From Cyanobacteriota bacterium (GTDB lineage Bacteria > Cyanobacteriota > Cyanobacteriia > Cyanobacteriales > Nostocaceae): a stretch of 64,000 bases of DNA. The stretch is from positions 32,001 through 96,000 of the forward strand of contig JBJOKS010000019.1 in assembly GCA_046045965.1 (NCBI GenBank). The letters are read 5' to 3'. The notes below the pieces were generated by a model. The model was not told the origin of the DNA. It searched no databases and saw only the letters and a program-made list of their open reading frames with translations. Shown here piece after piece: positions 1-64,000 of the stretch. Within the stretch, counting starts at the first letter, position 1. Each line of letters begins with the position of its first letter. The translations under genes and the position numbers were made by a program.

Positions 1-686
1 TCCGTGAACGTTTTGAGCAATTGCGACGCATGGGAGTGCGTACCGTGATGTTGACTGGAGATAACCGCATTACTACTTCTGTTATTGCTAAAGAAGCAGG
101 AGTAGATGAATTTATCGCCGAAGCGACACCAGAAGATAAAATCAGTGTCATTCAACGGGAACAGGCAGAAGGTAAACTGGTGGCTATGACCGGAGATGGA
201 ACTAATGATGCTCCTGCTTTAGCTCAGGCTAATGTGGGTGTGGCCATGAATACGGGAACTCAAGCTGCTAAGGAAGCTGCTAATATGGTGGACTTAGACT
301 CTGATCCCACAAAACTCATTGATATCGTCAGTATTGGTAAACAATTATTGATTACTCGTGGAGCATTGACGACTTTTTCTATTGCCAATGATATTGCTAA
401 ATATTTTGCTATTATCCCGGTAATTTTCGCGGCTGCTAATTTACAAAGCTTGAATATTATGAGGTTAACCAGTGTTAATTCGGCGGTATTGTCGGCACTG
501 ATTTACAATGCTTTGATTATTCCGGCTCTCATTCCTTTAGCATTGAAGGGTGTAAAATTTCGGCCTTTGACTGCTAATCAACTTCTACAACGCAATATTT
601 TTCTTTATGGCTTGGGTGGTATAATTGCTCCATTTATTGCCATTAAATTAATAGATATGCTAATTACAGTTGCTGGTTTAGCTTAA
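1..686 (+). CDS. kdpB: K+-transporting ATPase subunit B, 3' part (5' end outside window)
   Basis: P-type ATPase motifs [21 protein letters not shown] and KdpB-specific [20 protein letters not shown]; followed by kdpC. Confidence 0.97.
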
Positions 687-731
687 TCACAGATGACTGG
701 GGACTGGGAAATACTCTTGCCGATTACCAAT

Positions 732-759
732 TCTAAAATCTAAAATCTAAAATCTAAAA
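732..759. repeat. Heptamer STRR (TCTAAAA)4
   Basis: Tandem heptamers between kdpB and kdpC. Confidence 0.85.
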
Positions 760-763
760 TTCA

Positions 764-1369
764 ATGATGACATTTATTCGAGAAACTATCCGAGCAATGC
801 GGATGATTTTATTAATTTGGTTGTTAACAGCAATTATTTATCCTTTGGCAATATTATGGTTTGGCCAGTTTGCCTTTCCTTCTTCAGCAAACGGCAGCGT
901 TGTTTTAAATATAAACGCTGAACCAATTGGTTCATCTTTGATTGGTCAACTTTTTACATCAGATAAATATTTTCATGGTCGTCCTAGTGCTGTGAGATAT
1001 AGCCAAGGTAGAAAAGCTGAACCAACGGGTATATCTGGGGGAAGTAATCTTGCTGCTAGTAATTCAGAGCTAACTAATAGAATTATTGAGGAAGCAACTC
1101 AATTAGAAGATGAGAATATACAACCTGTGGCAGATTTAATTTACAAGTCTGGCTCCGGTTTAGACCCCCATATTTCTTGGAAAGCAACTCGACAGCAGTT
1201 AGCAAGAGTGGCACAGGCACGGGGAATTAAAGAAGATGAAATTATCCCTTTAATTAATAAGTATACTGATGGCAGATTTTTAGGTATTTTTGGTGAACCG
1301 GGAGTTAATGTTTTGCGTTTAAATTATGCTCTTGATTTGCAAGAAATCAACCGTAGGCAAAATCAATAA
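764..1369 (+). CDS. kdpC: K+-transporting ATPase subunit C
   Basis: N-terminal TM with YPL, GSSLIGQ, YFHGRPSA, SGSGLDPHIS, FGEPGVNVLRLN motifs. Confidence 0.96.
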   Translation: MMTFIRETIRAMRMILLIWLLTAIIYPLAILWFGQFAFPSSANGSVVLNINAEPIGSSLIGQLFTSDKYFHGRPSAVRYSQGRKAEPTGISGGSNLAASNSELTNRIIEEATQLEDENIQPVADLIYKSGSGLDPHISWKATRQQLARVAQARGIKEDEIIPLINKYTDGRFLGIFGEPGVNVLRLNYALDLQEINRRQNQ

Positions 1370-1372
1370 TTA

Positions 1373-1410
1373 GTCATTGGTCATTGGTCATTGGTCATTG
1401 GTCATTAGTT
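1373..1410. repeat. Heptamer STRR (GTCATTG)n
   Basis: About 5 tandem copies just after the kdpC stop. Confidence 0.85.
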
Positions 1411-1413
1411 TAT

Positions 1414-1553
1414 ATGATTCCCAGCAGTGAAATACATTTAACATCTGCCAATTATATCTGTATTCGCGTAGAAGGGGAAAACACAAAATATTTATTGGTA
1501 TGGCTCCTGGGGTGGGCAAGACCTAGAGAATGTTTGATCAAGGTAACATTTAA
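1414..1553 (+). pseudogene. kdpD: Truncated, disrupted kdpD N-terminal remnant
   Basis: The frame starting at 1461 reads YSRRRGKHKIFIGMAPGVGKT*RMFDQG, the KdpD Walker-A-like motif, with TAG at 1524-1526. The upstream ATG (1414) is in another frame and the rest of the gene is absent. Confidence 0.88.
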
Positions 1554-1592
1554 GTTAAACTATTTTTTGCAATCACAATAGAATCTCTGTAA

Positions 1593-2813
1593 ATGCAACC
1601 GACTCGTGTTATAGGTTTAATGAGTGGCACATCTGTGGATGGTATAGATGCTGCCTTAGTAGATATCGTCGGTACAGATTTGGATCTCAAAGTTGAATTA
1701 ATAGCAGGGGAAACCTATCCTTATCCTGCTGAACTACGAGAAAAAATTTTGGCTATCTGTGCTGGTGAGGCGATGTCAATGGCAGAGTTGGCAGATATAG
1801 ATGATGCGATCGCTCTCGTTTTTGCCCAAGCTGCCCAAAATATTCAAGTTGGTTATCCACCTGCCACCCTTATTGGTTCCCACGGTCAAACAGTTTACCA
1901 CCGACCATTAGGATTTTCTACTTCAGGAAATATTGTTTCAGGAAATATTTTACCCAGTCCCCAGTCCCCAGTCCCCAATAAAGAGTCACTCGGTTACAGT
2001 TTACAACTTGGTCGGGGTGCTTTAATTTCGCGTTTGACAAGTATCACTACTATCAGTAATTTCCGTGTGGCTGATATTGCTATGGGTGGTCATGGTGCGC
2101 CTCTTGTTCCCAGGGTTGATGCCTATTTACTCAGTCATCCTCATGAGGGGCGTTGTATTCAAAATATAGGTGGTATTGGTAATGTTGCTTATCTGCCTCC
2201 ACGCCATGATAACTGGCTGTCTCAAATTCGCGGTTGGGATACAGGTCCAGGAAATAGTCTCTTGGATTTGGCGGTAGAGTATTTTACCAAGGGTGCTAAA
2301 AGTTACGATGAAAACGGCAGTTGGGCAGCTAGTGGTACTCCCTGTGATCCATTGGTAGAAAAATGGCTAAGTCAAGATTACTTTCATTTACCACCCCCTA
2401 AATCTACAGGGCGTGAGTTATTTGGTTTAACTTATCTACATCAGTGTTTACAGGATTGCCAAGCCTACCAACTCAGCACAGCAGATGTGCTGGCAACAAT
2501 TACAGAACTGACAGCAGCTTCGATTGTTCATAGTTACCGTACTTTTTTACCGCGAATGCCAGAACGGGTATTATTATGTGGGGGCGGTAGTCGGAATCTT
2601 TACTTAAAAAATAGGTTAGAGTTATTGTTAGGTTCAGTAGCAGTTTTAACTACAGATGAAGTTGGCTTAAGTGCAGCGTTTAAAGAAGCGATCGCTTTCG
2701 CTGTTTTAGCCTACTGGAGACAGTTAGGTATTCCTGGTAATTTACCTACTGCGACTGGAGCAGATCAAGAAGTGGTTTTAGGAGAAGTACATCAGGTGAG
2801 AGGTGAGAGGTGA
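1593..2813 (+). CDS. anmK: Anhydro-N-acetylmuramic acid kinase
   Basis: [61 protein letters not shown] motifs. Confidence 0.96.
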
Positions 2814-2819
2814 TAGTAG

Positions 2820-2945
<126 letters not shown>

Positions 2946-2994
2946 TCTGGCTCCTAAGATTATTGTTGTTGAAAAAATCAAAGGAAATTACAAG

Positions 2995-3441
2995 GTGACT
3001 CACAGTTTTTTGTTGGAACCAGGACGCTGGATCATGCAAGGAAGTTGGCTGGAAAGGAATAGTCTGCCGATCAGCTTTAAGGGGATGACTTTGGTAGTTT
3101 GGGATCGTGATGACTGGTTTTCTATGGCCACAAAGTTGATATTTCCTGGTAGCGATCGCTCAGAAATATCTTGCCAATACAAAGGAAGACTGCATGATGG
3201 CGAGCGCCAATATACTTTTTTACTCCAGCACAATATATTGGGACAAATTGAAGGGGAAGGTTGGATTTGTCCAGATACCATAGTACAACGTTATTGGGTG
3301 CTAGGCGATCGCGAACGTCGCAGCGGTTTTGAAACTCTACACCAGATTTCAGAGGATCATTATTACCTTACTAGTGGTATCCTAGCCGGTCATTTTCTCA
3401 CCAGTACGATGGAGGCCAGTCTAGAACGTCAGCCCCAATAA
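2995..3441 (+). CDS. Conserved hypothetical protein (beta-rich)
   Basis: 148-aa ORF with GTG start, protein-like composition, co-oriented with the downstream kinase. Confidence 0.75.
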   Translation: MTHSFLLEPGRWIMQGSWLERNSLPISFKGMTLVVWDRDDWFSMATKLIFPGSDRSEISCQYKGRLHDGERQYTFLLQHNILGQIEGEGWICPDTIVQRYWVLGDRERRSGFETLHQISEDHYYLTSGILAGHFLTSTMEASLERQPQ

Positions 3442-3510
3442 GTATATTCATCGTCTTATGGCAGCAGCCTATTTCATCCACGATTTTTGAACAATAGAGT
3501 CGATTTTTTT

Positions 3511-5109
3511 ATGTCAGACCCCAACACTGGTCGCTTACTCAGCAACCGCTACCAGCTGCAAGAGTTAATTGGTACTGGAGCCATGGGACGAGTGTATCGT
3601 GCTAAGGATATTTTGTTGGGAGGTGTACCTGTTGCTATCAAGTTTCTTGCTTTATCCCTCCAAAATGAAAAAATGCGTTTGCAAGAACGTTTTGAGCGAG
3701 AAGCAAAAACCTGTGCTTTACTAGGTCAAAAAAATATTCATATCGTCCGCGTGATGGACTATGGCGTAGATGAACATAACACCCCATACTACGTTATGGA
3801 ATATTTGCAAGGACAAAGCTTAAGCACTGTCATCCGCAGCCAAAATCTTTCTCTATCTAGATTCCTAAGCATGGCACGGCAGATCTGCCTGGGTTTACAG
3901 TCTGCTCACAATGGTATCCCCGTAGATGGAGTTATCTGCCCTATTATTCATCGTGATATTAAGCCGAGCAATATGCTGGTGATTCAAGATCCCAGTTTTG
4001 GTGAATTAGTCAAGGTCTTAGACTTTGGAATTGCCAAGTTAGTGATGTCGGATAGTGATCAGACGAAATTTTATTTGGGTACTCTGGCTTATTCTTCTCC
4101 TGAACAAATTGAGGGCAAAGAACTAGACAGTCGCTCTGATATTTATAGTTTGGGTGTGATGATGTTTGAAATGCTCACAACTAAGATGCCACTCATCCCA
4201 TCAACTCATTCTTTTGGAGCCTGGTATCAAACCCATAAATTTCAAAAACCCATGTCTTTTGCTGAGGCTAATCCTAAATTAAAAATACCAAAGCAAGTAC
4301 AAGATTTGGTAATGAGTTGTTTGGAAAAAAAACCCAGCGATCGCCCCCAAGCTATCAAGGAAATTCTTAATGTTTTAGTAGCCGCAGAACAGCAAAACAA
4401 AATCAGTCAATCAAATAGTCAAAATATTCCTGCATCCACGCAAAACTTAATCACTCAGCCGCAGCCTGAAAACAAGGGGAGAATTGAACGACGGGTATCA
4501 TCGATACCTGAAAAAATACTCAAAACTGACCTGCCGTTATCCGCAATCAATGATGATATTACTCGGTTGCTTTCTTGGCCAGCAAATAAACCAATTGCTG
4601 ATATTGTTTTTCCCCAACCTATTGATACCAATGGTGAATTTTCTCCAGCCTTGTGGGTGATGCTCCCTCAACAGGAAATTCAAAAGCGTTTAATTTGTAC
4701 TCGCTACAATCAATTCCTGTTTCTTTCTCTTCCCCATCCAATGGTGTTATGGATTACAGTCATCTACAACCGTGAACATGGGGCTAAATGGTTGCCTTAC
4801 TACCTTGATCTCAAAACCAGTTTCGGTCAGGAAATCATTCGCTTGCTACATTATACAGGTTTTTATCGCTTGTTGTTTTTTGCCCGAGAAACACCCAGCC
4901 GCTGTAATCATGTTCTACTTTCCAGTATTGCTCCCATTCAACGTGAACGACTGCAAGAGTGGTTAGAAATCAGCAAGGTATCTACATCTTCTACTGATGC
5001 CCAAATTAGTAAAAATTTGCTGAAACAGGAGTATGAAAAGATTAAACAGCAAATCTTAATCAAACTACAAACAATTGATACTGGTTCATCTTTTGACATA
5101 TCTGGTTAA
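3511..5109 (+). CDS. Hanks-type Ser/Thr protein kinase with uncharacterised C-terminal domain
   Basis: IGTGAMGRVY, VAIK, HRDIKPSN, DFGIAK, SPEQ, SDIYSLG; ATG 3511 preferred over TTG 3487. Confidence 0.95.
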   Translation: MSDPNTGRLLSNRYQLQELIGTGAMGRVYRAKDILLGGVPVAIKFLALSLQNEKMRLQERFEREAKTCALLGQKNIHIVRVMDYGVDEHNTPYYVMEYLQGQSLSTVIRSQNLSLSRFLSMARQICLGLQSAHNGIPVDGVICPIIHRDIKPSNMLVIQDPSFGELVKVLDFGIAKLVMSDSDQTKFYLGTLAYSSPEQIEGKELDSRSDIYSLGVMMFEMLTTKMPLIPSTHSFGAWYQTHKFQKPMSFAEANPKLKIPKQVQDLVMSCLEKKPSDRPQAIKEILNVLVAAEQQNKISQSNSQNIPASTQNLITQPQPENKGRIERRVSSIPEKILKTDLPLSAINDDITRLLSWPANKPIADIVFPQPIDTNGEFSPALWVMLPQQEIQKRLICTRYNQFLFLSLPHPMVLWITVIYNREHGAKWLPYYLDLKTSFGQEIIRLLHYTGFYRLLFFARETPSRCNHVLLSSIAPIQRERLQEWLEISKVSTSSTDAQISKNLLKQEYEKIKQQILIKLQTIDTGSSFDISG

Positions 5110-5494
5110 AGTTCAATTAAATATATTAAAATCAGTATATATGTTGTCAGAGTAATTTATTCAAAAAAAGTAAACTTTTGTAAAGAAAATCTCTTGATGA
5201 ACCTAAATTATAGTTATATAAAATGGAAAGCTGAATCAGACTAGAGATTTGCTCTGGTAGGATGAGAGGGTATTGTAAAACTTCGGCGAATTTATAGACA
5301 ATGGTAGTTTGAATATTTTACATAAAGTAGTCCCTACAGCGTTATTCCCGGCAAACCAAAGGCATGAGATATTTGTCTATGTTTTTTGGAAATATTGGTG
5401 ATCGAAGTTGACGCCCCAACATCCCCAGCTTTTTTCCTCTGCGGGAACCAAGCAAGAGAAGGAGGTCGCCCACTGCGACAAAAGCAACCTTACT

Positions 5495-5692
5495 CTATGC
5501 CATAGTGGAACCTGAGTCTAATCCCCACTGATGCTTGAGAAGCTCTTTATAAGTTGCTTCCCGTACAACCATCTGCTCATAGAGTTTAACTAAAAACTCT
5601 TGTGCTTGTTCATGGCTCATTTCCCTAACTTGTGTAGCAAATGAACGGATGTTAAATTGCTGTTCCAAGGAAAGCTCAATTGGTTGATTCAT
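5495..5692 (-). CDS. nblA: Phycobilisome degradation protein NblA
   Basis: 65 aa with LSLEQQF..RSF..QV..MSHEQAQEFL signature. Confidence 0.96.
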   Translation of the reverse strand: MNQPIELSLEQQFNIRSFATQVREMSHEQAQEFLVKLYEQMVVREATYKELLKHQWGLDSGSTMA

Positions 5693-6143
5693 AGTTAAAA
5701 CCTAAAAAACAACTCGTAAAAGTGATATCGGTGACAGAAAACCCAATTGGGTAATGCTTCGGCTGATATTGTCCTCAACATTTGTTTGTCCCACTATATT
5801 AAGAAAGATAACAATTGTTTGACAAATTGCCCATTCCCATGAGGTTGTTTTTTCCTGTTTCTGTATCTTGCACTTAAACCTACTAAGATACACACCCGGT
5901 TTACCAAGGTAGATTGTGAGTCAATAGACCTATAGAAAAATCGAGGTGTTTTACAGTAGACTCTGTTTGGGGTTAATTTCTATCCTTGCGGTTGGGATTG
6001 ACAAGGATGAGAGGTAAAAAATATCAATTTCCTAAATTATGAAAATTTAGCCTCATCAGGTGAATTGAGAGACTTAAAGATATTTTTAGCAATTTGCAAA
6101 CATAAAAAATGCTCAAATTGAACAAAATGATAAGTATATTTAC

Positions 6144-6306
6144 CAAAAACAGGGGTTTAAAGCCTCGCCCTTGAGGGCGACTTTTTGATAGAATGGAACA
6201 AACAGGCAGGGCATTGTCTGTTGGGCGAGACAGTGTAAGACGGGGATTCCTGCAACTGTTGTTTGAACCCAGAATCTCCGCGCTTCTAGGGCGGGGAGTC
6301 TGTCAA
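6144..6306 (+). mobile_element. Non-autonomous miniature IS200/IS605-family element (PATE-like, IS608/IS891 type)
   Basis: TTAC target at 6140-6143, left end AAAG guide plus hairpin tcgccc-ttga-gggcga, right end GAAT guide plus hairpin ending in TGTCAA; no ORF. Confidence 0.85.
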
Positions 6307-6399
6307 TATTAGTTATGACTCATCGGGGAGATGGGGAGATGGGTGGTTAATAAGCCAATTACCAATCACCTATTCCCTGTTCCCTGACTACTGACTAAA

Positions 6400-7134
6400 T
6401 TAAGAATTTTCCTCGACAGCGACAAGGACGACAGTGATGTTGTCATGTCCACCTTGCTCTTTTGCGGCTTTAACTAGAGAGCCGACAGCTTTATCTAGGA
6501 CAGGAAAATCTTCGAGACAGCTTTTAATCTTTTGCTCGACGAGTTCTTCAGTGAGTCCATCACTACATAAAAGTAAGCGATCGCCAACTTTTATATCTAG
6601 TGGTTGTCGATCAACTTGATGCAAGTCTTCACGTCCCAAACAGCGTGATAAAACATGACGATAGGGATGTAACCTAGCTTCTTCAGGGGTGATATCGCCA
6701 ATTTTGATAGCTCTGGCTATCCACGTATGATCTTCTGTGATTTGCTCTAGTTGGGATTCCCGATAACGGTATAGTCTTGAATCGCCGACGTGAGCGCACC
6801 AAGGTGGTTCTGAGTCACGGAAAACTACAACAACAACAGTAGTTCCCATATCAGCACGTTCAGGATGATTTTGCTGATCCTGCAAAATTCCTGCATTAGC
6901 TTTCCATAAAGCTTGTTCTAATAATTCTGGTGTAGGTTTGGAAGACTGCCAATTTTCTTCTAAATACGCCCGAATTTCTTGGGCTGCAATGCGACTGGCT
7001 TGCTCTCCTCCTGCATGACCACCCATACCGTCAGCAACTATAAAAAATCGCCCTTCAGGGTCTATATAGTAAGCATCTTGATTATTAGAACGAATAAGTC
7101 CCGGATCAGTAGAACCCGTGAAGTTAAGTTTCAT
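6400..7134 (-). CDS. pphA: PP2C-family Ser/Thr phosphatase (PphA-like)
   Basis: RSNNQD, VADGMGGH, MGTT, HVGDSRLY, LCSDGL, GGHDNIT; same gene order as the cyanobacterial hypothetical/ABC1 kinase/pphA cluster. Confidence 0.9.
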   Translation of the reverse strand: MKLNFTGSTDPGLIRSNNQDAYYIDPEGRFFIVADGMGGHAGGEQASRIAAQEIRAYLEENWQSSKPTPELLEQALWKANAGILQDQQNHPERADMGTTVVVVVFRDSEPPWCAHVGDSRLYRYRESQLEQITEDHTWIARAIKIGDITPEEARLHPYRHVLSRCLGREDLHQVDRQPLDIKVGDRLLLCSDGLTEELVEQKIKSCLEDFPVLDKAVGSLVKAAKEQGGHDNITVVLVAVEENS

Positions 7135-7152
7135 AAATTTTGTTGGCAATAA

Positions 7153-8838
7153 TTAATACTTTTGATCATAACGGTCAAGGCGTGAAATTAGGCGGAGAAG
7201 GATGAATGAGACTCCGGCGGCAATTAAACCAGCGATCGCGGCTAACCATACATAATGATTAACCAAGAGAATAGTAGCTGAAACAGTAAAACCACTGATG
7301 ATCAAAGCATAACTCATTCCCATCTGAATATTACTCTGTCTTCTTAACAGACGTTCTGTTTCTACAGAGCGAACCCGCAGACGAATATCACCTCGTTCTA
7401 GTTTATCTAAAGTATCTTCTAATCGACGTGGTAGACCTAAAGCAGTGCTACTGACTTGTACTGCTTGACGACTTAATTCATTCAAAAAGCTATTCCCCTC
7501 TAAACCACTATTGTTAGTCATAAGCTCCATTGCATAAGGCTGGGCAACTTCCATAAAATTAAATTCAGGATCTAAACCCTTACCTACCCCTTCCAGGGTA
7601 GAAAAAGCCCGCATGACAAAAGTGAAAGTTGCTGGAAATCGGAATGGTTGATTGTAAGCTATTTCATACAGGTCTTCGCTGATGGCGGCCACTGATTGGG
7701 TTTCAAAGGGTTTATCCATGAAGTTATCCAGCATATACTGGACTGAACGCCGCACCGGACCCATATCGTCCACTGGTGCGATCGCTCCCAAGTCAATGAG
7801 AGACTGAACTACGCGATCTCCATCTTTTTGAGCGATACCAAACAAAGTTTCCATAAGTCCTTCACGGACATTGGATTTAATTGTTCCCATCATCCCAAAA
7901 TCGTAGAAAATCAAAGCACCATCGGCACTAACAGCCAGATTACCAGGGTGGGGATCGGCGTGGAAGAAACCATTATTGAGTAATTGATGTAAATATGCTT
8001 GAGCGCCATAACGAGCGATCGCTTTCCGATCCACACCCGCAGCTTCTAAAGCCTCATATTGGCTAACTTTAATCCCCGGCACATATTCCAAACTAATTAC
8101 CCTGGAAGTAGTATAACGCCAGTAAACCCTGGGTACTTTCACCCAGTTATAAGCGCGGAAATTGCGGCGAAAAGTATCAGCATTGCGTCCTTCACCCAAG
8201 TAATCAATTTCTTCCCAGAGAATGCGACAACATTCTTCATAAATGCCCATCCAATCTCTTCCCTTTCCCCATTTAGGATGGTTTTGGAAGTAACGAGCAA
8301 TACCCTTGAGAATTTGTAAATCAATTTCAAACAGCTTCTTGAGTCCCGGACGTTGCACCTTAACAACTACTGATTCTCCAGAATGTAGCACAGCTTTATG
8401 AACTTGTCCCAAACTAGCAGCAGCAAGGGGAACAGGTTCAAAACTGTGGAATAGTTCAGGAATTTTTTTACCTAATTCTTGTTCAATAATTGCCTCTACT
8501 TGCTCATAGCTAAAAGCTGGTACTCTATCTTGTAATTTCGATAATTCTTCGACATATTCACCAGGGAAGATATCAGCACGGGTAGAAAACAACTGGCCAA
8601 CTTTAATAAAAGTCGGACCCAAATCCAAAAACGTATTTCTAATCCAAATTGCTTGGGCTTTCCGTCTAGCAGCTTGCTTTGCTTCCGTTAAACCACCAGG
8701 GTAACTCCAAGCCTTATTATACCGCCAAATTTTGAACATAAAGGTCAAAACAAAAGACCAAATATCTACAAAACGGCGCTTGCTAGAGTATTTCTCCCGA
8801 TTCCAACGGTAAGCTTTATCTGAATAACCTTGTTCCAT
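7153..8838 (-). CDS. ABC1/AarF/UbiB-family atypical kinase
   Basis: LGPTFIKVGQ, AAASLGQVH, VKVQRP, FHADPHPGN, YDFGM; C-terminal TM pair. Confidence 0.95.
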   Translation of the reverse strand: MEQGYSDKAYRWNREKYSSKRRFVDIWSFVLTFMFKIWRYNKAWSYPGGLTEAKQAARRKAQAIWIRNTFLDLGPTFIKVGQLFSTRADIFPGEYVEELSKLQDRVPAFSYEQVEAIIEQELGKKIPELFHSFEPVPLAAASLGQVHKAVLHSGESVVVKVQRPGLKKLFEIDLQILKGIARYFQNHPKWGKGRDWMGIYEECCRILWEEIDYLGEGRNADTFRRNFRAYNWVKVPRVYWRYTTSRVISLEYVPGIKVSQYEALEAAGVDRKAIARYGAQAYLHQLLNNGFFHADPHPGNLAVSADGALIFYDFGMMGTIKSNVREGLMETLFGIAQKDGDRVVQSLIDLGAIAPVDDMGPVRRSVQYMLDNFMDKPFETQSVAAISEDLYEIAYNQPFRFPATFTFVMRAFSTLEGVGKGLDPEFNFMEVAQPYAMELMTNNSGLEGNSFLNELSRQAVQVSSTALGLPRRLEDTLDKLERGDIRLRVRSVETERLLRRQSNIQMGMSYALIISGFTVSATILLVNHYVWLAAIAGLIAAGVSFILLRLISRLDRYDQKY

Positions 8839-8935
8839 ATTTTTTTGTACCGTTGGGTATTCACCAAATCTCCAGTAAGAACAGACACTTTCTAAGTTTT
8901 TTTGATTAATAGGGTTGGGGGCTGGGGAGAAATCA

Positions 8936-9056
8936 AGTCAAAAGTCAAAAGTCAAAAGTCAAAAGTCAAAAGTCAAAAATTATAGATAGCTTCTGCCTTC
9001 TGCCTTTTGCCTCCTGCCTCATGCCTTCTGTTCCCTGTTCCCTGTTCCCTGTTCCC
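8936..9056. repeat. STRR tracts (AGTCAAA)n, (CTGCCTT)-like and (GTTCCCT)n
   Basis: Tandem heptamers in the intergenic region. Confidence 0.85.
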
Positions 9057-9061
9057 TTTAT

Positions 9062-9385
9062 CTATTTTGACGTACTGCGATATTTTTGCAGTTCGGTTCT
9101 TAATAAGGCTATTTCTGCTCTTAATTCGTCTATTTCAGCCTGTAAGTCTGTTGAACCTACTCCTGATGCACTATTACCCGTAGTTGTTCCAGCTTCGGCT
9201 GCTTCAGCTGCCCGATTAGCTCGTGCTATTACTTCCTCTGTAAACTGGTGTAGCTGCTCTCTGGCTTCAGCATCAAATTTACCCAGTTCGCTCAACGCGT
9301 CAGTCAAGGCGACTTCTACGCGCTCATTAATTACTTCAGCTACTGCTCTGCCTACAAAAAAGGCTTGCACAAGGGGATTACTCAT
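9062..9385 (-). CDS. Conserved cyanobacterial coiled-coil hypothetical protein
   Basis: MSNPLVQAFFVGRA..., C-terminal IDELRAEIA coiled coil; upstream of the ABC1 kinase. Confidence 0.85.
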   Translation of the reverse strand: MSNPLVQAFFVGRAVAEVINERVEVALTDALSELGKFDAEAREQLHQFTEEVIARANRAAEAAEAGTTTGNSASGVGSTDLQAEIDELRAEIALLRTELQKYRSTSK

Positions 9386-9644
9386 AAATTTTTGTAAAGT
9401 TGCTCCGCAAGAAAATTATAACTTGCATTTCGCATCAGGTGTTGACCATATTCAAGAGTTTATCAGTATTGGCTTGCTGATGAATCTGTATAATTTTAGC
9501 TTGTAATTTCTCAAATACTGGAAGTATTAAATAATTTTGATATCTAAATAATTATGAATAAATACGTAAATATTTGTTGCAATATATTTAATTTCTACTA
9601 AATATCTATTAGTTCAATTTAAATTAAGTAAAATAATTAAATGG

Positions 9645-9800
9645 TCACAATCAGGATATCCAAGATTAGAGGATTTACAGGATTAAATATCAAACATTAA
9701 ACGCAGATGAACGCAGATAAACGCAGATGATTTTTACCTCATTATCAGAATTTCCAGGATTTAAGAATTTACAGGATAGTAATTGATTAATTTTTGGTTG
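9645..9800 (+). repeat. Compound small dispersed repeat block (left copy flanking the RM gene)
   Basis: aatcaggatatccaagattagaggatttacaggat, then aaacgcagatgaacgcagataaacgcagat, then a second caggat unit and gtaattgattaatttt; the same order recurs at 12811-13162. Confidence 0.8.
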
Positions 9801-9818
9801 TTTTTTTTAAGGTTTACT

Positions 9819-12800
9819 ATGTCAAGACTCTTGGTTACTCAATATCAAACAGAAGTACAAAAAATCATCCAGTTTGGTGGTTCAAGAAAGGAAACTTCTA
9901 TTCGTTTTGCTTTTCAAAATTTGTTAAATGAATATTGCAAACCCCGTGATTTTTTACTTATTCCTGAGTTAGATTTTAAATTACCTAACGGTAAAGTCGT
10001 TTATCCCGATGGTACGGTTAAAGATGCTTTGCGGTTAGATTGGGGTTACTGGGAAAGTAAGGATGAATATGATAATTTAGATCAGGAAATTGAGAAGAAA
10101 TTAAATAAGGGTTATCCTGATAGTAATATTTTATTTGAAGATTCCCAAACTGCGGTTTTAATTCAAGGTGGTACGGAAACTATGCGCGTATCTATGCAAG
10201 ATGCAGACGCGCTAGATGGTATTATTAATAACTTTATAAATTTTGTCCGTCCTGAAGTGCGGGACTTTCGATCAGCGATTGAAGTTTTTAAACAGGATAT
10301 TCCCATTATATTAGATTCTCTCAGAAAGTTGATTGATTGTCAAGAGGGGAATAATCAATCTTTTGAAAGTGCAAGAAATAAGTTTTGGGAACTTTGTAAA
10401 AAGTCCATTAACCCGGAAATTACATTGTTAGATATTCGGGAAATGATGATTCAACATATTTTGACTAAGGATATTTTTATTAATATTTTCAGTGAGTCGC
10501 AGTTTCATCAAGAAAATAATGTTGCGAGGGAGTTACAAGGGGTAATTTCGACGTTTTTTACAGGAAGTTTAAAGCGGAATACTTTGGGAAGTATTGAAAG
10601 ATATTATGCAGTAATTAAAAGAACTGCTGCAAATATTGTCAATCATCAAGAAAAACAGAAGTTTTTGAAAGCATTATACGAGAATTTTTATAAAGCATAT
10701 AATCCCAAAGCTGCGGATAGGTTGGGTATTGTGTATACTCCTAATGAAATTGTCAGGTTTATGATTGAAAGTGTGGATTTTTTAGTACATAAGCATTTTG
10801 GGAAGTTGTTAGCAGATAAAGATGTGGAAATTTTAGATCCTGCGACGGGTACGGGTACGTTTATTACAGAGTTGATTGATTATTTACCTCCCCATTGTTT
10901 ACAGCATAAATATAAACAGGAGATTCATTGTAATGAGGTAGCAATTTTACCTTATTATATAGCGAATTTGAATATTGAATATACTTATAAACAGAAGATG
11001 GGGGTTTATGAGGAGTTTGAGAATATTTGTTTTGTGGATACTTTGGATAATACGTTATTTGCAGGTAAGCAAATGGATTTGTTTGCGATGACTTTGGAGA
11101 ATACGGAGAGGATTAAAAGACAGAATGATCGGACGATTTCGGTTATTATTGGTAATCCTCCTTATAATGCAAAGCAGGAAAATTTTAATGATAATAATGC
11201 AAATCGGAGTTATCAGAATATTGATAAATTGATTAAGGAAAGTTATGTGAAATATAGCAAAGCGCAAAATAATATAGTTCTTTATGATATGTACACTAGA
11301 TTTATTAGATGGGCTGCTGATAGACTAGGTAAAAATGGGATTATAGCGTTTATTACAAATTCATCTTTTATTGATGGGAGAACTTTTGACGGTTTTAGAA
11401 AAGCGATAAGTGATGATTTTAATTATATTTATGTAGTTGACTTACATGGTGATGTCAGAAAAAATCCCAAACTTTCAGGAACTACACATAATGTTTTTGG
11501 GATTCAAACTGGTGTATCTATTATGTTGATGGTGAAAAAACAGAATAGTGATTTTAATAAATGTCAAATATTTTATATTCGTCGTCCAGAATTTGATACA
11601 GCAGAGGAAAAATTAAAGTTTTTATCACAAACGAAATTGAATCAAATTCCTTTTCAACATATCACACCAGATAAAAATCATAATTGGATAAATCAAGCAG
11701 ATAATGATTTTGATGATCTTTTACCTTTGGTGAATAAAGATGTGAAAGCAGGAAAAGCAGAAGAAGCTGTTTTTAAATTGTTTTCAAGAGGTGTAGAAAC
11801 AAATCGAGATGAATGGGTTTATGATTTCAATCAGTCTAGTTTAAAAAATAAAATACTTTTTTTAATAGACACTTTTAATATTTCTGTAGATAATCAAACA
11901 AAAGATTTATCAATTAAATGGAATTCTTCTTTAGAACAAGTGATGACTTCTAAAATTAAATCATATTTTAATGAGGATTTGATGATATCATCCACTTATA
12001 GACCTTTTTGTAAGCTATATCTATATGCAGAGAAAATTTTTAGTCATAGATTAACCCAAAATCACTATGATATGTTTTCAAGTAATCTGAACAGTTCTAA
12101 TATTGTGATTACTTTTCAGAGTTTTGGTAGTAACCGTTCTTTCAATACTTTAGCTAGTGATGTACTTCCAGAAGTACATTTTACAGGTGCAAATCAATGT
12201 CTACCTCTGTATTTTTACGACAAAGAAGGAAACCGCATTGATAATATAACCGACTGGGGACTAAAACAAATTCAAACCCATTATCAAGATGAAACAATCA
12301 CCAAAATAGACATTTTCCATTATACTTATGCAGTATTACATAACCCAGAATACCGCAGAAAATACGAACTAAATTTTAAACGAGAATTTCCCCGTTTACC
12401 CTATTATGAAAACTTCCAAAAATGGGTAAACTGGGGAAAAAAACTCATGGAATTACATATAAATTATGAAACAGTCACACCTTATCAATTAACCCGTGTA
12501 GATATTACCTTAAAAGACACCCAAAAAACCATCAAAGTTAAATTGAAAGCAGATAAAAATCAAGGTGTAATTATCTTAGATGATATTACCACATTAACAG
12601 GAGTTCCTGAAATAGCTTGGGAATATATGTTAGGAAATCGGAGTGCATTAGAATGGATATTAGATCAATATAAAGAAAAGAAACCCAAAGATCCCACCAT
12701 TGCGGAAAAGTTTAATAATTATCGGTTTGCAGATTATAAAGAACAGGTAATAGAACTGTTGATGAGAGTGTGTACAGTGAGTGTAGAGACGATGAAAATA

Positions 12801-12848
12801 ATTAAAGAAATGTCTGAATCAGGATGTCCAGGATTTAAGGATGTATAG
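9819..12848 (+). CDS. Single-polypeptide restriction-modification enzyme (Type IIG / Type ISP-like without helicase), N6-adenine MTase
   Basis: N-terminal PD..(E)SK nuclease-like motif (YPDGTVKD...YWESKD), MTase motif I DPATGTGTF, motif IV GNPPY, ISP-like C-terminal region (WEYMLGNRSALEWILDQY). Confidence 0.88.
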   Translation: MSRLLVTQYQTEVQKIIQFGGSRKETSIRFAFQNLLNEYCKPRDFLLIPELDFKLPNGKVVYPDGTVKDALRLDWGYWESKDEYDNLDQEIEKKLNKGYPDSNILFEDSQTAVLIQGGTETMRVSMQDADALDGIINNFINFVRPEVRDFRSAIEVFKQDIPIILDSLRKLIDCQEGNNQSFESARNKFWELCKKSINPEITLLDIREMMIQHILTKDIFINIFSESQFHQENNVARELQGVISTFFTGSLKRNTLGSIERYYAVIKRTAANIVNHQEKQKFLKALYENFYKAYNPKAADRLGIVYTPNEIVRFMIESVDFLVHKHFGKLLADKDVEILDPATGTGTFITELIDYLPPHCLQHKYKQEIHCNEVAILPYYIANLNIEYTYKQKMGVYEEFENICFVDTLDNTLFAGKQMDLFAMTLENTERIKRQNDRTISVIIGNPPYNAKQENFNDNNANRSYQNIDKLIKESYVKYSKAQNNIVLYDMYTRFIRWAADRLGKNGIIAFITNSSFIDGRTFDGFRKAISDDFNYIYVVDLHGDVRKNPKLSGTTHNVFGIQTGVSIMLMVKKQNSDFNKCQIFYIRRPEFDTAEEKLKFLSQTKLNQIPFQHITPDKNHNWINQADNDFDDLLPLVNKDVKAGKAEEAVFKLFSRGVETNRDEWVYDFNQSSLKNKILFLIDTFNISVDNQTKDLSIKWNSSLEQVMTSKIKSYFNEDLMISSTYRPFCKLYLYAEKIFSHRLTQNHYDMFSSNLNSSNIVITFQSFGSNRSFNTLASDVLPEVHFTGANQCLPLYFYDKEGNRIDNITDWGLKQIQTHYQDETITKIDIFHYTYAVLHNPEYRRKYELNFKREFPRLPYYENFQKWVNWGKKLMELHINYETVTPYQLTRVDITLKDTQKTIKVKLKADKNQGVIILDDITTLTGVPEIAWEYMLGNRSALEWILDQYKEKKPKDPTIAEKFNNYRFADYKEQVIELLMRVCTVSVETMKIIKEMSESGCPGFKDV

Positions 12849-12877
12849 GATACAATATCAGAAATTAAACGCAGATG

Positions 12878-13012
12878 CAATACTGTTCGGTTAAGGATTT
12901 TCGTAGGTTGGGTTGAACAAAGTGAAACCCAACAAAACCTTGTAAACGTCGGGTTTCGTTCCTCAACCCAACCTACAAATTTTATTATTTTGAGCTTAAC
13001 CGAAAAGTATTG
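12878..13012. mobile_element. 135-bp MITE with 18-bp TIRs and 10-bp target duplication, carrying an internal REP-like doublet
   Basis: TIRs caatactgttcggttaag / cttaaccgaaaagtattg (1 mismatch), flanked by aacgcagatg at 12868-12877 and 13013-13022; internal gtaggttgggttga...tcaacccaacctac palindrome. Confidence 0.9.
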
Positions 13013-13278
13013 AACGCAGATGAACGCAGATAAACGCAGATAATTTTTGCATTTTCTCTGCGTTCTCTGCGTCTCTGTGGTTCGTTAAAAAAGAAATTGT
13101 CAGCATCAGGATAACCAGGATTAAAGGATGTACAGGATGGTAATTGATTAATTTTATGTTGGTGTTTAAGGTGATATTTGTCAGAATTAGATGATAGCAT
13201 TTTTTTAAATACAAATTCCAAATTTTAACATCAACATCCTGTAAATCCTAAAATCCTGGATATCCTGATTCAGACAAT
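13013..13278. repeat. Cluster of small dispersed repeats
   Basis: aacgcagat triplet, ctctgcgttctctgcgtctctgtggttc unit, forward caggat unit (about 13097-13139) and inverted caggat unit (about 13235-13277). Confidence 0.8.
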
Positions 13279-13295
13279 ATTAAAATTAACTAAAA

Positions 13296-15989
13296 TTAAC
13301 GAGGATAATGTTTAGCTAAAAATTCCCGCGCTTCAGATTCATCCTTAATTGTACCATCAAGAGTAGCAGTCAATAAATCATCCAGAATTTGCTTATATAT
13401 TGGACTAGGTTTATAACCCAATTGTTTTAAATCATTGCCATTTAACAAAGGTTGAAAATTTGCTAAATCAGTTAAATAATACCAAATTTTACGTCTAACT
13501 TTGCGGTGACTTTTCAAAGTAATTAACATCAAAGTTGGTGCATCATATTTTTTCAATAAGTGGACAATTTGACTAGGTAATTCACAACTTGGTAATAATT
13601 GAATTACCTCTGTTTCCATTTCCGCTAATTTCTTTAATCTATTAATACTGTCATCAGCTAATTGCAGATTTTTACCTACCTTTGCTCTATATTTTGGTTC
13701 TAAATGGGCAATTAATAGCTCTAAACGCATTTGCCAAGGATTTAAAGTGTGTTGTTTGTCAAATCTTCGTAAACAAATTTCTAATAAATGTAATTGTCGT
13801 AAAAGTTCAGCATCTAATTTTAGGCTAGGATGGATACACTGCAACGCACCTAAATTATCTAATAATTGTAAAGCAGATTGCCAATAAGGTGCTTCAAAGA
13901 TATGTTTTAATTCTGTTTTTAGGCGAGTTTGTAAAGCAGGAGTTCTGATATTTTCTTGAATTGTTCTGTCATAAACTCCGCTGTTTATAGCATAGCGAAT
14001 ATACTCTTCGGTTCGTTGTTCAATTGTAAATTCAAACCGCACAGCAAAGCGAACACCGCGATAAATACGAGTAGGATCTTCAATAAAACTGTTAGCGTGT
14101 AAAACTCTAATTTGCTTGGCTTGTAAATCTAAAAAACCACCAAAAAAATCTAATAATTCACCACTGCGGGGAGATGTTAACCTTAATGCCATTGCATTAA
14201 TAGTAAAATCTCTTCTATATAAATCTTGACGAATAGAACTCGCTTCTACTTCTGGGTTAGCAGCAGGATAAGGATAAAATTCTGTTCTCGAAGTGGCAAT
14301 ATCTACCCATAATGAATCTAGTTCTGCGTCTTTGTGCCATAATAAAGCAGCAGTTTGAAATGCTCCATGAATTTCCAAACGAGCATTTTGATAAATTTGC
14401 TGGAGTGCTTTTGCTAATTCCACCCCTGCACCCACATCCGCTGCTTGATGAAAACCATCAACTACTAAATCAATATCATTAATCATTAGTGTACCAGTTT
14501 GGGCATTTGCTAATAATAAATCCCGCACTGCACCACCGACTAAATAAAGATGCCATCCGCGTTTTTCTGCTTCTTGGGATGCTATATTTAATAATTGCCA
14601 AAGTTGTGGTTTTAATTTAGCTTGTAATTGTGGTAAATTAATATTAATTTCACTTTTTTTCTCTATTTCCTCATCACTTGCACCTGCTTGATGTAATTCT
14701 CTTAAAACATCGGTGCGAGTAACAATACCAACGAGATTTTCATTTTCTAAAACTGGTAAACGTCCAATGTCATAAATCACCATTAACGACTCAATTTGTG
14801 GTAGGGTTGTATCTGGTGTAATGGTCTTTAAATTTGTTGTCATGTAACCTTTAACTGGTGCATGACTAAAGCCGTGATGTAAAGCAATATCTAAATCACG
14901 TCGAGAGATAATACCAACTAATTTATCTTGATTATTAACAACAGATAAACCAGAATGTCCGTAACGCAGTAAAATTCTTTGAGCTTCAGAAATTGTAGTT
15001 TCTGGTCGAATAGTCCGCACAGGAGAAGACATTAAATCTCTGGCTGTGGGAGGATGGGGAATTTGGGATTTCAAACCATCTAATAGTTGTTGTAAAATTG
15101 ATTGTGAGTCAGTAGTTCTAATATTTAAAGATGCGGCTTGGGAATGTCCACCACCATCAAAAGGTTGAAATAATAAATTAAGATTTGTGTGGGGAATTTG
15201 GGTTCTACCAATTACTGCTAATCTAAATTCACCATCACCCAAAGGATATTCATGTGCCAAAAGTATGGCATCAATTTCTGTTAACTCAATTAGTTCTGAC
15301 GCTAAACCTGATAACCCTGGTACAAACTCATCTGTTTTTAGCGTAATCCAACCAATCGTATATCCGCGCAGACAAAGATATTCTAAATTTTCTAGCGACT
15401 CAGTTAATAATTGTTGCAATTGGGGAGATAAACCAGGATCACGGTAAGTTGAAATTACAGATAAACTTGCCCCTTGCTGCATTAACCAAGCCAAAGCTAA
15501 AGCATCTCTGGGTGTAGACTGCTTATATGTTAAAGAACCAGTATCAACATGAATACCTAACGCCATCACCGTTGCTTGAGCAGAAGTGAGAGAAATTTGG
15601 CATTTTTGCAGTTCTTCCACCATTAAAGTTGTAGTAGCACCCACATTGTCAACATATAATTTTGTCGTGGGAATATCGCTATCTTGTCCGAGATGATGGT
15701 CATAAACAACAATCTCTTGAACATTGGGTAAATCGAACCATGCAGCAGCTTTACCCAAGCGATCGCGCTGTTGAGTATCCACAACCATCAAAGAACGGAT
15801 TTTTTCAGGATTGACAGCACGCCTTTCAATCAGCGAATATTCATCCCGATACAGAGCCAAAAAATCTCTTACAGGTGGATGCGCTCCCCCAGTTAACACA
15901 ATCTTACTCCCTGGCTTGAGGCAAGTTAACCCCACAGCCGCCCCTAAAGCGTCAAAATCAGCAGTTGTGTGACAAAGAATGATATCCAT
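13296..15989 (-). CDS. DHH-CBS-PolyA-polymerase protein, probably the A-adding tRNA nucleotidyltransferase
   Basis: N-terminal HTTADFDALG/YDHH/GGGH (DHH/DHHA1), CBS pair, LVGGAVRD, DIDLV, DLYRRDFTINAMA, EDPTR. Confidence 0.9.
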   Translation of the reverse strand: MDIILCHTTADFDALGAAVGLTCLKPGSKIVLTGGAHPPVRDFLALYRDEYSLIERRAVNPEKIRSLMVVDTQQRDRLGKAAAWFDLPNVQEIVVYDHHLGQDSDIPTTKLYVDNVGATTTLMVEELQKCQISLTSAQATVMALGIHVDTGSLTYKQSTPRDALALAWLMQQGASLSVISTYRDPGLSPQLQQLLTESLENLEYLCLRGYTIGWITLKTDEFVPGLSGLASELIELTEIDAILLAHEYPLGDGEFRLAVIGRTQIPHTNLNLLFQPFDGGGHSQAASLNIRTTDSQSILQQLLDGLKSQIPHPPTARDLMSSPVRTIRPETTISEAQRILLRYGHSGLSVVNNQDKLVGIISRRDLDIALHHGFSHAPVKGYMTTNLKTITPDTTLPQIESLMVIYDIGRLPVLENENLVGIVTRTDVLRELHQAGASDEEIEKKSEININLPQLQAKLKPQLWQLLNIASQEAEKRGWHLYLVGGAVRDLLLANAQTGTLMINDIDLVVDGFHQAADVGAGVELAKALQQIYQNARLEIHGAFQTAALLWHKDAELDSLWVDIATSRTEFYPYPAANPEVEASSIRQDLYRRDFTINAMALRLTSPRSGELLDFFGGFLDLQAKQIRVLHANSFIEDPTRIYRGVRFAVRFEFTIEQRTEEYIRYAINSGVYDRTIQENIRTPALQTRLKTELKHIFEAPYWQSALQLLDNLGALQCIHPSLKLDAELLRQLHLLEICLRRFDKQHTLNPWQMRLELLIAHLEPKYRAKVGKNLQLADDSINRLKKLAEMETEVIQLLPSCELPSQIVHLLKKYDAPTLMLITLKSHRKVRRKIWYYLTDLANFQPLLNGNDLKQLGYKPSPIYKQILDDLLTATLDGTIKDESEAREFLAKHYPR

Positions 15990-16244
15990 GATAGGTGATT
16001 GGGGACTGGTGACTGGTGACTGGGGACTGGTGACTGGGAATAACGATTAATTCTAAAGTCCTGAACTCCTGAACTCCTGACTCCTCTTTCCTGATAACTG
16101 ATCAACTGTTACAAACCGGACGTAAAATATTAATTGTTCAGAAGATCAAGTGAGTTCACAGGGGTCACTGAGCAACCTAGTCTGTCCATCATACCGCGAC
16201 AGTCTGGAGAAAGTTACGATTTCGCTGTGTTGGGAAAAGTAAAA

Positions 16245-16433
16245 ATGACCATAGTATTCCAATTTGCTTTAGTATCTCTAGTTCTGATGTCCTTCGTCCT
16301 AGTTGTTGGTGTTCCCGTTGTTTACGCAACTCCTCAAAACTGGGTTGAATCTAAAAAGCTGCTTTGGGTTGGTTCAGGCGTTTGGATTGCCTTAGTGCTT
16401 TTAGTTGGTTTATTAAACTTTTTTGTGGTGTAG
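16245..16433 (+). CDS. psbZ: Photosystem II protein Z
   Basis: 62 aa, two TM helices, FQFAL...[14 protein letters not shown]...LNFFVV; ATG at 16245. Confidence 0.96.
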
Positions 16434-16601
16434 CTAACAAATGCGGACAGGCACAAGCGCATAACATAAACAATAGAGGAGCAGAAAAGCTAGAGGAAAC
16501 AGGTGTAAGTAACTTTTTTCTGAACTTGCTTTCCTGCTCTTCTATATTGAACACAGAAAACTGTATTGGCGAAGAAATTATAGTTAATTTAAGAGGCAGT
16601 C

Positions 16602-17159
16602 ATGGCAGTTTTTGAGGGAACATTTACTCAAACAGAGCCTTTAAAGTTTGCGCTGGTAATCGGTCGATTCAATGACCTAGTTACCGTTAAGCTTTTAGAA
16701 GGATGTCAAGATTGCTTAAAACGTCACGGTATAAATCCTGACCCTGAAGGCAATCAAGTAGACTATGTATGGGTTCCAGGAAGTTTTGAAGTTCCTACGG
16801 TAGCTCGTCAGTTGGCACTTTCCCAACGTTATGATGCCATAATTTGTTTGGGTGCAGTGATTAAGGGACAAACGCCTCATTTTGATTATGTATCTGCTGA
16901 AGTAGCTAAGGGTATAGCCGCTGCCAGCTTTCAAACTGGCGTACCCGTAATTTTTGGCATTTTGACCACAGATACCATGCAGCAAGCATTGGAACGAGCC
17001 GGAATAAAAAGCAATCACGGCTGGGATTATGCCATGAACGCCATAGAAATGGCTAGTTTGATGCGTCAGTTACGCCCCAACCTAGCAGAACCTTATGCTC
17101 ATAATGCCCAGTCTTTACCAGCATCACTCCAAAAATCGGTAGAGTCAGAAGTAGTTTAA
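16602..17159 (+). CDS. ribH: 6,7-dimethyl-8-ribityllumazine synthase
   Basis: [42 protein letters not shown]. Confidence 0.97.
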
Positions 17160-17199
17160 AAGAAGGTTTGGGGAGATGGGGAGATGGAGAGAAAATTCT

Positions 17200-17260
17200 T
17201 TCCCTGTTCCCTGTTCCCTGTTCCCTGTTCCCTGTTCCCTGTTCCCTGTTCCCTGTTCCC
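17200..17260. repeat. Heptamer STRR (TTCCCTG)n
   Basis: About 8 tandem copies. Confidence 0.9.
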
Positions 17261-17295
17261 TTGTTTCCCATTTCCAAAAAAAATCAATTTAGGGG

Positions 17296-17324
17296 TTGAC
17301 AAACCAAAATAAATCTGACAAACT
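17296..17324 (+). promoter_or_regulatory. Possible sigma70-type promoter of tRNA-Gly
   Basis: Perfect TTGACA at 17296-17301 with CAAACT 17 bp downstream, just upstream of the tRNA. Confidence 0.5.
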
Positions 17325-17341
17325 AATATTAAGTTGAGATT

Positions 17342-17413
17342 GCGGGTATAGCTCAGTGGTAGAGCGCAACCTTGCCAAGGTTGATGTCGCGCGTTCGAAT
17401 CGCGTTACCCGCT
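17342..17413 (+). tRNA. tRNA-Gly(GCC), CCA not encoded
   Basis: Acceptor stem GCGGGTA/TACCCGC, D-arm GCTCAGTGGTAGAGC, anticodon arm aacc-TTGCCAA-ggtt, T-loop GTTCGAATC. Confidence 0.97.
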
Positions 17414-17769
17414 CTGAGAAATGATATCAAACAAATAGTTAAAAAAATAATAGTTAAAAAAATAATTAGGTCTGGGAAATCATGATTCGATTCTCAGACC
17501 TAAAATTTTTAATTGTATTAACTCCTGCCTTCTACCTTCTGCCTTCTGCCTCCTGCCTCCTATTTTGTCCAATTAAAAATAGCGGCTACAATGCTGGCAG
17601 AAATATACTAGAAATAGTGCTAAGTGTGGGGATGTTAGCCATGATCAAAGCTGAGAACGGAAGTCACCGCACTAAGCTGACTTGTGGAAACAGGTGATCC
17701 AAAAAGTAATTTTTGGCATTCCCACCCAAAACCGTTAACAAAAACTCGCTCAAGTTATTTAGACTGCTT

Positions 17770-18177
17770 GTGCCATCTCAAAAACCTGAAAAAATAGACT
17801 TAAATACGGATTATACTTGTCCTTGTCGTCGTCGGGGGCGATTAATTCCCATCACCCTAACAGACGCATTTGGCTGCGATCGCTGTCAGCAAATATTCGT
17901 TGTTGAAGAAAATGGATATGTACTCGAACAACTTTCCACCACCTATCCCTATAAGCGAGCTTGGCGCTGGACAGGGAATAGTTGGAATCTGATCCAACCG
18001 AAATTGAGAGAAAGTTATTTGCCCATAGCTTTAGGCATTATTTTCGTGCTAGTGATTATATGGCTACCATTAGCATTAAGCTGGGCAAAAGGTTCGAGTA
18101 TTATTGCTTGGGCAATAGTGGCGGTGCTATTAGCTATTCTGCCAGCAATTATGGTCTGGCTTACCTACAGACGTTAA
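17770..18177 (+). CDS. Conserved hypothetical membrane protein with CPC..CDRC metal-binding-like motif
   Basis: YTCPCRRRG, FGCDRCQQIF, two C-terminal TM helices; start uncertain (17713 or 17770). Confidence 0.75.
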   Translation: MPSQKPEKIDLNTDYTCPCRRRGRLIPITLTDAFGCDRCQQIFVVEENGYVLEQLSTTYPYKRAWRWTGNSWNLIQPKLRESYLPIALGIIFVLVIIWLPLALSWAKGSSIIAWAIVAVLLAILPAIMVWLTYRR

Positions 18178-18181
18178 TTCA

Positions 18182-19447
18182 ATGACTTTTGAAGTTTTTG
18201 ATGATTGTCCCGAACCAGTGAATAGCGCCAAACGCGCTTATCAAGCCTCCCTGAGATTGGGGACAACCAAAGGGGCAGACCGAAGCCGCGCTGTGCTGTC
18301 AATGGCACGGGCGCTAAAACGCTCATTTGACGACATTCTCGAAGCCAATACCCTGGATCTAGAAGCCAGTCGAGAAATGGCAGTACCAGAATTAATTTTG
18401 GACTGGCTGAAATTAACTCCCTCCCGTTTAGAGAATACCGTTGAGATTCTCCAACGCTTGGGAGAATTATCCGATCCGCTGCGACGGGTGAGAAATGCTG
18501 ATTATCAACAGGAAGATTCTCAAAGTTATACCCAGTTGATGCCCTTGGGAGCGATTGGATTTATTTATGAGGCTTTCCCAGAACTAGGGGCGATCGCTGC
18601 TGGTTTTTGCCTGAAAACAGGTAATACTGTGATTCTCAAAGGCAGTACAGAAGCCAGTCATTCTAATGCAGCGATCGCTGAAGTTCTGCAAACAGCCATT
18701 ATTGAAGTTGGTTTACCAGCAGGTTGTATAGAATTAGTTACAACCGAACATGGTACTTCTGTGCGGGATTTAGTCACTCAAGACCAGTATTTAAGTTTAG
18801 TCATTCCCTACGGGCGTTCTAGCTTAATTCAGCAAGTGGTAAGACAAGCAACTTGTCCGGTGTTAAAATCAGCAATGGGCAATTGTTACCTTTACTGGTC
18901 GCTTAATGGTAGCTTAGAGATGGTTCGCTGGATGATTTTAGATAGTCATGAAAGTGAACCAGATCCAGTCAATGCCATTGAAAAAGTTTTAATTCATCGT
19001 CAAGCTTTACCATCTTCTTTATCTGTGTTGTGGAATAGCTTAAAGGATAAAGGCTTTGAACTTAAAGCAGATGCGGAATTAGTAGAAGCCTTTCCCCAAT
19101 TACAACTAGCAAAAGATGGAGAATGGGGAACACCGTATTTAACCAAAACAATAGCATTTAAATTAGTAGATAGTTTAGAAAGTGCGATCGCTTGGATTAA
19201 TCAATATAGTAGCGGTCATGCTGATTCTATAGTTACAGACTCCTACCAAGAAAGTCGCCAATTTGCATTAGGAGTCAATAGCGCCTCTACTTATATTAAT
19301 GCTTCTCCCCGTTTTGCCCGTAACCCCTCACGGGGAGATTCTGTATTTTTGGGAATGTCCAATCAAAAAGGACACCGTAGAGGGTTTATTAGTTTGGAAA
19401 CCTTGACGACTGTGAAGCATATTATCCAGGGAAATGGACGGTTTTAA
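18182..19447 (+). CDS. Divergent gamma-glutamyl phosphate reductase (ProA) paralogue
   Basis: MPLGAIGFIYEAFP, KTGNTVILKG, VIPYG, SGHADSIVT, YINASPRF; the catalytic CNA motif is replaced by VNAIE. Confidence 0.85.
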   Translation: MTFEVFDDCPEPVNSAKRAYQASLRLGTTKGADRSRAVLSMARALKRSFDDILEANTLDLEASREMAVPELILDWLKLTPSRLENTVEILQRLGELSDPLRRVRNADYQQEDSQSYTQLMPLGAIGFIYEAFPELGAIAAGFCLKTGNTVILKGSTEASHSNAAIAEVLQTAIIEVGLPAGCIELVTTEHGTSVRDLVTQDQYLSLVIPYGRSSLIQQVVRQATCPVLKSAMGNCYLYWSLNGSLEMVRWMILDSHESEPDPVNAIEKVLIHRQALPSSLSVLWNSLKDKGFELKADAELVEAFPQLQLAKDGEWGTPYLTKTIAFKLVDSLESAIAWINQYSSGHADSIVTDSYQESRQFALGVNSASTYINASPRFARNPSRGDSVFLGMSNQKGHRRGFISLETLTTVKHIIQGNGRF

Positions 19448-19563
19448 AACAGGTGACAGGGAACAGGTGATATTTCAGTAAATACGCTAAAGCAAGCGAT
19501 GTCAAATATATTGCGCTTTAGAAAAACTATGCTACTGTTAGTATAGTTGCTTTAGTGCTATAT

Positions 19564-20568
19564 ATGACTAAACCTAATACGACCGGGCTGAGTAACGAAA
19601 CGTCAAAAAAATTCAACTGGCCTGTCTGGTTTCCCTATCCTAGTTCTTGGTTAAAAGCCATTATTCTGGCTTTATTTTTAAGAGTTATTTCATTTGTATT
19701 TACTAATACGGGAGAGTTAGGCTTTAAAATTGCTAATTTTACCAATAGCCCAGAATTATTTATTATATTTTCAATCTTGGCAATCATATCTCCTATTTTT
19801 GTCATCACTTTTACCCATCACATATTTCATATCATTATTAGTCAATTTTTCCCTAGTATACAAGCCCCAGAAATAGGAAAACCCAAAGGATTTATACCAG
19901 GAATAGTAAGCATTTGGGAAGGGTTATATGGTTGGATGGCTATTTGGTTATCAGGACTAATATCATTTTTAATTTTGATTATTTTCTTTCCCATACTTGA
20001 TATAAATTTTTCTAAATCAGTTGAGTTTTATACAGATTTTGAAGAGGCTATAATAGTTATATTTGGAAGTATTTGGATTATCAATGTAGCTTTATTTTAC
20101 CAAATAGATTTTTTATTTAAAAGACGGCTATTAACCATATCATCAGAAACTGATAAATCAACAAATGAATTACCATCACCGCAAAATGTCAAGCATAAAG
20201 AAAAAGCTGATCATGCCAATTTTGTAGATTTAGAAATGGATAGATTGCGTGGTAGTATGGGATTAACTCAAATGAAAGGTAAGAAAAAATCACCTCCCAA
20301 CGCTCAATCATCTAACGAAGTTACAAAAGAAGATAACTTTCAAATAGCTGTTAAATTAGCCAAGAATGCAGCCCAAATAACGCGAACTGCAAAAACCAAA
20401 ACCGAATGGTATCAAGTAGGTAGAGAGTGGCAAAAAACCATAGAAATGCTCAAAACAGTACCAGTTTCTCATCCTAATTATGCAGTAGCACAAGAAAAGA
20501 TTATTGATTATCAAAAATATATTAACTACGCTCAAAAAATAGTTAATGGCAAACACATCAACAATTAA
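19564..20568 (+). CDS. Hypothetical membrane protein with C-terminal helical domain
   Basis: Four N-terminal hydrophobic segments; C-terminal A..LA..A...W..V...W..I..L..VP..HPNY..AQ.KI..YQ module. Confidence 0.8.
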   Translation: MTKPNTTGLSNETSKKFNWPVWFPYPSSWLKAIILALFLRVISFVFTNTGELGFKIANFTNSPELFIIFSILAIISPIFVITFTHHIFHIIISQFFPSIQAPEIGKPKGFIPGIVSIWEGLYGWMAIWLSGLISFLILIIFFPILDINFSKSVEFYTDFEEAIIVIFGSIWIINVALFYQIDFLFKRRLLTISSETDKSTNELPSPQNVKHKEKADHANFVDLEMDRLRGSMGLTQMKGKKKSPPNAQSSNEVTKEDNFQIAVKLAKNAAQITRTAKTKTEWYQVGREWQKTIEMLKTVPVSHPNYAVAQEKIIDYQKYINYAQKIVNGKHINN

Positions 20569-20601
20569 AGTAAACCTTAACTTCCCTATCTTTGTGCCTC
20601 A

Positions 20602-20800
20602 TTTCCAGGATTTAAGGATGAATAGGATTTGATTTTTTGCTACTTGGGGTGATAATTGAATATTAAATTTTGTCAGAATCCGGATTTCCAGGATTTAAAG
20701 ATGAACAGGATTTGACTTTTTTAATTTGGGGTGAGAATTAAATATTAAATTTTGTCAGAATCAGGATTTCCAGGATTTAAGGATGAAGAGGATTTGATTT
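20602..20800 (+). repeat. Tandem array of about 81-bp units built on the caggat dispersed repeat
   Basis: Three ttccaggattta(a)ggatgaa.aggatttga units separated by similar linkers. Confidence 0.85.
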
Positions 20801-20924
20801 TTTGTAATTGCTTGAATTGAAGGTAAGTCTTGTATATTTTATATATTTTTAATAATAAAACCGCTATATTTTGTTAATATTCCACCCCTCTATCCTTTTA
20901 TTCTTTATATTTTATTATTTATTG

Positions 20925-21085
20925 ATTATCAAATCCCGAAAATCAAAACAATAACCAACATCCTGTAAATCCTCAAATCCTGGATATCCTGATTCTGACA
21001 ACTTCAAAATTATCAAATCCCGAAAATCAAAACAATAACCAACATCCTGTAAATCCTCAAATCCTGGATATCCTGATTCTGACAA
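20925..21085 (-). repeat. Two identical 77-bp units (period 84) containing the inverted caggat repeat
   Basis: attatcaaatcccgaaaatc...catcctgtaaatcctcaaatcctggatatcctgattctgacaa at 20925-21001 and 21009-21085. Confidence 0.9.
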
Positions 21086-21093
21086 ACTCAAAT

Positions 21094-21119
21094 AAAAAAA
21101 GCCCGCACCTGCGGACTTT
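21094..21119 (-). terminator. Probable intrinsic terminator of desB
   Basis: Minus strand aaagtccgca-gg-tgcgggc followed by T7, just after the desB stop. Confidence 0.65.
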
Positions 21120-21142
21120 ATAAATCTCAACCTATCTAGGAA

Positions 21143-22219
21143 TTACTTAACATTCTCATGATGATAAGTGTGATAAACCTTAGCACCCTCATCTGGGACA
21201 AAACGGCAAACCTTAGCAGAATGCAATAATGCCTTCCAAATAGGAACTTCAGACTTGTAGTAATAATCGCCTAAAATTGGTTTAATTGCCTCAGTTGCTT
21301 TCAACAAATTGTAATGAGGCATATTCAAAAAGATGTGATGGGCAACATGAGTACCGATATCATGATGGATATGGTTAAAAATGCCATAATCTCTATCAAT
21401 GGTCGAAATTGCACCCTTTAAAAAAGTCCAGTTATCACCACGATACCAAGGTAATTCCTGTTCTGTGTGATGTAAATAAGTTACTAAATCCAACCAAATC
21501 ACAAACACAATGTAAGGAACAGCGTAGTATTTCAGCAACCACATCCAACCCCATTGATAAGTGAAGAAACTTAGCAAACCTACCATGCAAATCCAAAGGG
21601 TAGTGCTAGTGATAATATCCCATTTTTCTGAAGGTTTAAAAAGGGGACTTCTGGGGTCAAAATGTGAACCTTCCTTACCAGGAGAACGCTTAAACAAATA
21701 AATTGGATAAGCTAACAAGAACACATAGAAACGCCCTATTTTTTGTAATAAGGGCATTTTATTGTATTCAGATTCAGACACAGGATACCAGCTTTCATCA
21801 TTTTCCAAACTGCCAGTATTTTTGTGGTGAGTTCTGTGGCTAATTCTCCAACCGTGATAAGGAACAAGAATGAAAGTATGAGTGATATGACCAACCAAAT
21901 CATTTAGCCATTTATGCTTAGAAAAAGATTGGTGTCCGCAGTCATGACCAACCACAAACAAAGCCCAAAACATTGTTCCTTGCAATACCCAGAAAATTGG
22001 CCAGAAATACCAAGAATCTAGATAATGTGCAACTGCATATAAAGCAGCGACAATGGCAACATCACGGAAAAAGTAATAGAGTGATTTAACCACACTAGGC
22101 TGAAAACATTCAGCAGGAATAGCAGCTTTTAAATCTTGGAGAGTAAACGGAAGTTTATCTTCACCTTGAGATGATTCCAAGCTAGGACTTTGGTTGAACT
22201 GAACTGTATCTAATTGCAC
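21143..22219 (-). CDS. desB: Omega-3 (delta-15) acyl-lipid desaturase
   Basis: His boxes HDCGH, HRTHH, HVAHH; PFTLQDLKAAIP; probable GTG start at 22219. Confidence 0.95.
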   Translation of the reverse strand: MQLDTVQFNQSPSLESSQGEDKLPFTLQDLKAAIPAECFQPSVVKSLYYFFRDVAIVAALYAVAHYLDSWYFWPIFWVLQGTMFWALFVVGHDCGHQSFSKHKWLNDLVGHITHTFILVPYHGWRISHRTHHKNTGSLENDESWYPVSESEYNKMPLLQKIGRFYVFLLAYPIYLFKRSPGKEGSHFDPRSPLFKPSEKWDIITSTTLWICMVGLLSFFTYQWGWMWLLKYYAVPYIVFVIWLDLVTYLHHTEQELPWYRGDNWTFLKGAISTIDRDYGIFNHIHHDIGTHVAHHIFLNMPHYNLLKATEAIKPILGDYYYKSEVPIWKALLHSAKVCRFVPDEGAKVYHTYHHENVK

Positions 22220-22366
22220 TGGATTTGGTGATGTTAAAAAAATCAAGTTCGGGTAGACAATGTTCACTAAATATCGCAAACATTGAAATTTAGAAACTAA
22301 AATGATTTAATAAATTTTGATTAATTAAATCATTTTGTCATTGGTGGAATTATTAGCTAGAGACTT

Positions 22367-23425
22367 TTATCTCTGGGCGTAATATTCGTCAAAAGTTGTA
22401 TAACCAATGTCAGTTTTATAAAGTTGACATTCGTTAGTGATTAGTTTCATTAAATCCCAAGAGAACTTATATTCCTCATGGAGATATGGTTGCCAATTTT
22501 GTTTGATGCTGTCGTAAGCTAACCGCAAATTGTAGGAAGGAATAGCGGTAGAAATATGATGGGGAACGTGAACGTTAATATCATGACAAAGGATTTCTAC
22601 CCAACGAGGATAATCACAATGAACTGTACCGAATAACTGTGCCATAGCCTCGTTCCACTTGTCAGCAGTTTTAAAAGGAACATCTGGAAGAGTGTGGTGA
22701 ACAATAGTGAAGGTACTCATCCAGAAATGGTAAACCATCCAAGGGATAAACCAGAACTTAATAAATCCCCAAACACCAGTGGTAATAATCAACGTTGGAA
22801 AAACAATAGCTGCAAAAGCTACCACCACACCAACAGAAAGCTTAACATTAGCTCTATCTTTTGGCTGAAATTTTCGCGCATCAAAATGCACAACTGCCCA
22901 ATGTCCAATAGAACCTACCCACCACAGACGCTTCTGCATAAAAAATTGAAATGCAGACTGTCTGGTTTTATTCCAACTTTCAAAAACCTCTGGTCTGATG
23001 GGATGCCATGCGTTATCCTCATCTAATTTATTTGTATGTTTATGGTGATGATTATGTTTAATTCTCCAGCTGTGAAAAGGGTAAATTAGAAACATCATGA
23101 AAAAATGACCAACCAAATCATTTACCCAACGACGTTTAGCAAAAGAACGATGTCCGCAGTCATGTCCAATAACAAAAAATCCTGTTAAAGCAGTTCCTGT
23201 AAAAATCCATGCTATGGGTAGAAGAAACCAGGGAGAAATTGCTATAAAATAATAGCCTAATGCAGCCATAGATAGACTGAGAACTACAGTAGTCCAAGCT
23301 TTGCGGCTATTTTGTTGGAAACATTCCTTGGGCAGACTTTTGATAATATGTTTTAGTTTGATTTCGTCTTTACCAAGGCTTGTGGAGACGAAAGTTTCCT
23401 GGTTTTTGATGATTGATGTAGTCAT
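22367..23425 (-). CDS. desA: Delta-12 acyl-lipid desaturase
   Basis: His boxes HDCGH, HNHHH, HVPHH; HCDYPRWVEILCHDINVH. Confidence 0.95.
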   Translation of the reverse strand: MTTSIIKNQETFVSTSLGKDEIKLKHIIKSLPKECFQQNSRKAWTTVVLSLSMAALGYYFIAISPWFLLPIAWIFTGTALTGFFVIGHDCGHRSFAKRRWVNDLVGHFFMMFLIYPFHSWRIKHNHHHKHTNKLDEDNAWHPIRPEVFESWNKTRQSAFQFFMQKRLWWVGSIGHWAVVHFDARKFQPKDRANVKLSVGVVVAFAAIVFPTLIITTGVWGFIKFWFIPWMVYHFWMSTFTIVHHTLPDVPFKTADKWNEAMAQLFGTVHCDYPRWVEILCHDINVHVPHHISTAIPSYNLRLAYDSIKQNWQPYLHEEYKFSWDLMKLITNECQLYKTDIGYTTFDEYYAQR

Positions 23426-23610
23426 GAATACCTGAAAAACAGCAAGTCCTCCTGCAAAATCACTAGAAAAATGAGCTTGCAGCAAAGTTTTGTAACATTA
23501 ATTTCTGAGATTATAGCAACCTAAGAGTAACTTAGGGTAGGTAATCAGCAATTAAAATTAAAAATTAAAAATTAAAAATTAAAAATTTTAATCGCTGTAG
23601 TTGTACGCAA

Positions 23611-23659
23611 AAAGTCAATAGTTTAGCGTCCAAATTTTGAACATAAAACTATTGACTTT
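23611..23659. other. 14-bp inverted repeat between desC and desA
   Basis: aaagtcaatagttt...aaactattgacttt. Confidence 0.6.
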
Positions 23660-23675
23660 CAAGATAAACTATGCG

Positions 23676-24494
23676 TTATGCTTTTTTCTCTGCCAGCTTG
23701 ACATTTGTCGCTAGACCTAGCAGTTGGAGTAATTGAATAGTCATCCAAGTCATATCAATTTCCCACCATTCCAAGCCATGACGGGCAGAATACTGAAAAG
23801 CATGGTGATTATTGTGCCAGCCTTCACCAAATACCAGAATCGCCACCCACCAACAATTAGTGGAATTGTCACCAGATTCTGGATATGTGCGATAGCCGAA
23901 CTTATGGGTAGCACTGTTGACCAACCAAGTACAGTGGTAAACCCAGATAATCCGCACAAAAATTCCCCAAACGACAAAAGACCAGCCGCCTAAGAAAAAG
24001 AGTAGTAGTCCCAGGGCAATTTGTAAGAAAATGAAATTTTTCTGTAAAAACTGATAAACTGGGTCATCAATAATGTCTTTTGTGAAGCGAGGAACTTGTT
24101 CGTGAGCGGGGGCAAAATGAATCATCCAGCCCATGTGACTCCACCAGAAACCTTGATTGGAATCATGGGGATCATTTTCTGTATCTGAGTGTAAATGATG
24201 GATACGGTGTGTACCTACCCACTCAATAGGTCCGCCTTCACAGGATAAAGTCCCGAAAATAACTAGGAGATACTCCAGCCATTTGGGAGTTTGAAAACTG
24301 CGGTGGGTGACAAGACGGTGATAACCAAGGGTAATCCCTAAACCACCAGTTACCCAGTAAAGAAATAAAGCCACACCGACAGCTTTCCAGCTAAAGTTAC
24401 TAGGAACTAAAGCGAACATAGCTCCAATGTGTAATGCAACGAAAAATAGGGTGTTAACCCAGTTAATTTGAGGTTTAGAAGTAGCAATTGTCAT
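23676..24494 (-). CDS. desC: Delta-9 acyl-lipid desaturase
   Basis: GITLGYHRLVTHRSF, HRIHH, GEGWHNNHHAF. Confidence 0.95.
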   Translation of the reverse strand: MTIATSKPQINWVNTLFFVALHIGAMFALVPSNFSWKAVGVALFLYWVTGGLGITLGYHRLVTHRSFQTPKWLEYLLVIFGTLSCEGGPIEWVGTHRIHHLHSDTENDPHDSNQGFWWSHMGWMIHFAPAHEQVPRFTKDIIDDPVYQFLQKNFIFLQIALGLLLFFLGGWSFVVWGIFVRIIWVYHCTWLVNSATHKFGYRTYPESGDNSTNCWWVAILVFGEGWHNNHHAFQYSARHGLEWWEIDMTWMTIQLLQLLGLATNVKLAEKKA

Positions 24495-24603
24495 GCAGTA
24501 TCCTGAATAGAAATTTGTTCAGCCTAATCTGCGCGATTTTTCGAGTAGCTAGGCGCTACGCGCCATAAATCCGCATATCTATATTTTTTTGAATGAGGAA
24601 ACA

Positions 24604-25833
24604 ATGAACAGCATAGAAAAGCTACGGCAAGCAGAACAGGCACTATTAGAGATTTTTTCTGGTATTGACGCTCAGGTCAAGCATAATCTGAAACGGGTAC
24701 TCGATGCTTTTCGTAATCACCGTGTAGGATCACACCATTTTGCGGGTGTAAGTGGTTATGGACACGATGATTTAGGAAGAGAAACCTTAGATAAAGTATT
24801 TGCCGAAGTGATGGGTGCCGAGGCTGCGGTGGTGCGAGTGCAGATTGTTTCGGGAACTCATGCGATCGCCTGTGCGCTGTATGGTGTGCTTCGTCCTGGG
24901 GATGAAATGTTAGCAGTAGTCGGTTCTCCCTACGATACATTGGAAGAGGTAATTGGCTTGCGAGGGCAAAACCAAGGTTCCCTTATTGAGTTTGGCATAA
25001 AATACCGCCAATTGGAACTAACCCAAGAAGGAAAAGTAGATTGGTCAGCTTTAAGCACCGCCATCACCGAAAATACCCGTTTAGTCCTCATTCAGCGTTC
25101 CTGTGGATACTCATGGCGGCCAAGCCTATCTATAGCTGAGATTGAAAAAATAGTTCACATCGTCAAACAACAAAACCCCAACACCGTTTGTTTTGTAGAC
25201 AACTGCTACGGCGAATTTATTGACACCCAAGAACCAACCCACGTAGGTGCTGACTTGATGGCCGGGTCATTGATTAAAAACCCTGGTGGTACACTTGTTA
25301 CAGCCGGTGGTTACATAGCCGGAAAAGCTGACCTAGTAGAAGCAGCAGCTTGTAGACTTACCGCCCCGGGTATTGGTAGTGCGGGAGGTGCAACCTTTGA
25401 TCAAAACCGCTTATTATTCCAAGGGTTATTTTTAGCACCCCAGATAGTCGGGGAAGCTATGAAAGGAACATACCTCACAGGTTACGTATTTGATAAACTC
25501 GGATATCCCGTTAACCCCGCACCTTTAGCACCACGGGGGGACGTTATCCAAGCCATCAAACTCGGTTCAGCCAAAAAGCTAATCGCCTTCTGTAAAGCCA
25601 TCCAACAGTATTCACCCATAGGATCTTATCTCGACCCCGTTCCCGATGATATGCCAGGGTACGAAAGCCAAGTAGTCATGGCTGGGGGGACATTTATTGA
25701 AGGTAGCACCTTGGAATTATCAGCCGATGGACCATTACGTGAGCCTTATGTTGTGTATTGTCAGGGCGGGACACATTGGACTCATGTATCTTTGGCGTTA
25801 CAGGCAGCTATTGAGGCTGTAGGAGAAGTATAA
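24604..25833 (+). CDS. PLP-dependent methionine gamma-lyase family / aluminium-resistance (YnbB-like) protein
   Basis: GYGHDDLGR, SGTHAI, FVDNCYGEF, GSLIKNPGG, MAGGTFIEGSTLELSADGP. Confidence 0.9.
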   Translation: MNSIEKLRQAEQALLEIFSGIDAQVKHNLKRVLDAFRNHRVGSHHFAGVSGYGHDDLGRETLDKVFAEVMGAEAAVVRVQIVSGTHAIACALYGVLRPGDEMLAVVGSPYDTLEEVIGLRGQNQGSLIEFGIKYRQLELTQEGKVDWSALSTAITENTRLVLIQRSCGYSWRPSLSIAEIEKIVHIVKQQNPNTVCFVDNCYGEFIDTQEPTHVGADLMAGSLIKNPGGTLVTAGGYIAGKADLVEAAACRLTAPGIGSAGGATFDQNRLLFQGLFLAPQIVGEAMKGTYLTGYVFDKLGYPVNPAPLAPRGDVIQAIKLGSAKKLIAFCKAIQQYSPIGSYLDPVPDDMPGYESQVVMAGGTFIEGSTLELSADGPLREPYVVYCQGGTHWTHVSLALQAAIEAVGEV

Positions 25834-25838
25834 GAAGA

Positions 25839-26345
25839 GTTTCGCGCAAAGACGCTAAGGAGCAAAGGCGCGAAGGAAGAGAAGGAAGAGAAGGAGGAGT
25901 TTAAAGTTTGTTAGCTATGCGTTTGATACCGTCTTTGATGAGGACTTCACCAAAGTTGATGAGTAGGCCAAGGCGTTTATTGGCAAGGGTGAGATAGGTA
26001 ATGAGTTGTTTTTTGTGGACGGGGTGTAGGGTGTCTAAGGATTTAATTTCAATGATGACTTTGTTTTCAACTATGATGTCTGCCCTAAAACCTTCCTGTA
26101 AATGAACACTCTCATAAACTACAGGTATTGGTTGTTGCCTTGCTACCTGTAAACCTCTACTCTCCAACTCCTAGGCCAAAATAGTCTCATACACAGATTC
26201 AAACAACCCAGGTCCTCACCTAGTATGAATCTTGTACGCAGCATCAACAATCTGAGTTGCTATTTCATTCTCCGTCATCTTCATATCCTTCTTCTTACTT
26301 TGTATCTTCTTCTTACCTTTGCTCCTCTGCGCCTTTGCGCGAAAC
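25839..26345. mobile_element. GxxExxY cassette bounded by about 30-bp inverted repeats
   Basis: gtttcgcgcaaagacgctaaggagcaaagg at 25839 and an inverted copy ending at 26345 (27/30 identical); fills the whole gap between convergent genes. Confidence 0.6.
25901..26278 (-). pseudogene. GxxExxY family protein (PD-(D/E)XK-like) with two in-frame stops
   Basis: MTENEIATQIVDAAYKIHTR*GPGLFESVYETILA*ELESRGL...RADIIVENKVIIEIKS...GLLINFG; TGA at 26216-26218 and TAG at 26171-26173. Confidence 0.9.
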
Positions 26346-26346
26346 C

Positions 26347-27546
26347 TTATTCCGGTAATTTATACTGCGCTACGATCCGCTTGGCAAATTCTGGTACATG
26401 ATCTGCCAATTTCTCTGGATGATTCCGTTTAACATATAAGTAATTTCTTGTAAAGTGGGAATCCATCGAAAATTTCCCATATTCCAGTCCTTGTGGTCCG
26501 ATTTTATCTATGACGACTCCCATTAATTTTGCTACCCACATGGGTAAGGTGACGGCTTTATCGTAGGCTTCTATTCCTTGTTGTACGGCGGCTTTTCTGT
26601 CTCCTTTGGACATCACTGGTTGGGTGTGGAGTTGGTCTTTTACCAGTTCGAGCATTTCTTTCCCGGTATCATTTCTCACTACTATCCATTGCCAGTTGAA
26701 AGGTGCGCCCATGTATCCTACTACTATGTCTGCTAGGGAGTTGACGTAATCAAAGCAACTCATACATGATGGGGCGAAGATGTCTTTTAGTACGTTGGTT
26801 TTTAAGCCAAAGAAGGGTACTTTTTCTTCTGATCCATCTTCATGTTTAAAATGTACCCGGAAGTCTTGCATAAATTCGTAACTAACTACGGTTTCGGGGG
26901 ATCTGCTGGTGGTTTCTAGGAATTTTTGCAGTCCGGCGCGGGTAACGTTATCTACGCATGGTGTACCCAGGACATAGAGTTTTTCTAGTCCGAGTTTTTT
27001 CTCAACAGCGCGTAATGCTTGGATTTGACACCCTACTCCGATGACTAATAACCGCTTCATTCCCGATTTTTCGATTTCTTCTAATACGGAAAGGTTGGGG
27101 GATAGGGTAGGTTTGTTTACTTTGGCAGCTAGTATTTCTTCGGGGGTGCGGGCGATGATGGGCATGGGTTGAAAGCGGTCTTCTTTGGTGTTTTGGACAC
27201 AGACTACGCCTTCGACTAAGCCCCGGTTGAGCATTTCTATGGCGATGGTGCTGACTATTCCTGTCCATTGTGCGCCTTCTATGGGTTGTTGTTTTCTGGC
27301 GGCTATCATTTCTTGATGTACGCCAAAATAAAGTTCGTTGTCGTCTTCTAGGTTGCGGGGGCGGTTATGGGTGGTGGTTTCTAGTTCGTCTATTCTTTGG
27401 GTGATGAAGGCGCACGCTTCTTTGACGTAGTGGATATAGTAGGTGTCGCATAGTCCGCATTCGCTACAAAGTTCTTTGGCGGGGCGCACGCTTCCGGGTT
27501 TGAGGGCTTTGGCTTTTTTGTGTTTGCTAGAATCTATGGTAGTCAT
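26347..27546 (-). CDS. bciB: Ferredoxin-dependent 8-vinyl (divinyl chlorophyllide) reductase, FrhB family
   Basis: CSECGLC, GAQWTGIVS, GVGCQ, LGTPCVDN, SCMSCFDY, VVGYMGAP. Confidence 0.9.
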   Translation of the reverse strand: MTTIDSSKHKKAKALKPGSVRPAKELCSECGLCDTYYIHYVKEACAFITQRIDELETTTHNRPRNLEDDNELYFGVHQEMIAARKQQPIEGAQWTGIVSTIAIEMLNRGLVEGVVCVQNTKEDRFQPMPIIARTPEEILAAKVNKPTLSPNLSVLEEIEKSGMKRLLVIGVGCQIQALRAVEKKLGLEKLYVLGTPCVDNVTRAGLQKFLETTSRSPETVVSYEFMQDFRVHFKHEDGSEEKVPFFGLKTNVLKDIFAPSCMSCFDYVNSLADIVVGYMGAPFNWQWIVVRNDTGKEMLELVKDQLHTQPVMSKGDRKAAVQQGIEAYDKAVTLPMWVAKLMGVVIDKIGPQGLEYGKFSMDSHFTRNYLYVKRNHPEKLADHVPEFAKRIVAQYKLPE

Positions 27547-27600
27547 ATATTTTGTTTGTTTTACTCAAATATTGCTTTTATTACCTTACCGTTACAAGCT

Positions 27601-27807
27601 ATGAACTTGAAGATTGAGATTGAACAAGAGGAAGACGGGCGTTTTATTGCTGAGGTGATTGATATTCCCGGTGTTTTGGCCTATGGAAATACAAGACAGG
27701 AAGCAGTAGCCAAGGTTCAGGCTTTGGCTTTGCGAGTATTAGCGGATAAATTGGAACATGGTGAAGTACACTCAGATTTATTTAGTGTTTCTTTTGCAGC
27801 AGCATGA
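27601..27807 (+). CDS. HicB-family antitoxin
   Basis: IEIEQEEDGRFIAEV..IPGVLAYG.T..EA. Confidence 0.9.
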   Translation: MNLKIEIEQEEDGRFIAEVIDIPGVLAYGNTRQEAVAKVQALALRVLADKLEHGEVHSDLFSVSFAAA

Positions 27808-28016
27808 GTCAATGGTCTAGTCAAAAAGCAAAGCGTGTTTTAGCCGCCTTGTTGCGTATTGGATGGGAAATCAAACGTCAATCAGGTTCACACAAAATTC
27901 TGTCACGTCCTGATTGGGATGATTTCATTTTTGCATTTCATGATAATGAAGAGATAGGTCCGAGAATGTTAGCAAGAATCAGTAAACTTACTGGTTTAAC
28001 TCCTGATGATTTGTGA
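27804..28016 (+). CDS. HicA-family mRNA interferase toxin
   Basis: L.RIGW..KRQSGSH; ATGA overlap with the antitoxin. Confidence 0.9.
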   Translation: MSQWSSQKAKRVLAALLRIGWEIKRQSGSHKILSRPDWDDFIFAFHDNEEIGPRMLARISKLTGLTPDDL

Positions 28017-28126
28017 TGTGGATTCCTTTATAATTTTCTGTATTTTATAGTTTATTGATAAAGGAATTGACATTTTCAAGCCTTTTAACTTAGAATTTAG
28101 CTTGTTATTTTATTAACCTCTTACAC

Positions 28127-28393
28127 ATGAAAGATAACATTTTTGACTTTCTGAAGAGATACAGTGCAGAAGATATTAGTGAAACCATTTCCATGTACAA
28201 GTTATTTGGCGGATTTTTGTTTGTATTTGCACTTTATTCTGCGGCATTTTGGTTAGTTCCTCAGTCAGAAATACTAAATGAACTTGTTTTTGGGATAAAG
28301 GTCACTAATGCATTAGGTACTTTTATTCTATCAACTATAACTTTTCTTTTCATAATTCTATTTGTCGGTAAGAAGAACCCGTCTAATCTGTAA
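28127..28393 (+). CDS. Small hypothetical membrane protein (2 TM)
   Basis: 88-aa ORF with two hydrophobic helices, followed by a terminator. Confidence 0.55.
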   Translation: MKDNIFDFLKRYSAEDISETISMYKLFGGFLFVFALYSAAFWLVPQSEILNELVFGIKVTNALGTFILSTITFLFIILFVGKKNPSNL

Positions 28394-28424
28394 AATTTAT
28401 CCACTTATGAATTTTTGCTTAATC

Positions 28425-28455
28425 AACCCTTCGATTAATTTATCGAGGGTTTTTT
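28425..28455 (+). terminator. Intrinsic terminator
   Basis: aacccttcgat-taattt-atcgagggtt followed by a T-run. Confidence 0.7.
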
Positions 28456-28532
28456 GCTGTTAAAATACATCTTTCATTATCCCACAAAACCGCCTGATAA
28501 TTAATTCTCATAATGATCGCTGTTTCAAAAAA

Positions 28533-28550
28533 TATGCTATATTTAGCATA
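28533..28550. promoter_or_regulatory. Palindromic operator candidate for the TA operon
   Basis: TATGCTA-tatt-TAGCATA overlapping a CATAAT -10-like hexamer about 20 bp upstream of the toxin start. Confidence 0.55.
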
Positions 28551-28571
28551 ATCAGGATATAAGTCAGACAA

Positions 28572-28937
28572 TTGCAAACAGAACCTATAAAACCACTGCA
28601 ATGGGTAGGAAGTTCTCTAGAAGACCTCAAAAAATTTCCTGAAGAGGTACAAGGAGAAATAGGATATGCGTTATATTTAGCCCAAATGGGTGAAAAACAT
28701 CCTCATACTAAACCCTTAAAAGGATTTAAAGGAGCAAGTGTATTAGAAGTTGTAGAAGATTTTGATGGAGATACCTATAGAGCTATTTATACTGTGAAAT
28801 TAGCAAAAGCAGTTTATGTTCTTCATGTTTTTCAGAAAAAATCAAAACATGGTATTGCTACACCAAAACAAGATATTGATTTGATTGAAGCAAGACTGAA
28901 AAAAGCTAAAGAACATCATGATCAAATAAATCAATAA
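28572..28937 (+). CDS. RelE/ParE-superfamily toxin, Gp49/HigB-like
   Basis: WVGSSLEDL..FP, GYAL..AQ.G, KPLKG, YRAIYTV, VLHVFQKKS. Confidence 0.9.
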   Translation: MQTEPIKPLQWVGSSLEDLKKFPEEVQGEIGYALYLAQMGEKHPHTKPLKGFKGASVLEVVEDFDGDTYRAIYTVKLAKAVYVLHVFQKKSKHGIATPKQDIDLIEARLKKAKEHHDQINQ

Positions 28938-28951
28938 AACCCAGGAGAATT

Positions 28952-29269
28952 ATGTCAGAAAATATCGAAATTAAACCCAGTAGTGGTAATGTATTTGCTG
29001 ATTTAGGATTACCAAATGCTGATGAAATGTTAGTAAAAGCAGAACTAGCTCGGAAAATTAGTCAAGCTATTACCGCACGGGGATTAACTCAAGTTGAAGC
29101 TGCGGAATTATTAGGAATTGATCAACCAAAAGTTTCTGCTTTAATCAGAGGAAGATTAACAGGTTTTTCTTTAGAAAGAATGTTTAAATTTCTCAATGCT
29201 TTTGATAGTGATATAGAAATTATAGTAAAACCTAAATCTAGTCATAATGCACGGATTATTGTTAAGTAA
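28952..29269 (+). CDS. XRE-family HTH antitoxin (HigA-like)
   Basis: SSGNVFADLG, LTQ.EAA.LLGIDQPKVS, FSLER. Confidence 0.9.
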   Translation: MSENIEIKPSSGNVFADLGLPNADEMLVKAELARKISQAITARGLTQVEAAELLGIDQPKVSALIRGRLTGFSLERMFKFLNAFDSDIEIIVKPKSSHNARIIVK

Positions 29270-29349
29270 TTTTAGGAAGGAAATCTTTATTGAAATTTGT
29301 GATAAAATTAATCTAATTGAATGTTTATTGATATCAACAATACAAACCA

Positions 29350-29553
29350 ATGCAAGCTGATAAATATCCATTTGCTGAAGAATTAATTACTGATATTGAA
29401 GGTAATATCAGAAAAGTAGTCATGGATTTTCAAGAATACTTACGGTTGCTAGAAGCACTAGAAGATGAAGGACTTATTTTAGCAATGAAAGAAGTAGAAA
29501 ATGAAACTCCTTTAAATTTTGATGAAGCATTAGCAGAATTAGAAAAAGAGTGA
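29350..29553 (+). CDS. Putative antitoxin
   Basis: Small acidic protein (LLEALEDEGL..AM) overlapping the downstream RelE gene. Confidence 0.75.
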   Translation: MQADKYPFAEELITDIEGNIRKVVMDFQEYLRLLEALEDEGLILAMKEVENETPLNFDEALAELEKE

Positions 29554-29822
29554 ATACCCAGTATCTACCTAGTTTTATTAAAGACCTAAAAGCACTCAAA
29601 AGTACACCTTACTATGAGTCTATTAAAAAGTTTGCTTTTGAAGAAATAATTGAAATATCAAGTTTTGCAGAAATCACCAATATCAAAAAGCTGCAAGGAT
29701 ATGATAATGCTTATCGTGTTCGTATAGGTGATTATCGTATTGGTGTTATTTTTGATGGTGAGACATTAATTTTTGAAAGAGTTTTACACCGTAAAGAAAT
29801 CTATCGTTATTTTCCCAAATAG
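29550..29822 (+). CDS. RelE/StbE-family toxin
   Basis: SFIKDLKAL, KKLQG, YRVRIGDYRIG, RVLHRKEIYR. Confidence 0.9.
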   Translation: MNTQYLPSFIKDLKALKSTPYYESIKKFAFEEIIEISSFAEITNIKKLQGYDNAYRVRIGDYRIGVIFDGETLIFERVLHRKEIYRYFPK

Positions 29823-29847
29823 ATGCTTTTGTAATAACAGTAAAATT

Positions 29848-30408
29848 ATGAAATTTAAACTAATTACACCTCTGAGCTTTTTATTAACAGCTACTCTCGC
29901 TTTATTCACATCTATCCACACTCCCAAAGTTACAGCACAACCAGCAACTTTTAATGTTGATAATCTTCTCAAATGTGCAGAATATTGTCGTCAACTTCCT
30001 ACAGATTATAAATATCGAAAGCTTAAAATTACACAAAAACTAATTAATCAATTACCCAAATGGAATAATATCTGTCAAAAATTGACAGGTAAGGGTTTAT
30101 GTGCTGTTGCTAAATCTTATCAGTTTAAAGATGGTCTAATTTATTTAAAAATTCAGGGTACTGAGTCTTTTTCCACAGATATTAAGTTTAATTCTGGTAT
30201 CAGTTCACAACAAGCTGTAAATATTGCCAAACAATCTTTTAATAATGGTGAGTCTTTCCCAAAAACAGAAAGGTTAAAAAATAGAACTGTTTTATATAGT
30301 AATCCCATTGATAATGGTGGAGAGACATTTTATTTACAAGAAACTTACTTGATTTTAAATTCCCGAAATCAAGTAAATAGAATAGTTTCAGTATCTACAA
30401 CTCCTTGA
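29848..30408 (+). CDS. Hypothetical exported protein
   Basis: Signal-peptide-like MKFKLITPLSFLLTATLALF...VTAQ; four Cys; ATG at 29848. Confidence 0.65.
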   Translation: MKFKLITPLSFLLTATLALFTSIHTPKVTAQPATFNVDNLLKCAEYCRQLPTDYKYRKLKITQKLINQLPKWNNICQKLTGKGLCAVAKSYQFKDGLIYLKIQGTESFSTDIKFNSGISSQQAVNIAKQSFNNGESFPKTERLKNRTVLYSNPIDNGGETFYLQETYLILNSRNQVNRIVSVSTTP

Positions 30409-30466
30409 TTTTTTGGGGTTTATGAAGACTAGAGTGAATTTTGATTATCATACTAACAGAAATTTC

Positions 30467-31243
30467 TCAACTTCCCACCTTTTCCAATAACCATTTTACC
30501 GCACTTTCCACATCTGCAACTTGTTCCCCTGGTGGTATAGGTGGACGTTTCACCATCACTACTTTTATTCCCATTTCTCGCGCTGCAATAATTTTCGGAT
30601 AAGTAGCATTTCCCCCGCTATTTTTACTCACAATAGTATCAATATGATAATCTGTTAAAATTTCCCTTTCATCCTCTAAAGAAAAGGGTCCTCTATCAAA
30701 TAACATTAAACCAGGAGGTATCACCACATCAGCATTTGGTGGGTCTATCATTCGCATTAAAAACCACATTTCCTGTAAATGAGAAAAAGCAGATATTTCT
30801 TGTCTACCAATAGTTAAAAAAACCCGTTTTGTTTGATGTTTGAAAAGTTGATTTTCTAACGCTTGATTTTCTAAAGCCGTGGCTGCTTCTGTATTATTTT
30901 TTACCTCAATCCAAATATCACCCGCTTGTTTTTCCCAAGGGGAACGATTTACTAATAATCTAGGAATACCCGTTTCCGTTGCTGCTGCTGCTGCATTCCA
31001 GGAGATATGATTAGCAAAGGGATGAGTAGCATCAATTAACACATCTATTTTTTGATGTTTTAAATATTCAACCAAACCCGTAACACCACCAAAACCGCCA
31101 ATGCGAACATTACCAACAGGTGCAACAGGTTCACGGGTACGACCGGCTAAAGATGCGATCGCCTCAACTCCAGTAATTTTGCTTATTCTTGCTGTCAATT
31201 CTGCTGCATCACCAGTACCACCGAGAATCAAAACGCGCAACAT
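30467..31243 (-). CDS. cobK: Precorrin-6A/cobalt-precorrin-6A reductase
   Basis: LILGGT, SLAGRT, RIGGFGG, IDATHPFA, FLTIG, VSKNSGG, K..AAR. Confidence 0.93.
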   Translation of the reverse strand: MLRVLILGGTGDAAELTARISKITGVEAIASLAGRTREPVAPVGNVRIGGFGGVTGLVEYLKHQKIDVLIDATHPFANHISWNAAAAATETGIPRLLVNRSPWEKQAGDIWIEVKNNTEAATALENQALENQLFKHQTKRVFLTIGRQEISAFSHLQEMWFLMRMIDPPNADVVIPPGLMLFDRGPFSLEDEREILTDYHIDTIVSKNSGGNATYPKIIAAREMGIKVVMVKRPPIPPGEQVADVESAVKWLLEKVGS

Positions 31244-31307
31244 AGCAATTTTGGATTTTAGATTTTAGATTATGAATTATAAAACATATCTAAATTAGAT
31301 AAAACTC

Positions 31308-31334
31308 TTGTGGGGTGGGCATCTTGCCCGCCCT
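31308..31334. repeat. REP-like GC-rich hairpin
   Basis: tgtggggtgggcatcttgcccgccc. Confidence 0.55.
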
Positions 31335-31342
31335 AAGCTGAT

Positions 31343-31735
31343 TTAATTAACTGATAAAGACGGAATTCTGGCTAAAATTCCCTTTTTCAAAGGTTCAGGA
31401 CGTTCTGACCAAGGTAAAACACCATCAGGCTTATTGTAGTATTTACTTGCACATTCCAGCACAGCTTCAGCACAACCCTCAACCGGCAAATCACCAAATA
31501 AATAAGTTAACTTCCCTTGACCAGCAAAAGCTACCACACAAGAACGGTTACAAGCACTCATACATTCAACTTCTTGGATGGGGAACTGATCCCGTAAATG
31601 CCAATTTTGCGCGACTTGTTGAATTTCTTGTAAAAGTTTTTGACCACCACTTTCACCGACACGCTTACCATCTTGCCAAACACTAGCGCAGGTTTTACAC
31701 ACAAATAAACTATGAGCAGTTACATCAGTAGTCAT
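31343..31735 (-). CDS. DUF1636-like metal-binding protein
   Basis: FVCKTC, VECMSAC..SCVVAF, YLFGDL, ILARIP; adjacent to cobK. Confidence 0.85.
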   Translation of the reverse strand: MTTDVTAHSLFVCKTCASVWQDGKRVGESGGQKLLQEIQQVAQNWHLRDQFPIQEVECMSACNRSCVVAFAGQGKLTYLFGDLPVEGCAEAVLECASKYYNKPDGVLPWSERPEPLKKGILARIPSLSVN

Positions 31736-31876
31736 CCCTATCCTCGCAGATTTTCACAATTTTCTATTATAAATCCCCAACTGCTTTGAGAAGTCGATAT
31801 TTACCCATCACCAATTACCAATTACCAATTACCCGCCAAACAGATATGATAGCTATACAAACAAACATGATATGAG

Positions 31877-32371
31877 TTAAAATCTTAAACCCACACCACC
31901 CTGCAAAGATAAAGCCGTACCTCCACCATTACGATAAGCATCAAAAGCAATAATAGCGTTACCAAAAATCACCGTATTACTATTAGGAACAACATAATCA
32001 ATTCCTGGTTGCAAAGCAAAACTTATTTTATTACCTACAGGGGAAGGAGTATCACCACTGGTTAATACTATTCCAGCACCCAAATAAACATCAGTTTGCC
32101 AGTTGAGGGGCAGATCATAAGAAACGGTAGGTACTACTGCTGTAGCTTGACCAATTAAAGCTTGAGCGCGGAAAGATACAGGACTTTCTAGTAACTTGTA
32201 GCGAACAGCTAAAACTCCCCCAAGTTGAGTACCTTCACTTAGTCCAACCGCCGGACCAATACCTACATAGCTACCATAAGCGACTTGAGCCTGTGCAGGT
32301 TGACTATTGATAAACAAACTTAAAACCGCACCAGTCCCCAGAACTGCAACTAAATATTGAATAAGCTTCAT
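31877..32371 (-). CDS. Small outer-membrane beta-barrel-like protein
   Basis: Signal peptide, alternating beta-strand pattern, C-terminal GGVGLRF. Confidence 0.75.
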   Translation of the reverse strand: MKLIQYLVAVLGTGAVLSLFINSQPAQAQVAYGSYVGIGPAVGLSEGTQLGGVLAVRYKLLESPVSFRAQALIGQATAVVPTVSYDLPLNWQTDVYLGAGIVLTSGDTPSPVGNKISFALQPGIDYVVPNSNTVIFGNAIIAFDAYRNGGGTALSLQGGVGLRF

Positions 32372-32421
32372 TACCCTACTCCTGACACCATCTAAATAAA
32401 TATGTTACCAATATTGCTGAT

Positions 32422-32548
32422 TGGTAATTGGTAATTGGTAATTGGTAATTGGTAATTGGTAATTGGTAATAAATTCATTCTTCCCAGTCCCCAGTCCCCA
32501 GTCCCCAGTCCCCAGTCCCCAGTCCCCAGTCCCCAGTCCCCAGTCCCC
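32422..32548. repeat. STRR tracts (TTGGTAA)n and (CCCAGTC)n
   Basis: About 7 and about 9 tandem heptamers. Confidence 0.92.
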
Positions 32549-32551
32549 TAA

Positions 32552-34672
32552 CTATGGACAACGGGAATGAATACCACCCTTAGTACAAATGAAAGCTAAT
32601 TGCTGGGCATCTAAATTCTTAGCATTGCTAAAATCTACACCTTGAACTATAGCTGCTTGTGAACCGAGATCGGAAGTTTCCACAAACCTATCTCCGGGAT
32701 CTTGCTTACCAGGAAAGAGAATAGTACCTTGAAAATCAGCACCATCCAAATTTGCTCCCCGTAAGTCTGCACGACTAATATCAGCATTCCGCAGGTTGGC
32801 GTTTTTCATGTTGGCCGAGCGTAAAACAGCACCAGCAAGACGAGCTGCACTGAAGTTAGCATTGCTGAGATTAGCATTATTCAAATAAGCTTCAGATAAA
32901 TCTGCTCCTTGCCAGTTGGTATTAATTAAATTGGCATGAGATAATTGTGTACCTATAGCAGAAACTCTAGCTAACTGAGCAGCATACAAATCTGCTTCTA
33001 TTAAATTTGCGTCGCTAATATCTGCCCCTGTTAAAATCGCATCTTCCAAAATTGCCTTTTGTAAATCGCTACCTATGAGTTGGGTACTGCTGAGGTTAGC
33101 ACCCACTAACCGAGCATTAGATAAGTTAGCTTTGTTCAGGGTGGCGCGGCTTAAATCGCTGCGGTTCATCATCACACGACTGAGATTTGTCTCACTGAGA
33201 TTGGCTTGCTTGAGTTCAGTTTTACTTAAATCGGCGATGACATCATCATAGGTATCCCAACGCCCATCTTCACCTGCACTGCGGAAGCGACTAGCTTTGA
33301 GACTGGCTTGGTTGAGATTGGCAGATTTAAACAGAACGCCTGATAAATCTGCATTTTCTAGTACCAAGTTAAATACAGAACTTTCCTCAGCATTTTTTGG
33401 ACCGAGTTGGATGCTACTTAAATCAATGTTATTAATTTTGCCGCTATAAACAGTCAAAATTTTGTTTATTGCCTGTTGGTTAAGGTTTAACTGTTGTTGT
33501 CGAATATTGCGAACACTACCACCTGATTCCAGTTCTCCTGTGAGAAACTGATTCATACGTTTTAATTCTGGTAAAGCTTGGGGTCCGATATTTGACAATG
33601 CCTGTTGAATAGTATCGAGGATGCTGGGGTCAGTTTCCTTCACCAGTAAATCTACTAAATATTTGATGGACTGTGTATCATTAATTCCCCCCAAGGCGAG
33701 AATTGCCCTTTGGCGTTCTTCGTTGGAGACACCAGAGTTGGGATTAATTTCTTTGACGAGTTCGAGAAACTTTTGACTGTTGATCAGCTGTGTTTTCCGT
33801 AGGCTTTCTTGGTTTTGGATGTAAATTTGTGTGCCTACTAAAGTTGACAACACAGCGATCATACTTGTTACCCCAACTACAGACAAAGTGAAATTGGGGT
33901 TGCTGAATATTTTCAGTTTGGGGATTGACCACTGACTAGATGTAGTTAGCTGTTGCTCATTTTCTGGTTGTGGTTGCTCGCTGGTATTTTCTACAGGTGT
34001 TTTTATCGGTTTGTTGATGTCTTTGACATCTATGGTGTATGTACCTGCTAATTGATCATGGAAAGCACGACGACGCTTTTGGGAAGTCCAGCCCATGCCT
34101 TCACCTAACACCAGCACTAGAGCTAAAAATGTAAATAGACCTAAATTGGGAAAAGCAAAGCTGTAGCGCCACAGGATATAAGCAATGGACACTGGAGCAG
34201 TCCAGCGTCCTAGCCCTTCACGAACTACAGCAGCCCTTAAACCAGGGGCTTGACCTTCCTCATCAACTACCCGCACCCCAAACCAACGCTTGGGAATGGT
34301 GCTGCCTGTTTTACCCAGTAAATACAACTGCCAACCGGAGAGGGTGAGAGGTGTTAAGAGGGCGATAGTCCATAAAAAATTAGTGGGACTGGCAACATTC
34401 CGAATGCCATAACTAACTGGTAGTGCTAAAGGCCTAGCGATCGCTCTTTCTGTGAGTACCAGCACTGGGTTGAGGGGTACTCTTTGAATATCGCTGCGAG
34501 AATTGGCATAAACACCGATGCCAAAGGGAATTAACCCACTGGCTACTACTAATGTGATTTCTGCTGCCCAAGCGGCTAAACGCCTTGTTCCCAAGGGCAA
34601 AGATTTAGCTTTTTGCGGTTTTTGGGACTTGCTAGATTGATCAATATTTCTCCTCACAGTTGGGGTCGTCAT
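32552..34672 (-). CDS. hglK: RDD-domain plus pentapeptide-repeat membrane protein, HglK-like
   Basis: RDD motifs (RRLAAW, G.TIPKRWFGVRVV, HDQLAGT), TM segments and a long A(D/N)L.. pentapeptide tract; architecture and size match HglK. Confidence 0.7.
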   Translation of the reverse strand: MTTPTVRRNIDQSSKSQKPQKAKSLPLGTRRLAAWAAEITLVVASGLIPFGIGVYANSRSDIQRVPLNPVLVLTERAIARPLALPVSYGIRNVASPTNFLWTIALLTPLTLSGWQLYLLGKTGSTIPKRWFGVRVVDEEGQAPGLRAAVVREGLGRWTAPVSIAYILWRYSFAFPNLGLFTFLALVLVLGEGMGWTSQKRRRAFHDQLAGTYTIDVKDINKPIKTPVENTSEQPQPENEQQLTTSSQWSIPKLKIFSNPNFTLSVVGVTSMIAVLSTLVGTQIYIQNQESLRKTQLINSQKFLELVKEINPNSGVSNEERQRAILALGGINDTQSIKYLVDLLVKETDPSILDTIQQALSNIGPQALPELKRMNQFLTGELESGGSVRNIRQQQLNLNQQAINKILTVYSGKINNIDLSSIQLGPKNAEESSVFNLVLENADLSGVLFKSANLNQASLKASRFRSAGEDGRWDTYDDVIADLSKTELKQANLSETNLSRVMMNRSDLSRATLNKANLSNARLVGANLSSTQLIGSDLQKAILEDAILTGADISDANLIEADLYAAQLARVSAIGTQLSHANLINTNWQGADLSEAYLNNANLSNANFSAARLAGAVLRSANMKNANLRNADISRADLRGANLDGADFQGTILFPGKQDPGDRFVETSDLGSQAAIVQGVDFSNAKNLDAQQLAFICTKGGIHSRCP

Positions 34673-34857
34673 TGCATCATTTCCCTTTGATTCTATGTTT
34701 ACGCCAATCTCGGCGCGGTTAAAATAAATGTAAGCATTCAGCTATCAGCCATCAGCAGTCAGCTTTTTCCGGCTTACGCCAAAAATACCTATTTGATAAT
34801 TAACCAATTTCTCAAACATTCTGACTCCTGACTCCTGAATTCTTACAAATAAATAGG

Positions 34858-35202
34858 CTATTGCTTACGTTGCAAGCTGTTAGACACCAAAAATTTGTAT
34901 CCAAGATACACTAACCCTGCCAATAGTGCCAGACTGATCACAGATGCTACCAGTCTAAATACTGTTTGCAGTACCAATATGCCCAAAACTATTACTACAC
35001 TGGCAACGGCAAGTTTTTTCATTCCTGATAACCCTTGAAACCAAATTTGCGATCGCTCTAAATGCCGATTTAATTTGGCAAAAACACTCTGATTTGTCTG
35101 TTTTTGCGTCTCTGGTTGGTTGAGGTTTGGGCTAAATGAATTCATTTCCGCCTCTAATTGTTGGAGGCGACGTTGCAAGTCTTCTTCAGGTTGAGAATTC
35201 AT
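34858..35202 (-). CDS. Hypothetical membrane protein
   Basis: N-terminal coiled coil and two C-terminal TM helices. Confidence 0.8.
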   Translation of the reverse strand: MNSQPEEDLQRRLQQLEAEMNSFSPNLNQPETQKQTNQSVFAKLNRHLERSQIWFQGLSGMKKLAVASVVIVLGILVLQTVFRLVASVISLALLAGLVYLGYKFLVSNSLQRKQ

Positions 35203-35671
35203 GATTTTTTACCTCATCTCTAACGCTGGTTCTACAACCGACTAACTATATATAGCAGGTGACAGGTGACAGGTGACAGAGTTGAAAGCCTTTTTGTGTT
35301 TAGCTTTTATAAAGAAATCGAGCGAACCAAAACCTCCGAGATCAAGTATCGGAGCGTGGTGGAGATATTTTATCGTGCTTTAGACGGTGGATGTAGGCGA
35401 GCGCAAAGCCCTACTTATCTATCTCTAAACGTCTGTAAGGAAGGAAAATAATGTATCTTGACCTATAGCCAGAATTTTCTACTTATCCAGTGTCACTTCA
35501 GGATCTTTTCATCCTGAGTTATAAATTTACACAATTCCCAAATCAGAATTAAATAAAAATCCCTAAAAATTTATACTTCTAACTTGGGAACAAAAACCCT
35601 TTCTCTGGTTCTAATAATCCAGAATATATATCACTTTATTTATCTATCAAAAGCTGGGAGCATGAATAAAA

Positions 35672-36103
35672 ATGAAGACATTAAAACTACTGACTTTTGT
35701 TCCCGCAACTTTACTAATGAGTTTGTTATTTAACCAACCTATTTTGGCACAGACTCCATTTATCCCAATTAATAACCAACTCCCGACAGATCCACTTGTT
35801 GTCAATGGCACATCTGGGGGAACAGTCCAGAGTAATTGCGGGAATATTACCACTCAACCTAGTCAAGTTCTTCAGGTACAAGAATCTTTACCTTATTTAC
35901 GCTTAACAGTTGAGGGACAGGGACAGCCTACAATGTTGATTGATGGACCTGGAGGGCGCTTTTGTGTGTTGGCAGATAACTACTCTGCAAATAAACCCGA
36001 ACTTGCTGGTTTCTGGCAACTTGGCAACTACTTGGTCTATGTAGGCAATTTATCGCCAGGACAGTATAATTATACTCTTTCTATTTCCCAACAAAAGAAG
36101 TGA
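35672..36103 (+). CDS. Conserved exported hypothetical protein
   Basis: Signal peptide; NCG.I...P, GPGGRFC, G.Y.VYVG. Confidence 0.8.
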   Translation: MKTLKLLTFVPATLLMSLLFNQPILAQTPFIPINNQLPTDPLVVNGTSGGTVQSNCGNITTQPSQVLQVQESLPYLRLTVEGQGQPTMLIDGPGGRFCVLADNYSANKPELAGFWQLGNYLVYVGNLSPGQYNYTLSISQQKK

Positions 36104-36171
36104 GGTGATTGGGGACCCTTGACTGGGGACTGGTGATAGGTGGCAGGATCTTCCCGTCTTCCCACACTCTA

Positions 36172-36927
36172 TTAAAACAATGCCATGACCGCAGCGGGAG
36201 AACCTGAACCACCACGCAGTCTGAGAATACCAATTACTAGGGTAGCGCCTTGGGGTGGTAGTTGATCCAAATTGGTGAGGTTTTCTAAGACAATACGTGG
36301 TTTTGCTAATACCAAACGATTAGTAGTAAAATTTGTATCTTGTCCAGAGTCTACGCCGTGGGTATCAATTCCCACTCCAGCAATTTTTCTTTCTGTAATT
36401 AAAAACTGGGTTGCATCATTGCCAAACCCTGGAAAGTGCATATTTCCATCTGCATCTTGATTCAAAAATGCGTTTTTATCCAGCCATTTAGTTTGCCAAC
36501 CCGTATAAAGTAATACGATACATTCAGCGGAAATAGTCCCAAATTCTGCTTCCCATGCCAAAATATCAGCTACAGTTAAAAGATAATCAGCATTCTCTGT
36601 TGCTTGTTGAGAAATATCTATAACTACCGCAGGTACTACCAAAGACTGAGCGGAATATTCGTCAATGCTAATACCGTTACCGTGAAAACTATTAGGGGCA
36701 TTGATATGAGTAGCACTATGTTCCCCTAAAGAAAAACGTCGCAGATAATAGCCATCATCTTGTAGTTCAGCGACAGTAGTAAATTTAACGGTTGGATCAC
36801 CTGGCCATTGTGGTATACCTATGTCAATTAAATGACTCAGGTGGATAACACGGGAGTAGGCGATATTGTTTGGCTGCTGGTTGTGTATAATAGCTTTCCT
36901 CACTTGTTGGGGTACTGCTATTATCAT
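36172..36927 (-). CDS. Cyclase-family metal-dependent hydrolase (kynurenine formamidase-like)
   Basis: WPGDP, GEHSATHINAP, LYTGW, HFPGF, GIDTHGVD, LENL, GGSGSPA; start taken at ATG 36927. Confidence 0.88.
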   Translation of the reverse strand: MIIAVPQQVRKAIIHNQQPNNIAYSRVIHLSHLIDIGIPQWPGDPTVKFTTVAELQDDGYYLRRFSLGEHSATHINAPNSFHGNGISIDEYSAQSLVVPAVVIDISQQATENADYLLTVADILAWEAEFGTISAECIVLLYTGWQTKWLDKNAFLNQDADGNMHFPGFGNDATQFLITERKIAGVGIDTHGVDSGQDTNFTTNRLVLAKPRIVLENLTNLDQLPPQGATLVIGILRLRGGSGSPAAVMALF

Positions 36928-37111
36928 AAAATAATCCCCCAATTCCTGTAAATACCAGGTCAGTTGGGGGTTTAAAATGTTGCAGCAAAAAGTGAATTTA
37001 ACCTTAGTTAACACCTGAAAGGTTAACTTTTGACAAGCATTAGGTTAAGCTTAGGTAAAAACATACGCACATTAGTCATTGGTCATTAGTAAAATTCTTA
37101 TCTGTCACCTA

Positions 37112-38089
37112 TTACCTATGTTCAATCATGGGAAATTTTTCAAAGTTGCGTTTTACCCAATCCATACCTATTTCGTTATTTAATTTTATATGTTGAGGAA
37201 TGTTGGGATAAAGTTTACCTAAAATATCAACATCTTGTTCAACGATTACTTCTGCTAGACGGACAAAGTTTTTCTTGATTAAATGGGCAATAGGATTTTT
37301 AACTTTACCATAAACTAAAACATAGGTGCGTGTATGGGTTGCTGATTCGGGAACAAAGAAATGAATTTGTTTAACACTAGCAACAGGACTTTCACCATGT
37401 ACAACAACAAAACTAGGAAAGAAATTTTCTAAATGGGCGTTTATTGTGTTGGGAATTGCTAACAGTCCAGGATTTTTGAGTAGGTCATTTAATTTGTGTT
37501 TTTTTCTGATTAAATCAAAGTAAGCATGGGCGTGATGTCCGTTATCAATAAATTGTTTAAAGTCTACTTTCTCAATTTCAAATAATGGACGATGTGTACC
37601 ATTTTGATGATCGTAATCGTGCATATTTAATAGCATTGTCAGCAGTTCGGTTTTAACGCTGAAGTTTTTTGTATGTCCCAAAAATTCATATTCGGCGGCA
37701 AAATCTTTTAGAATTGTGGGGATGTTAATTTTCGGTTCATATCCACCATAAGTCCAGATAAAATCCCCTTGAATAATTAACTCTAATGGTTGGAGTAAGG
37801 GTTTTGTTTGTTTATTACTATTTGGTAAAACTGTACAACCTGTGCTATCAAATTCTAAAGCATGAAATGGACAAACTACTGTACTACTACCATCGGACTT
37901 TGTCACACACCAACCTTCTGAAAGCATTGCACCTAAATGGGGACAGGCATTAGGTAAACAACTAATTTTACCTGTTTGATCTTGCCAGATGACGTAATCT
38001 TTCCCATACAGGGAAATTTTAAAGGGCTGATTTGGTTGCAGCATGGAACGATGAGCCAATAACCAAGGTGCGCCTTGTAACATGGTCAT
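37112..38089 (-). CDS. Rieske [2Fe-2S] non-heme iron oxygenase
   Basis: CPHLGA...CPFH Rieske ligands, NMHDYDH..TH iron site, EQD. Confidence 0.9.
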   Translation of the reverse strand: MTMLQGAPWLLAHRSMLQPNQPFKISLYGKDYVIWQDQTGKISCLPNACPHLGAMLSEGWCVTKSDGSSTVVCPFHALEFDSTGCTVLPNSNKQTKPLLQPLELIIQGDFIWTYGGYEPKINIPTILKDFAAEYEFLGHTKNFSVKTELLTMLLNMHDYDHQNGTHRPLFEIEKVDFKQFIDNGHHAHAYFDLIRKKHKLNDLLKNPGLLAIPNTINAHLENFFPSFVVVHGESPVASVKQIHFFVPESATHTRTYVLVYGKVKNPIAHLIKKNFVRLAEVIVEQDVDILGKLYPNIPQHIKLNNEIGMDWVKRNFEKFPMIEHR

Positions 38090-38109
38090 AAACAACCTCT
38101 AATTTAATT

Positions 38110-38125
38110 AACTAATTTTTTAGTT
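38110..38125. promoter_or_regulatory. Candidate TetR operator palindrome
   Basis: AACTAA-tttt-TTAGTT in the 100-bp divergent region between the Rieske and TetR genes. Confidence 0.5.
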
Positions 38126-38189
38126 AGTTTAACAATAGAGTGAGATTGCTGTCAACTATTGTTAGGATGTAGGAGTAATAGATAACAAA

Positions 38190-38843
38190 ATGGTGGTGAA
38201 ATCTGTGAGAAATAGGGGAGGAGTTAAATCGGTGCGTCAGGTGCGTGATGCGGAGGTGACACAGCAGCAGATTTTAGATGCAGCAGAGATTGAGTTTGCT
38301 AAAGATGGGTTAAAAGGGGCGCGGTTGAGTGCGATCGCGGATCGTGCGAAAATTACGACAGCGATGATTCATTATTATTTTGAGAATAAAGAAGGTTTGT
38401 ATAAAGCAGTTTTGCAGCGTCCGATCAATGAAGCGTTATCAGTGGTAAATCAGTTAGATTTAGAAAAGTTACATCCCCAGGAAGCATTAAAGCAAATTAT
38501 TCGCAGTGCGATCGCCTATGAAGCAGCTTATCCCCATCGTCAAATGTTGTGGTTTCAAGAAGCGAGTCAAAATCAGGGTTTGTACTTTAAAGAAATTAAC
38601 CCCATGAATTTATATGCACCACTATTGAAGGTTTTAGAAAGGGGGATAAATGAAGGATATTTTCGGTCTGTAGATCCATTTTTGACCTTAACTCATATTA
38701 TTAGTGTGTGTATTTTTTATTTTGTAGTTCAAGAAAACTGGAAACATTTGACACCTGACATAGATCGCCTCAGTCCAGAGATGGTAGAGAAACATACTGA
38801 AAGTGCGATCGCTCTTATTTTAGGTGGTTTGTTGATTAATTAA
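38190..38843 (+). CDS. TetR/AcrR family transcriptional regulator
   Basis: ILDAAEIEFAKDG..GA...IA..A......IHYYF.NKEGLY. Confidence 0.93.
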   Translation: MVVKSVRNRGGVKSVRQVRDAEVTQQQILDAAEIEFAKDGLKGARLSAIADRAKITTAMIHYYFENKEGLYKAVLQRPINEALSVVNQLDLEKLHPQEALKQIIRSAIAYEAAYPHRQMLWFQEASQNQGLYFKEINPMNLYAPLLKVLERGINEGYFRSVDPFLTLTHIISVCIFYFVVQENWKHLTPDIDRLSPEMVEKHTESAIALILGGLLIN

Positions 38844-38997
38844 GGGAACAGGGAACAGGGAACAGAAGGCAAGAGTTTATTCTTCCCATTCCCCAATCAC
38901 CAATCACCAGTCCCCACTCCCAGTTGCATAAAAAGTGGAGGTTTTCATTTTTTGTGCTATAACCCACACATAAAATGATTTTAGACAGAAGCGACTA

Positions 38998-41556
38998 ATG
39001 GAACCAGACAAACTAACCAGGTTTAAAGAGTACGGTGAGTTTATCCTCCGCAAAATTGACTCTGTACCGCAACATCCCTCCCAACAAGAAGATTGGGTCC
39101 CTACTAGCCTGGATGACTGTCTAATGCGCTTGCGAGAAGCTGCACAAAAGACTGTGGAAATGGCCACTTCACCTGTGAAAATTGGTGTGATGGGTGAATT
39201 TAGCAGTGGTAAAAGTTTGCTGTTAGGAAGTTTAATTGGTTATGCGGATGCCTTACCTGTGAGTGAAAATCCGACTACAGGAAATGTGACTGCAATTCAT
39301 ATCAAACCACAGGAAGGTTTTGCTACTACTCACATAGATAATTACACTGTTGAGTATTTATCTCATGAAGGGGTAAATGAGTGTTTACACTTCATGTTAG
39401 CAGAAGCAAACCGTCGTGCTGTAGCTGCTGGTTTACCACCTTTACAAGTTTCTAAAATTAAAACTGGTAAAGATATTTCTACTTGGTGTGAAGAAGCTTG
39501 GAAGAGTTCCAATAATTTAGAATTACGCTATCTTTTACGGGAATTAGTGTTATTTTTGCGGGCTTATCAAGCCTATGGAGAAGCTTTATGTGGTAAGCAT
39601 TATCACATTGATGCAGAAACAGCAAAGGAAGGTTTACAATTAATTGAATTGCCGATGGCGATTCAAACGTTAAGATTTGATGATTTACCGCCGGCACATA
39701 TTCGTTTACCGAGTGCGCCCCAAGTTCTCCAAACTCAATTATTACAAAATAGTTTTCACCTGATTCGTAGAGTTGATATTGAAGTCAAAATATCAAGGGA
39801 AATTTGGGATTTATCTGGTGCGGAAGAATTTGTATTATTAGATTTTCCCGGTTTAGGTGCGGCTAATTCTGGTGCGCGAGATACATTTTTATCATTAAGA
39901 GAATTGGCACAGGTGCAAACAATTTTAGTGTTATTAAATGGTAAATCACCGGGGAGCGATCGCGCCAACAAAATATTTACCATGATGCAGCAACAACGCC
40001 CCGGACAAGATTTAAAAGATTTAATTCTGGTAGGTGTGGGACGTTTTGATCAACTACCTTTAGATAGTGAAGGTGGGGAAAGAATTTTAGATTTTTTAAT
40101 TGCAGATCATCCTAACGCCCAACCTTTACAAACAGACGTAGTTTTTCAGAAATTAAAAGTTCTGCAAACTATCATTGATGGTGCAGAGGCTTTTACTACC
40201 CAAAAAGACCGCATCGTTTTATTATCACCATTGTTAGGGTTAGCAGAATTAGCCAAACGTTCGACTACAGTTAAAGCCGGTTCCGAAGAATTTTTAGCTA
40301 ATTTAGATTATCCTGATTATCTAGAACGTTCCAAGAAATTACAACATAAATGGGGTAAATTAAGCGAAAAATTATTAACAACTGAACCGCGTAATTCTCT
40401 AGGTAGACAGTTAGGTTATTTTGCCCAAGATGGGGGTGTTAGTAAACTGCGGGAATTGATTCAAAATCATGTAGCTACTCATGGTTTAAAACAATTATAT
40501 GAAGATACCCGCAGGGCGGCTGATCTTATTCATCAACAACAAGAACAACTGAAATATATCATCGCTGAAATTCACGAACAAGGCATACCTACGGCTGATA
40601 GTCCGGCGTTAATTGAGTTACGTTTAGCTATTGAAAGTTTAGATAAAACTTACAGAAACTTTCAAAAAGACTTGGGTAAAGAACCACTCAAAGATAGACG
40701 GGGACTGGTCGTTAGCGATGTGATCAAAGATGAATTAACCTATAGAATTCTCAATTGGAATCAATGGACTTTACTATTTAATAAATGTCAAAATGGGACA
40801 ATTGCTTTAGCAGAATCTAAAGGTGCTGCGGGGAAATTATTTGACAGAGGAAATAGAGTTAATAATTCCCTACCTACTAAGAGTGATGACTTTTATCCAG
40901 AGTTTGAAAAGACAGTTAAAGAACTAGAAGATTTTGCTCGCGATCGCATTCGTCAAGCTGTGGTAGACTTGTTGAATAAATTAGCCCATCAAGTAGTGCT
41001 AGAACGGGAGAAATTACAAGCAATTCTTAATCCTGAAATGGAACAATTTATTGAAGATACATTTGGAGTTGAAGCCGCAGATTTATTTTATAAACTCCTG
41101 TTAGGATGTGATCCAAACCAATGGAAAGAAGCGATTATTGTGGAAATAAATAATCAAGATAAATCAATCTCTCCTGAAATTATGTTTCCCCTAGCACGAC
41201 GGGATGAAAAACACAGTATTGGACAAATATTTGATTGGTCTCCAGAGAGAAATCAATCTTCATCTCGTGCAGCAAATCATCAACTTTTTGTTTTACGACT
41301 GCGAGATGAAATTACAGCTAGTGCTAGTCTGCACCTTGTCCAATATATCAGCGAAGTTAATCAACAAGTGAATGCAGAATTAGAAGGAATTTTAGATCAA
41401 ATAATTCCCAGTTTACAAAACTTGTCTAAAAAAGAAGAACTTCTCAGATATATTGCTGCTGGAGACTCAACCCCAGAATTAGCAATTCCTAATTGGTTAG
41501 AAATTCTTGCAGATATTGCATCAATTAATGAGAGTGATATTTATGAGTATTTTTAA
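38998..41556 (+). CDS. Dynamin-like (SrfC-like) GTPase
   Basis: G1 GEFSSGKS, G2 NPTTG, G3 LDFPG, G4-like GRFD; long helical C-terminal half. Confidence 0.8.
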   Translation: MEPDKLTRFKEYGEFILRKIDSVPQHPSQQEDWVPTSLDDCLMRLREAAQKTVEMATSPVKIGVMGEFSSGKSLLLGSLIGYADALPVSENPTTGNVTAIHIKPQEGFATTHIDNYTVEYLSHEGVNECLHFMLAEANRRAVAAGLPPLQVSKIKTGKDISTWCEEAWKSSNNLELRYLLRELVLFLRAYQAYGEALCGKHYHIDAETAKEGLQLIELPMAIQTLRFDDLPPAHIRLPSAPQVLQTQLLQNSFHLIRRVDIEVKISREIWDLSGAEEFVLLDFPGLGAANSGARDTFLSLRELAQVQTILVLLNGKSPGSDRANKIFTMMQQQRPGQDLKDLILVGVGRFDQLPLDSEGGERILDFLIADHPNAQPLQTDVVFQKLKVLQTIIDGAEAFTTQKDRIVLLSPLLGLAELAKRSTTVKAGSEEFLANLDYPDYLERSKKLQHKWGKLSEKLLTTEPRNSLGRQLGYFAQDGGVSKLRELIQNHVATHGLKQLYEDTRRAADLIHQQQEQLKYIIAEIHEQGIPTADSPALIELRLAIESLDKTYRNFQKDLGKEPLKDRRGLVVSDVIKDELTYRILNWNQWTLLFNKCQNGTIALAESKGAAGKLFDRGNRVNNSLPTKSDDFYPEFEKTVKELEDFARDRIRQAVVDLLNKLAHQVVLEREKLQAILNPEMEQFIEDTFGVEAADLFYKLLLGCDPNQWKEAIIVEINNQDKSISPEIMFPLARRDEKHSIGQIFDWSPERNQSSSRAANHQLFVLRLRDEITASASLHLVQYISEVNQQVNAELEGILDQIIPSLQNLSKKEELLRYIAAGDSTPELAIPNWLEILADIASINESDIYEYF

Positions 41557-41636
41557 AGGAAGAAGGGAACAGGGAACAGTAAATAGGTATTAGTCTTAGG
41601 TTTTTTCCGCGTCTACCAATTACCAATTAGCAATTA

Positions 41637-41688
41637 CCCATTACCCATTACCCATTACCCATTACCCATTACCCATTACCCATTACCA
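41637..41688. repeat. Heptamer STRR (CCATTAC)n
   Basis: About 7 tandem copies between the GTPase and Hsp70-like genes. Confidence 0.9.
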
Positions 41689-41698
41689 AACTTAAATT

Positions 41699-44600
41699 AT
41701 GCCTGTGGAAATTAATCTTCCACCCAAATATCAACTGAAAGTTAAAGAAAATCAAAGTTTGGATTTACCAGCTATCCAAATTGTCGCTACAAATAGTAAT
41801 ATTCCTCATATTTCTAGTATTACTTGTAGCGTTAAAGGAACACCCACAGAATTAGCAACGGAAATTCAACAAACTTATAAACACTTTAACTCTGCTACAC
41901 CGCAAAAAATCTCTAACTTATGTCAATTAGGACAATATCCTTATCAGTTAGAGAACCCTTTAAGCGAAACAGTCAACTGTAATTTACAAGTGATTGTGGA
42001 GTATTTTGATTCTGATGCTACAGGAAAACCAATATTATCTATTAAGAAAAATATGGGTGTTTCCTGTAATCTTTGGTTTACACCTGATTTTGAAACAACA
42101 ACAAATAAACCTATGAATCCTTTTGAATTAGATACCTATCTCAATAAATTAAGTCAACAATTAAGTGAAAAACTCAACGAAAAACCTCAGAAAAGATTTC
42201 CTGGTTGGTTCGCGGTAGATTTTGGGACTTCTAACTCTACAGTCACACTTTTTGACCCTATTGAAGTACCCATTGCGGAAGTTTTACCCAGAGAACAAGA
42301 ATTAAGATTACGTCAAAGGTTAGCAGAATGGTTAAATTCTCCTGCTGCTTCAGCTTTACCAGATATAGGTGTAAATGAGTGGGAAAAGTTTATTGCTAAT
42401 ATTAGTAAAAACTTAGAAATTGAACCAGAACAATTAAGCGAAGTTTTTGAAAGTGATAATAAAGAAATCTTTTTAGAAGCAATTCGCCAAATTGAATTAT
42501 GTTTAGGAAATAGTGAGAGATTTCGCCGCGCTGTTAGCAAAAAACTTTATCAAATATATCACGAAGTTTTTAGAGTTCCCACTTTAGAATCACAAAATTT
42601 GATTCCTGTAGTTTTAGATATTGACAGACGGGAAACAGAAATTCCCAGCGAAATGGAAGTATCACAAATAGAACCCTTAAAATTGCAGATGGGTAGAGAA
42701 GCAAGGGATAATAGAAAAAAAGCCATTGCCCAAGGTACAATTACTTCTGTTAAGGATATAATTAGCAGATTTCATCATTCACCTAAACGTTATTTTGGAC
42801 AAAATCGTACCTTTCCAGTGATATTAAATGAGGAAGAAAACAACATTCAAGTTAATCAATTAATTCAAGCAGCATGGGCGCATTTAATTGAATTAACAGA
42901 AGATTATCGTCAACGTGCTAGGAGGAGATTTTCTGAAGGAGATTTATTAACAGGAGTTTTCACCTATCCTACAGTTGCACCTCCAGTAGTGAGAAAAGAA
43001 ATTAAAGCATTAGTAGAAGAATTAGGAATTGATGATGTCCAAACAGCTTATGATGAAGCGGTTTCTGTAGCTATCTTTTTCTTATGGCGAGAATTTGGTG
43101 GGAATTTAAATATTGGTATTGAATCATTTAAAACTCGTTGTCGTCAAGAAAAAAATAAATGGTCACAAAATGTTTTAGTTTTAGATATCGGTGGTGGAAC
43201 TACAGACTTAGCATTAATTGAATTGACATTAGAAGATAAAACTCCATTTTTTGCAGATCATGAAGATCGGGGTTTAGGTGGACGTTATTATAAACTGACA
43301 CCGAAATTATTAGGTTCTTCTGGACATTTACAGTTAGGTGGTGAGTTAATTACCCTACGCATTTTTAGACTTTTAAAAGTTGCTATTGCCGATTTTCTTT
43401 TAACAGCAATAACCAACGGAGACATAGAAAGCGACAAATTAGAAGATTTAATCAACTCAGAATTAAACGAACGCTTTTTAGAAGATGGCAAATTTAAAAG
43501 TGGCAGTTTATTAAAGTGTGTAGACAAAGAAAACCCCGAAGGTGACGTAGCTTTCAAAGATGCTTTAGATACAGCCGAAAAAGTATTACCTACCCGATGG
43601 CAACAAGCACCCCAACGTCTACAAACATTTTACACCCTGTGGGATCATGCGGAATCTGCAAAATTAAAATTAGGGCAAAAATCACCCGCAGATGGTTCTT
43701 TATTCACCTTCACCCTTTCCGAACAACAAATTAGTGAACTCCTTGCCCAAAGTGCAGTTAAATTTCAAATAATTATCCCTGATGCTATCTCCATAACCAT
43801 AGACAGTCAACAATTTGAACGGGCGGCAATTTCCGCAATTAAAGAAGCAATAGGTATTGCCAAAGGCTTGATGGAAAGCCGTTTAAATGCAGACAATAAA
43901 CAAAAAGTAGACTGGTTAATTCTCTCGGGTAAAACCTGCAATTTGGATTTAGTACAAAAACAAATCTACCAAGAATTTAGCAAATCTCCCTATTTTGTTT
44001 GGAACCCAGAACGCATTACCTTCGTTTTAGAATTTACCAAATTAGCAACTTCCGCAGGTGCTTGTTACGCCGAAAAATTAAGAAGATTAAGATTTGATCC
44101 CGAAGAATCTAAAAGCTTACTGCGTAAAGGTGCAAACCAGCTAGAAATAGATGTCAAAAACCTATTTTATTACCTACCTTGCAACTTCAAACGCAAAACC
44201 CAAAGTAGCGAATTATTATCTATATTCAACGCGGGACAAGAACTTTATCAACTTGCAGCGTGGGAAAGTGTAGCTAAAGTGCGGACAAATTGGCAAGGTA
44301 TCCAATTAACAAACATTATCTATCGTCAAGACTATGAAGATGGAGAATTGCGTTTATGGGGTAGCTTTGATGGTAAAAATTTACTAGAGAAATTAGGGAT
44401 GGAAGAACCAGAATTTCTCAAAAAAATTAAAGTGCAATTTGAAATAGATCAAACCTTACAATTTAGCGTTTTACTATGTCAAGGTAATCCCCATTATTTA
44501 ATAGATGATCAGGGAATTAACATCAATTATGTCATATCCGCAAATTCAGAACCAGCCGATTTATTTACTGATGAACAATTAAAATGGAATATCGCCATTG

Positions 44601-45097
44601 AACAACCCCGTAAAGACTTAACCGATGGTGATATCGCCATCAATGTATTAGAATCAGCAACAGTTGATCAACCAGATGCTTATCATTTAGTATTTGCAGT
44701 TGATAGCAATCAAAATCAATCTTTACAAACATTTCACTATTTACAAGATGGTGTTAACGAACCAGGAAAAGGGTTAATTAGTAATCCTTTACCTCCCTTC
44801 CCACAAAATGGTCAACACACTTTTTATATTTATCAAACAGATAGCGAAACCAATACCAAAAAATGGATACGTATCGGCGCACTTAGTAAACCAGATATCA
44901 CCACAGATTATCCCTGTCAATATCATGTCACACTTGATAATAAAGGTATATTAAGAATGCACGCAGGTGAAGTACCTTATTGGACATCACATAATCAAGA
45001 ATGTCTGAAACAAGAAGGATGTGTTTATCGTGCAGAATTAGAATTACAACCCAATGAAATTGATAAAGAACGCGATCCTTTTTGCGGAATACATTAA
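41699..45097 (+). CDS. Atypical Hsp70/actin-fold ATPase (SrfB-like) with large insertions
   Basis: AVDFGTSNST, TYPT, YDEAVSVA, LDIGGGTTD, LGGELIT, ILSGKT, KLATSAGA. Confidence 0.85.
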   Translation: MPVEINLPPKYQLKVKENQSLDLPAIQIVATNSNIPHISSITCSVKGTPTELATEIQQTYKHFNSATPQKISNLCQLGQYPYQLENPLSETVNCNLQVIVEYFDSDATGKPILSIKKNMGVSCNLWFTPDFETTTNKPMNPFELDTYLNKLSQQLSEKLNEKPQKRFPGWFAVDFGTSNSTVTLFDPIEVPIAEVLPREQELRLRQRLAEWLNSPAASALPDIGVNEWEKFIANISKNLEIEPEQLSEVFESDNKEIFLEAIRQIELCLGNSERFRRAVSKKLYQIYHEVFRVPTLESQNLIPVVLDIDRRETEIPSEMEVSQIEPLKLQMGREARDNRKKAIAQGTITSVKDIISRFHHSPKRYFGQNRTFPVILNEEENNIQVNQLIQAAWAHLIELTEDYRQRARRRFSEGDLLTGVFTYPTVAPPVVRKEIKALVEELGIDDVQTAYDEAVSVAIFFLWREFGGNLNIGIESFKTRCRQEKNKWSQNVLVLDIGGGTTDLALIELTLEDKTPFFADHEDRGLGGRYYKLTPKLLGSSGHLQLGGELITLRIFRLLKVAIADFLLTAITNGDIESDKLEDLINSELNERFLEDGKFKSGSLLKCVDKENPEGDVAFKDALDTAEKVLPTRWQQAPQRLQTFYTLWDHAESAKLKLGQKSPADGSLFTFTLSEQQISELLAQSAVKFQIIIPDAISITIDSQQFERAAISAIKEAIGIAKGLMESRLNADNKQKVDWLILSGKTCNLDLVQKQIYQEFSKSPYFVWNPERITFVLEFTKLATSAGACYAEKLRRLRFDPEESKSLLRKGANQLEIDVKNLFYYLPCNFKRKTQSSELLSIFNAGQELYQLAAWESVAKVRTNWQGIQLTNIIYRQDYEDGELRLWGSFDGKNLLEKLGMEEPEFLKKIKVQFEIDQTLQFSVLLCQGNPHYLIDDQGININYVISANSEPADLFTDEQLKWNIAIEQPRKDLTDGDIAINVLESATVDQPDAYHLVFAVDSNQNQSLQTFHYLQDGVNEPGKGLISNPLPPFPQNGQHTFYIYQTDSETNTKKWIRIGALSKPDITTDYPCQYHVTLDNKGILRMHAGEVPYWTSHNQECLKQEGCVYRAELELQPNEIDKERDPFCGIH

Positions 45098-45128
45098 ATG
45101 AGTTAACAGTTGTCAGAAAAATGCACCA

Positions 45129-45245
45129 GCGATTAGAAATCGCGGCTATACTATACAGACAAAACCCACCTCCGTGGGTTCTATCTAAATTTTTAATTAG
45201 TCCACGCAGGTGGGCTTAGTTTGTGTAGTAGCGATTTCTAATCGC
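45129..45245. repeat. REP/MITE-like palindromic element
   Basis: Terminal gcgattagaaatcgc / gcgatttctaatcgc inverted repeats with internal acccacctccgtgggtt and agtccacgcaggtgggct hairpins. Confidence 0.75.
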
Positions 45246-45268
45246 CCTTTTAAAATATCCTCTTTCCT

Positions 45269-46399
45269 ATGATCCAACATTTACAGCAATTATTAGCAAC
45301 AGAAAATTCTCAAATCTCTCAATTATTAAAATTGCACTTATACGGACTAGAAGCAATTTTAAATCAAGCCCAGATAGAGTATCTAAATGATCCAGGTAAT
45401 GATTTATGTGAAAAGGTAATACTAGAAATTCACAACCTTTTACAACCTCAACTAATTCCCGAAAATATAGAAACTGTAGAACCTGTAGAAAATGTAGTTA
45501 TTGATGAATCTCAACCTGATCAATTATTAAATGAACTCAGAGAAGTTTTTCATACAGATTTAGAATTAAATTTTTATTTAGGAGATACACCATTACAAAG
45601 TCAAAATGATGCTGATTTATGGAATGAAATTCACCGTAAATTGTTACGAGTTCCTGAAGATTTAGCCACATCTTGGCGAAAATATGCTTTAGAAATGGCG
45701 AAAAAAATTGGCGCAACAGAAGATTATGTAAATCTTGTTCACCTACCTTTTGTGCGGGATGAAATTATTTATCCTGGTTTAAATGGTACTATCCAAGCTA
45801 GAGGTTTATGTTTGTCAAAAAAAGCCCTTCTCAAATCAGATATTGGACAATTATATAATTCGGAAGATTTGCATTTATTAGCAGGATTTTTACTTTTATA
45901 TACTAAATTTATAGAGATAGAACCTGATTTACATCATGCTTTAAAAAGTGTGTTTAGCTTTGATGTTGTTTCCTTGCATTCCCAACCAGAACAACGTCAG
46001 CTTTATCTGCAAACATTGAGCGATCGCTTACAACGTACCCAAAAAACTGAGGAAAATACTGATCCGATTTACAATCTACGTGCTTGGCTTGACATAGATG
46101 AAGCCATACATTCCCTAGTATTCCTTCCTCCAGCCGAGCGTTATTCCTGGTGGGGTAAGTTACAACAAGAATCAAGACGTATTATTAAAAAAGTAGCCAA
46201 TAAAGCGATAAAAGCCGGTTATGATGTGCGAATTAGACAATTATCAGGACTTTATGCTGATATTTGTGCTTATTCCAAAGATGATCTACAATTAGAGCAT
46301 GGTGGAACACCTGGAGAAGTATTAACCTGTTTGCGTTTATATGCACGAATAAATCAAGAAGAAAATCCGGGGAGGGTGCTATTTCGGTCTTTACGGTGA
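45269..46399 (+). CDS. Hypothetical protein, third gene of the GTPase-Hsp70 unit, possibly GrpE-like C-terminus
   Basis: 376-aa helical protein ending in GTPGEVLTCLRLYARINQEENPGRVLF. Confidence 0.75.
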   Translation: MIQHLQQLLATENSQISQLLKLHLYGLEAILNQAQIEYLNDPGNDLCEKVILEIHNLLQPQLIPENIETVEPVENVVIDESQPDQLLNELREVFHTDLELNFYLGDTPLQSQNDADLWNEIHRKLLRVPEDLATSWRKYALEMAKKIGATEDYVNLVHLPFVRDEIIYPGLNGTIQARGLCLSKKALLKSDIGQLYNSEDLHLLAGFLLLYTKFIEIEPDLHHALKSVFSFDVVSLHSQPEQRQLYLQTLSDRLQRTQKTEENTDPIYNLRAWLDIDEAIHSLVFLPPAERYSWWGKLQQESRRIIKKVANKAIKAGYDVRIRQLSGLYADICAYSKDDLQLEHGGTPGEVLTCLRLYARINQEENPGRVLFRSLR

Positions 46400-46419
46400 A
46401 AACCCCATTGCGGTTTTCC
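46399..46419. terminator. Hairpin between convergent genes
   Basis: aaaacc-ccattgc-ggtttt directly at the stop codon. Confidence 0.45.
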
Positions 46420-46432
46420 CTGCTCATCTATG

Positions 46433-46639
46433 CTACATACCAGGAGTATTAGGAGGTGTAGGACGGGGAGTAGTAGGAGGTGTTGTAGGACGATCTTCTG
46501 GTTTACGTTCAGCCTCAGCTTCAGGAGTTTGAGCAAATATAGTGTGTTGTGTGTTCGTAGCTTGAAGGTCTTTGGGTATGGCCGCAACAGCAACGGTTCC
46601 TAAAAATGCTAGTAAAGCCACGGGTGCTAAAAGTCTCAT
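46433..46639 (-). CDS. Small exported Pro/Thr-rich protein
   Basis: AAGGA ribosome-binding site, signal peptide MRLLAPVALLAFLGTVAVAA, PTTPPTTPRPTPP tail. Confidence 0.7.
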   Translation of the reverse strand: MRLLAPVALLAFLGTVAVAAIPKDLQATNTQHTIFAQTPEAEAERKPEDRPTTPPTTPRPTPPNTPGM

Positions 46640-46839
46640 ATTGTTATTCCTTTGAAGACTTACGTAACCCTATTTTGAACAATCTGCAAATTCTATATAT
46701 CTCGCTTTAGGTAGTCTTGCTTATGTTACTTAAGTTATAGAAACTCATTTCCAAAAAATTCTAAATTTGTTGTTTCAGGAAGATGTAAAGAGGGAAGGTT
46801 GGGTTTATCTAATAACAAATTTATCCTCAATTTCTCCAC

Positions 46840-47565
46840 TTATTCACCACCAGCAAAAAACAGCGGTAACACAAAAGCAGCTACAATTCCCAACAAAACA
46901 AACACCTCAATAATTCTCAAACCCAAATTCTTCTGCATTAACTGATTAATTTCAGCACTCAAATTATTAGGAAAATTATGCCACCAACCAGAAAAACGAC
47001 TATACCAATTTCTAGGACTATCTTCTGTTCTAAATTTCCATGAAAACATTGATAATAACAAAGGCGTACCACCCACCTTAGCAGACATTAGAAGATGAAT
47101 GGCTAAACAGCAAATCATAATCAACCAAGCTATCAAATGAAAATAATACCAAATATGATCAAGTTCCCCTATTGGTAGCCATTCTTCCTTCATCATTCTG
47201 CCAGATACCACCGCTAAAACTGAAGCAATTAGCATCAAAGTATTTGCTAAACGTTGCAGACTCACCCACCAAATTGGTTTATTAAATTGTGAGAGTTTTT
47301 CGATAGAATCTGCTTGTAATAAACGCCTTTCACCAGCATGAAAACTATATAATGCGAAAGCTGGTAATAACAGTAAAAAGAATAAACCCGCAGTTCCGTG
47401 AATATCCTGAATCGGATCAATTTTGGGAATGGGAAGTTTACCGAATCTTTTGTCAAAAGTATTGTAAACTAAAAACCCGGTGATAATAGCCGCAATGACT
47501 AAAATTCCGCTGATACCGTGTAAAATCCGTAATAACAAAGGTTGATAAGGTGCTGAACCAGTCAT
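46840..47565 (-). CDS. Cytochrome b/b6-domain (Ni/Fe-hydrogenase cyt b-like) membrane protein
   Basis: LLRILHG, QDIHG, YFHLIAW, AIHL heme-ligand His in TM helices. Confidence 0.8.
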   Translation of the reverse strand: MTGSAPYQPLLLRILHGISGILVIAAIITGFLVYNTFDKRFGKLPIPKIDPIQDIHGTAGLFFLLLLPAFALYSFHAGERRLLQADSIEKLSQFNKPIWWVSLQRLANTLMLIASVLAVVSGRMMKEEWLPIGELDHIWYYFHLIAWLIMICCLAIHLLMSAKVGGTPLLLSMFSWKFRTEDSPRNWYSRFSGWWHNFPNNLSAEINQLMQKNLGLRIIEVFVLLGIVAAFVLPLFFAGGE

Positions 47566-47654
47566 GGTAACAATTTTTAATTTTCATAATGTATAATTTT
47601 AAAATATTCGAGTGCTAATCGCAATCTAATCTGATTGATGAATATTTTTTGATG

Positions 47655-47690
47655 AACGAACCGCAAAGAACGCAAAGGACACGAAGGAGG
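47655..47690 (+). repeat. Small dispersed repeat
   Basis: aacgaaccgcaaagaacgcaaaggacacgaag, related to the 13053-13086 unit in inverted orientation. Confidence 0.55.
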
Positions 47691-47764
47691 AAAAAAAAGA
47701 ATATAAGAAATTTTCAAGTAAATCAAAATTCAAAAGTTAGCAGTTAGCAAATTGTATATATTTT

Positions 47765-48571
47765 ATGATTAAAACTCCTCTCCGTTATCCTGGTGGTAAA
47801 TCAAGAGCGATCAAACAAATAGCCCAACATTTACCAGCAAACTTTACCGAATTTAGAGAACCATTAGTTGGTGGTGGTTCTGTTTTTATTTATCTTAAAC
47901 AAACCTACCCTAACTTAAAAGTTTGGATCAATGATTTAAACAGAGAACTATATTTATTTTGGTATATTGCCCAAGAAAATTTATCTAAATTAGTTTCCGA
48001 AATTCTCTATATCAAAGAAACCCAAAAAGATGGAAAAAAGCTATTTACAGAATTAACCAATATAGAAGATATTAATAAATTAACAGACTTAGAAAGAGCA
48101 GTTCGTTTTTTTGTCCTAAACAGAATTACCTTTTCAGGTACAATAGAATCAGGCGGATTTTCCTTGGAAGCATTTCATAAACGTTTCACCGATTCATCAA
48201 TAGAAAGATTAGAAAAATTAGCAGAAATTTTAACACCAGATATCAGAATTACAAACCTAGATTACAGTGAACTATTACAAGCAGCAGGAAAAGATGTATT
48301 TATATTTCTAGATCCCCCTTATTTGGGCAATAAAAATTCCAAACTATATGGAAAAGATGGAGACTTACATACAAAATTTGATCATCAAAAATTTGCAGAT
48401 CATTTAAAAACCTGTCCTCACAAATGGTTAGTCACCTACGACAACTCAGAACAAGTACATCAAAACTTTACCTGGGCGAAAATTGCCCAATGGGAACTAC
48501 AATATGGCATGAACAATTATAAACAGAAAACAGCAGAAAAAGGACAAGAACTTTTTATTACTGGATCTTAA
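47765..48571 (+). CDS. Dam-family DNA adenine methyltransferase (no adjacent endonuclease)
   Basis: LRYPGGKS, EPLVGGGSVF, INDLN, LNR..FSG, FLDPPY. Confidence 0.93.
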   Translation: MIKTPLRYPGGKSRAIKQIAQHLPANFTEFREPLVGGGSVFIYLKQTYPNLKVWINDLNRELYLFWYIAQENLSKLVSEILYIKETQKDGKKLFTELTNIEDINKLTDLERAVRFFVLNRITFSGTIESGGFSLEAFHKRFTDSSIERLEKLAEILTPDIRITNLDYSELLQAAGKDVFIFLDPPYLGNKNSKLYGKDGDLHTKFDHQKFADHLKTCPHKWLVTYDNSEQVHQNFTWAKIAQWELQYGMNNYKQKTAEKGQELFITGS

Positions 48572-48617
48572 ACTAAGAATGACTACATTTATCAAGTAAA
48601 TATAAAGACTAGGAAAT

Positions 48618-49631
48618 ATGTTAAACTATTTAGAAAATCTCAAGCATTCTACCTTGAAACTACGGAAATATCTGAGTATTTTTTTTATTAGTACCTATTT
48701 ACTATTTGCTTGTCATACTTCGACACCAACAGAATTAAAACGCCCTCCCTTGAAAATACCATCTGGATATTTTGTTGGGGAGTATCCAGGCATCATTGCT
48801 CAAGAAAAAGGATTCTTCAAAGCCCAAGGGGTCGATGTGAAACTAATTCATAAACAGTATATCCAATTGGTACAAGCAAATTTTAATGCGGGTAAGTATG
48901 ATGGCATTATATCTTCTTTGGGAAGTTTTATGATCTTGAGTGCCACAAATCCAGATATACAAGGTGTGATGGTTGTAGATGAATCAACAGGAGCAGATGC
49001 AGTAGTCGCCCAATCAGAAATTAAAACCGTTGCTGACTTGAAAGGTAAAAAGCTGGGTACAAATATAGGCGGTTTTAGCGAAGTTTTCGTGACTGAAATG
49101 TTGAAAAAAGCTAACTTAACCAGGGATGACGTGAACTTGGTTAAATTAGAGGCTTCAGAAATTCCTCAAAGCCTAAAAAATAATGTTATTCAAGCCGGAA
49201 ACACTTGGGAACCCCATATTTCTAAAGCTATAAAATCAGGGGGACATATTTTATTTACCAGCAAACAAACCCCAGGCTTGATTTTAGATCTGATGGTCTT
49301 TCGCAAAGAGATAATCCGCGATCGCCCCGAAGATGTGCATGCATTTTTGCGAGCATGGCTGCAAGCAGTAAACTACTGGAAAGCAAATGTTCAAGAAGGA
49401 AACGCTATCATCAGCAAAGTGTTAAAAATTCCTAGCAATACAATCTCTCTTGAGGGAGTAAATCTAACTGATTTAGCAGAAAATCAAAAATTCTTTCAAT
49501 CTACGAACCCTAACTCCATCTACAAAACGGCCAAGATATATGCAGACTTTTTTATTCGCGCTGGAAACATAACGCGCCTTCCTGAGTTAAAAAGTTTGTT
49601 CAATTCTTCTTTCTTGAATCCTATCTCCTAG
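48618..49631 (+). CDS. NMT1/SsuA/THI5-like periplasmic substrate-binding lipoprotein
   Basis: Lipobox LFAC, IAQEKGFF, S.GADAVV, DLKGKK.G, WEP. Confidence 0.85.
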   Translation: MLNYLENLKHSTLKLRKYLSIFFISTYLLFACHTSTPTELKRPPLKIPSGYFVGEYPGIIAQEKGFFKAQGVDVKLIHKQYIQLVQANFNAGKYDGIISSLGSFMILSATNPDIQGVMVVDESTGADAVVAQSEIKTVADLKGKKLGTNIGGFSEVFVTEMLKKANLTRDDVNLVKLEASEIPQSLKNNVIQAGNTWEPHISKAIKSGGHILFTSKQTPGLILDLMVFRKEIIRDRPEDVHAFLRAWLQAVNYWKANVQEGNAIISKVLKIPSNTISLEGVNLTDLAENQKFFQSTNPNSIYKTAKIYADFFIRAGNITRLPELKSLFNSSFLNPIS

Positions 49632-49640
49632 TATAAAGCC

Positions 49641-51419
49641 ATGCAGCAGACTTTTTTGGGTGGAATTCGTAGAAAGTTGATCGCCTCATTTCTAATTGTT
49701 GCTTTAATTCCGTTGCTGTTATTGGCATCTATTAACAAACAAACAACAGAAAACGCACTTACTGAAAATGCAAAACAGGCTTTATCTGCGGCGGCTAAGG
49801 AAACAACTAACAAAATAGATGCTTTTATTGATGCCAATCTCAATGCTGTGCGCGTAGAGGCAATTTTACCAGGTTTGGCACGTTACCTTAGCCTCACTCC
49901 ACAACAGCGAAATGATAGCCCCGAAATGCAATTGGCAACAGAAACATTAAGCCGTCTTAGTCGCAAAGATATGTTCAACATTCTCTCATACTCCTTGCTC
50001 GATTTAAACGGGAAAAATGTATTGGATACGAAAACATCAAATATTGGCAAAGACGAATCAGCAACAGATTATTTTCAACAAACTCTGCATACTGGCTTAT
50101 CTTTTGTTTCTAGCATGAAGCGATCACCAAAAATTCCTGATCTGGTTACTCTCTTTTTTAGTAGTCCAGTTCGCAATGTCAAGGGCGATATATTGGGTGT
50201 ATTGCGAGTTTCTTACAATGCGACTGTTGTGCAGCAATTAGTAACTAGAGAAACTGAGAAAGCTGGGGCTAAATCTTTTGCTATTCTTTTGGATGAAAAT
50301 AATATTTATCTCGCACATAGTACAGCACCAGAGCTAGTTTTTAAATCAATTGTGCCTCTGCCTTTGGCTGTTGTAAATCAACTGCAAAAAGAAGATCGTT
50401 TACCTAATTCTCCTATTAAAGAATTGGCAACTAATGAGCCAAAACTCAAGCAAGCATTAGATAATAAACAATCGTATTTAATTACATCTTTGGCAGCAAC
50501 AGAGAAGCAGGTAAATCTGATTGCGATCGCTCATTTAAAATATAAACCTTGGTCTGTGTTATTTGCACAACCCCTTAGTGTTGCCCTAGCACCTGTAGAA
50601 AAGCAAATTCGTGACGCAATGTTTCTATTTACAATTATCGCTTCAGTAGTGACAATTATTGCTTTTGCTATTGGGCAACTGCTAACAAAGCCAATAATTT
50701 ACCTTACAAATATAGTGTCCCAGTTTACCGCAGGTAATTTAGATATCCGCGCCAAAGTTGGTTCAAAAGATGAAATAGGTCAACTTGCAAAATCGTTTAA
50801 CAACATGGCACTTGAATTACAAATATCTTTGGAAACTTTGGAACAAAGGGTACAGGAAAGAACAACAGAATTAGTAATTGCAAATCAGAAACTAGAACAA
50901 CTGGTAAATCTCGATGGTTTGACTCAAGTGGCTAACCGTCGCTGCTTCAATGAACGACTGCAAGCAGAATGGACTCGCCTTGCACGAGAACAACAACCCC
51001 TAGCACTGATTTTATTTGATGTTGATAAATTCAAACTTTACAACGACTATTATGGTCATCTTGGAGGCGATGATTGTCTAGTCAGAGTAGCTCAAACAGT
51101 GCAAAAAACAGTTTATCGTCCGGCTGATCTCGTAGCACGTTACGGTGGAGAAGAATTTTCCATACTCCTTCCTAATACTGACTTAGCGGGAGCAATTCAA
51201 GTAGCAAAAAATATTCAGCAAGCAATTCACGATCTAGCCCTTCCCCATGCCAAGTCTGATGTCAAGGATATTGTTACCGTTAGTATGGGAATTTGCTCAC
51301 TCATACCCTCTGTGGACATAAAGCCAGATATACTCATCAGTTCAGCCGATCAAGCATTGTACAATGCCAAACAACAGGGGCGCGATCGCTATTGTTACTC
51401 ATCAGATCAGATGACGTAG
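49641..51419 (+). CDS. Membrane diguanylate cyclase (Cache-like sensor, HAMP, GGDEF)
   Basis: Two TMs, HAMP DEIGQLAKSFNNM, DGLTQVANRR, RPAD I-site, RYGGEEF, ADQALY.AK..GR. Confidence 0.93.
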   Translation: MQQTFLGGIRRKLIASFLIVALIPLLLLASINKQTTENALTENAKQALSAAAKETTNKIDAFIDANLNAVRVEAILPGLARYLSLTPQQRNDSPEMQLATETLSRLSRKDMFNILSYSLLDLNGKNVLDTKTSNIGKDESATDYFQQTLHTGLSFVSSMKRSPKIPDLVTLFFSSPVRNVKGDILGVLRVSYNATVVQQLVTRETEKAGAKSFAILLDENNIYLAHSTAPELVFKSIVPLPLAVVNQLQKEDRLPNSPIKELATNEPKLKQALDNKQSYLITSLAATEKQVNLIAIAHLKYKPWSVLFAQPLSVALAPVEKQIRDAMFLFTIIASVVTIIAFAIGQLLTKPIIYLTNIVSQFTAGNLDIRAKVGSKDEIGQLAKSFNNMALELQISLETLEQRVQERTTELVIANQKLEQLVNLDGLTQVANRRCFNERLQAEWTRLAREQQPLALILFDVDKFKLYNDYYGHLGGDDCLVRVAQTVQKTVYRPADLVARYGGEEFSILLPNTDLAGAIQVAKNIQQAIHDLALPHAKSDVKDIVTVSMGICSLIPSVDIKPDILISSADQALYNAKQQGRDRYCYSSDQMT

Positions 51420-51490
51420 ATATAGCCTAGCTGTGAAGGGTTTTACTCCAGACTCCTGCTATATTTAGGCTTGCTGAGAAAATTACTTTA

Positions 51491-51534
51491 CTTCTTACTT
51501 TGCGCCTTTGCTCCTTAGCGCCTTTGCGCGAAAC
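51491..51534 (-). repeat. Solo copy of the repeat that brackets the GxxExxY gene
   Basis: Reverse complement gtttcgcgcaaaggcgctaaggagcaaaggcgcaaagtaagaag. Confidence 0.85.
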
Positions 51535-51611
51535 AAAAAACCTACAACTCAAACAAAAAAACCCGCATTTTTCGGTAGGATCACACACAGCCTAATTACA
51601 GAACTCCCAAA

Positions 51612-52667
51612 ATGACAAACTTACCAGATCCTAATATTTGGTCAAACCTACTCAAACAATTATTAGAAAACCAATCATTATCCCGCACCCAAGCAGCCGA
51701 ACTGATGCAAGGATGGATCAACGAAACCATCCCCCCAGAACTATCAGGAGCAATATTAACAGCACTTCACTTTAAAGGAGTTTCTGCCGAAGAACTCACA
51801 GGAATGGCAGAAATATTAAAATCTTTATCTGTTCAGACTACACACGACAACAGCCAAAACCCCATTCCCCTAGTTGACACCTGTGGAACTGGTGGAGACG
51901 GTGCATCAACCTTTAACATCTCCACCGCCGTAGCCTTTGTCACTGCTGCTGCGGGTGTACCAGTCGCTAAACATGGCAGTCGTTCCGCCTCCAGCTTAAC
52001 CGGTAGCGCCGACGTTTTAGAAGCTTTAGGTGTCAACCTCAACGCCCCCAGCGAAAAAGTACAAGCAGCAGTGGAAGCAGTGGGAATTACCTTTTTATTT
52101 GCCCCTGGATGGCATCCTGCACTTAAAGCCGTTGCCCCATTGCGGAGAAATTTAAAAGTTAGGACAGTATTTAACCTACTCGGACCCTTAGTAAACCCCA
52201 TGCGCCCCACAGGGCAAGTAATAGGTGTATTTGATCCCAAACTGATTGAAACCATCGCCCAAGCATTAAATAATTTGGGAACAGAAAAAGCAATAGTATT
52301 GCATGGTAGAGAAAAATTAGATGAAGCCGGGTTAGGGGATATAACAGATTTGGCAGTATTATCTGAAGGGAAAGTACAGTTAACCACCGTCAACCCGGAA
52401 GCAGCAGGAGTTACACCCGCACCGATCACAGCCTTAAAAGGTGGGAATGTGCAAGAAAATGCCGAAATTTTAACCAACGTCCTCAAAGGGAAGGGAACTC
52501 CAGCCCAACAGGATGCAGTCGCGCTAAATGCCTCCTTAGCGTTACAGGTTGCGGGTGCAGTTCCCCTATTAAATCATGGTCAAGGTGTGACACTCGCTAA
52601 GGAAATTCTACAAAGCGGTAGCCCCTGGAAAAAGTTGGAACAGTTAGTTGAATTCCTGGGGGATTAG
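51612..52667 (+). CDS. trpD: Anthranilate phosphoribosyltransferase
   Basis: [46 protein letters not shown]. Confidence 0.97.
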
Positions 52668-53643
52668 TATGTGAGTGAGTTTGGGGACGAAATTCCACAA
52701 CATTGCGTTTGATAGTAACGTCATAATTACCAAAAAAGTCATGTCCTAACAATCCCGTTTCCAGTTCTTCACCAGCGATCGCCACAGGAACCTGACTGAC
52801 AGTTACCCCGCCAACTTCCATCGAATTCAGGTAAGCAACGGGAAATTCCACATCTTTGGAACTCACAGTGTTAGCTTTAGCAATCCCCACAGGTACTACA
52901 CCTAAAGCCTGTGCTACTTGTTGAGTAATCACAGTGCCACTAGCGCCTGTATCCACAATCATCTCAAAACGCTGCCTACCATTAAAGGTAACTTCCACAA
53001 TGGGAGTACCACCCACTCGCCGCTTAATGGGTACTATAAAGACCTGATTATTGTAGGCGAGGGTTTCCGATGAAGGTAAAATCGGTTCTGGTGGTGGTAG
53101 TGGTTGTACTGTTCTCCCAGGCGTGGGACTTGAATAACGTTGTAGTTTCGGTTTTGGTTTGGGAACTGCAACAACTACCTGTTGATCCGGTACTACAGGA
53201 GATGCTAAGGTACTGGGGTTAGCTTTCTGTTTAGCTACTTTGATTTGACCTTGGTATTCGCCAATCTTTCTTTGAGCAAAGGGAAAATTAGGACTGTCTC
53301 GCCGCACTTGTTTCATGAGGGCGATCGCATCCTCAAACCTACTCGCTACCAAATTCCAATCATCAGGAGATTGGGCAGATTGACTGATACTCACAGCAGC
53401 AGCAGCTTGATCCAGCGCCAATTCTAAAGCACTTGGTTCTGTTACCGATGGTTCTACTTTTGGTTGTGGGTTGGCTGGTTTCTTCGCAGGCGGCTGTATC
53501 GCTGCCAAATTGCCAATAGGCACAGAAGGCTGACTACCGCCAGTCCCCTGTGTCTGTTTGTTGTCACTGCAAGCAATAGTCAAAACCGCCAAACTACCGG
53601 ACAAAAAAAATAGGGTTGCGCGGGATAAAAAAGACTCAAGCAT
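52597..53643 (-). CDS. Lipoprotein with retropepsin-like aspartyl protease domain
   Basis: Lipobox-like [23 protein letters not shown]; 3' end overlaps trpD by 71 bp. Confidence 0.85.
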
Positions 53644-53906
53644 AGTTACTTTCAGGTTAACCGCCCTGGGTCTCTCCAAGTGTAGCGTCCCCACAGAATT
53701 AAAGATGCTTCAAGCTTGACTACTTAATTGATGATTTAATAAATAAGGGATTGGTGATTGGGGAAAAAGTGATTCAATTTTGGATTTTGGATTTTGGATT
53801 GTTTTTCTCAACTCCAATCTAAAATCTAAAATCTAAAATTATTCTGCCTCCTGCCTCCTGAACTCCTGTAACTCCTGAACTCCTAAACTCCTATTCGATA
53901 TTACTT

Positions 53907-55064
53907 ATGTCTTTATCTGACCCAATACCCGCTTTACTTGTCCTAGCAGATGGAACTGCTTATCACGGTTGCTCCTTTGGTGCGATGGGAACAACCATCG
54001 GTGAAGTAGTATTTAACACTGGAATGACTGGATATCAAGAAGTATTAACAGACCCCAGTTATACAGGTCAAATTGTCATTTTTACCTATCCAGAATTAGG
54101 AAATACAGGTGTTAATCCCGAAGATGAGGAATCAACAAAACCTCATGTCAGAGGTGCGATCGCTCGCAACATCTGTCAAAAACCCAGTAACTGGCGATCA
54201 ACACAATCTTTACCAGACTACCTGAAACAACACCAAATCCCCGGAATCTTCGGTATTGACACCCGCGCCCTCACCCGCAAAATTAGAATGTATGGCGCTA
54301 TGAATGGTGGTATTTCTACATCTATACTAGATGAGGCTGAATTATTAGAACTGGTGCAAGCTGCTCCCAACATGGCAGGATTAAATCTGGTGCGCGAAGT
54401 CACCACCCCAGCAGTTTATGAATGGTCAGAGGCTACTACAGAAGCCTGGGAATTTAACCCAGAGGCTGTAGCTAAAATTGGGGAAACCTTCACCGTTGTG
54501 GCTCTGGATTTTGGTGTAAAACGCAATATATTACGTCGCTTGGCCAGTTATGGCTGTCGGGTAATAGTTGTTCCTGCCAATACACCAGCAGATGAAATTC
54601 TCAAATACAATCCAGATGGGATATTTCTTTCCAACGGACCTGGTGATCCAGCCGCAGTCACAGAAGGTATTAGCACTGCTACAACACTACTAGAAAGTCA
54701 AAAACCCATATTTGGCATTTGTATGGGACACCAAATTTTAGGTCATGCTTTGGGAGCAGAAACCTTTAAACTGAAATTTGGACATCGGGGTTTAAATCAA
54801 CCTGCGGGTTTACAACAACGGGTAGAAATTACCAGCCAAAACCACAGTTTTGCTATTGATCCGGATTCATTACCATCAGCAGTGGTAGAGGTTAGTCATC
54901 TGAACTTAAACGATCGCACTGTTGCTGGGGTACGTCACAAATCTCTACCTGTCTTTTCTGTACAGTATCACCCAGAGGCTAGTCCAGGACCCCACGATGC
55001 TGATTACCTGTTTGAGCAATTTGTGTTAGAAATGCAAACAGCACGTCAAACAGCGATCGCTTAA
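53907..55064 (+). CDS. carA: Carbamoyl-phosphate synthase small subunit
   Basis: [52 protein letters not shown]. Confidence 0.98.
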
Positions 55065-55084
55065 GTTAATCAAAAGTAAAAATA

Positions 55085-55191
55085 GGTAATAGGTAATTGG
55101 TAATCGGTAATGGGTAATTGGTAATGGGTAATTGGTAATGGGTAAAAGTCTTTCCCAGTCCCCAGTCCCCAGTAAAGAGTCCCCAGTCCCC
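55085..55191. repeat. STRR tracts (GGTAATT/GGTAATG)n and (CCCAGTC)n
   Basis: Tandem heptamers downstream of carA. Confidence 0.85.
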
Positions 55192-55278
55192 ATCCCCTAA
55201 TTTCCAACCTAGACAACTTACGTCAAAACCATCTATACTTGAGCGTTTACTTTCAGTTAAGAGGACGAGGAGGGAGTT

Positions 55279-55641
55279 ATTGCTGAACCACTGAATCTAA
55301 CCGTGAGCCTGAGAGGTACTCGCGAAGTCCGGGATAACTGCCAGCTATTCCGCCTCACAGGTTTGTTAGATGCTTTTTCTGAGCCGACATTTCGCAAGGT
55401 GTTGTCTGGTAAGATTGAGGAAGGTCCAAAGCATATAATTCTGGATCTCTCACAAATCGACTTTGTTGATAGCTCTGGTTTGGGTGCGCTGGTACAACTA
55501 GCCAAGCTGGCTCAAACCGCCGAAGGCACTTTGCAAATTGTCACCAATGCCCGCGTTACTCAAACGGTCAAGCTCGTTCGCTTGGAGAAGTTTCTCTCCC
55601 TGCAAACTACAGTTGAAACCGCTCTAGAGAACATTAAGTAG
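55279..55641 (+). CDS. STAS-domain anti-sigma factor antagonist
   Basis: LTGLLDAF, ILDLSQIDFVDSSGLGAL; start either ATT 55279 (behind GAGGAGG) or GTG 55303. Confidence 0.88.
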   Translation: MAEPLNLTVSLRGTREVRDNCQLFRLTGLLDAFSEPTFRKVLSGKIEEGPKHIILDLSQIDFVDSSGLGALVQLAKLAQTAEGTLQIVTNARVTQTVKLVRLEKFLSLQTTVETALENIK

Positions 55642-55903
55642 TCTGAATTGCTTGATCACAGAAAATTAAGTTGGCTATCTCAATGATCAAGAGGAAGATG
55701 AGGAAGGTGAAGAGTATATCATTTCTCCATCTTCCTCATCTGCCCAAACTCCCCAATCTACCCAATCAGGAATATATATATAGTTTCAGTAATATTTGTT
55801 AGTTTTCAATATGCTAGGTATGTTATGATGGCATACTGCACAAAAAATAAATGTTCGTAAAGATAATCTTCCCAATGTTAGTAGGTCAAGGAATGATGAA
55901 CAG

Positions 55904-56383
55904 GTGAACCCCCAGGAGGAAGAGGCTAAAAATGCAGGAGATGAAACTGTAATACACAATTCATCTGACATTCCAGCATTGTTGGTAAACACAAAGCAAA
56001 TACCCCAACCAATATCCCAGGCACAAGTACAACAAATTTCTCCTTCTGCCTTAGCTTACTTGGGGGACGCAATTTACGAACTGTATGTTAGAATGTTTTT
56101 TCTGTGGCCACAGCAAAGGCCAGAAATTTACCATCGTTTGGTAGTGGCGCAGGTCAGAGCAGAAACACAAGCCTTACATTTGCGATCGCTGACTCCGCAT
56201 TTAAGGAGTAACGAGTTAGAAATTGTCCGCCGGGGTCGCAATGCTGCCACAGGCCGCCCCAAGCGACTCAATCCCGAAATTTATCAACAGGCAACTAGTC
56301 TAGAAACTTTAGTTGGCTATCTATATCTTACCGATTACCCCCGTTTAACAGAACTGTTGCAAAAACTCCATCTAGAGAAATAG
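55904..56383 (+). CDS. mrnC: Mini-ribonuclease III
   Basis: LAYLGDAIYEL, VRAETQA, RRGRNA, YQQATSLETLVGYLYL; upstream of rlmB; start uncertain. Confidence 0.9.
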   Translation: MNPQEEEAKNAGDETVIHNSSDIPALLVNTKQIPQPISQAQVQQISPSALAYLGDAIYELYVRMFFLWPQQRPEIYHRLVVAQVRAETQALHLRSLTPHLRSNELEIVRRGRNAATGRPKRLNPEIYQQATSLETLVGYLYLTDYPRLTELLQKLHLEK

Positions 56384-56479
56384 TAAGTAGCTCAATCTCC
56401 CGATAGGAAAATCAGTTGTAACAGTTCATTAAATTGAGGGAATCTCGATGCTCACTTATTTACTAAATTCAATAATCCC

Positions 56480-57457
56480 ATGACTAACCAACCAAGAAAA
56501 ATCAATCACACTGGCGAACCAAAACGTGGGCAACCCATCAAAATCAAGGGTAAGCGCGTTATTACCAATCCTATTCGTCATCAAAGCAAGGCAGAAGTCA
56601 AACCCATCTCTCGTAAACCACGCCCATCTCACCATTCTTCCCAGCCAGTCTTAGATATCCAAGCCACAGAAGAAAGCGAAAGCGATCTCATCTACGGTCG
56701 TCATCCAGTATTAAGCGCATTAGAAAATCAACGCAATCTCAATCGTCTTTGGATTACTGCTCGTCTGCGCTACGATCCTCGATTTCATCATCTAATTCTC
56801 CAAGCCAAGGATAATGGCACAGTTATAGATGAAGTTGAACCCAAGCGTTTAGACCAAATCACTAACGGAGCAAATCACCAAGGTATAGCAGCCCAAACTG
56901 CTCCTTATGCTTACATGGAATTAGATGATTTGATTACTAAGGCAAAATCAGTCAATGATCCAGTTATTGTTGTTGCTGATGGGATCACTGATCCTCACAA
57001 CTTGGGAGCAATTATTCGCACAGCTGAAGCAATAGGCGCTCAAGGTTTAGTGATTCCCCAAAGAAGGGCTTCGGGGATCACTTCAACTGTGGTTAAGGTG
57101 GCTGCGGGTGCTTTAGAAAACTTTTCTGTAGCTAGAGTCGTTAACCTCAGCCGCTCTTTAGAACAACTCAAAGAAGCTGGTTTTTGGATTTATGGAACAG
57201 CTGCTACAGGTAGTGAACCTCTACATACAGTCAAATTCAGTGGACCTGTCGTTTTGGTAATTGGTGCTGAAGGTGAAGGTCTGAGTATGTTGACACAACG
57301 ATCCTGTGATGTTTTAGTCTCAATCCCCTTACAGGGTAAGACTCCTAGCCTAAATGCCTCAGTAGCAGCAGGGATGGGACTTTATGAAATTTATCGTCAA
57401 CGTTCGTTAAATACCCATTATCTTGATAAATTACACACATTTTCTTTGAAAAAATAA
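56480..57457 (+). CDS. rlmB: 23S rRNA (G2251) 2'-O-methyltransferase
   Basis: [39 protein letters not shown]. Confidence 0.95.
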
Positions 57458-57545
57458 AACTAAAAGAGTATAAAGAAATGTAAAACAGAATCAATCCAAC
57501 ATATTCTTTAACACCCGATAACACGTTTATAAATTTGTCAAAACC

Positions 57546-57848
57546 ATGAAAACTATTTGGCATAACCTTAAAGAAGGGCTGATTAGCGTATCTAACGGTC
57601 TAGGCTTGGCTTGGTGGGTAGAGATTGTCACCCAAAATCCTCGTTGCACCTACTACTTTGGTCCGTTTTTAAGCTCGGTGGAAGCCACATCTGCCAGTAA
57701 GGGCTACGTAGAAGATTTAGAAATCGAAGGAGCGCAAGGAATTATTGTCAATGTCAAGCGGTGCAAACCTTATGTTTTAACCATTGCCGAAGACCTGGGG
57801 GAAAGGATTGACCGTAAAGTAAAGCCTGCCTTTAGCGGTCAAATGTAG
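57546..57848 (+). CDS. DUF1816-like cyanobacterial protein
   Basis: AWWVEI.T..P.CTYYFGPF, GYVEDL..EGA, RCKP..LT. Confidence 0.85.
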   Translation: MKTIWHNLKEGLISVSNGLGLAWWVEIVTQNPRCTYYFGPFLSSVEATSASKGYVEDLEIEGAQGIIVNVKRCKPYVLTIAEDLGERIDRKVKPAFSGQM

Positions 57849-57860
57849 TACAAATCCATA

Positions 57861-57900
57861 GGCTGTCATCGTTCCTGGGTTAATTCTGGGAACGCTGGCC
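57861..57900. terminator. Hairpin between convergent transcription units
   Basis: cgttcctggg-ttaa-ttctgggaacg imperfect stem after the DUF1816 stop. Confidence 0.45.
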
Positions 57901-57982
57901 AACATCCCAACCCTTCGGGAAGTCAAAAGTCAAAAGTCAAAAGTCAAAAAGTTTTTGAACTAATGACTACTGATTTCCTTTT

Positions 57983-58810
57983 TTAATCTTGAATTACCTG
58001 TGGATGTGCTTCTAACCAATGATCAATATCCCATAGTAGCTGCTGGGGAATTTCCCAGGGGAAAAGATGGGCTGTATTGGGGTAACATTGCCATTGAGAA
58101 TTTTTGAGATGCCGTGCTGTTTCTAAACTAGAATCAGCAGTAATATGGCGGTCTTCAGATCCAGCGAGTACGAAACTAGGACATTGTATTTTTTCCAAGT
58201 CCGGAAGTCGATTATAACCAGCTTTTATGGCGTTATAGAGAGCGCGAGTAGCATGGGGAGAAGTCTGTAAATAAGCTTGTACGGCTTCCCTGGCAATGTA
58301 ACCGTAAGCTGTAGGTGTATGTTGTTGGATTAAATAGCGAAAGAGCGATCGCTTACCAAAAGTTTCAATATTCCAAGACCAAGCTGGTTTTATATAGTTC
58401 AATATTCCCGCTACACCAGTATAAACATTATCCTGCCAAGAGATAGGCGGATGATTTCCCCAAGGTCTAGCTGAGGTTGCTACTAAAATCAGCCCTGTGA
58501 CTCGCTGTGGTAAACGCAGTGCTAATTCCATCGCCAAAATTCCCCCCAGTGACCATCCCAATACTAAACATTTTTCAATCTCAAAGCGGTCTAGGAGTGC
58601 TTCTAAGTCATCTAAATGGTCTTGCATGGCAAAATTGCTATTACATCGGCTTTTACCGTATCCGCGCAAATCTGGGGCAATGGTTTGGAAGCGTTTTGAT
58701 AAATGATCAGTGAAAACAGAAAGATTGCGACCAGTACCAGGATGACCGTGTAACCCTAAAATGGGAAATCCTTGACCTTGGATGTAGACGTTAAGAGGTT
58801 TATAATTCAT
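57983..58810 (-). CDS. Alpha/beta fold hydrolase
   Basis: LHGHPG, PDLRGYGKS, GWSLGG nucleophile elbow, G.ED, AH. Confidence 0.92.
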   Translation of the reverse strand: MNYKPLNVYIQGQGFPILGLHGHPGTGRNLSVFTDHLSKRFQTIAPDLRGYGKSRCNSNFAMQDHLDDLEALLDRFEIEKCLVLGWSLGGILAMELALRLPQRVTGLILVATSARPWGNHPPISWQDNVYTGVAGILNYIKPAWSWNIETFGKRSLFRYLIQQHTPTAYGYIAREAVQAYLQTSPHATRALYNAIKAGYNRLPDLEKIQCPSFVLAGSEDRHITADSSLETARHLKNSQWQCYPNTAHLFPWEIPQQLLWDIDHWLEAHPQVIQD

Positions 58811-58914
58811 AATTCATTATTCATAGTTGGGAATAGGGAATAGGGAATAGGGAATAGGTAATTATTAATTGGTAATTGGGTTATTAACCTTACCAGTTCC
58901 TAGTCCCCAGTCCC

Positions 58915-59661
58915 CTATTTTTCTCTCTCCAAAATACTTTCAATTTCTGATAACTGCACTGGTCCAGAAACATTTTTGCTACTGATAATAAAAGAAGGTG
59001 TACCAGAAAGACCTAATTTATAAGCCATTTGTAGGTCTTGTTGAATTGCTTTATCAGCCAAATTGCTATCGCGTTGAAACTTTGTTAAATCCAACTTGAG
59101 ATTTTTAGCAATATCTAAATATAAACTTTCACCCAGTTGTTTTTGATTAGTAAAAAGAGCATCATGATATGGCCAAAATTTACCTTGTTGATATGCAGAC
59201 CAAGCAGCTTTGGCCGCAGGTAATGCTTGGTCATGAATTTGCACCAGAGGGAAATGTTTATAAACTAAAGTGAATTGATTTGGATATTTTGCTAATAAGT
59301 CTTTGAGAGTTTTTTGTGCTTCTGCACAATAAGGACATTCAAAATCAGAAAACTCTATTAAAACAGTCTTTAATTGCGTCGAACCTGTGGTGGGAGATTC
59401 CCCAATTATAGCTTTGGGATTTGTTCTTAAATTCTGTAAAAAGTCCTGTCTTGTTTGCTGAACTTTTTGTTGCTGTTCTTCCTGATATGCTTGCACACTT
59501 TCGATAATTGCTTTGGGATTTTGGCGGATAATTTGTAATACTTGCTGTTCGAGTTGAGGGTCAATTTTAGTGTTAGCTTGTGCTGGGAGTGACCACAGAA
59601 GACACAAACAGAGTAAGCTAAGAATTGCCCAGATACGTAGGTTTGGAAGAATTTTGAGCAT
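58915..59661 (-). CDS. DsbA-family thiol:disulfide oxidoreductase
   Basis: Signal peptide, EFSDFECPYC, YKHFPL, GTPSF. Confidence 0.92.
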   Translation of the reverse strand: MLKILPNLRIWAILSLLCLCLLWSLPAQANTKIDPQLEQQVLQIIRQNPKAIIESVQAYQEEQQQKVQQTRQDFLQNLRTNPKAIIGESPTTGSTQLKTVLIEFSDFECPYCAEAQKTLKDLLAKYPNQFTLVYKHFPLVQIHDQALPAAKAAWSAYQQGKFWPYHDALFTNQKQLGESLYLDIAKNLKLDLTKFQRDSNLADKAIQQDLQMAYKLGLSGTPSFIISSKNVSGPVQLSEIESILEREK

Positions 59662-59774
59662 GATAAAAGACTAGATCCGTTAATAGGTGATAAGTCAAGA
59701 AAAAAACCCCACAACACAGGTGGGGAATAACAAAAAACACAGCTTGGATAAATAAGAAATGCTGGGAAAGTAGA

Positions 59775-61754
59775 TTAATTCCCGTTCAAAAATCCAATCA
59801 ATACTATTCCCAGGATAATCGATCCGCCACCGAGTACAAATGACCAAAAGCGATGATAGCTATTGACAATTGTGCCACTTTCGCCTTCTAGTTGAATTAA
59901 ATCCATCCACGGCATTATACCGCGACGGAACCAACCAACAGTTCTTACTTGTTGACTCAACAAGCTTTGTACCCGTTTCATGCCAAATAAGAAATTACCA
60001 ATGGGTCCAAAACGGGAGGCGTAATGTAAATAAAGCATTCCGCTTGGGTCTTGGAGTTTGAGGTCAGAACCAAATTGATAACCAGCGTCACCACGGCCAA
60101 TTAATTCTCCTTGTAGCATGGCTGGTTTTCCCCGTAAAGGACTGGCATAGGGGTCTGACATTAAAGTAAGGATGTCGGTGGGTGCAGCTTTTGAATAGTC
60201 GGGGAACATGACAAAGGCTTTAACTAAAATTCCCACTCCTAAACCAATAAATGGCGCACCAAGTATTAAGCTGGGGTTGCTGGAAGTGGACAACATGAAT
60301 AGGCCGATAATTAAACCCAGGACGAAACCAATGGTTTCTGCACCGTAAAGGACGACATCTAAAAAGAAATTGCCATAAAGCTTACTTTTATTGAGGGTTT
60401 TACCTTCACCAATGACTCTTCCCATGTCAAACTCTGTAGTTAAACCCAGTTGTTCTGCATAGGTGCTAAGAGCGCGGACTCGTTTACCTGTGAGGGGATG
60501 GGTAGAGTGTAATTCCATCCACCAACCCCAAGGGTTAAACATATCCCATAAAAACACGCGACCGATTTTTTGCGGGTCAGAAGCGATGCGGTAAGCTGTA
60601 CCTGTAGAAGTTGCGGCTTTGTGGTCATAAATGCCTAAAGCGCGAGTTCCTTCTATTAAGCGGCTGGGTTCTTGGGAACGTGAACCTTCTTCAACTATGC
60701 CATAGGCAATTTTCACTAAGGCACGAGAAAGTCCGTTAGGGTTGCCTGTGGTTTCCGCTGCAAAGTGGTCTGCAAAGTATTCTCTGGTGCGAGAGAGATA
60801 TAAAAGCAAGTAAGTACCGATAATATAAAAGATGTAAGCAACCATACTGGCTGTTTGCAAAGCATCTTTGAGTTTGTTGTCTCCACCTCCACGGGTAAAT
60901 CTTCTGGCGGTGCTGTAAACTAGGTAGCAAATCTGTACTAAGGTAGAAGCTACGGTCATAACGGCAAAGTCCCAGTGGACGATGTGACCTAGTTCGTGGG
61001 CGTAAACGGTAGCAACTTCATCATCATCGAGATAGGTGAAAAGTCCTTGGCTGACGACTAACCGCGCACTGTTAGGTAAAGAACCATAGGTAAAAGCTGT
61101 GGGGTTTTGGTCGTCAATTATTCCCAGTCTGGGAATTGTAATGTTTTTTTGTTGACAAACTTGGCGAATGATTTTTCCTGTTTCTGGACTGAGGTGTTCA
61201 ATTTCTGCTAAGTTTACCCAACGAGTTTGGTAAAGCCAGCTTTGGCTAAGATCCATCAAGAAGGGTGAAAGGAAAAAAGCGGCTAGATTGAATACTAAAG
61301 TAATACCAATGGCGATCGCTAAACCTGTGAGCGGATCGTTGCTGGTGAGAATTAATACTAGGCTTAAACCTAAAACGAACACCATGCCAAATAATAAAGC
61401 AATGGTAACACCTGATGCTAGAGCTAAACTACCACCTACGCCTCCCATTGCCAAGCTGACACCCGTGGTTAATGCACGTCCCGCTTTGGACTTGGAGACT
61501 GATGAGAAAAATGGACGGTCTTGTTCTGCCCATTCTCGCACCTGTGGGTTATCACTATTAATTAACTTTTGCCACAGAATTCTGGCTTGTTCGGTGTCGC
61601 CTGTTTTTTGATAAGCTTTCATTAGCCACATTTGGGCTGTGAGATAATCTGGAGAATTCAATTCTAAAGAATTTGCGGAAAATTCCTCCAGCAAATAAAT
61701 TGCGTCTTGATAGCGTCCCTGTTGAAAGGCATCTAAGCCTGATTGTAATGACAT
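59775..61754 (-). CDS. M48 family zinc metalloprotease (HtpX-like) with N-terminal TPR-like region
   Basis: PTAFTYG, HELGH, SRTREYFAD, STHP; multiple TMs. Confidence 0.9.
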   Translation of the reverse strand: MSLQSGLDAFQQGRYQDAIYLLEEFSANSLELNSPDYLTAQMWLMKAYQKTGDTEQARILWQKLINSDNPQVREWAEQDRPFFSSVSKSKAGRALTTGVSLAMGGVGGSLALASGVTIALLFGMVFVLGLSLVLILTSNDPLTGLAIAIGITLVFNLAAFFLSPFLMDLSQSWLYQTRWVNLAEIEHLSPETGKIIRQVCQQKNITIPRLGIIDDQNPTAFTYGSLPNSARLVVSQGLFTYLDDDEVATVYAHELGHIVHWDFAVMTVASTLVQICYLVYSTARRFTRGGGDNKLKDALQTASMVAYIFYIIGTYLLLYLSRTREYFADHFAAETTGNPNGLSRALVKIAYGIVEEGSRSQEPSRLIEGTRALGIYDHKAATSTGTAYRIASDPQKIGRVFLWDMFNPWGWWMELHSTHPLTGKRVRALSTYAEQLGLTTEFDMGRVIGEGKTLNKSKLYGNFFLDVVLYGAETIGFVLGLIIGLFMLSTSSNPSLILGAPFIGLGVGILVKAFVMFPDYSKAAPTDILTLMSDPYASPLRGKPAMLQGELIGRGDAGYQFGSDLKLQDPSGMLYLHYASRFGPIGNFLFGMKRVQSLLSQQVRTVGWFRRGIMPWMDLIQLEGESGTIVNSYHRFWSFVLGGGSIILGIVLIGFLNGN

Positions 61755-62095
61755 GATGATATCCCTGATCAAAAGGGTGTTATTTTTTAAGAATTCAGGA
61801 GTCAGGAGTCAGGAGTCAGAATATTTGATAAGTCGGTAGATGATCAAAGAATGATTTTTGACGTAACATAACCGTTAAAAAGCTGACTACTGACAGATTA
61901 TCGCTAAATTTTTACATTCTTTTCATTTATGAATACTCAATAAATACGGGATTTGTCATCATTAGTTCGCAAAAGTTAAAGAATTAGGGAACAGGGAACT
62001 CTTAACAGGGAACAGGAGGTGATGTTTACTAATGACTAATGACTAATGACTAATGACTAATATTAAGATTGTTATATTGTGAATTTAAGGTTGTG

Positions 62096-63403
62096 ATGAC
62101 TACAGTACAAGTTGCTTCTGCTTTAACTGAAATTGCCCAAAAAACCCGTTTAGCTGCTAGTAAGTTAGGGGTGCTTTCCACTGAGGAGAAAAATCAAGCT
62201 ATTGATGCGATCGCTCAAGCTTTAGAATCTGCAAAACAGGAAATTATACAGGCAAATGTGGCAGATTGTCAAGCGGCGATGGATGAAGGAATCGCTAAAC
62301 CTCTTTATAAACGTTTGCAGTTAGATGAACATAAGTTAAGAGATGCGATCGCTGGTGTGCGTGATGTAGGAAAGTTAGATGATCCTGTTGGTAAGGTCCA
62401 AATTCATCGAGAAATTGATACTGGTTTAATTCTCAAACGTATTACTTGTCCTTTGGGTGTTTTAGGAATTATTTTTGAAGCTCGTCCTGAAGCAGCTATT
62501 CAAATTGTTTCTTTAGCTATTAAATCAGGTAATGGTGTCATTCTCAAAGGTGGAAAAGAGGCTTTACGTTCTTGTGAAGCGATAGTTAAAGCCATTAAAA
62601 AAGGATTATCTGATACTGCTGTTAACCCGGATGCGGTGCAATTGTTAACCACTAGATCAGAAATTTTAGAACTTTTAAAATTAGATAAATATGTAGATTT
62701 AATTATTCCCAGAGGTTCCAATTCTTTTGTGAGGTTTGTCCAAGAAAATACGCGCATTCCTGTACTTGGTCATGCCGATGGCATTTGTCATCTTTATGTA
62801 GATAAAGAGGCTGATATTGAGAAAGCAATTAATATTACTGTAGATTCTAAAACTCAATATCCTGCGGCTTGTAATGCTATTGAAACTTTATTAGTTCATA
62901 GCAGTATTGCTGGGGATTTTTTACCCAAAGTTGCTGAATCTTTGCAAGCACAAAATGTAGAATTAAGAGGTGATGAACGCACTTTAAAAATTTTACATAA
63001 TATTGATTTAGCAACAGAAATAGACTGGGAAACAGAATATAGTGATTTGATTTTAGCAATTAAAATTGTTGATTCGTTAGAAGATGCTATATCTCACATT
63101 AGTGAATATGGGTCTCGTCATACAGAAGCAATTGTGACAGAAGATTTAACAGCAGCCAAAACTTTTCAAGCCTTAGTAAATGCAGCGGGAGTTTATCATA
63201 ATTGTTCTACTCGTTTTGCTGATGGTTTCCGTTATGGTTTTGGTGCAGAAGTGGGAATTAGTACCCAACAAATGCCACCTCGCGGACCTGTGGGTTTAGA
63301 AGGGTTAGTAACTTATAAATATCAAATGTGTGGTGATGGACATATTGTGAAAACCTACACAGGTGCTAATGCTAAATCATTTACACATCGAGATTTAGAA
63401 TAA
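62096..63403 (+). CDS. proA: Gamma-glutamyl phosphate reductase
   Basis: [62 protein letters not shown]. Confidence 0.96.
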
Positions 63404-63415
63404 TATATAATCACT

Positions 63416-64000
63416 TCATTTTCTAGCTTTTACAAAGAAGGTTGTGGTATCTTCCCAAACTCCTTGATCAGTTACGAGTTTTTCGATTTCTGATTTGTAT
63501 TCAACTTGTAACTGATCTAATTGTTCTGGTGATATTTCTGCTAACAAAGGATGAGCTTTAAATATTAAATTTAGCAATTTCTCAGATAATTTTCTATTAC
63601 TGAAATTGCCGTAACTTCCTCTGGGTTCAATTTCCATCTTGATATCTGTAAAACCTGCTTGTTGTAGCAAATTATGGCACTTTTCAGGAGTACCAAGTGT
63701 GGCAAGAATATGTGGTAGTTCAACACCGAAAAATTTAGCACAAATAGTTGTGTAAACAGATGCCATATAAGCAGTTTCAGGAGGACAAGTAAATGCAACA
63801 TATCCTCCTGGTTTTAGGAAGCGATACAACTTTTGTAAACTGGCAGGAATATCAATAAAGTATACAATTGCTGAACAACAGAAGATGACATCAAAACTAC
63901 CATCATTAAAATTTATGTGTTCTGCATCTTCTTCAATAAATTCGATATTTTTTAACCCTGCTGCTGTAACTTTTTCTCTTGCTTGATCTAGCATTCCCGG
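63416..64000 (-). CDS. Class I SAM-dependent methyltransferase, 3' part (5' end outside window)
   Basis: MLDQAR, DAE..., SFDVIFC, LKPGG. Confidence 0.85.
   Translation of the reverse strand, partial: PGMLDQAREKVTAAGLKNIEFIEEDAEHINFNDGSFDVIFCCSAIVYFIDIPASLQKLYRFLKPGGYVAFTCPPETAYMASVYTTICAKFFGVELPHILATLGTPEKCHNLLQQAGFTDIKMEIEPRGSYGNFSNRKLSEKLLNLIFKAHPLLAEISPEQLDQLQVEYKSEIEKLVTDQGVWEDTTTFFVKARK

Follow-up and report, generated by a model that had tools for sequence, protein, structure and literature searches.

Three large open reading frames lie on the forward strand of the window, the 64,000-nt stretch of DNA that was analysed, in the order gene 1 (38998-41556, 852 aa), gene 2 (41699-45097, 1132 aa) and gene 3 (45269-46399, 376 aa). 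They are separated by gaps of 142 nt (genes 1-2) and 171 nt (genes 2-3), and the co-oriented frames, their motifs and the repeats filling both gaps were found again as given in a preliminary description of this DNA. The first gap contains a 7-nt tandem repeat (41614..41690), which we take to be of the STRR type and which forms 29 three-unit runs genome-wide, and the second a MITE-like inverted-repeat element of 119 nt (45128..45246) that recurs at 26 genomic places, at 16 of these over at least 90 nt. Upstream of gene 1, and in the same orientation, is a likely promoter of the trio (38924..38978), with a predicted TTGCAT box (38924-38929) and an extended -10 box, TGcTATAAC (38955-38963); a 12-nt inverted repeat that brackets the -10 box (38945-38956 / 38967-38978) is a possible operator. 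By eye, most of the closer loci show the -10 region, and the four most divergent do not. No TCCGGA sequence, presumably the DIF1-type motif, occurs close to the operon, and no NtcA-type box was noticed there by eye. RNA-run contigs over the locus cover the flanking genes as well and bridge no gap, and are thus uninformative on transcription.

From gene order, annotations and sizes we infer that genes 1-3 correspond to alr1146, alr1147 and alr1148 of Nostoc PCC 7120, of which the first two are annotated as dynamin family and SrfB and the third carries no annotation (Larsson, 2011, PMC3141437; Simm, 2015, PMC4365693). In that strain the counterparts form one transcription unit (PMC10287535 supplement), in line with the co-transcription anticipated for the locus, and their mapped 5′ UTR of 29 nt (PMC10287535 supplement) fits the placement of the predicted promoter, since the -10 box implies a transcription start ∼28 nt before the gene 1 ATG.

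Gene 1 is a predicted soluble dynamin-like GTPase. Its product matches Pfam Dynamin_N above the cut-off (E 1.6e-8, residues 62-110), and the G1-G4 motifs recognised earlier are conserved in all 24 aligned rows that span them, including that of a distant protein from the metagenome contig L039 (one extra row, L104, is interrupted by an N gap); G3 reads DFPG in every row. The lack of a clear TM hairpin was likewise borne out, there being no hydrophobic segment of TM length (top 19-residue hydropathy 1.10), although an amphipathic paddle could be present. The nearest Atlas clusters comprise Dynamin_N proteins of Cyanobacteriota and Actinomycetota, and a search of PDB sequences gave no match. An Hsp70-type gene, gene 2, lies directly downstream in 34 of 34 genomes, which would assign gene 1 to the ‘chaperone clade’ of cBDLPs. 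An apparent split of gene 1 in one genome (G035) was rejected as an artefact caused by an N gap.

Across 126 homologues of gene 2, nine actin/Hsp70 residues (D174, G176, D452, E453, D496, G498, D503, K655, and G744) are invariant, confirming the nucleotide-binding motifs reported for it. The top Foldseek matches of its structure model (pLDDT 89) are full-length DnaK in the ATP state, and VIA-align gives Z scores of 25-29 against Hsp70 chains (28.6 for BiP) compared with 24 for MreB. Alignment with ATP-state BiP extends over 467 residues and reaches BiP residue 528, whereas chains consisting of the nucleotide domain only align over 353-357 residues; the model also superposes on Sse1 as far as residue 540. 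The C-terminus, which had been considered unlike the DnaK substrate-binding domain, does not appear so in the model. Gene 2 models as an Hsp70 in which a nucleotide-binding domain (residues 165-800; 42191..44098) that contains large insertions and keeps its ATP-site residues invariant is followed by a docked, beta-rich region of substrate-binding type (residues ∼820-1118; 44156..45052), part of which can be superposed on the beta domain that binds substrate in Hsp70. No long helices are modelled beyond residue 950, such that the helical lid is missing from the model. When the tail was compared with six genomic DnaK-type proteins by HHalign, the alignments were collinear, yet not above shuffled controls, and a repeat suspected within the beta domain reached a score of 13.0 at a probability of <1%. 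The N-terminal extension, previously put at ∼160 aa, is present and is resolved by the model into an all-beta domain of 127 residues (residues 1-127; 41699..42079) and a flexible linker; the domain seems to be optional: in 11 of the 34 other genomes, the match to gene 2 begins no earlier than residue 121. Gene 2 falls below the canonical DnaK cut-offs (prok_dnaK, 15 bits vs 823; Pfam HSP70, 13 vs 21), and the genome holds four separate full-length DnaK matches besides it, which supports the earlier view that this is not a housekeeping dnaK locus.

Database labels for gene 2 are ‘virulence factor SrfB’ or ‘molecular chaperone’. The former, together with a weak Pfam SrfB match and the juxtaposition of a large actin-fold protein with a second large protein, as in SrfABC of Salmonella and Xenorhabdus, would make the trio a cyanobacterial SrfABC virulence or toxin operon, which we regard as very improbable. 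Of the likeness to SrfB and SrfC suggested in the preliminary description, only the SrfB match stands, and it is motif-level, covering 70 of 992 profile positions at 23.6 bits, below the cut-off of 27.1. Gene 1 has no match to the SrfC family at E 0.1 (a genome search with SrfC, PF10139, run without a positive control, also gave none), the gene order is unlike srfA-srfB-srfC, and inheritance is near-universal in free-living phototrophs. The SrfB label is misleading for gene 2.

Searches of Pfam, NCBIfam and PADLOC assign gene 3 to no family at a meaningful E. In its structure model (pLDDT 90), the C-terminal residues 265-376 (46061..46396) form helices and a small beta domain, and GrpE accounts for seven of the eight top Foldseek rows, the best at an E of 0.058, which is below significance. 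Against GrpE, VIA yields Z scores of 5.5-6.2 (Z 5.8 corresponding to an rmsd of 2.9 over 56 residues) that are under the reliable level of the tool and are exceeded by those of generic helical bundles (Z 7.2-7.5). At the sequence level, HHalign against 26 cyanobacterial GrpE sequences scored 15.0 vs a shuffle maximum of 18.1, none of 67 gene 3 homologues matches GrpE PF01025 at E 1, and comparison with PDB sequences and viral folds returned nothing significant. The model weakly hints at a GrpE-like head at the end of gene 3; the genome also encodes a canonical GrpE. MIEAP was rejected as a relative of gene 3, its Atlas link of 0.75 being below the lead threshold. GrpE is a dimer, and the complex of gene 2 (residues 165-800) and gene 3 (residues 81-376) was predicted with a single copy of gene 3; the score was 0.00 both times, no control was folded alongside, and the result speaks neither for nor against binding.

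Co-occurrence of the three genes in other genomes had been set beforehand as a check on the unit, and 34 of the 35 genomes sampled from the window's family carry the whole trio together, compared with none of 265 other cyanobacteria; by coordinates, gene 3 is adjacent to the pair in 31 of 34. Gene 2 is present in 244 of 250 family genomes, and the dN/dS ratios of gene 1 (0.06-0.11) and gene 2 (0.06-0.14), beside 0.06-0.11 for trpD, indicate strong purifying selection on both. The high prevalence of gene 2 and the low dN/dS mark a near-core operon and not the patchy defence island that had been expected. They also count against a lineage-fixed defence or conflict system in which the GTPase would sense or seal infection damage under the gating of the Hsp70/GrpE-like pair, curbing spread along the filament. 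This explanation, the chief rival to the reading that we prefer and one that we consider possible but doubtful, draws on a broader comparison. The high-GC contig L039 carries the trio in the same order at 26-34% identity, together with DUF4407 and a second Hsp70-like gene; it is the one true relative among four loci obtained from 604 candidate stretches in a metagenome scan, which leaves the non-cyanobacterial range uncounted. Distant gene 2 relatives with a named taxon, from 20 looked up, are mostly from filamentous actinomycetes (five of seven clusters). GTPase-centred conflict systems with an HSP70 and GrpE theme are described in the available part of Kaur et al. (2020, PMC7159879), Bacillus subtilis DynA functions against phage according to the source portion at hand, and a type II methyltransferase family lies directly downstream of the trio in 12 of 24 loci. 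Nevertheless, neither a conserved fourth gene nor a variable effector follows the trio in the 24 cyanobacterial loci, merely 8 of 78 flanking genes match PADLOC (four methyltransferases, two restriction enzymes, one NYN and one TnpB-like), and searches of plasmid and phage collections gave no match. The trio itself matches PADLOC components at the P-loop or motif level (LeoA, P-loop only, E 4e-5; PDC-M61B, E 0.023), with no full-length match, and its regulation tracks nitrogen status.

The alr1146-alr1148 genes are included, as function-unassigned entries only, in lists of genes specific to the heterocyst-forming lineage, as far as the accessible parts of these sources go (PMC3141437 supplement 6; PMC4365693 section 13; Gupta and Mathews, 2010, PMC2823733). 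Six of the 250 family genomes lack gene 2; of these, five were examined, and all carry nifH, either intact or as two fragments, none contains gene 3, and an HglE-type synthase scores above the cut-off in four. In another genome (G306) nifH is present and the operon decayed, and the plant symbiont ‘Nostoc azollae’ has gene 2 as a pseudogene (PMC3141437 supplement 6), a loss that the defence explanation can also claim. These cases argue that heterocysts do not need the operon. Within genus g8, gene 2 is split into two frames in the nifH-lacking G401, a single case, and whole in both nifH-positive genomes.

After nitrogen step-down, expression of the PCC 7120 trio changed by +0.99 at 9 h and by -0.07 at 24 h, values read as log2 (PMC10287535 supplement), and fold changes at 12/21 h of 9.1/5.3, 2.5/1.8, and 8.7/7.7 have been tabulated (PMC4365693 Table 6). 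The trio rises transiently under nitrogen starvation, only about twofold in one of the two data sets. In the accessible part of a published gradient, Alr1146 and Alr1147 are detected in soluble, membrane-cleared lysate with differing profiles, and Alr1148 is not among the entries listed there. By our own sums from the same part, 34-36% of Alr1146 is in fractions 1-5, the monomer zone, and this distribution, broader than that of a monomer, suggests oligomerisation. A literature search that missed most subscription papers and some supplements found no functional, mutant or localisation study of alr1146, alr1147 or alr1148.

Solubility of both proteins and transient stress induction could also reflect specialised proteostasis, with the Hsp70 and its exchange factor serving lineage-specific clients in nitrogen stress and the GTPase acting as co-factor or scaffold; the Hsp70 fold of gene 2, its substrate-binding-type region and a possible GrpE-like partner are in keeping with this. 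We nonetheless judge it unlikely, since the genome already encodes a canonical GrpE in addition to its four full-length DnaK matches, a scan of 55 flanking genes recognised no J-domain gene, and the invariable position of gene 2 beside the GTPase points to a fixed partner.

The reading that we prefer, and give about an even chance, is that a private Hsp70/exchange-factor pair controls assembly of the soluble dynamin while membranes or septa are being remodelled. The split and whole copies of gene 2 in genus g8 also count in its favour. The co-occurrence of the genes, the shared PCC 7120 transcript and the separate DnaKs uphold the initial idea of a dedicated GTPase-chaperone unit in a filamentous cyanobacterium, and the operon would constitute a self-contained assembly/disassembly machine. 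The gene 1 GTPase would oligomerise and work on membranes or at septa, a membrane action that is unproven because the protein is without a TM segment and is found in membrane-cleared lysate. Gene 2, a specialised Hsp70 whose activity is presumed from the invariant ATP-site residues, would open and close its lid-less substrate-binding region through an ATP cycle; its client would most likely be the gene 1 dynamin, given the fixed adjacency. Gene 3 may act, via the GrpE-like head, as the private nucleotide-exchange factor of gene 2. Such a machine would be switched on transiently when heterocyst-forming filaments exhaust nitrogen, and would aid the remodelling or protection of membranes or septa in differentiation, being helpful and not essential. 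More tentatively, and with less than even confidence, the trio may have been acquired by the ancestor of heterocyst formers, probably from filamentous actinomycetes or as a gene set shared with them, and may have been kept as core machinery for building and stripping dynamin coats on membranes or septa during differentiation. Chaperone-driven uncoating in eukaryotes offers a parallel to the stripping step.

If the preferred reading is true, a chaperone cycle is dedicated to a bacterial dynamin and ties filamentous cyanobacteria to filamentous actinomycetes; if the coat machine is real, two independent lineages of multicellular bacteria have this tool in common. Genes specific to heterocyst formers have been listed for 15 years, many without a function, and the present operon is both large and strongly conserved, responds to nitrogen and is found in the genetic model PCC 7120, such that the reading is directly testable.

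The GTPase-Hsp70 pair, initially held to be undescribed, had already been named as the chaperone clade by Jilly et al. (2018, PMC5827413), in the available part of whose account 11 members are listed and a dynamin-like gene is followed by a DnaK-domain gene, as here. One member, Cylst_0498, and a gene 3 homologue, Cylst_0501, are three locus tags apart. The listed members belong to genera that we assume to be heterocyst-forming. The third gene, the near-core spread, the actinobacterial copies and experiments on the clade are absent from that part of the account. With the DnaK-GrpE system (PF00012; PF01025, 1DKG) the trio shares a nucleotide-binding domain, a docked beta region, ATP-site residues and, in the next gene, a possible GrpE-type head. 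Compared with DnaK, gene 2 is about twice the size, contains large insertions, has a beta domain added at the N-terminus, lacks a helical lid in the model and scores below the cut-off for Pfam HSP70; gene 3 has no detectable GrpE sequence likeness, and no J protein is recognised nearby. The GAP1-N2 systems, in the part of the source available (PMC7159879), resemble the trio in that multicellular bacteria combine a GTPase gene with one for HSP70 and one, putative in the trio, for a GrpE-type protein. They comprise GAP1, variable effectors and DO-GTPases whose Walker B motif has a glutamate, whereas the trio has a GTPase of Dynamin_N type with DFPG at G3 and, in cyanobacteria, three constant genes only. 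Finally, Streptomyces DynAB, which control septation according to the portion of the source at hand, are likewise dynamin-like GTPases of a filamentous, differentiating bacterium and offer a precedent for the preferred reading; DynAB are a dynamin pair, whereas the trio couples a single dynamin without a TM segment to an Hsp70 partner.

The three co-oriented open reading frames claimed in the preliminary description were found on the + strand, as genes for a dynamin-like GTPase (gene 1; 852 aa, 38998-41556), a giant Hsp70-family ATPase (gene 2; 1132 aa, 41699-45097) and a partner without family (gene 3; 376 aa, 45269-46399), separated by gaps of 142 and 171 nt and each present in the genome as a single full-length copy. 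One gap carries a heptamer repeat and the other a 119-nt inverted-repeat element (45128-45246) that occurs in 26 places in the genome and is likely a small mobile element; both repeats are ordinary for the host genome. By order, size, annotation and named homologues, we infer that the genes are counterparts of alr1146-alr1148 of Nostoc PCC 7120, where the trio forms one transcript; the unit measures 7727 nt, its 5′ UTR 29 nt, and its values, taken here as log2, go from +0.99 at 9 h to −0.07 at 24 h (PMC10287535, supplement). A 12-nt inverted repeat around the operon's conserved −10 box (38945-38978), partly retained in relatives, is a candidate repressor site. The TetR gene upstream lies beside the operon in just 2 of 24 loci and is thus not conserved there. 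Convergent with gene 3, on the minus strand (about 46430-46640), there is probably a short ORF (∼70 codons) whose product would begin with a hydrophobic stretch and end in a Pro/Thr-rich repeat tail.

Co-occurrence of the three genes in other genomes was borne out: in a survey of 300 other genomes drawn from the phylum, 34 of the 35 from the window's family carried every one of the three genes, the same 34 each time, and all 265 genomes outside it carried none; the trio is co-inherited. By match coordinates, gene 1 adjoins gene 2 in 34/34 genomes and gene 3 comes next in 31/34; the order is conserved in 17 of 20 fetched loci, with freely varying neighbours, and in two loci (L094 and L095) genes 1 and 2 are separated by an inserted gene, or gene fragment, of the Rpn family. 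The genes are under purifying selection: pairwise dN/dS against eight relatives was 0.06-0.11 (gene 1) and 0.06-0.14 (gene 2), while gene 3, compared in seven of the eight, gave 0.13-0.27 (for comparison, trpD: 0.06-0.11, four relatives). Plasmid and phage collections gave no match to the operon genes. Family-wide presence, kept order, low dN/dS and the lack of plasmid or phage matches together fit the profile of an inherited, near-core operon.

Gene 2 is present in 244 of 250 family genomes and missing from six. Among five of the latter that were tested, gene 3 was found in none, nifH (whole or as two pieces) in all five and an HglE-type synthase over cut-off in four; the sixth (G334, 860 contigs) also lacks gene 1. 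In another genome (G306) nifH is present and the operon decayed, and in one genus of the family gene 2 is split in the nifH-less genome and intact in both nifH-bearing ones. Since losses occur in genomes bearing nifH and HglE-type genes, the operon is dispensable both for heterocysts and for nitrogen fixation.

Among 1.84 billion representatives, 426 relatives of gene 2 were detected, many full length (28-46% identity). A taxon was available for seven of 20 clusters looked up, namely one cyanobacterium, one planctomycete and five actinomycetes (Nocardia, Streptomyces, Actinomadura/Spirillospora, Sinosporangium and Dactylosporangium). Gene context beyond cyanobacteria comes from a single locus, the distant metagenome contig L039, which carries all three genes tightly packed in the same order (26%, 34% against a Nocardia query, and 27% identity). 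Its flanks (L039:310-3413 and 10609-11699) encode a DUF4407 membrane protein, a 527-aa protein with no Pfam match and a second Hsp70-like protein, which suggests a larger unit at the distant copy.

These actinomycete relatives and decay in a symbiont, together with the HSP70+GrpE theme that Kaur et al. describe (2020; PMC7159879), would fit a fixed role in defence, but near-universal presence, low dN/dS and the lack of effectors make such a role rather unlikely. PADLOC matched 8 of 78 flanking genes (of 90 picked, the 12 from L001, L003 and L006 being omitted); type II methyltransferases account for four of the matches, restriction enzymes for two, and an NYN and a TnpB-like protein for the remaining pair. 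A Dam-type methyltransferase gene lies at 47765-48571 in the window, and 12 of the 24 loci have a member of the same family close to the operon; a restriction enzyme accompanies it in L085 and L096 and is absent in the window.

Gene 1 carries a dynamin-type G domain, matching Pfam Dynamin_N over cut-off, with G1-G4 conserved as far as L039 and no transmembrane segment; its nearest Atlas clusters are cyanobacterial and actinomycete Dynamin_N proteins. Gene 2 matches Pfam SrfB and HSP70, both below cut-off. Its predicted model (pLDDT 89) begins with a beta domain (1-127), which a flexible linker joins to an Hsp70-type nucleotide-binding domain (about 165-800); a tail rich in beta structure follows. 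The model's top Foldseek matches are full-length DnaK in the ATP state. Across 126 homologues the residues of the ATP site do not vary, and the model shows an Hsp70 fold in which this site is intact. The C-terminus had been described as unlike the DnaK substrate-binding domain; however, the VIA-align alignment with ATP-bound BiP (Z 28.6, rmsd 4.3, 467 residues) extends to BiP residue 528, ∼110 residues longer than with nucleotide-domain-only chains, indicating that the model's tail holds a substrate-binding-type beta region. No helical lid is seen in the model, and a sequence-profile test of the beta region, collinear over 90 columns, scored 17.1, not above shuffles (18.3).

Domain and family profile searches with gene 3 gave nothing meaningful. 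The C-terminal end of its predicted model (pLDDT 90) consists of helices plus a small beta domain, and GrpE occupies seven of the eight top Foldseek rows (best E 0.058). VIA-align gave Z 5.8 with E. coli GrpE (rmsd 2.9, residues 319-375) and 6.2 with GrpEL1 (residues 265-376), against 7.2-7.5 for unrelated helical bundles, and sequence tests for GrpE likeness were negative. A GrpE-like head is accordingly a coherent lead from the model, not a result, strengthened because gene 3 sits behind an Hsp70 gene. Elsewhere in the genome, the N-terminal 148 residues of gene 3 have a weak match (G000:C78:6740-7210; 28%, E 2e-4). The same genome has a second non-canonical chaperone cluster (G000:C1:97359-103184), in which a GrpE-like match lies among three adjacent Hsp70-like matches.

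It may be proposed that the gene 3 protein exchanges nucleotide on the gene 2 protein, which would bind and recycle gene 1 oligomers, the GTPase acting at membranes or septa in nitrogen-triggered differentiation; the scheme as a whole we regard as evenly balanced between right and wrong. Alr1146 and Alr1147 were both detected in a membrane-cleared lysate, and sums from the same supplement place 34-36% and 46-52% of them, respectively, in fractions 1-5, the monomer range (PMC11797042); Alr1148 was not seen among the supplement entries listed. In the single RNase-treated gradient covered (alr1147_rnase1), a second Alr1147 peak appeared in fractions 15-16 (5.6% and 10%), absent in controls. Weaker than the defence reading are a role in general proteostasis, which is improbable, and a SrfABC-type toxin, which is very improbable indeed.

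The operon is real, conserved and uncharacterised, the papers found under its locus tags being gene lists; neither the substrate-domain reading of gene 2 nor the GrpE-like reading of gene 3 was found in the literature searched on the operon and locus tags. The three genes are already known as lineage signatures, alr1146 (dynamin family), alr1147 (SrfB) and alr1148 being among 96 heterocystous-specific orthologues (Larsson et al., 2011; PMC3141437). In that list alr1147 appears as a pseudogene for 'Nostoc azollae' and under two tags for Raphidiopsis. The pair is likewise already named in print: among the dynamin-like proteins of cyanobacteria, Jilly et al. (2018; PMC5827413) define a chaperone clade whose genes are followed downstream by one for a DnaK-domain protein.
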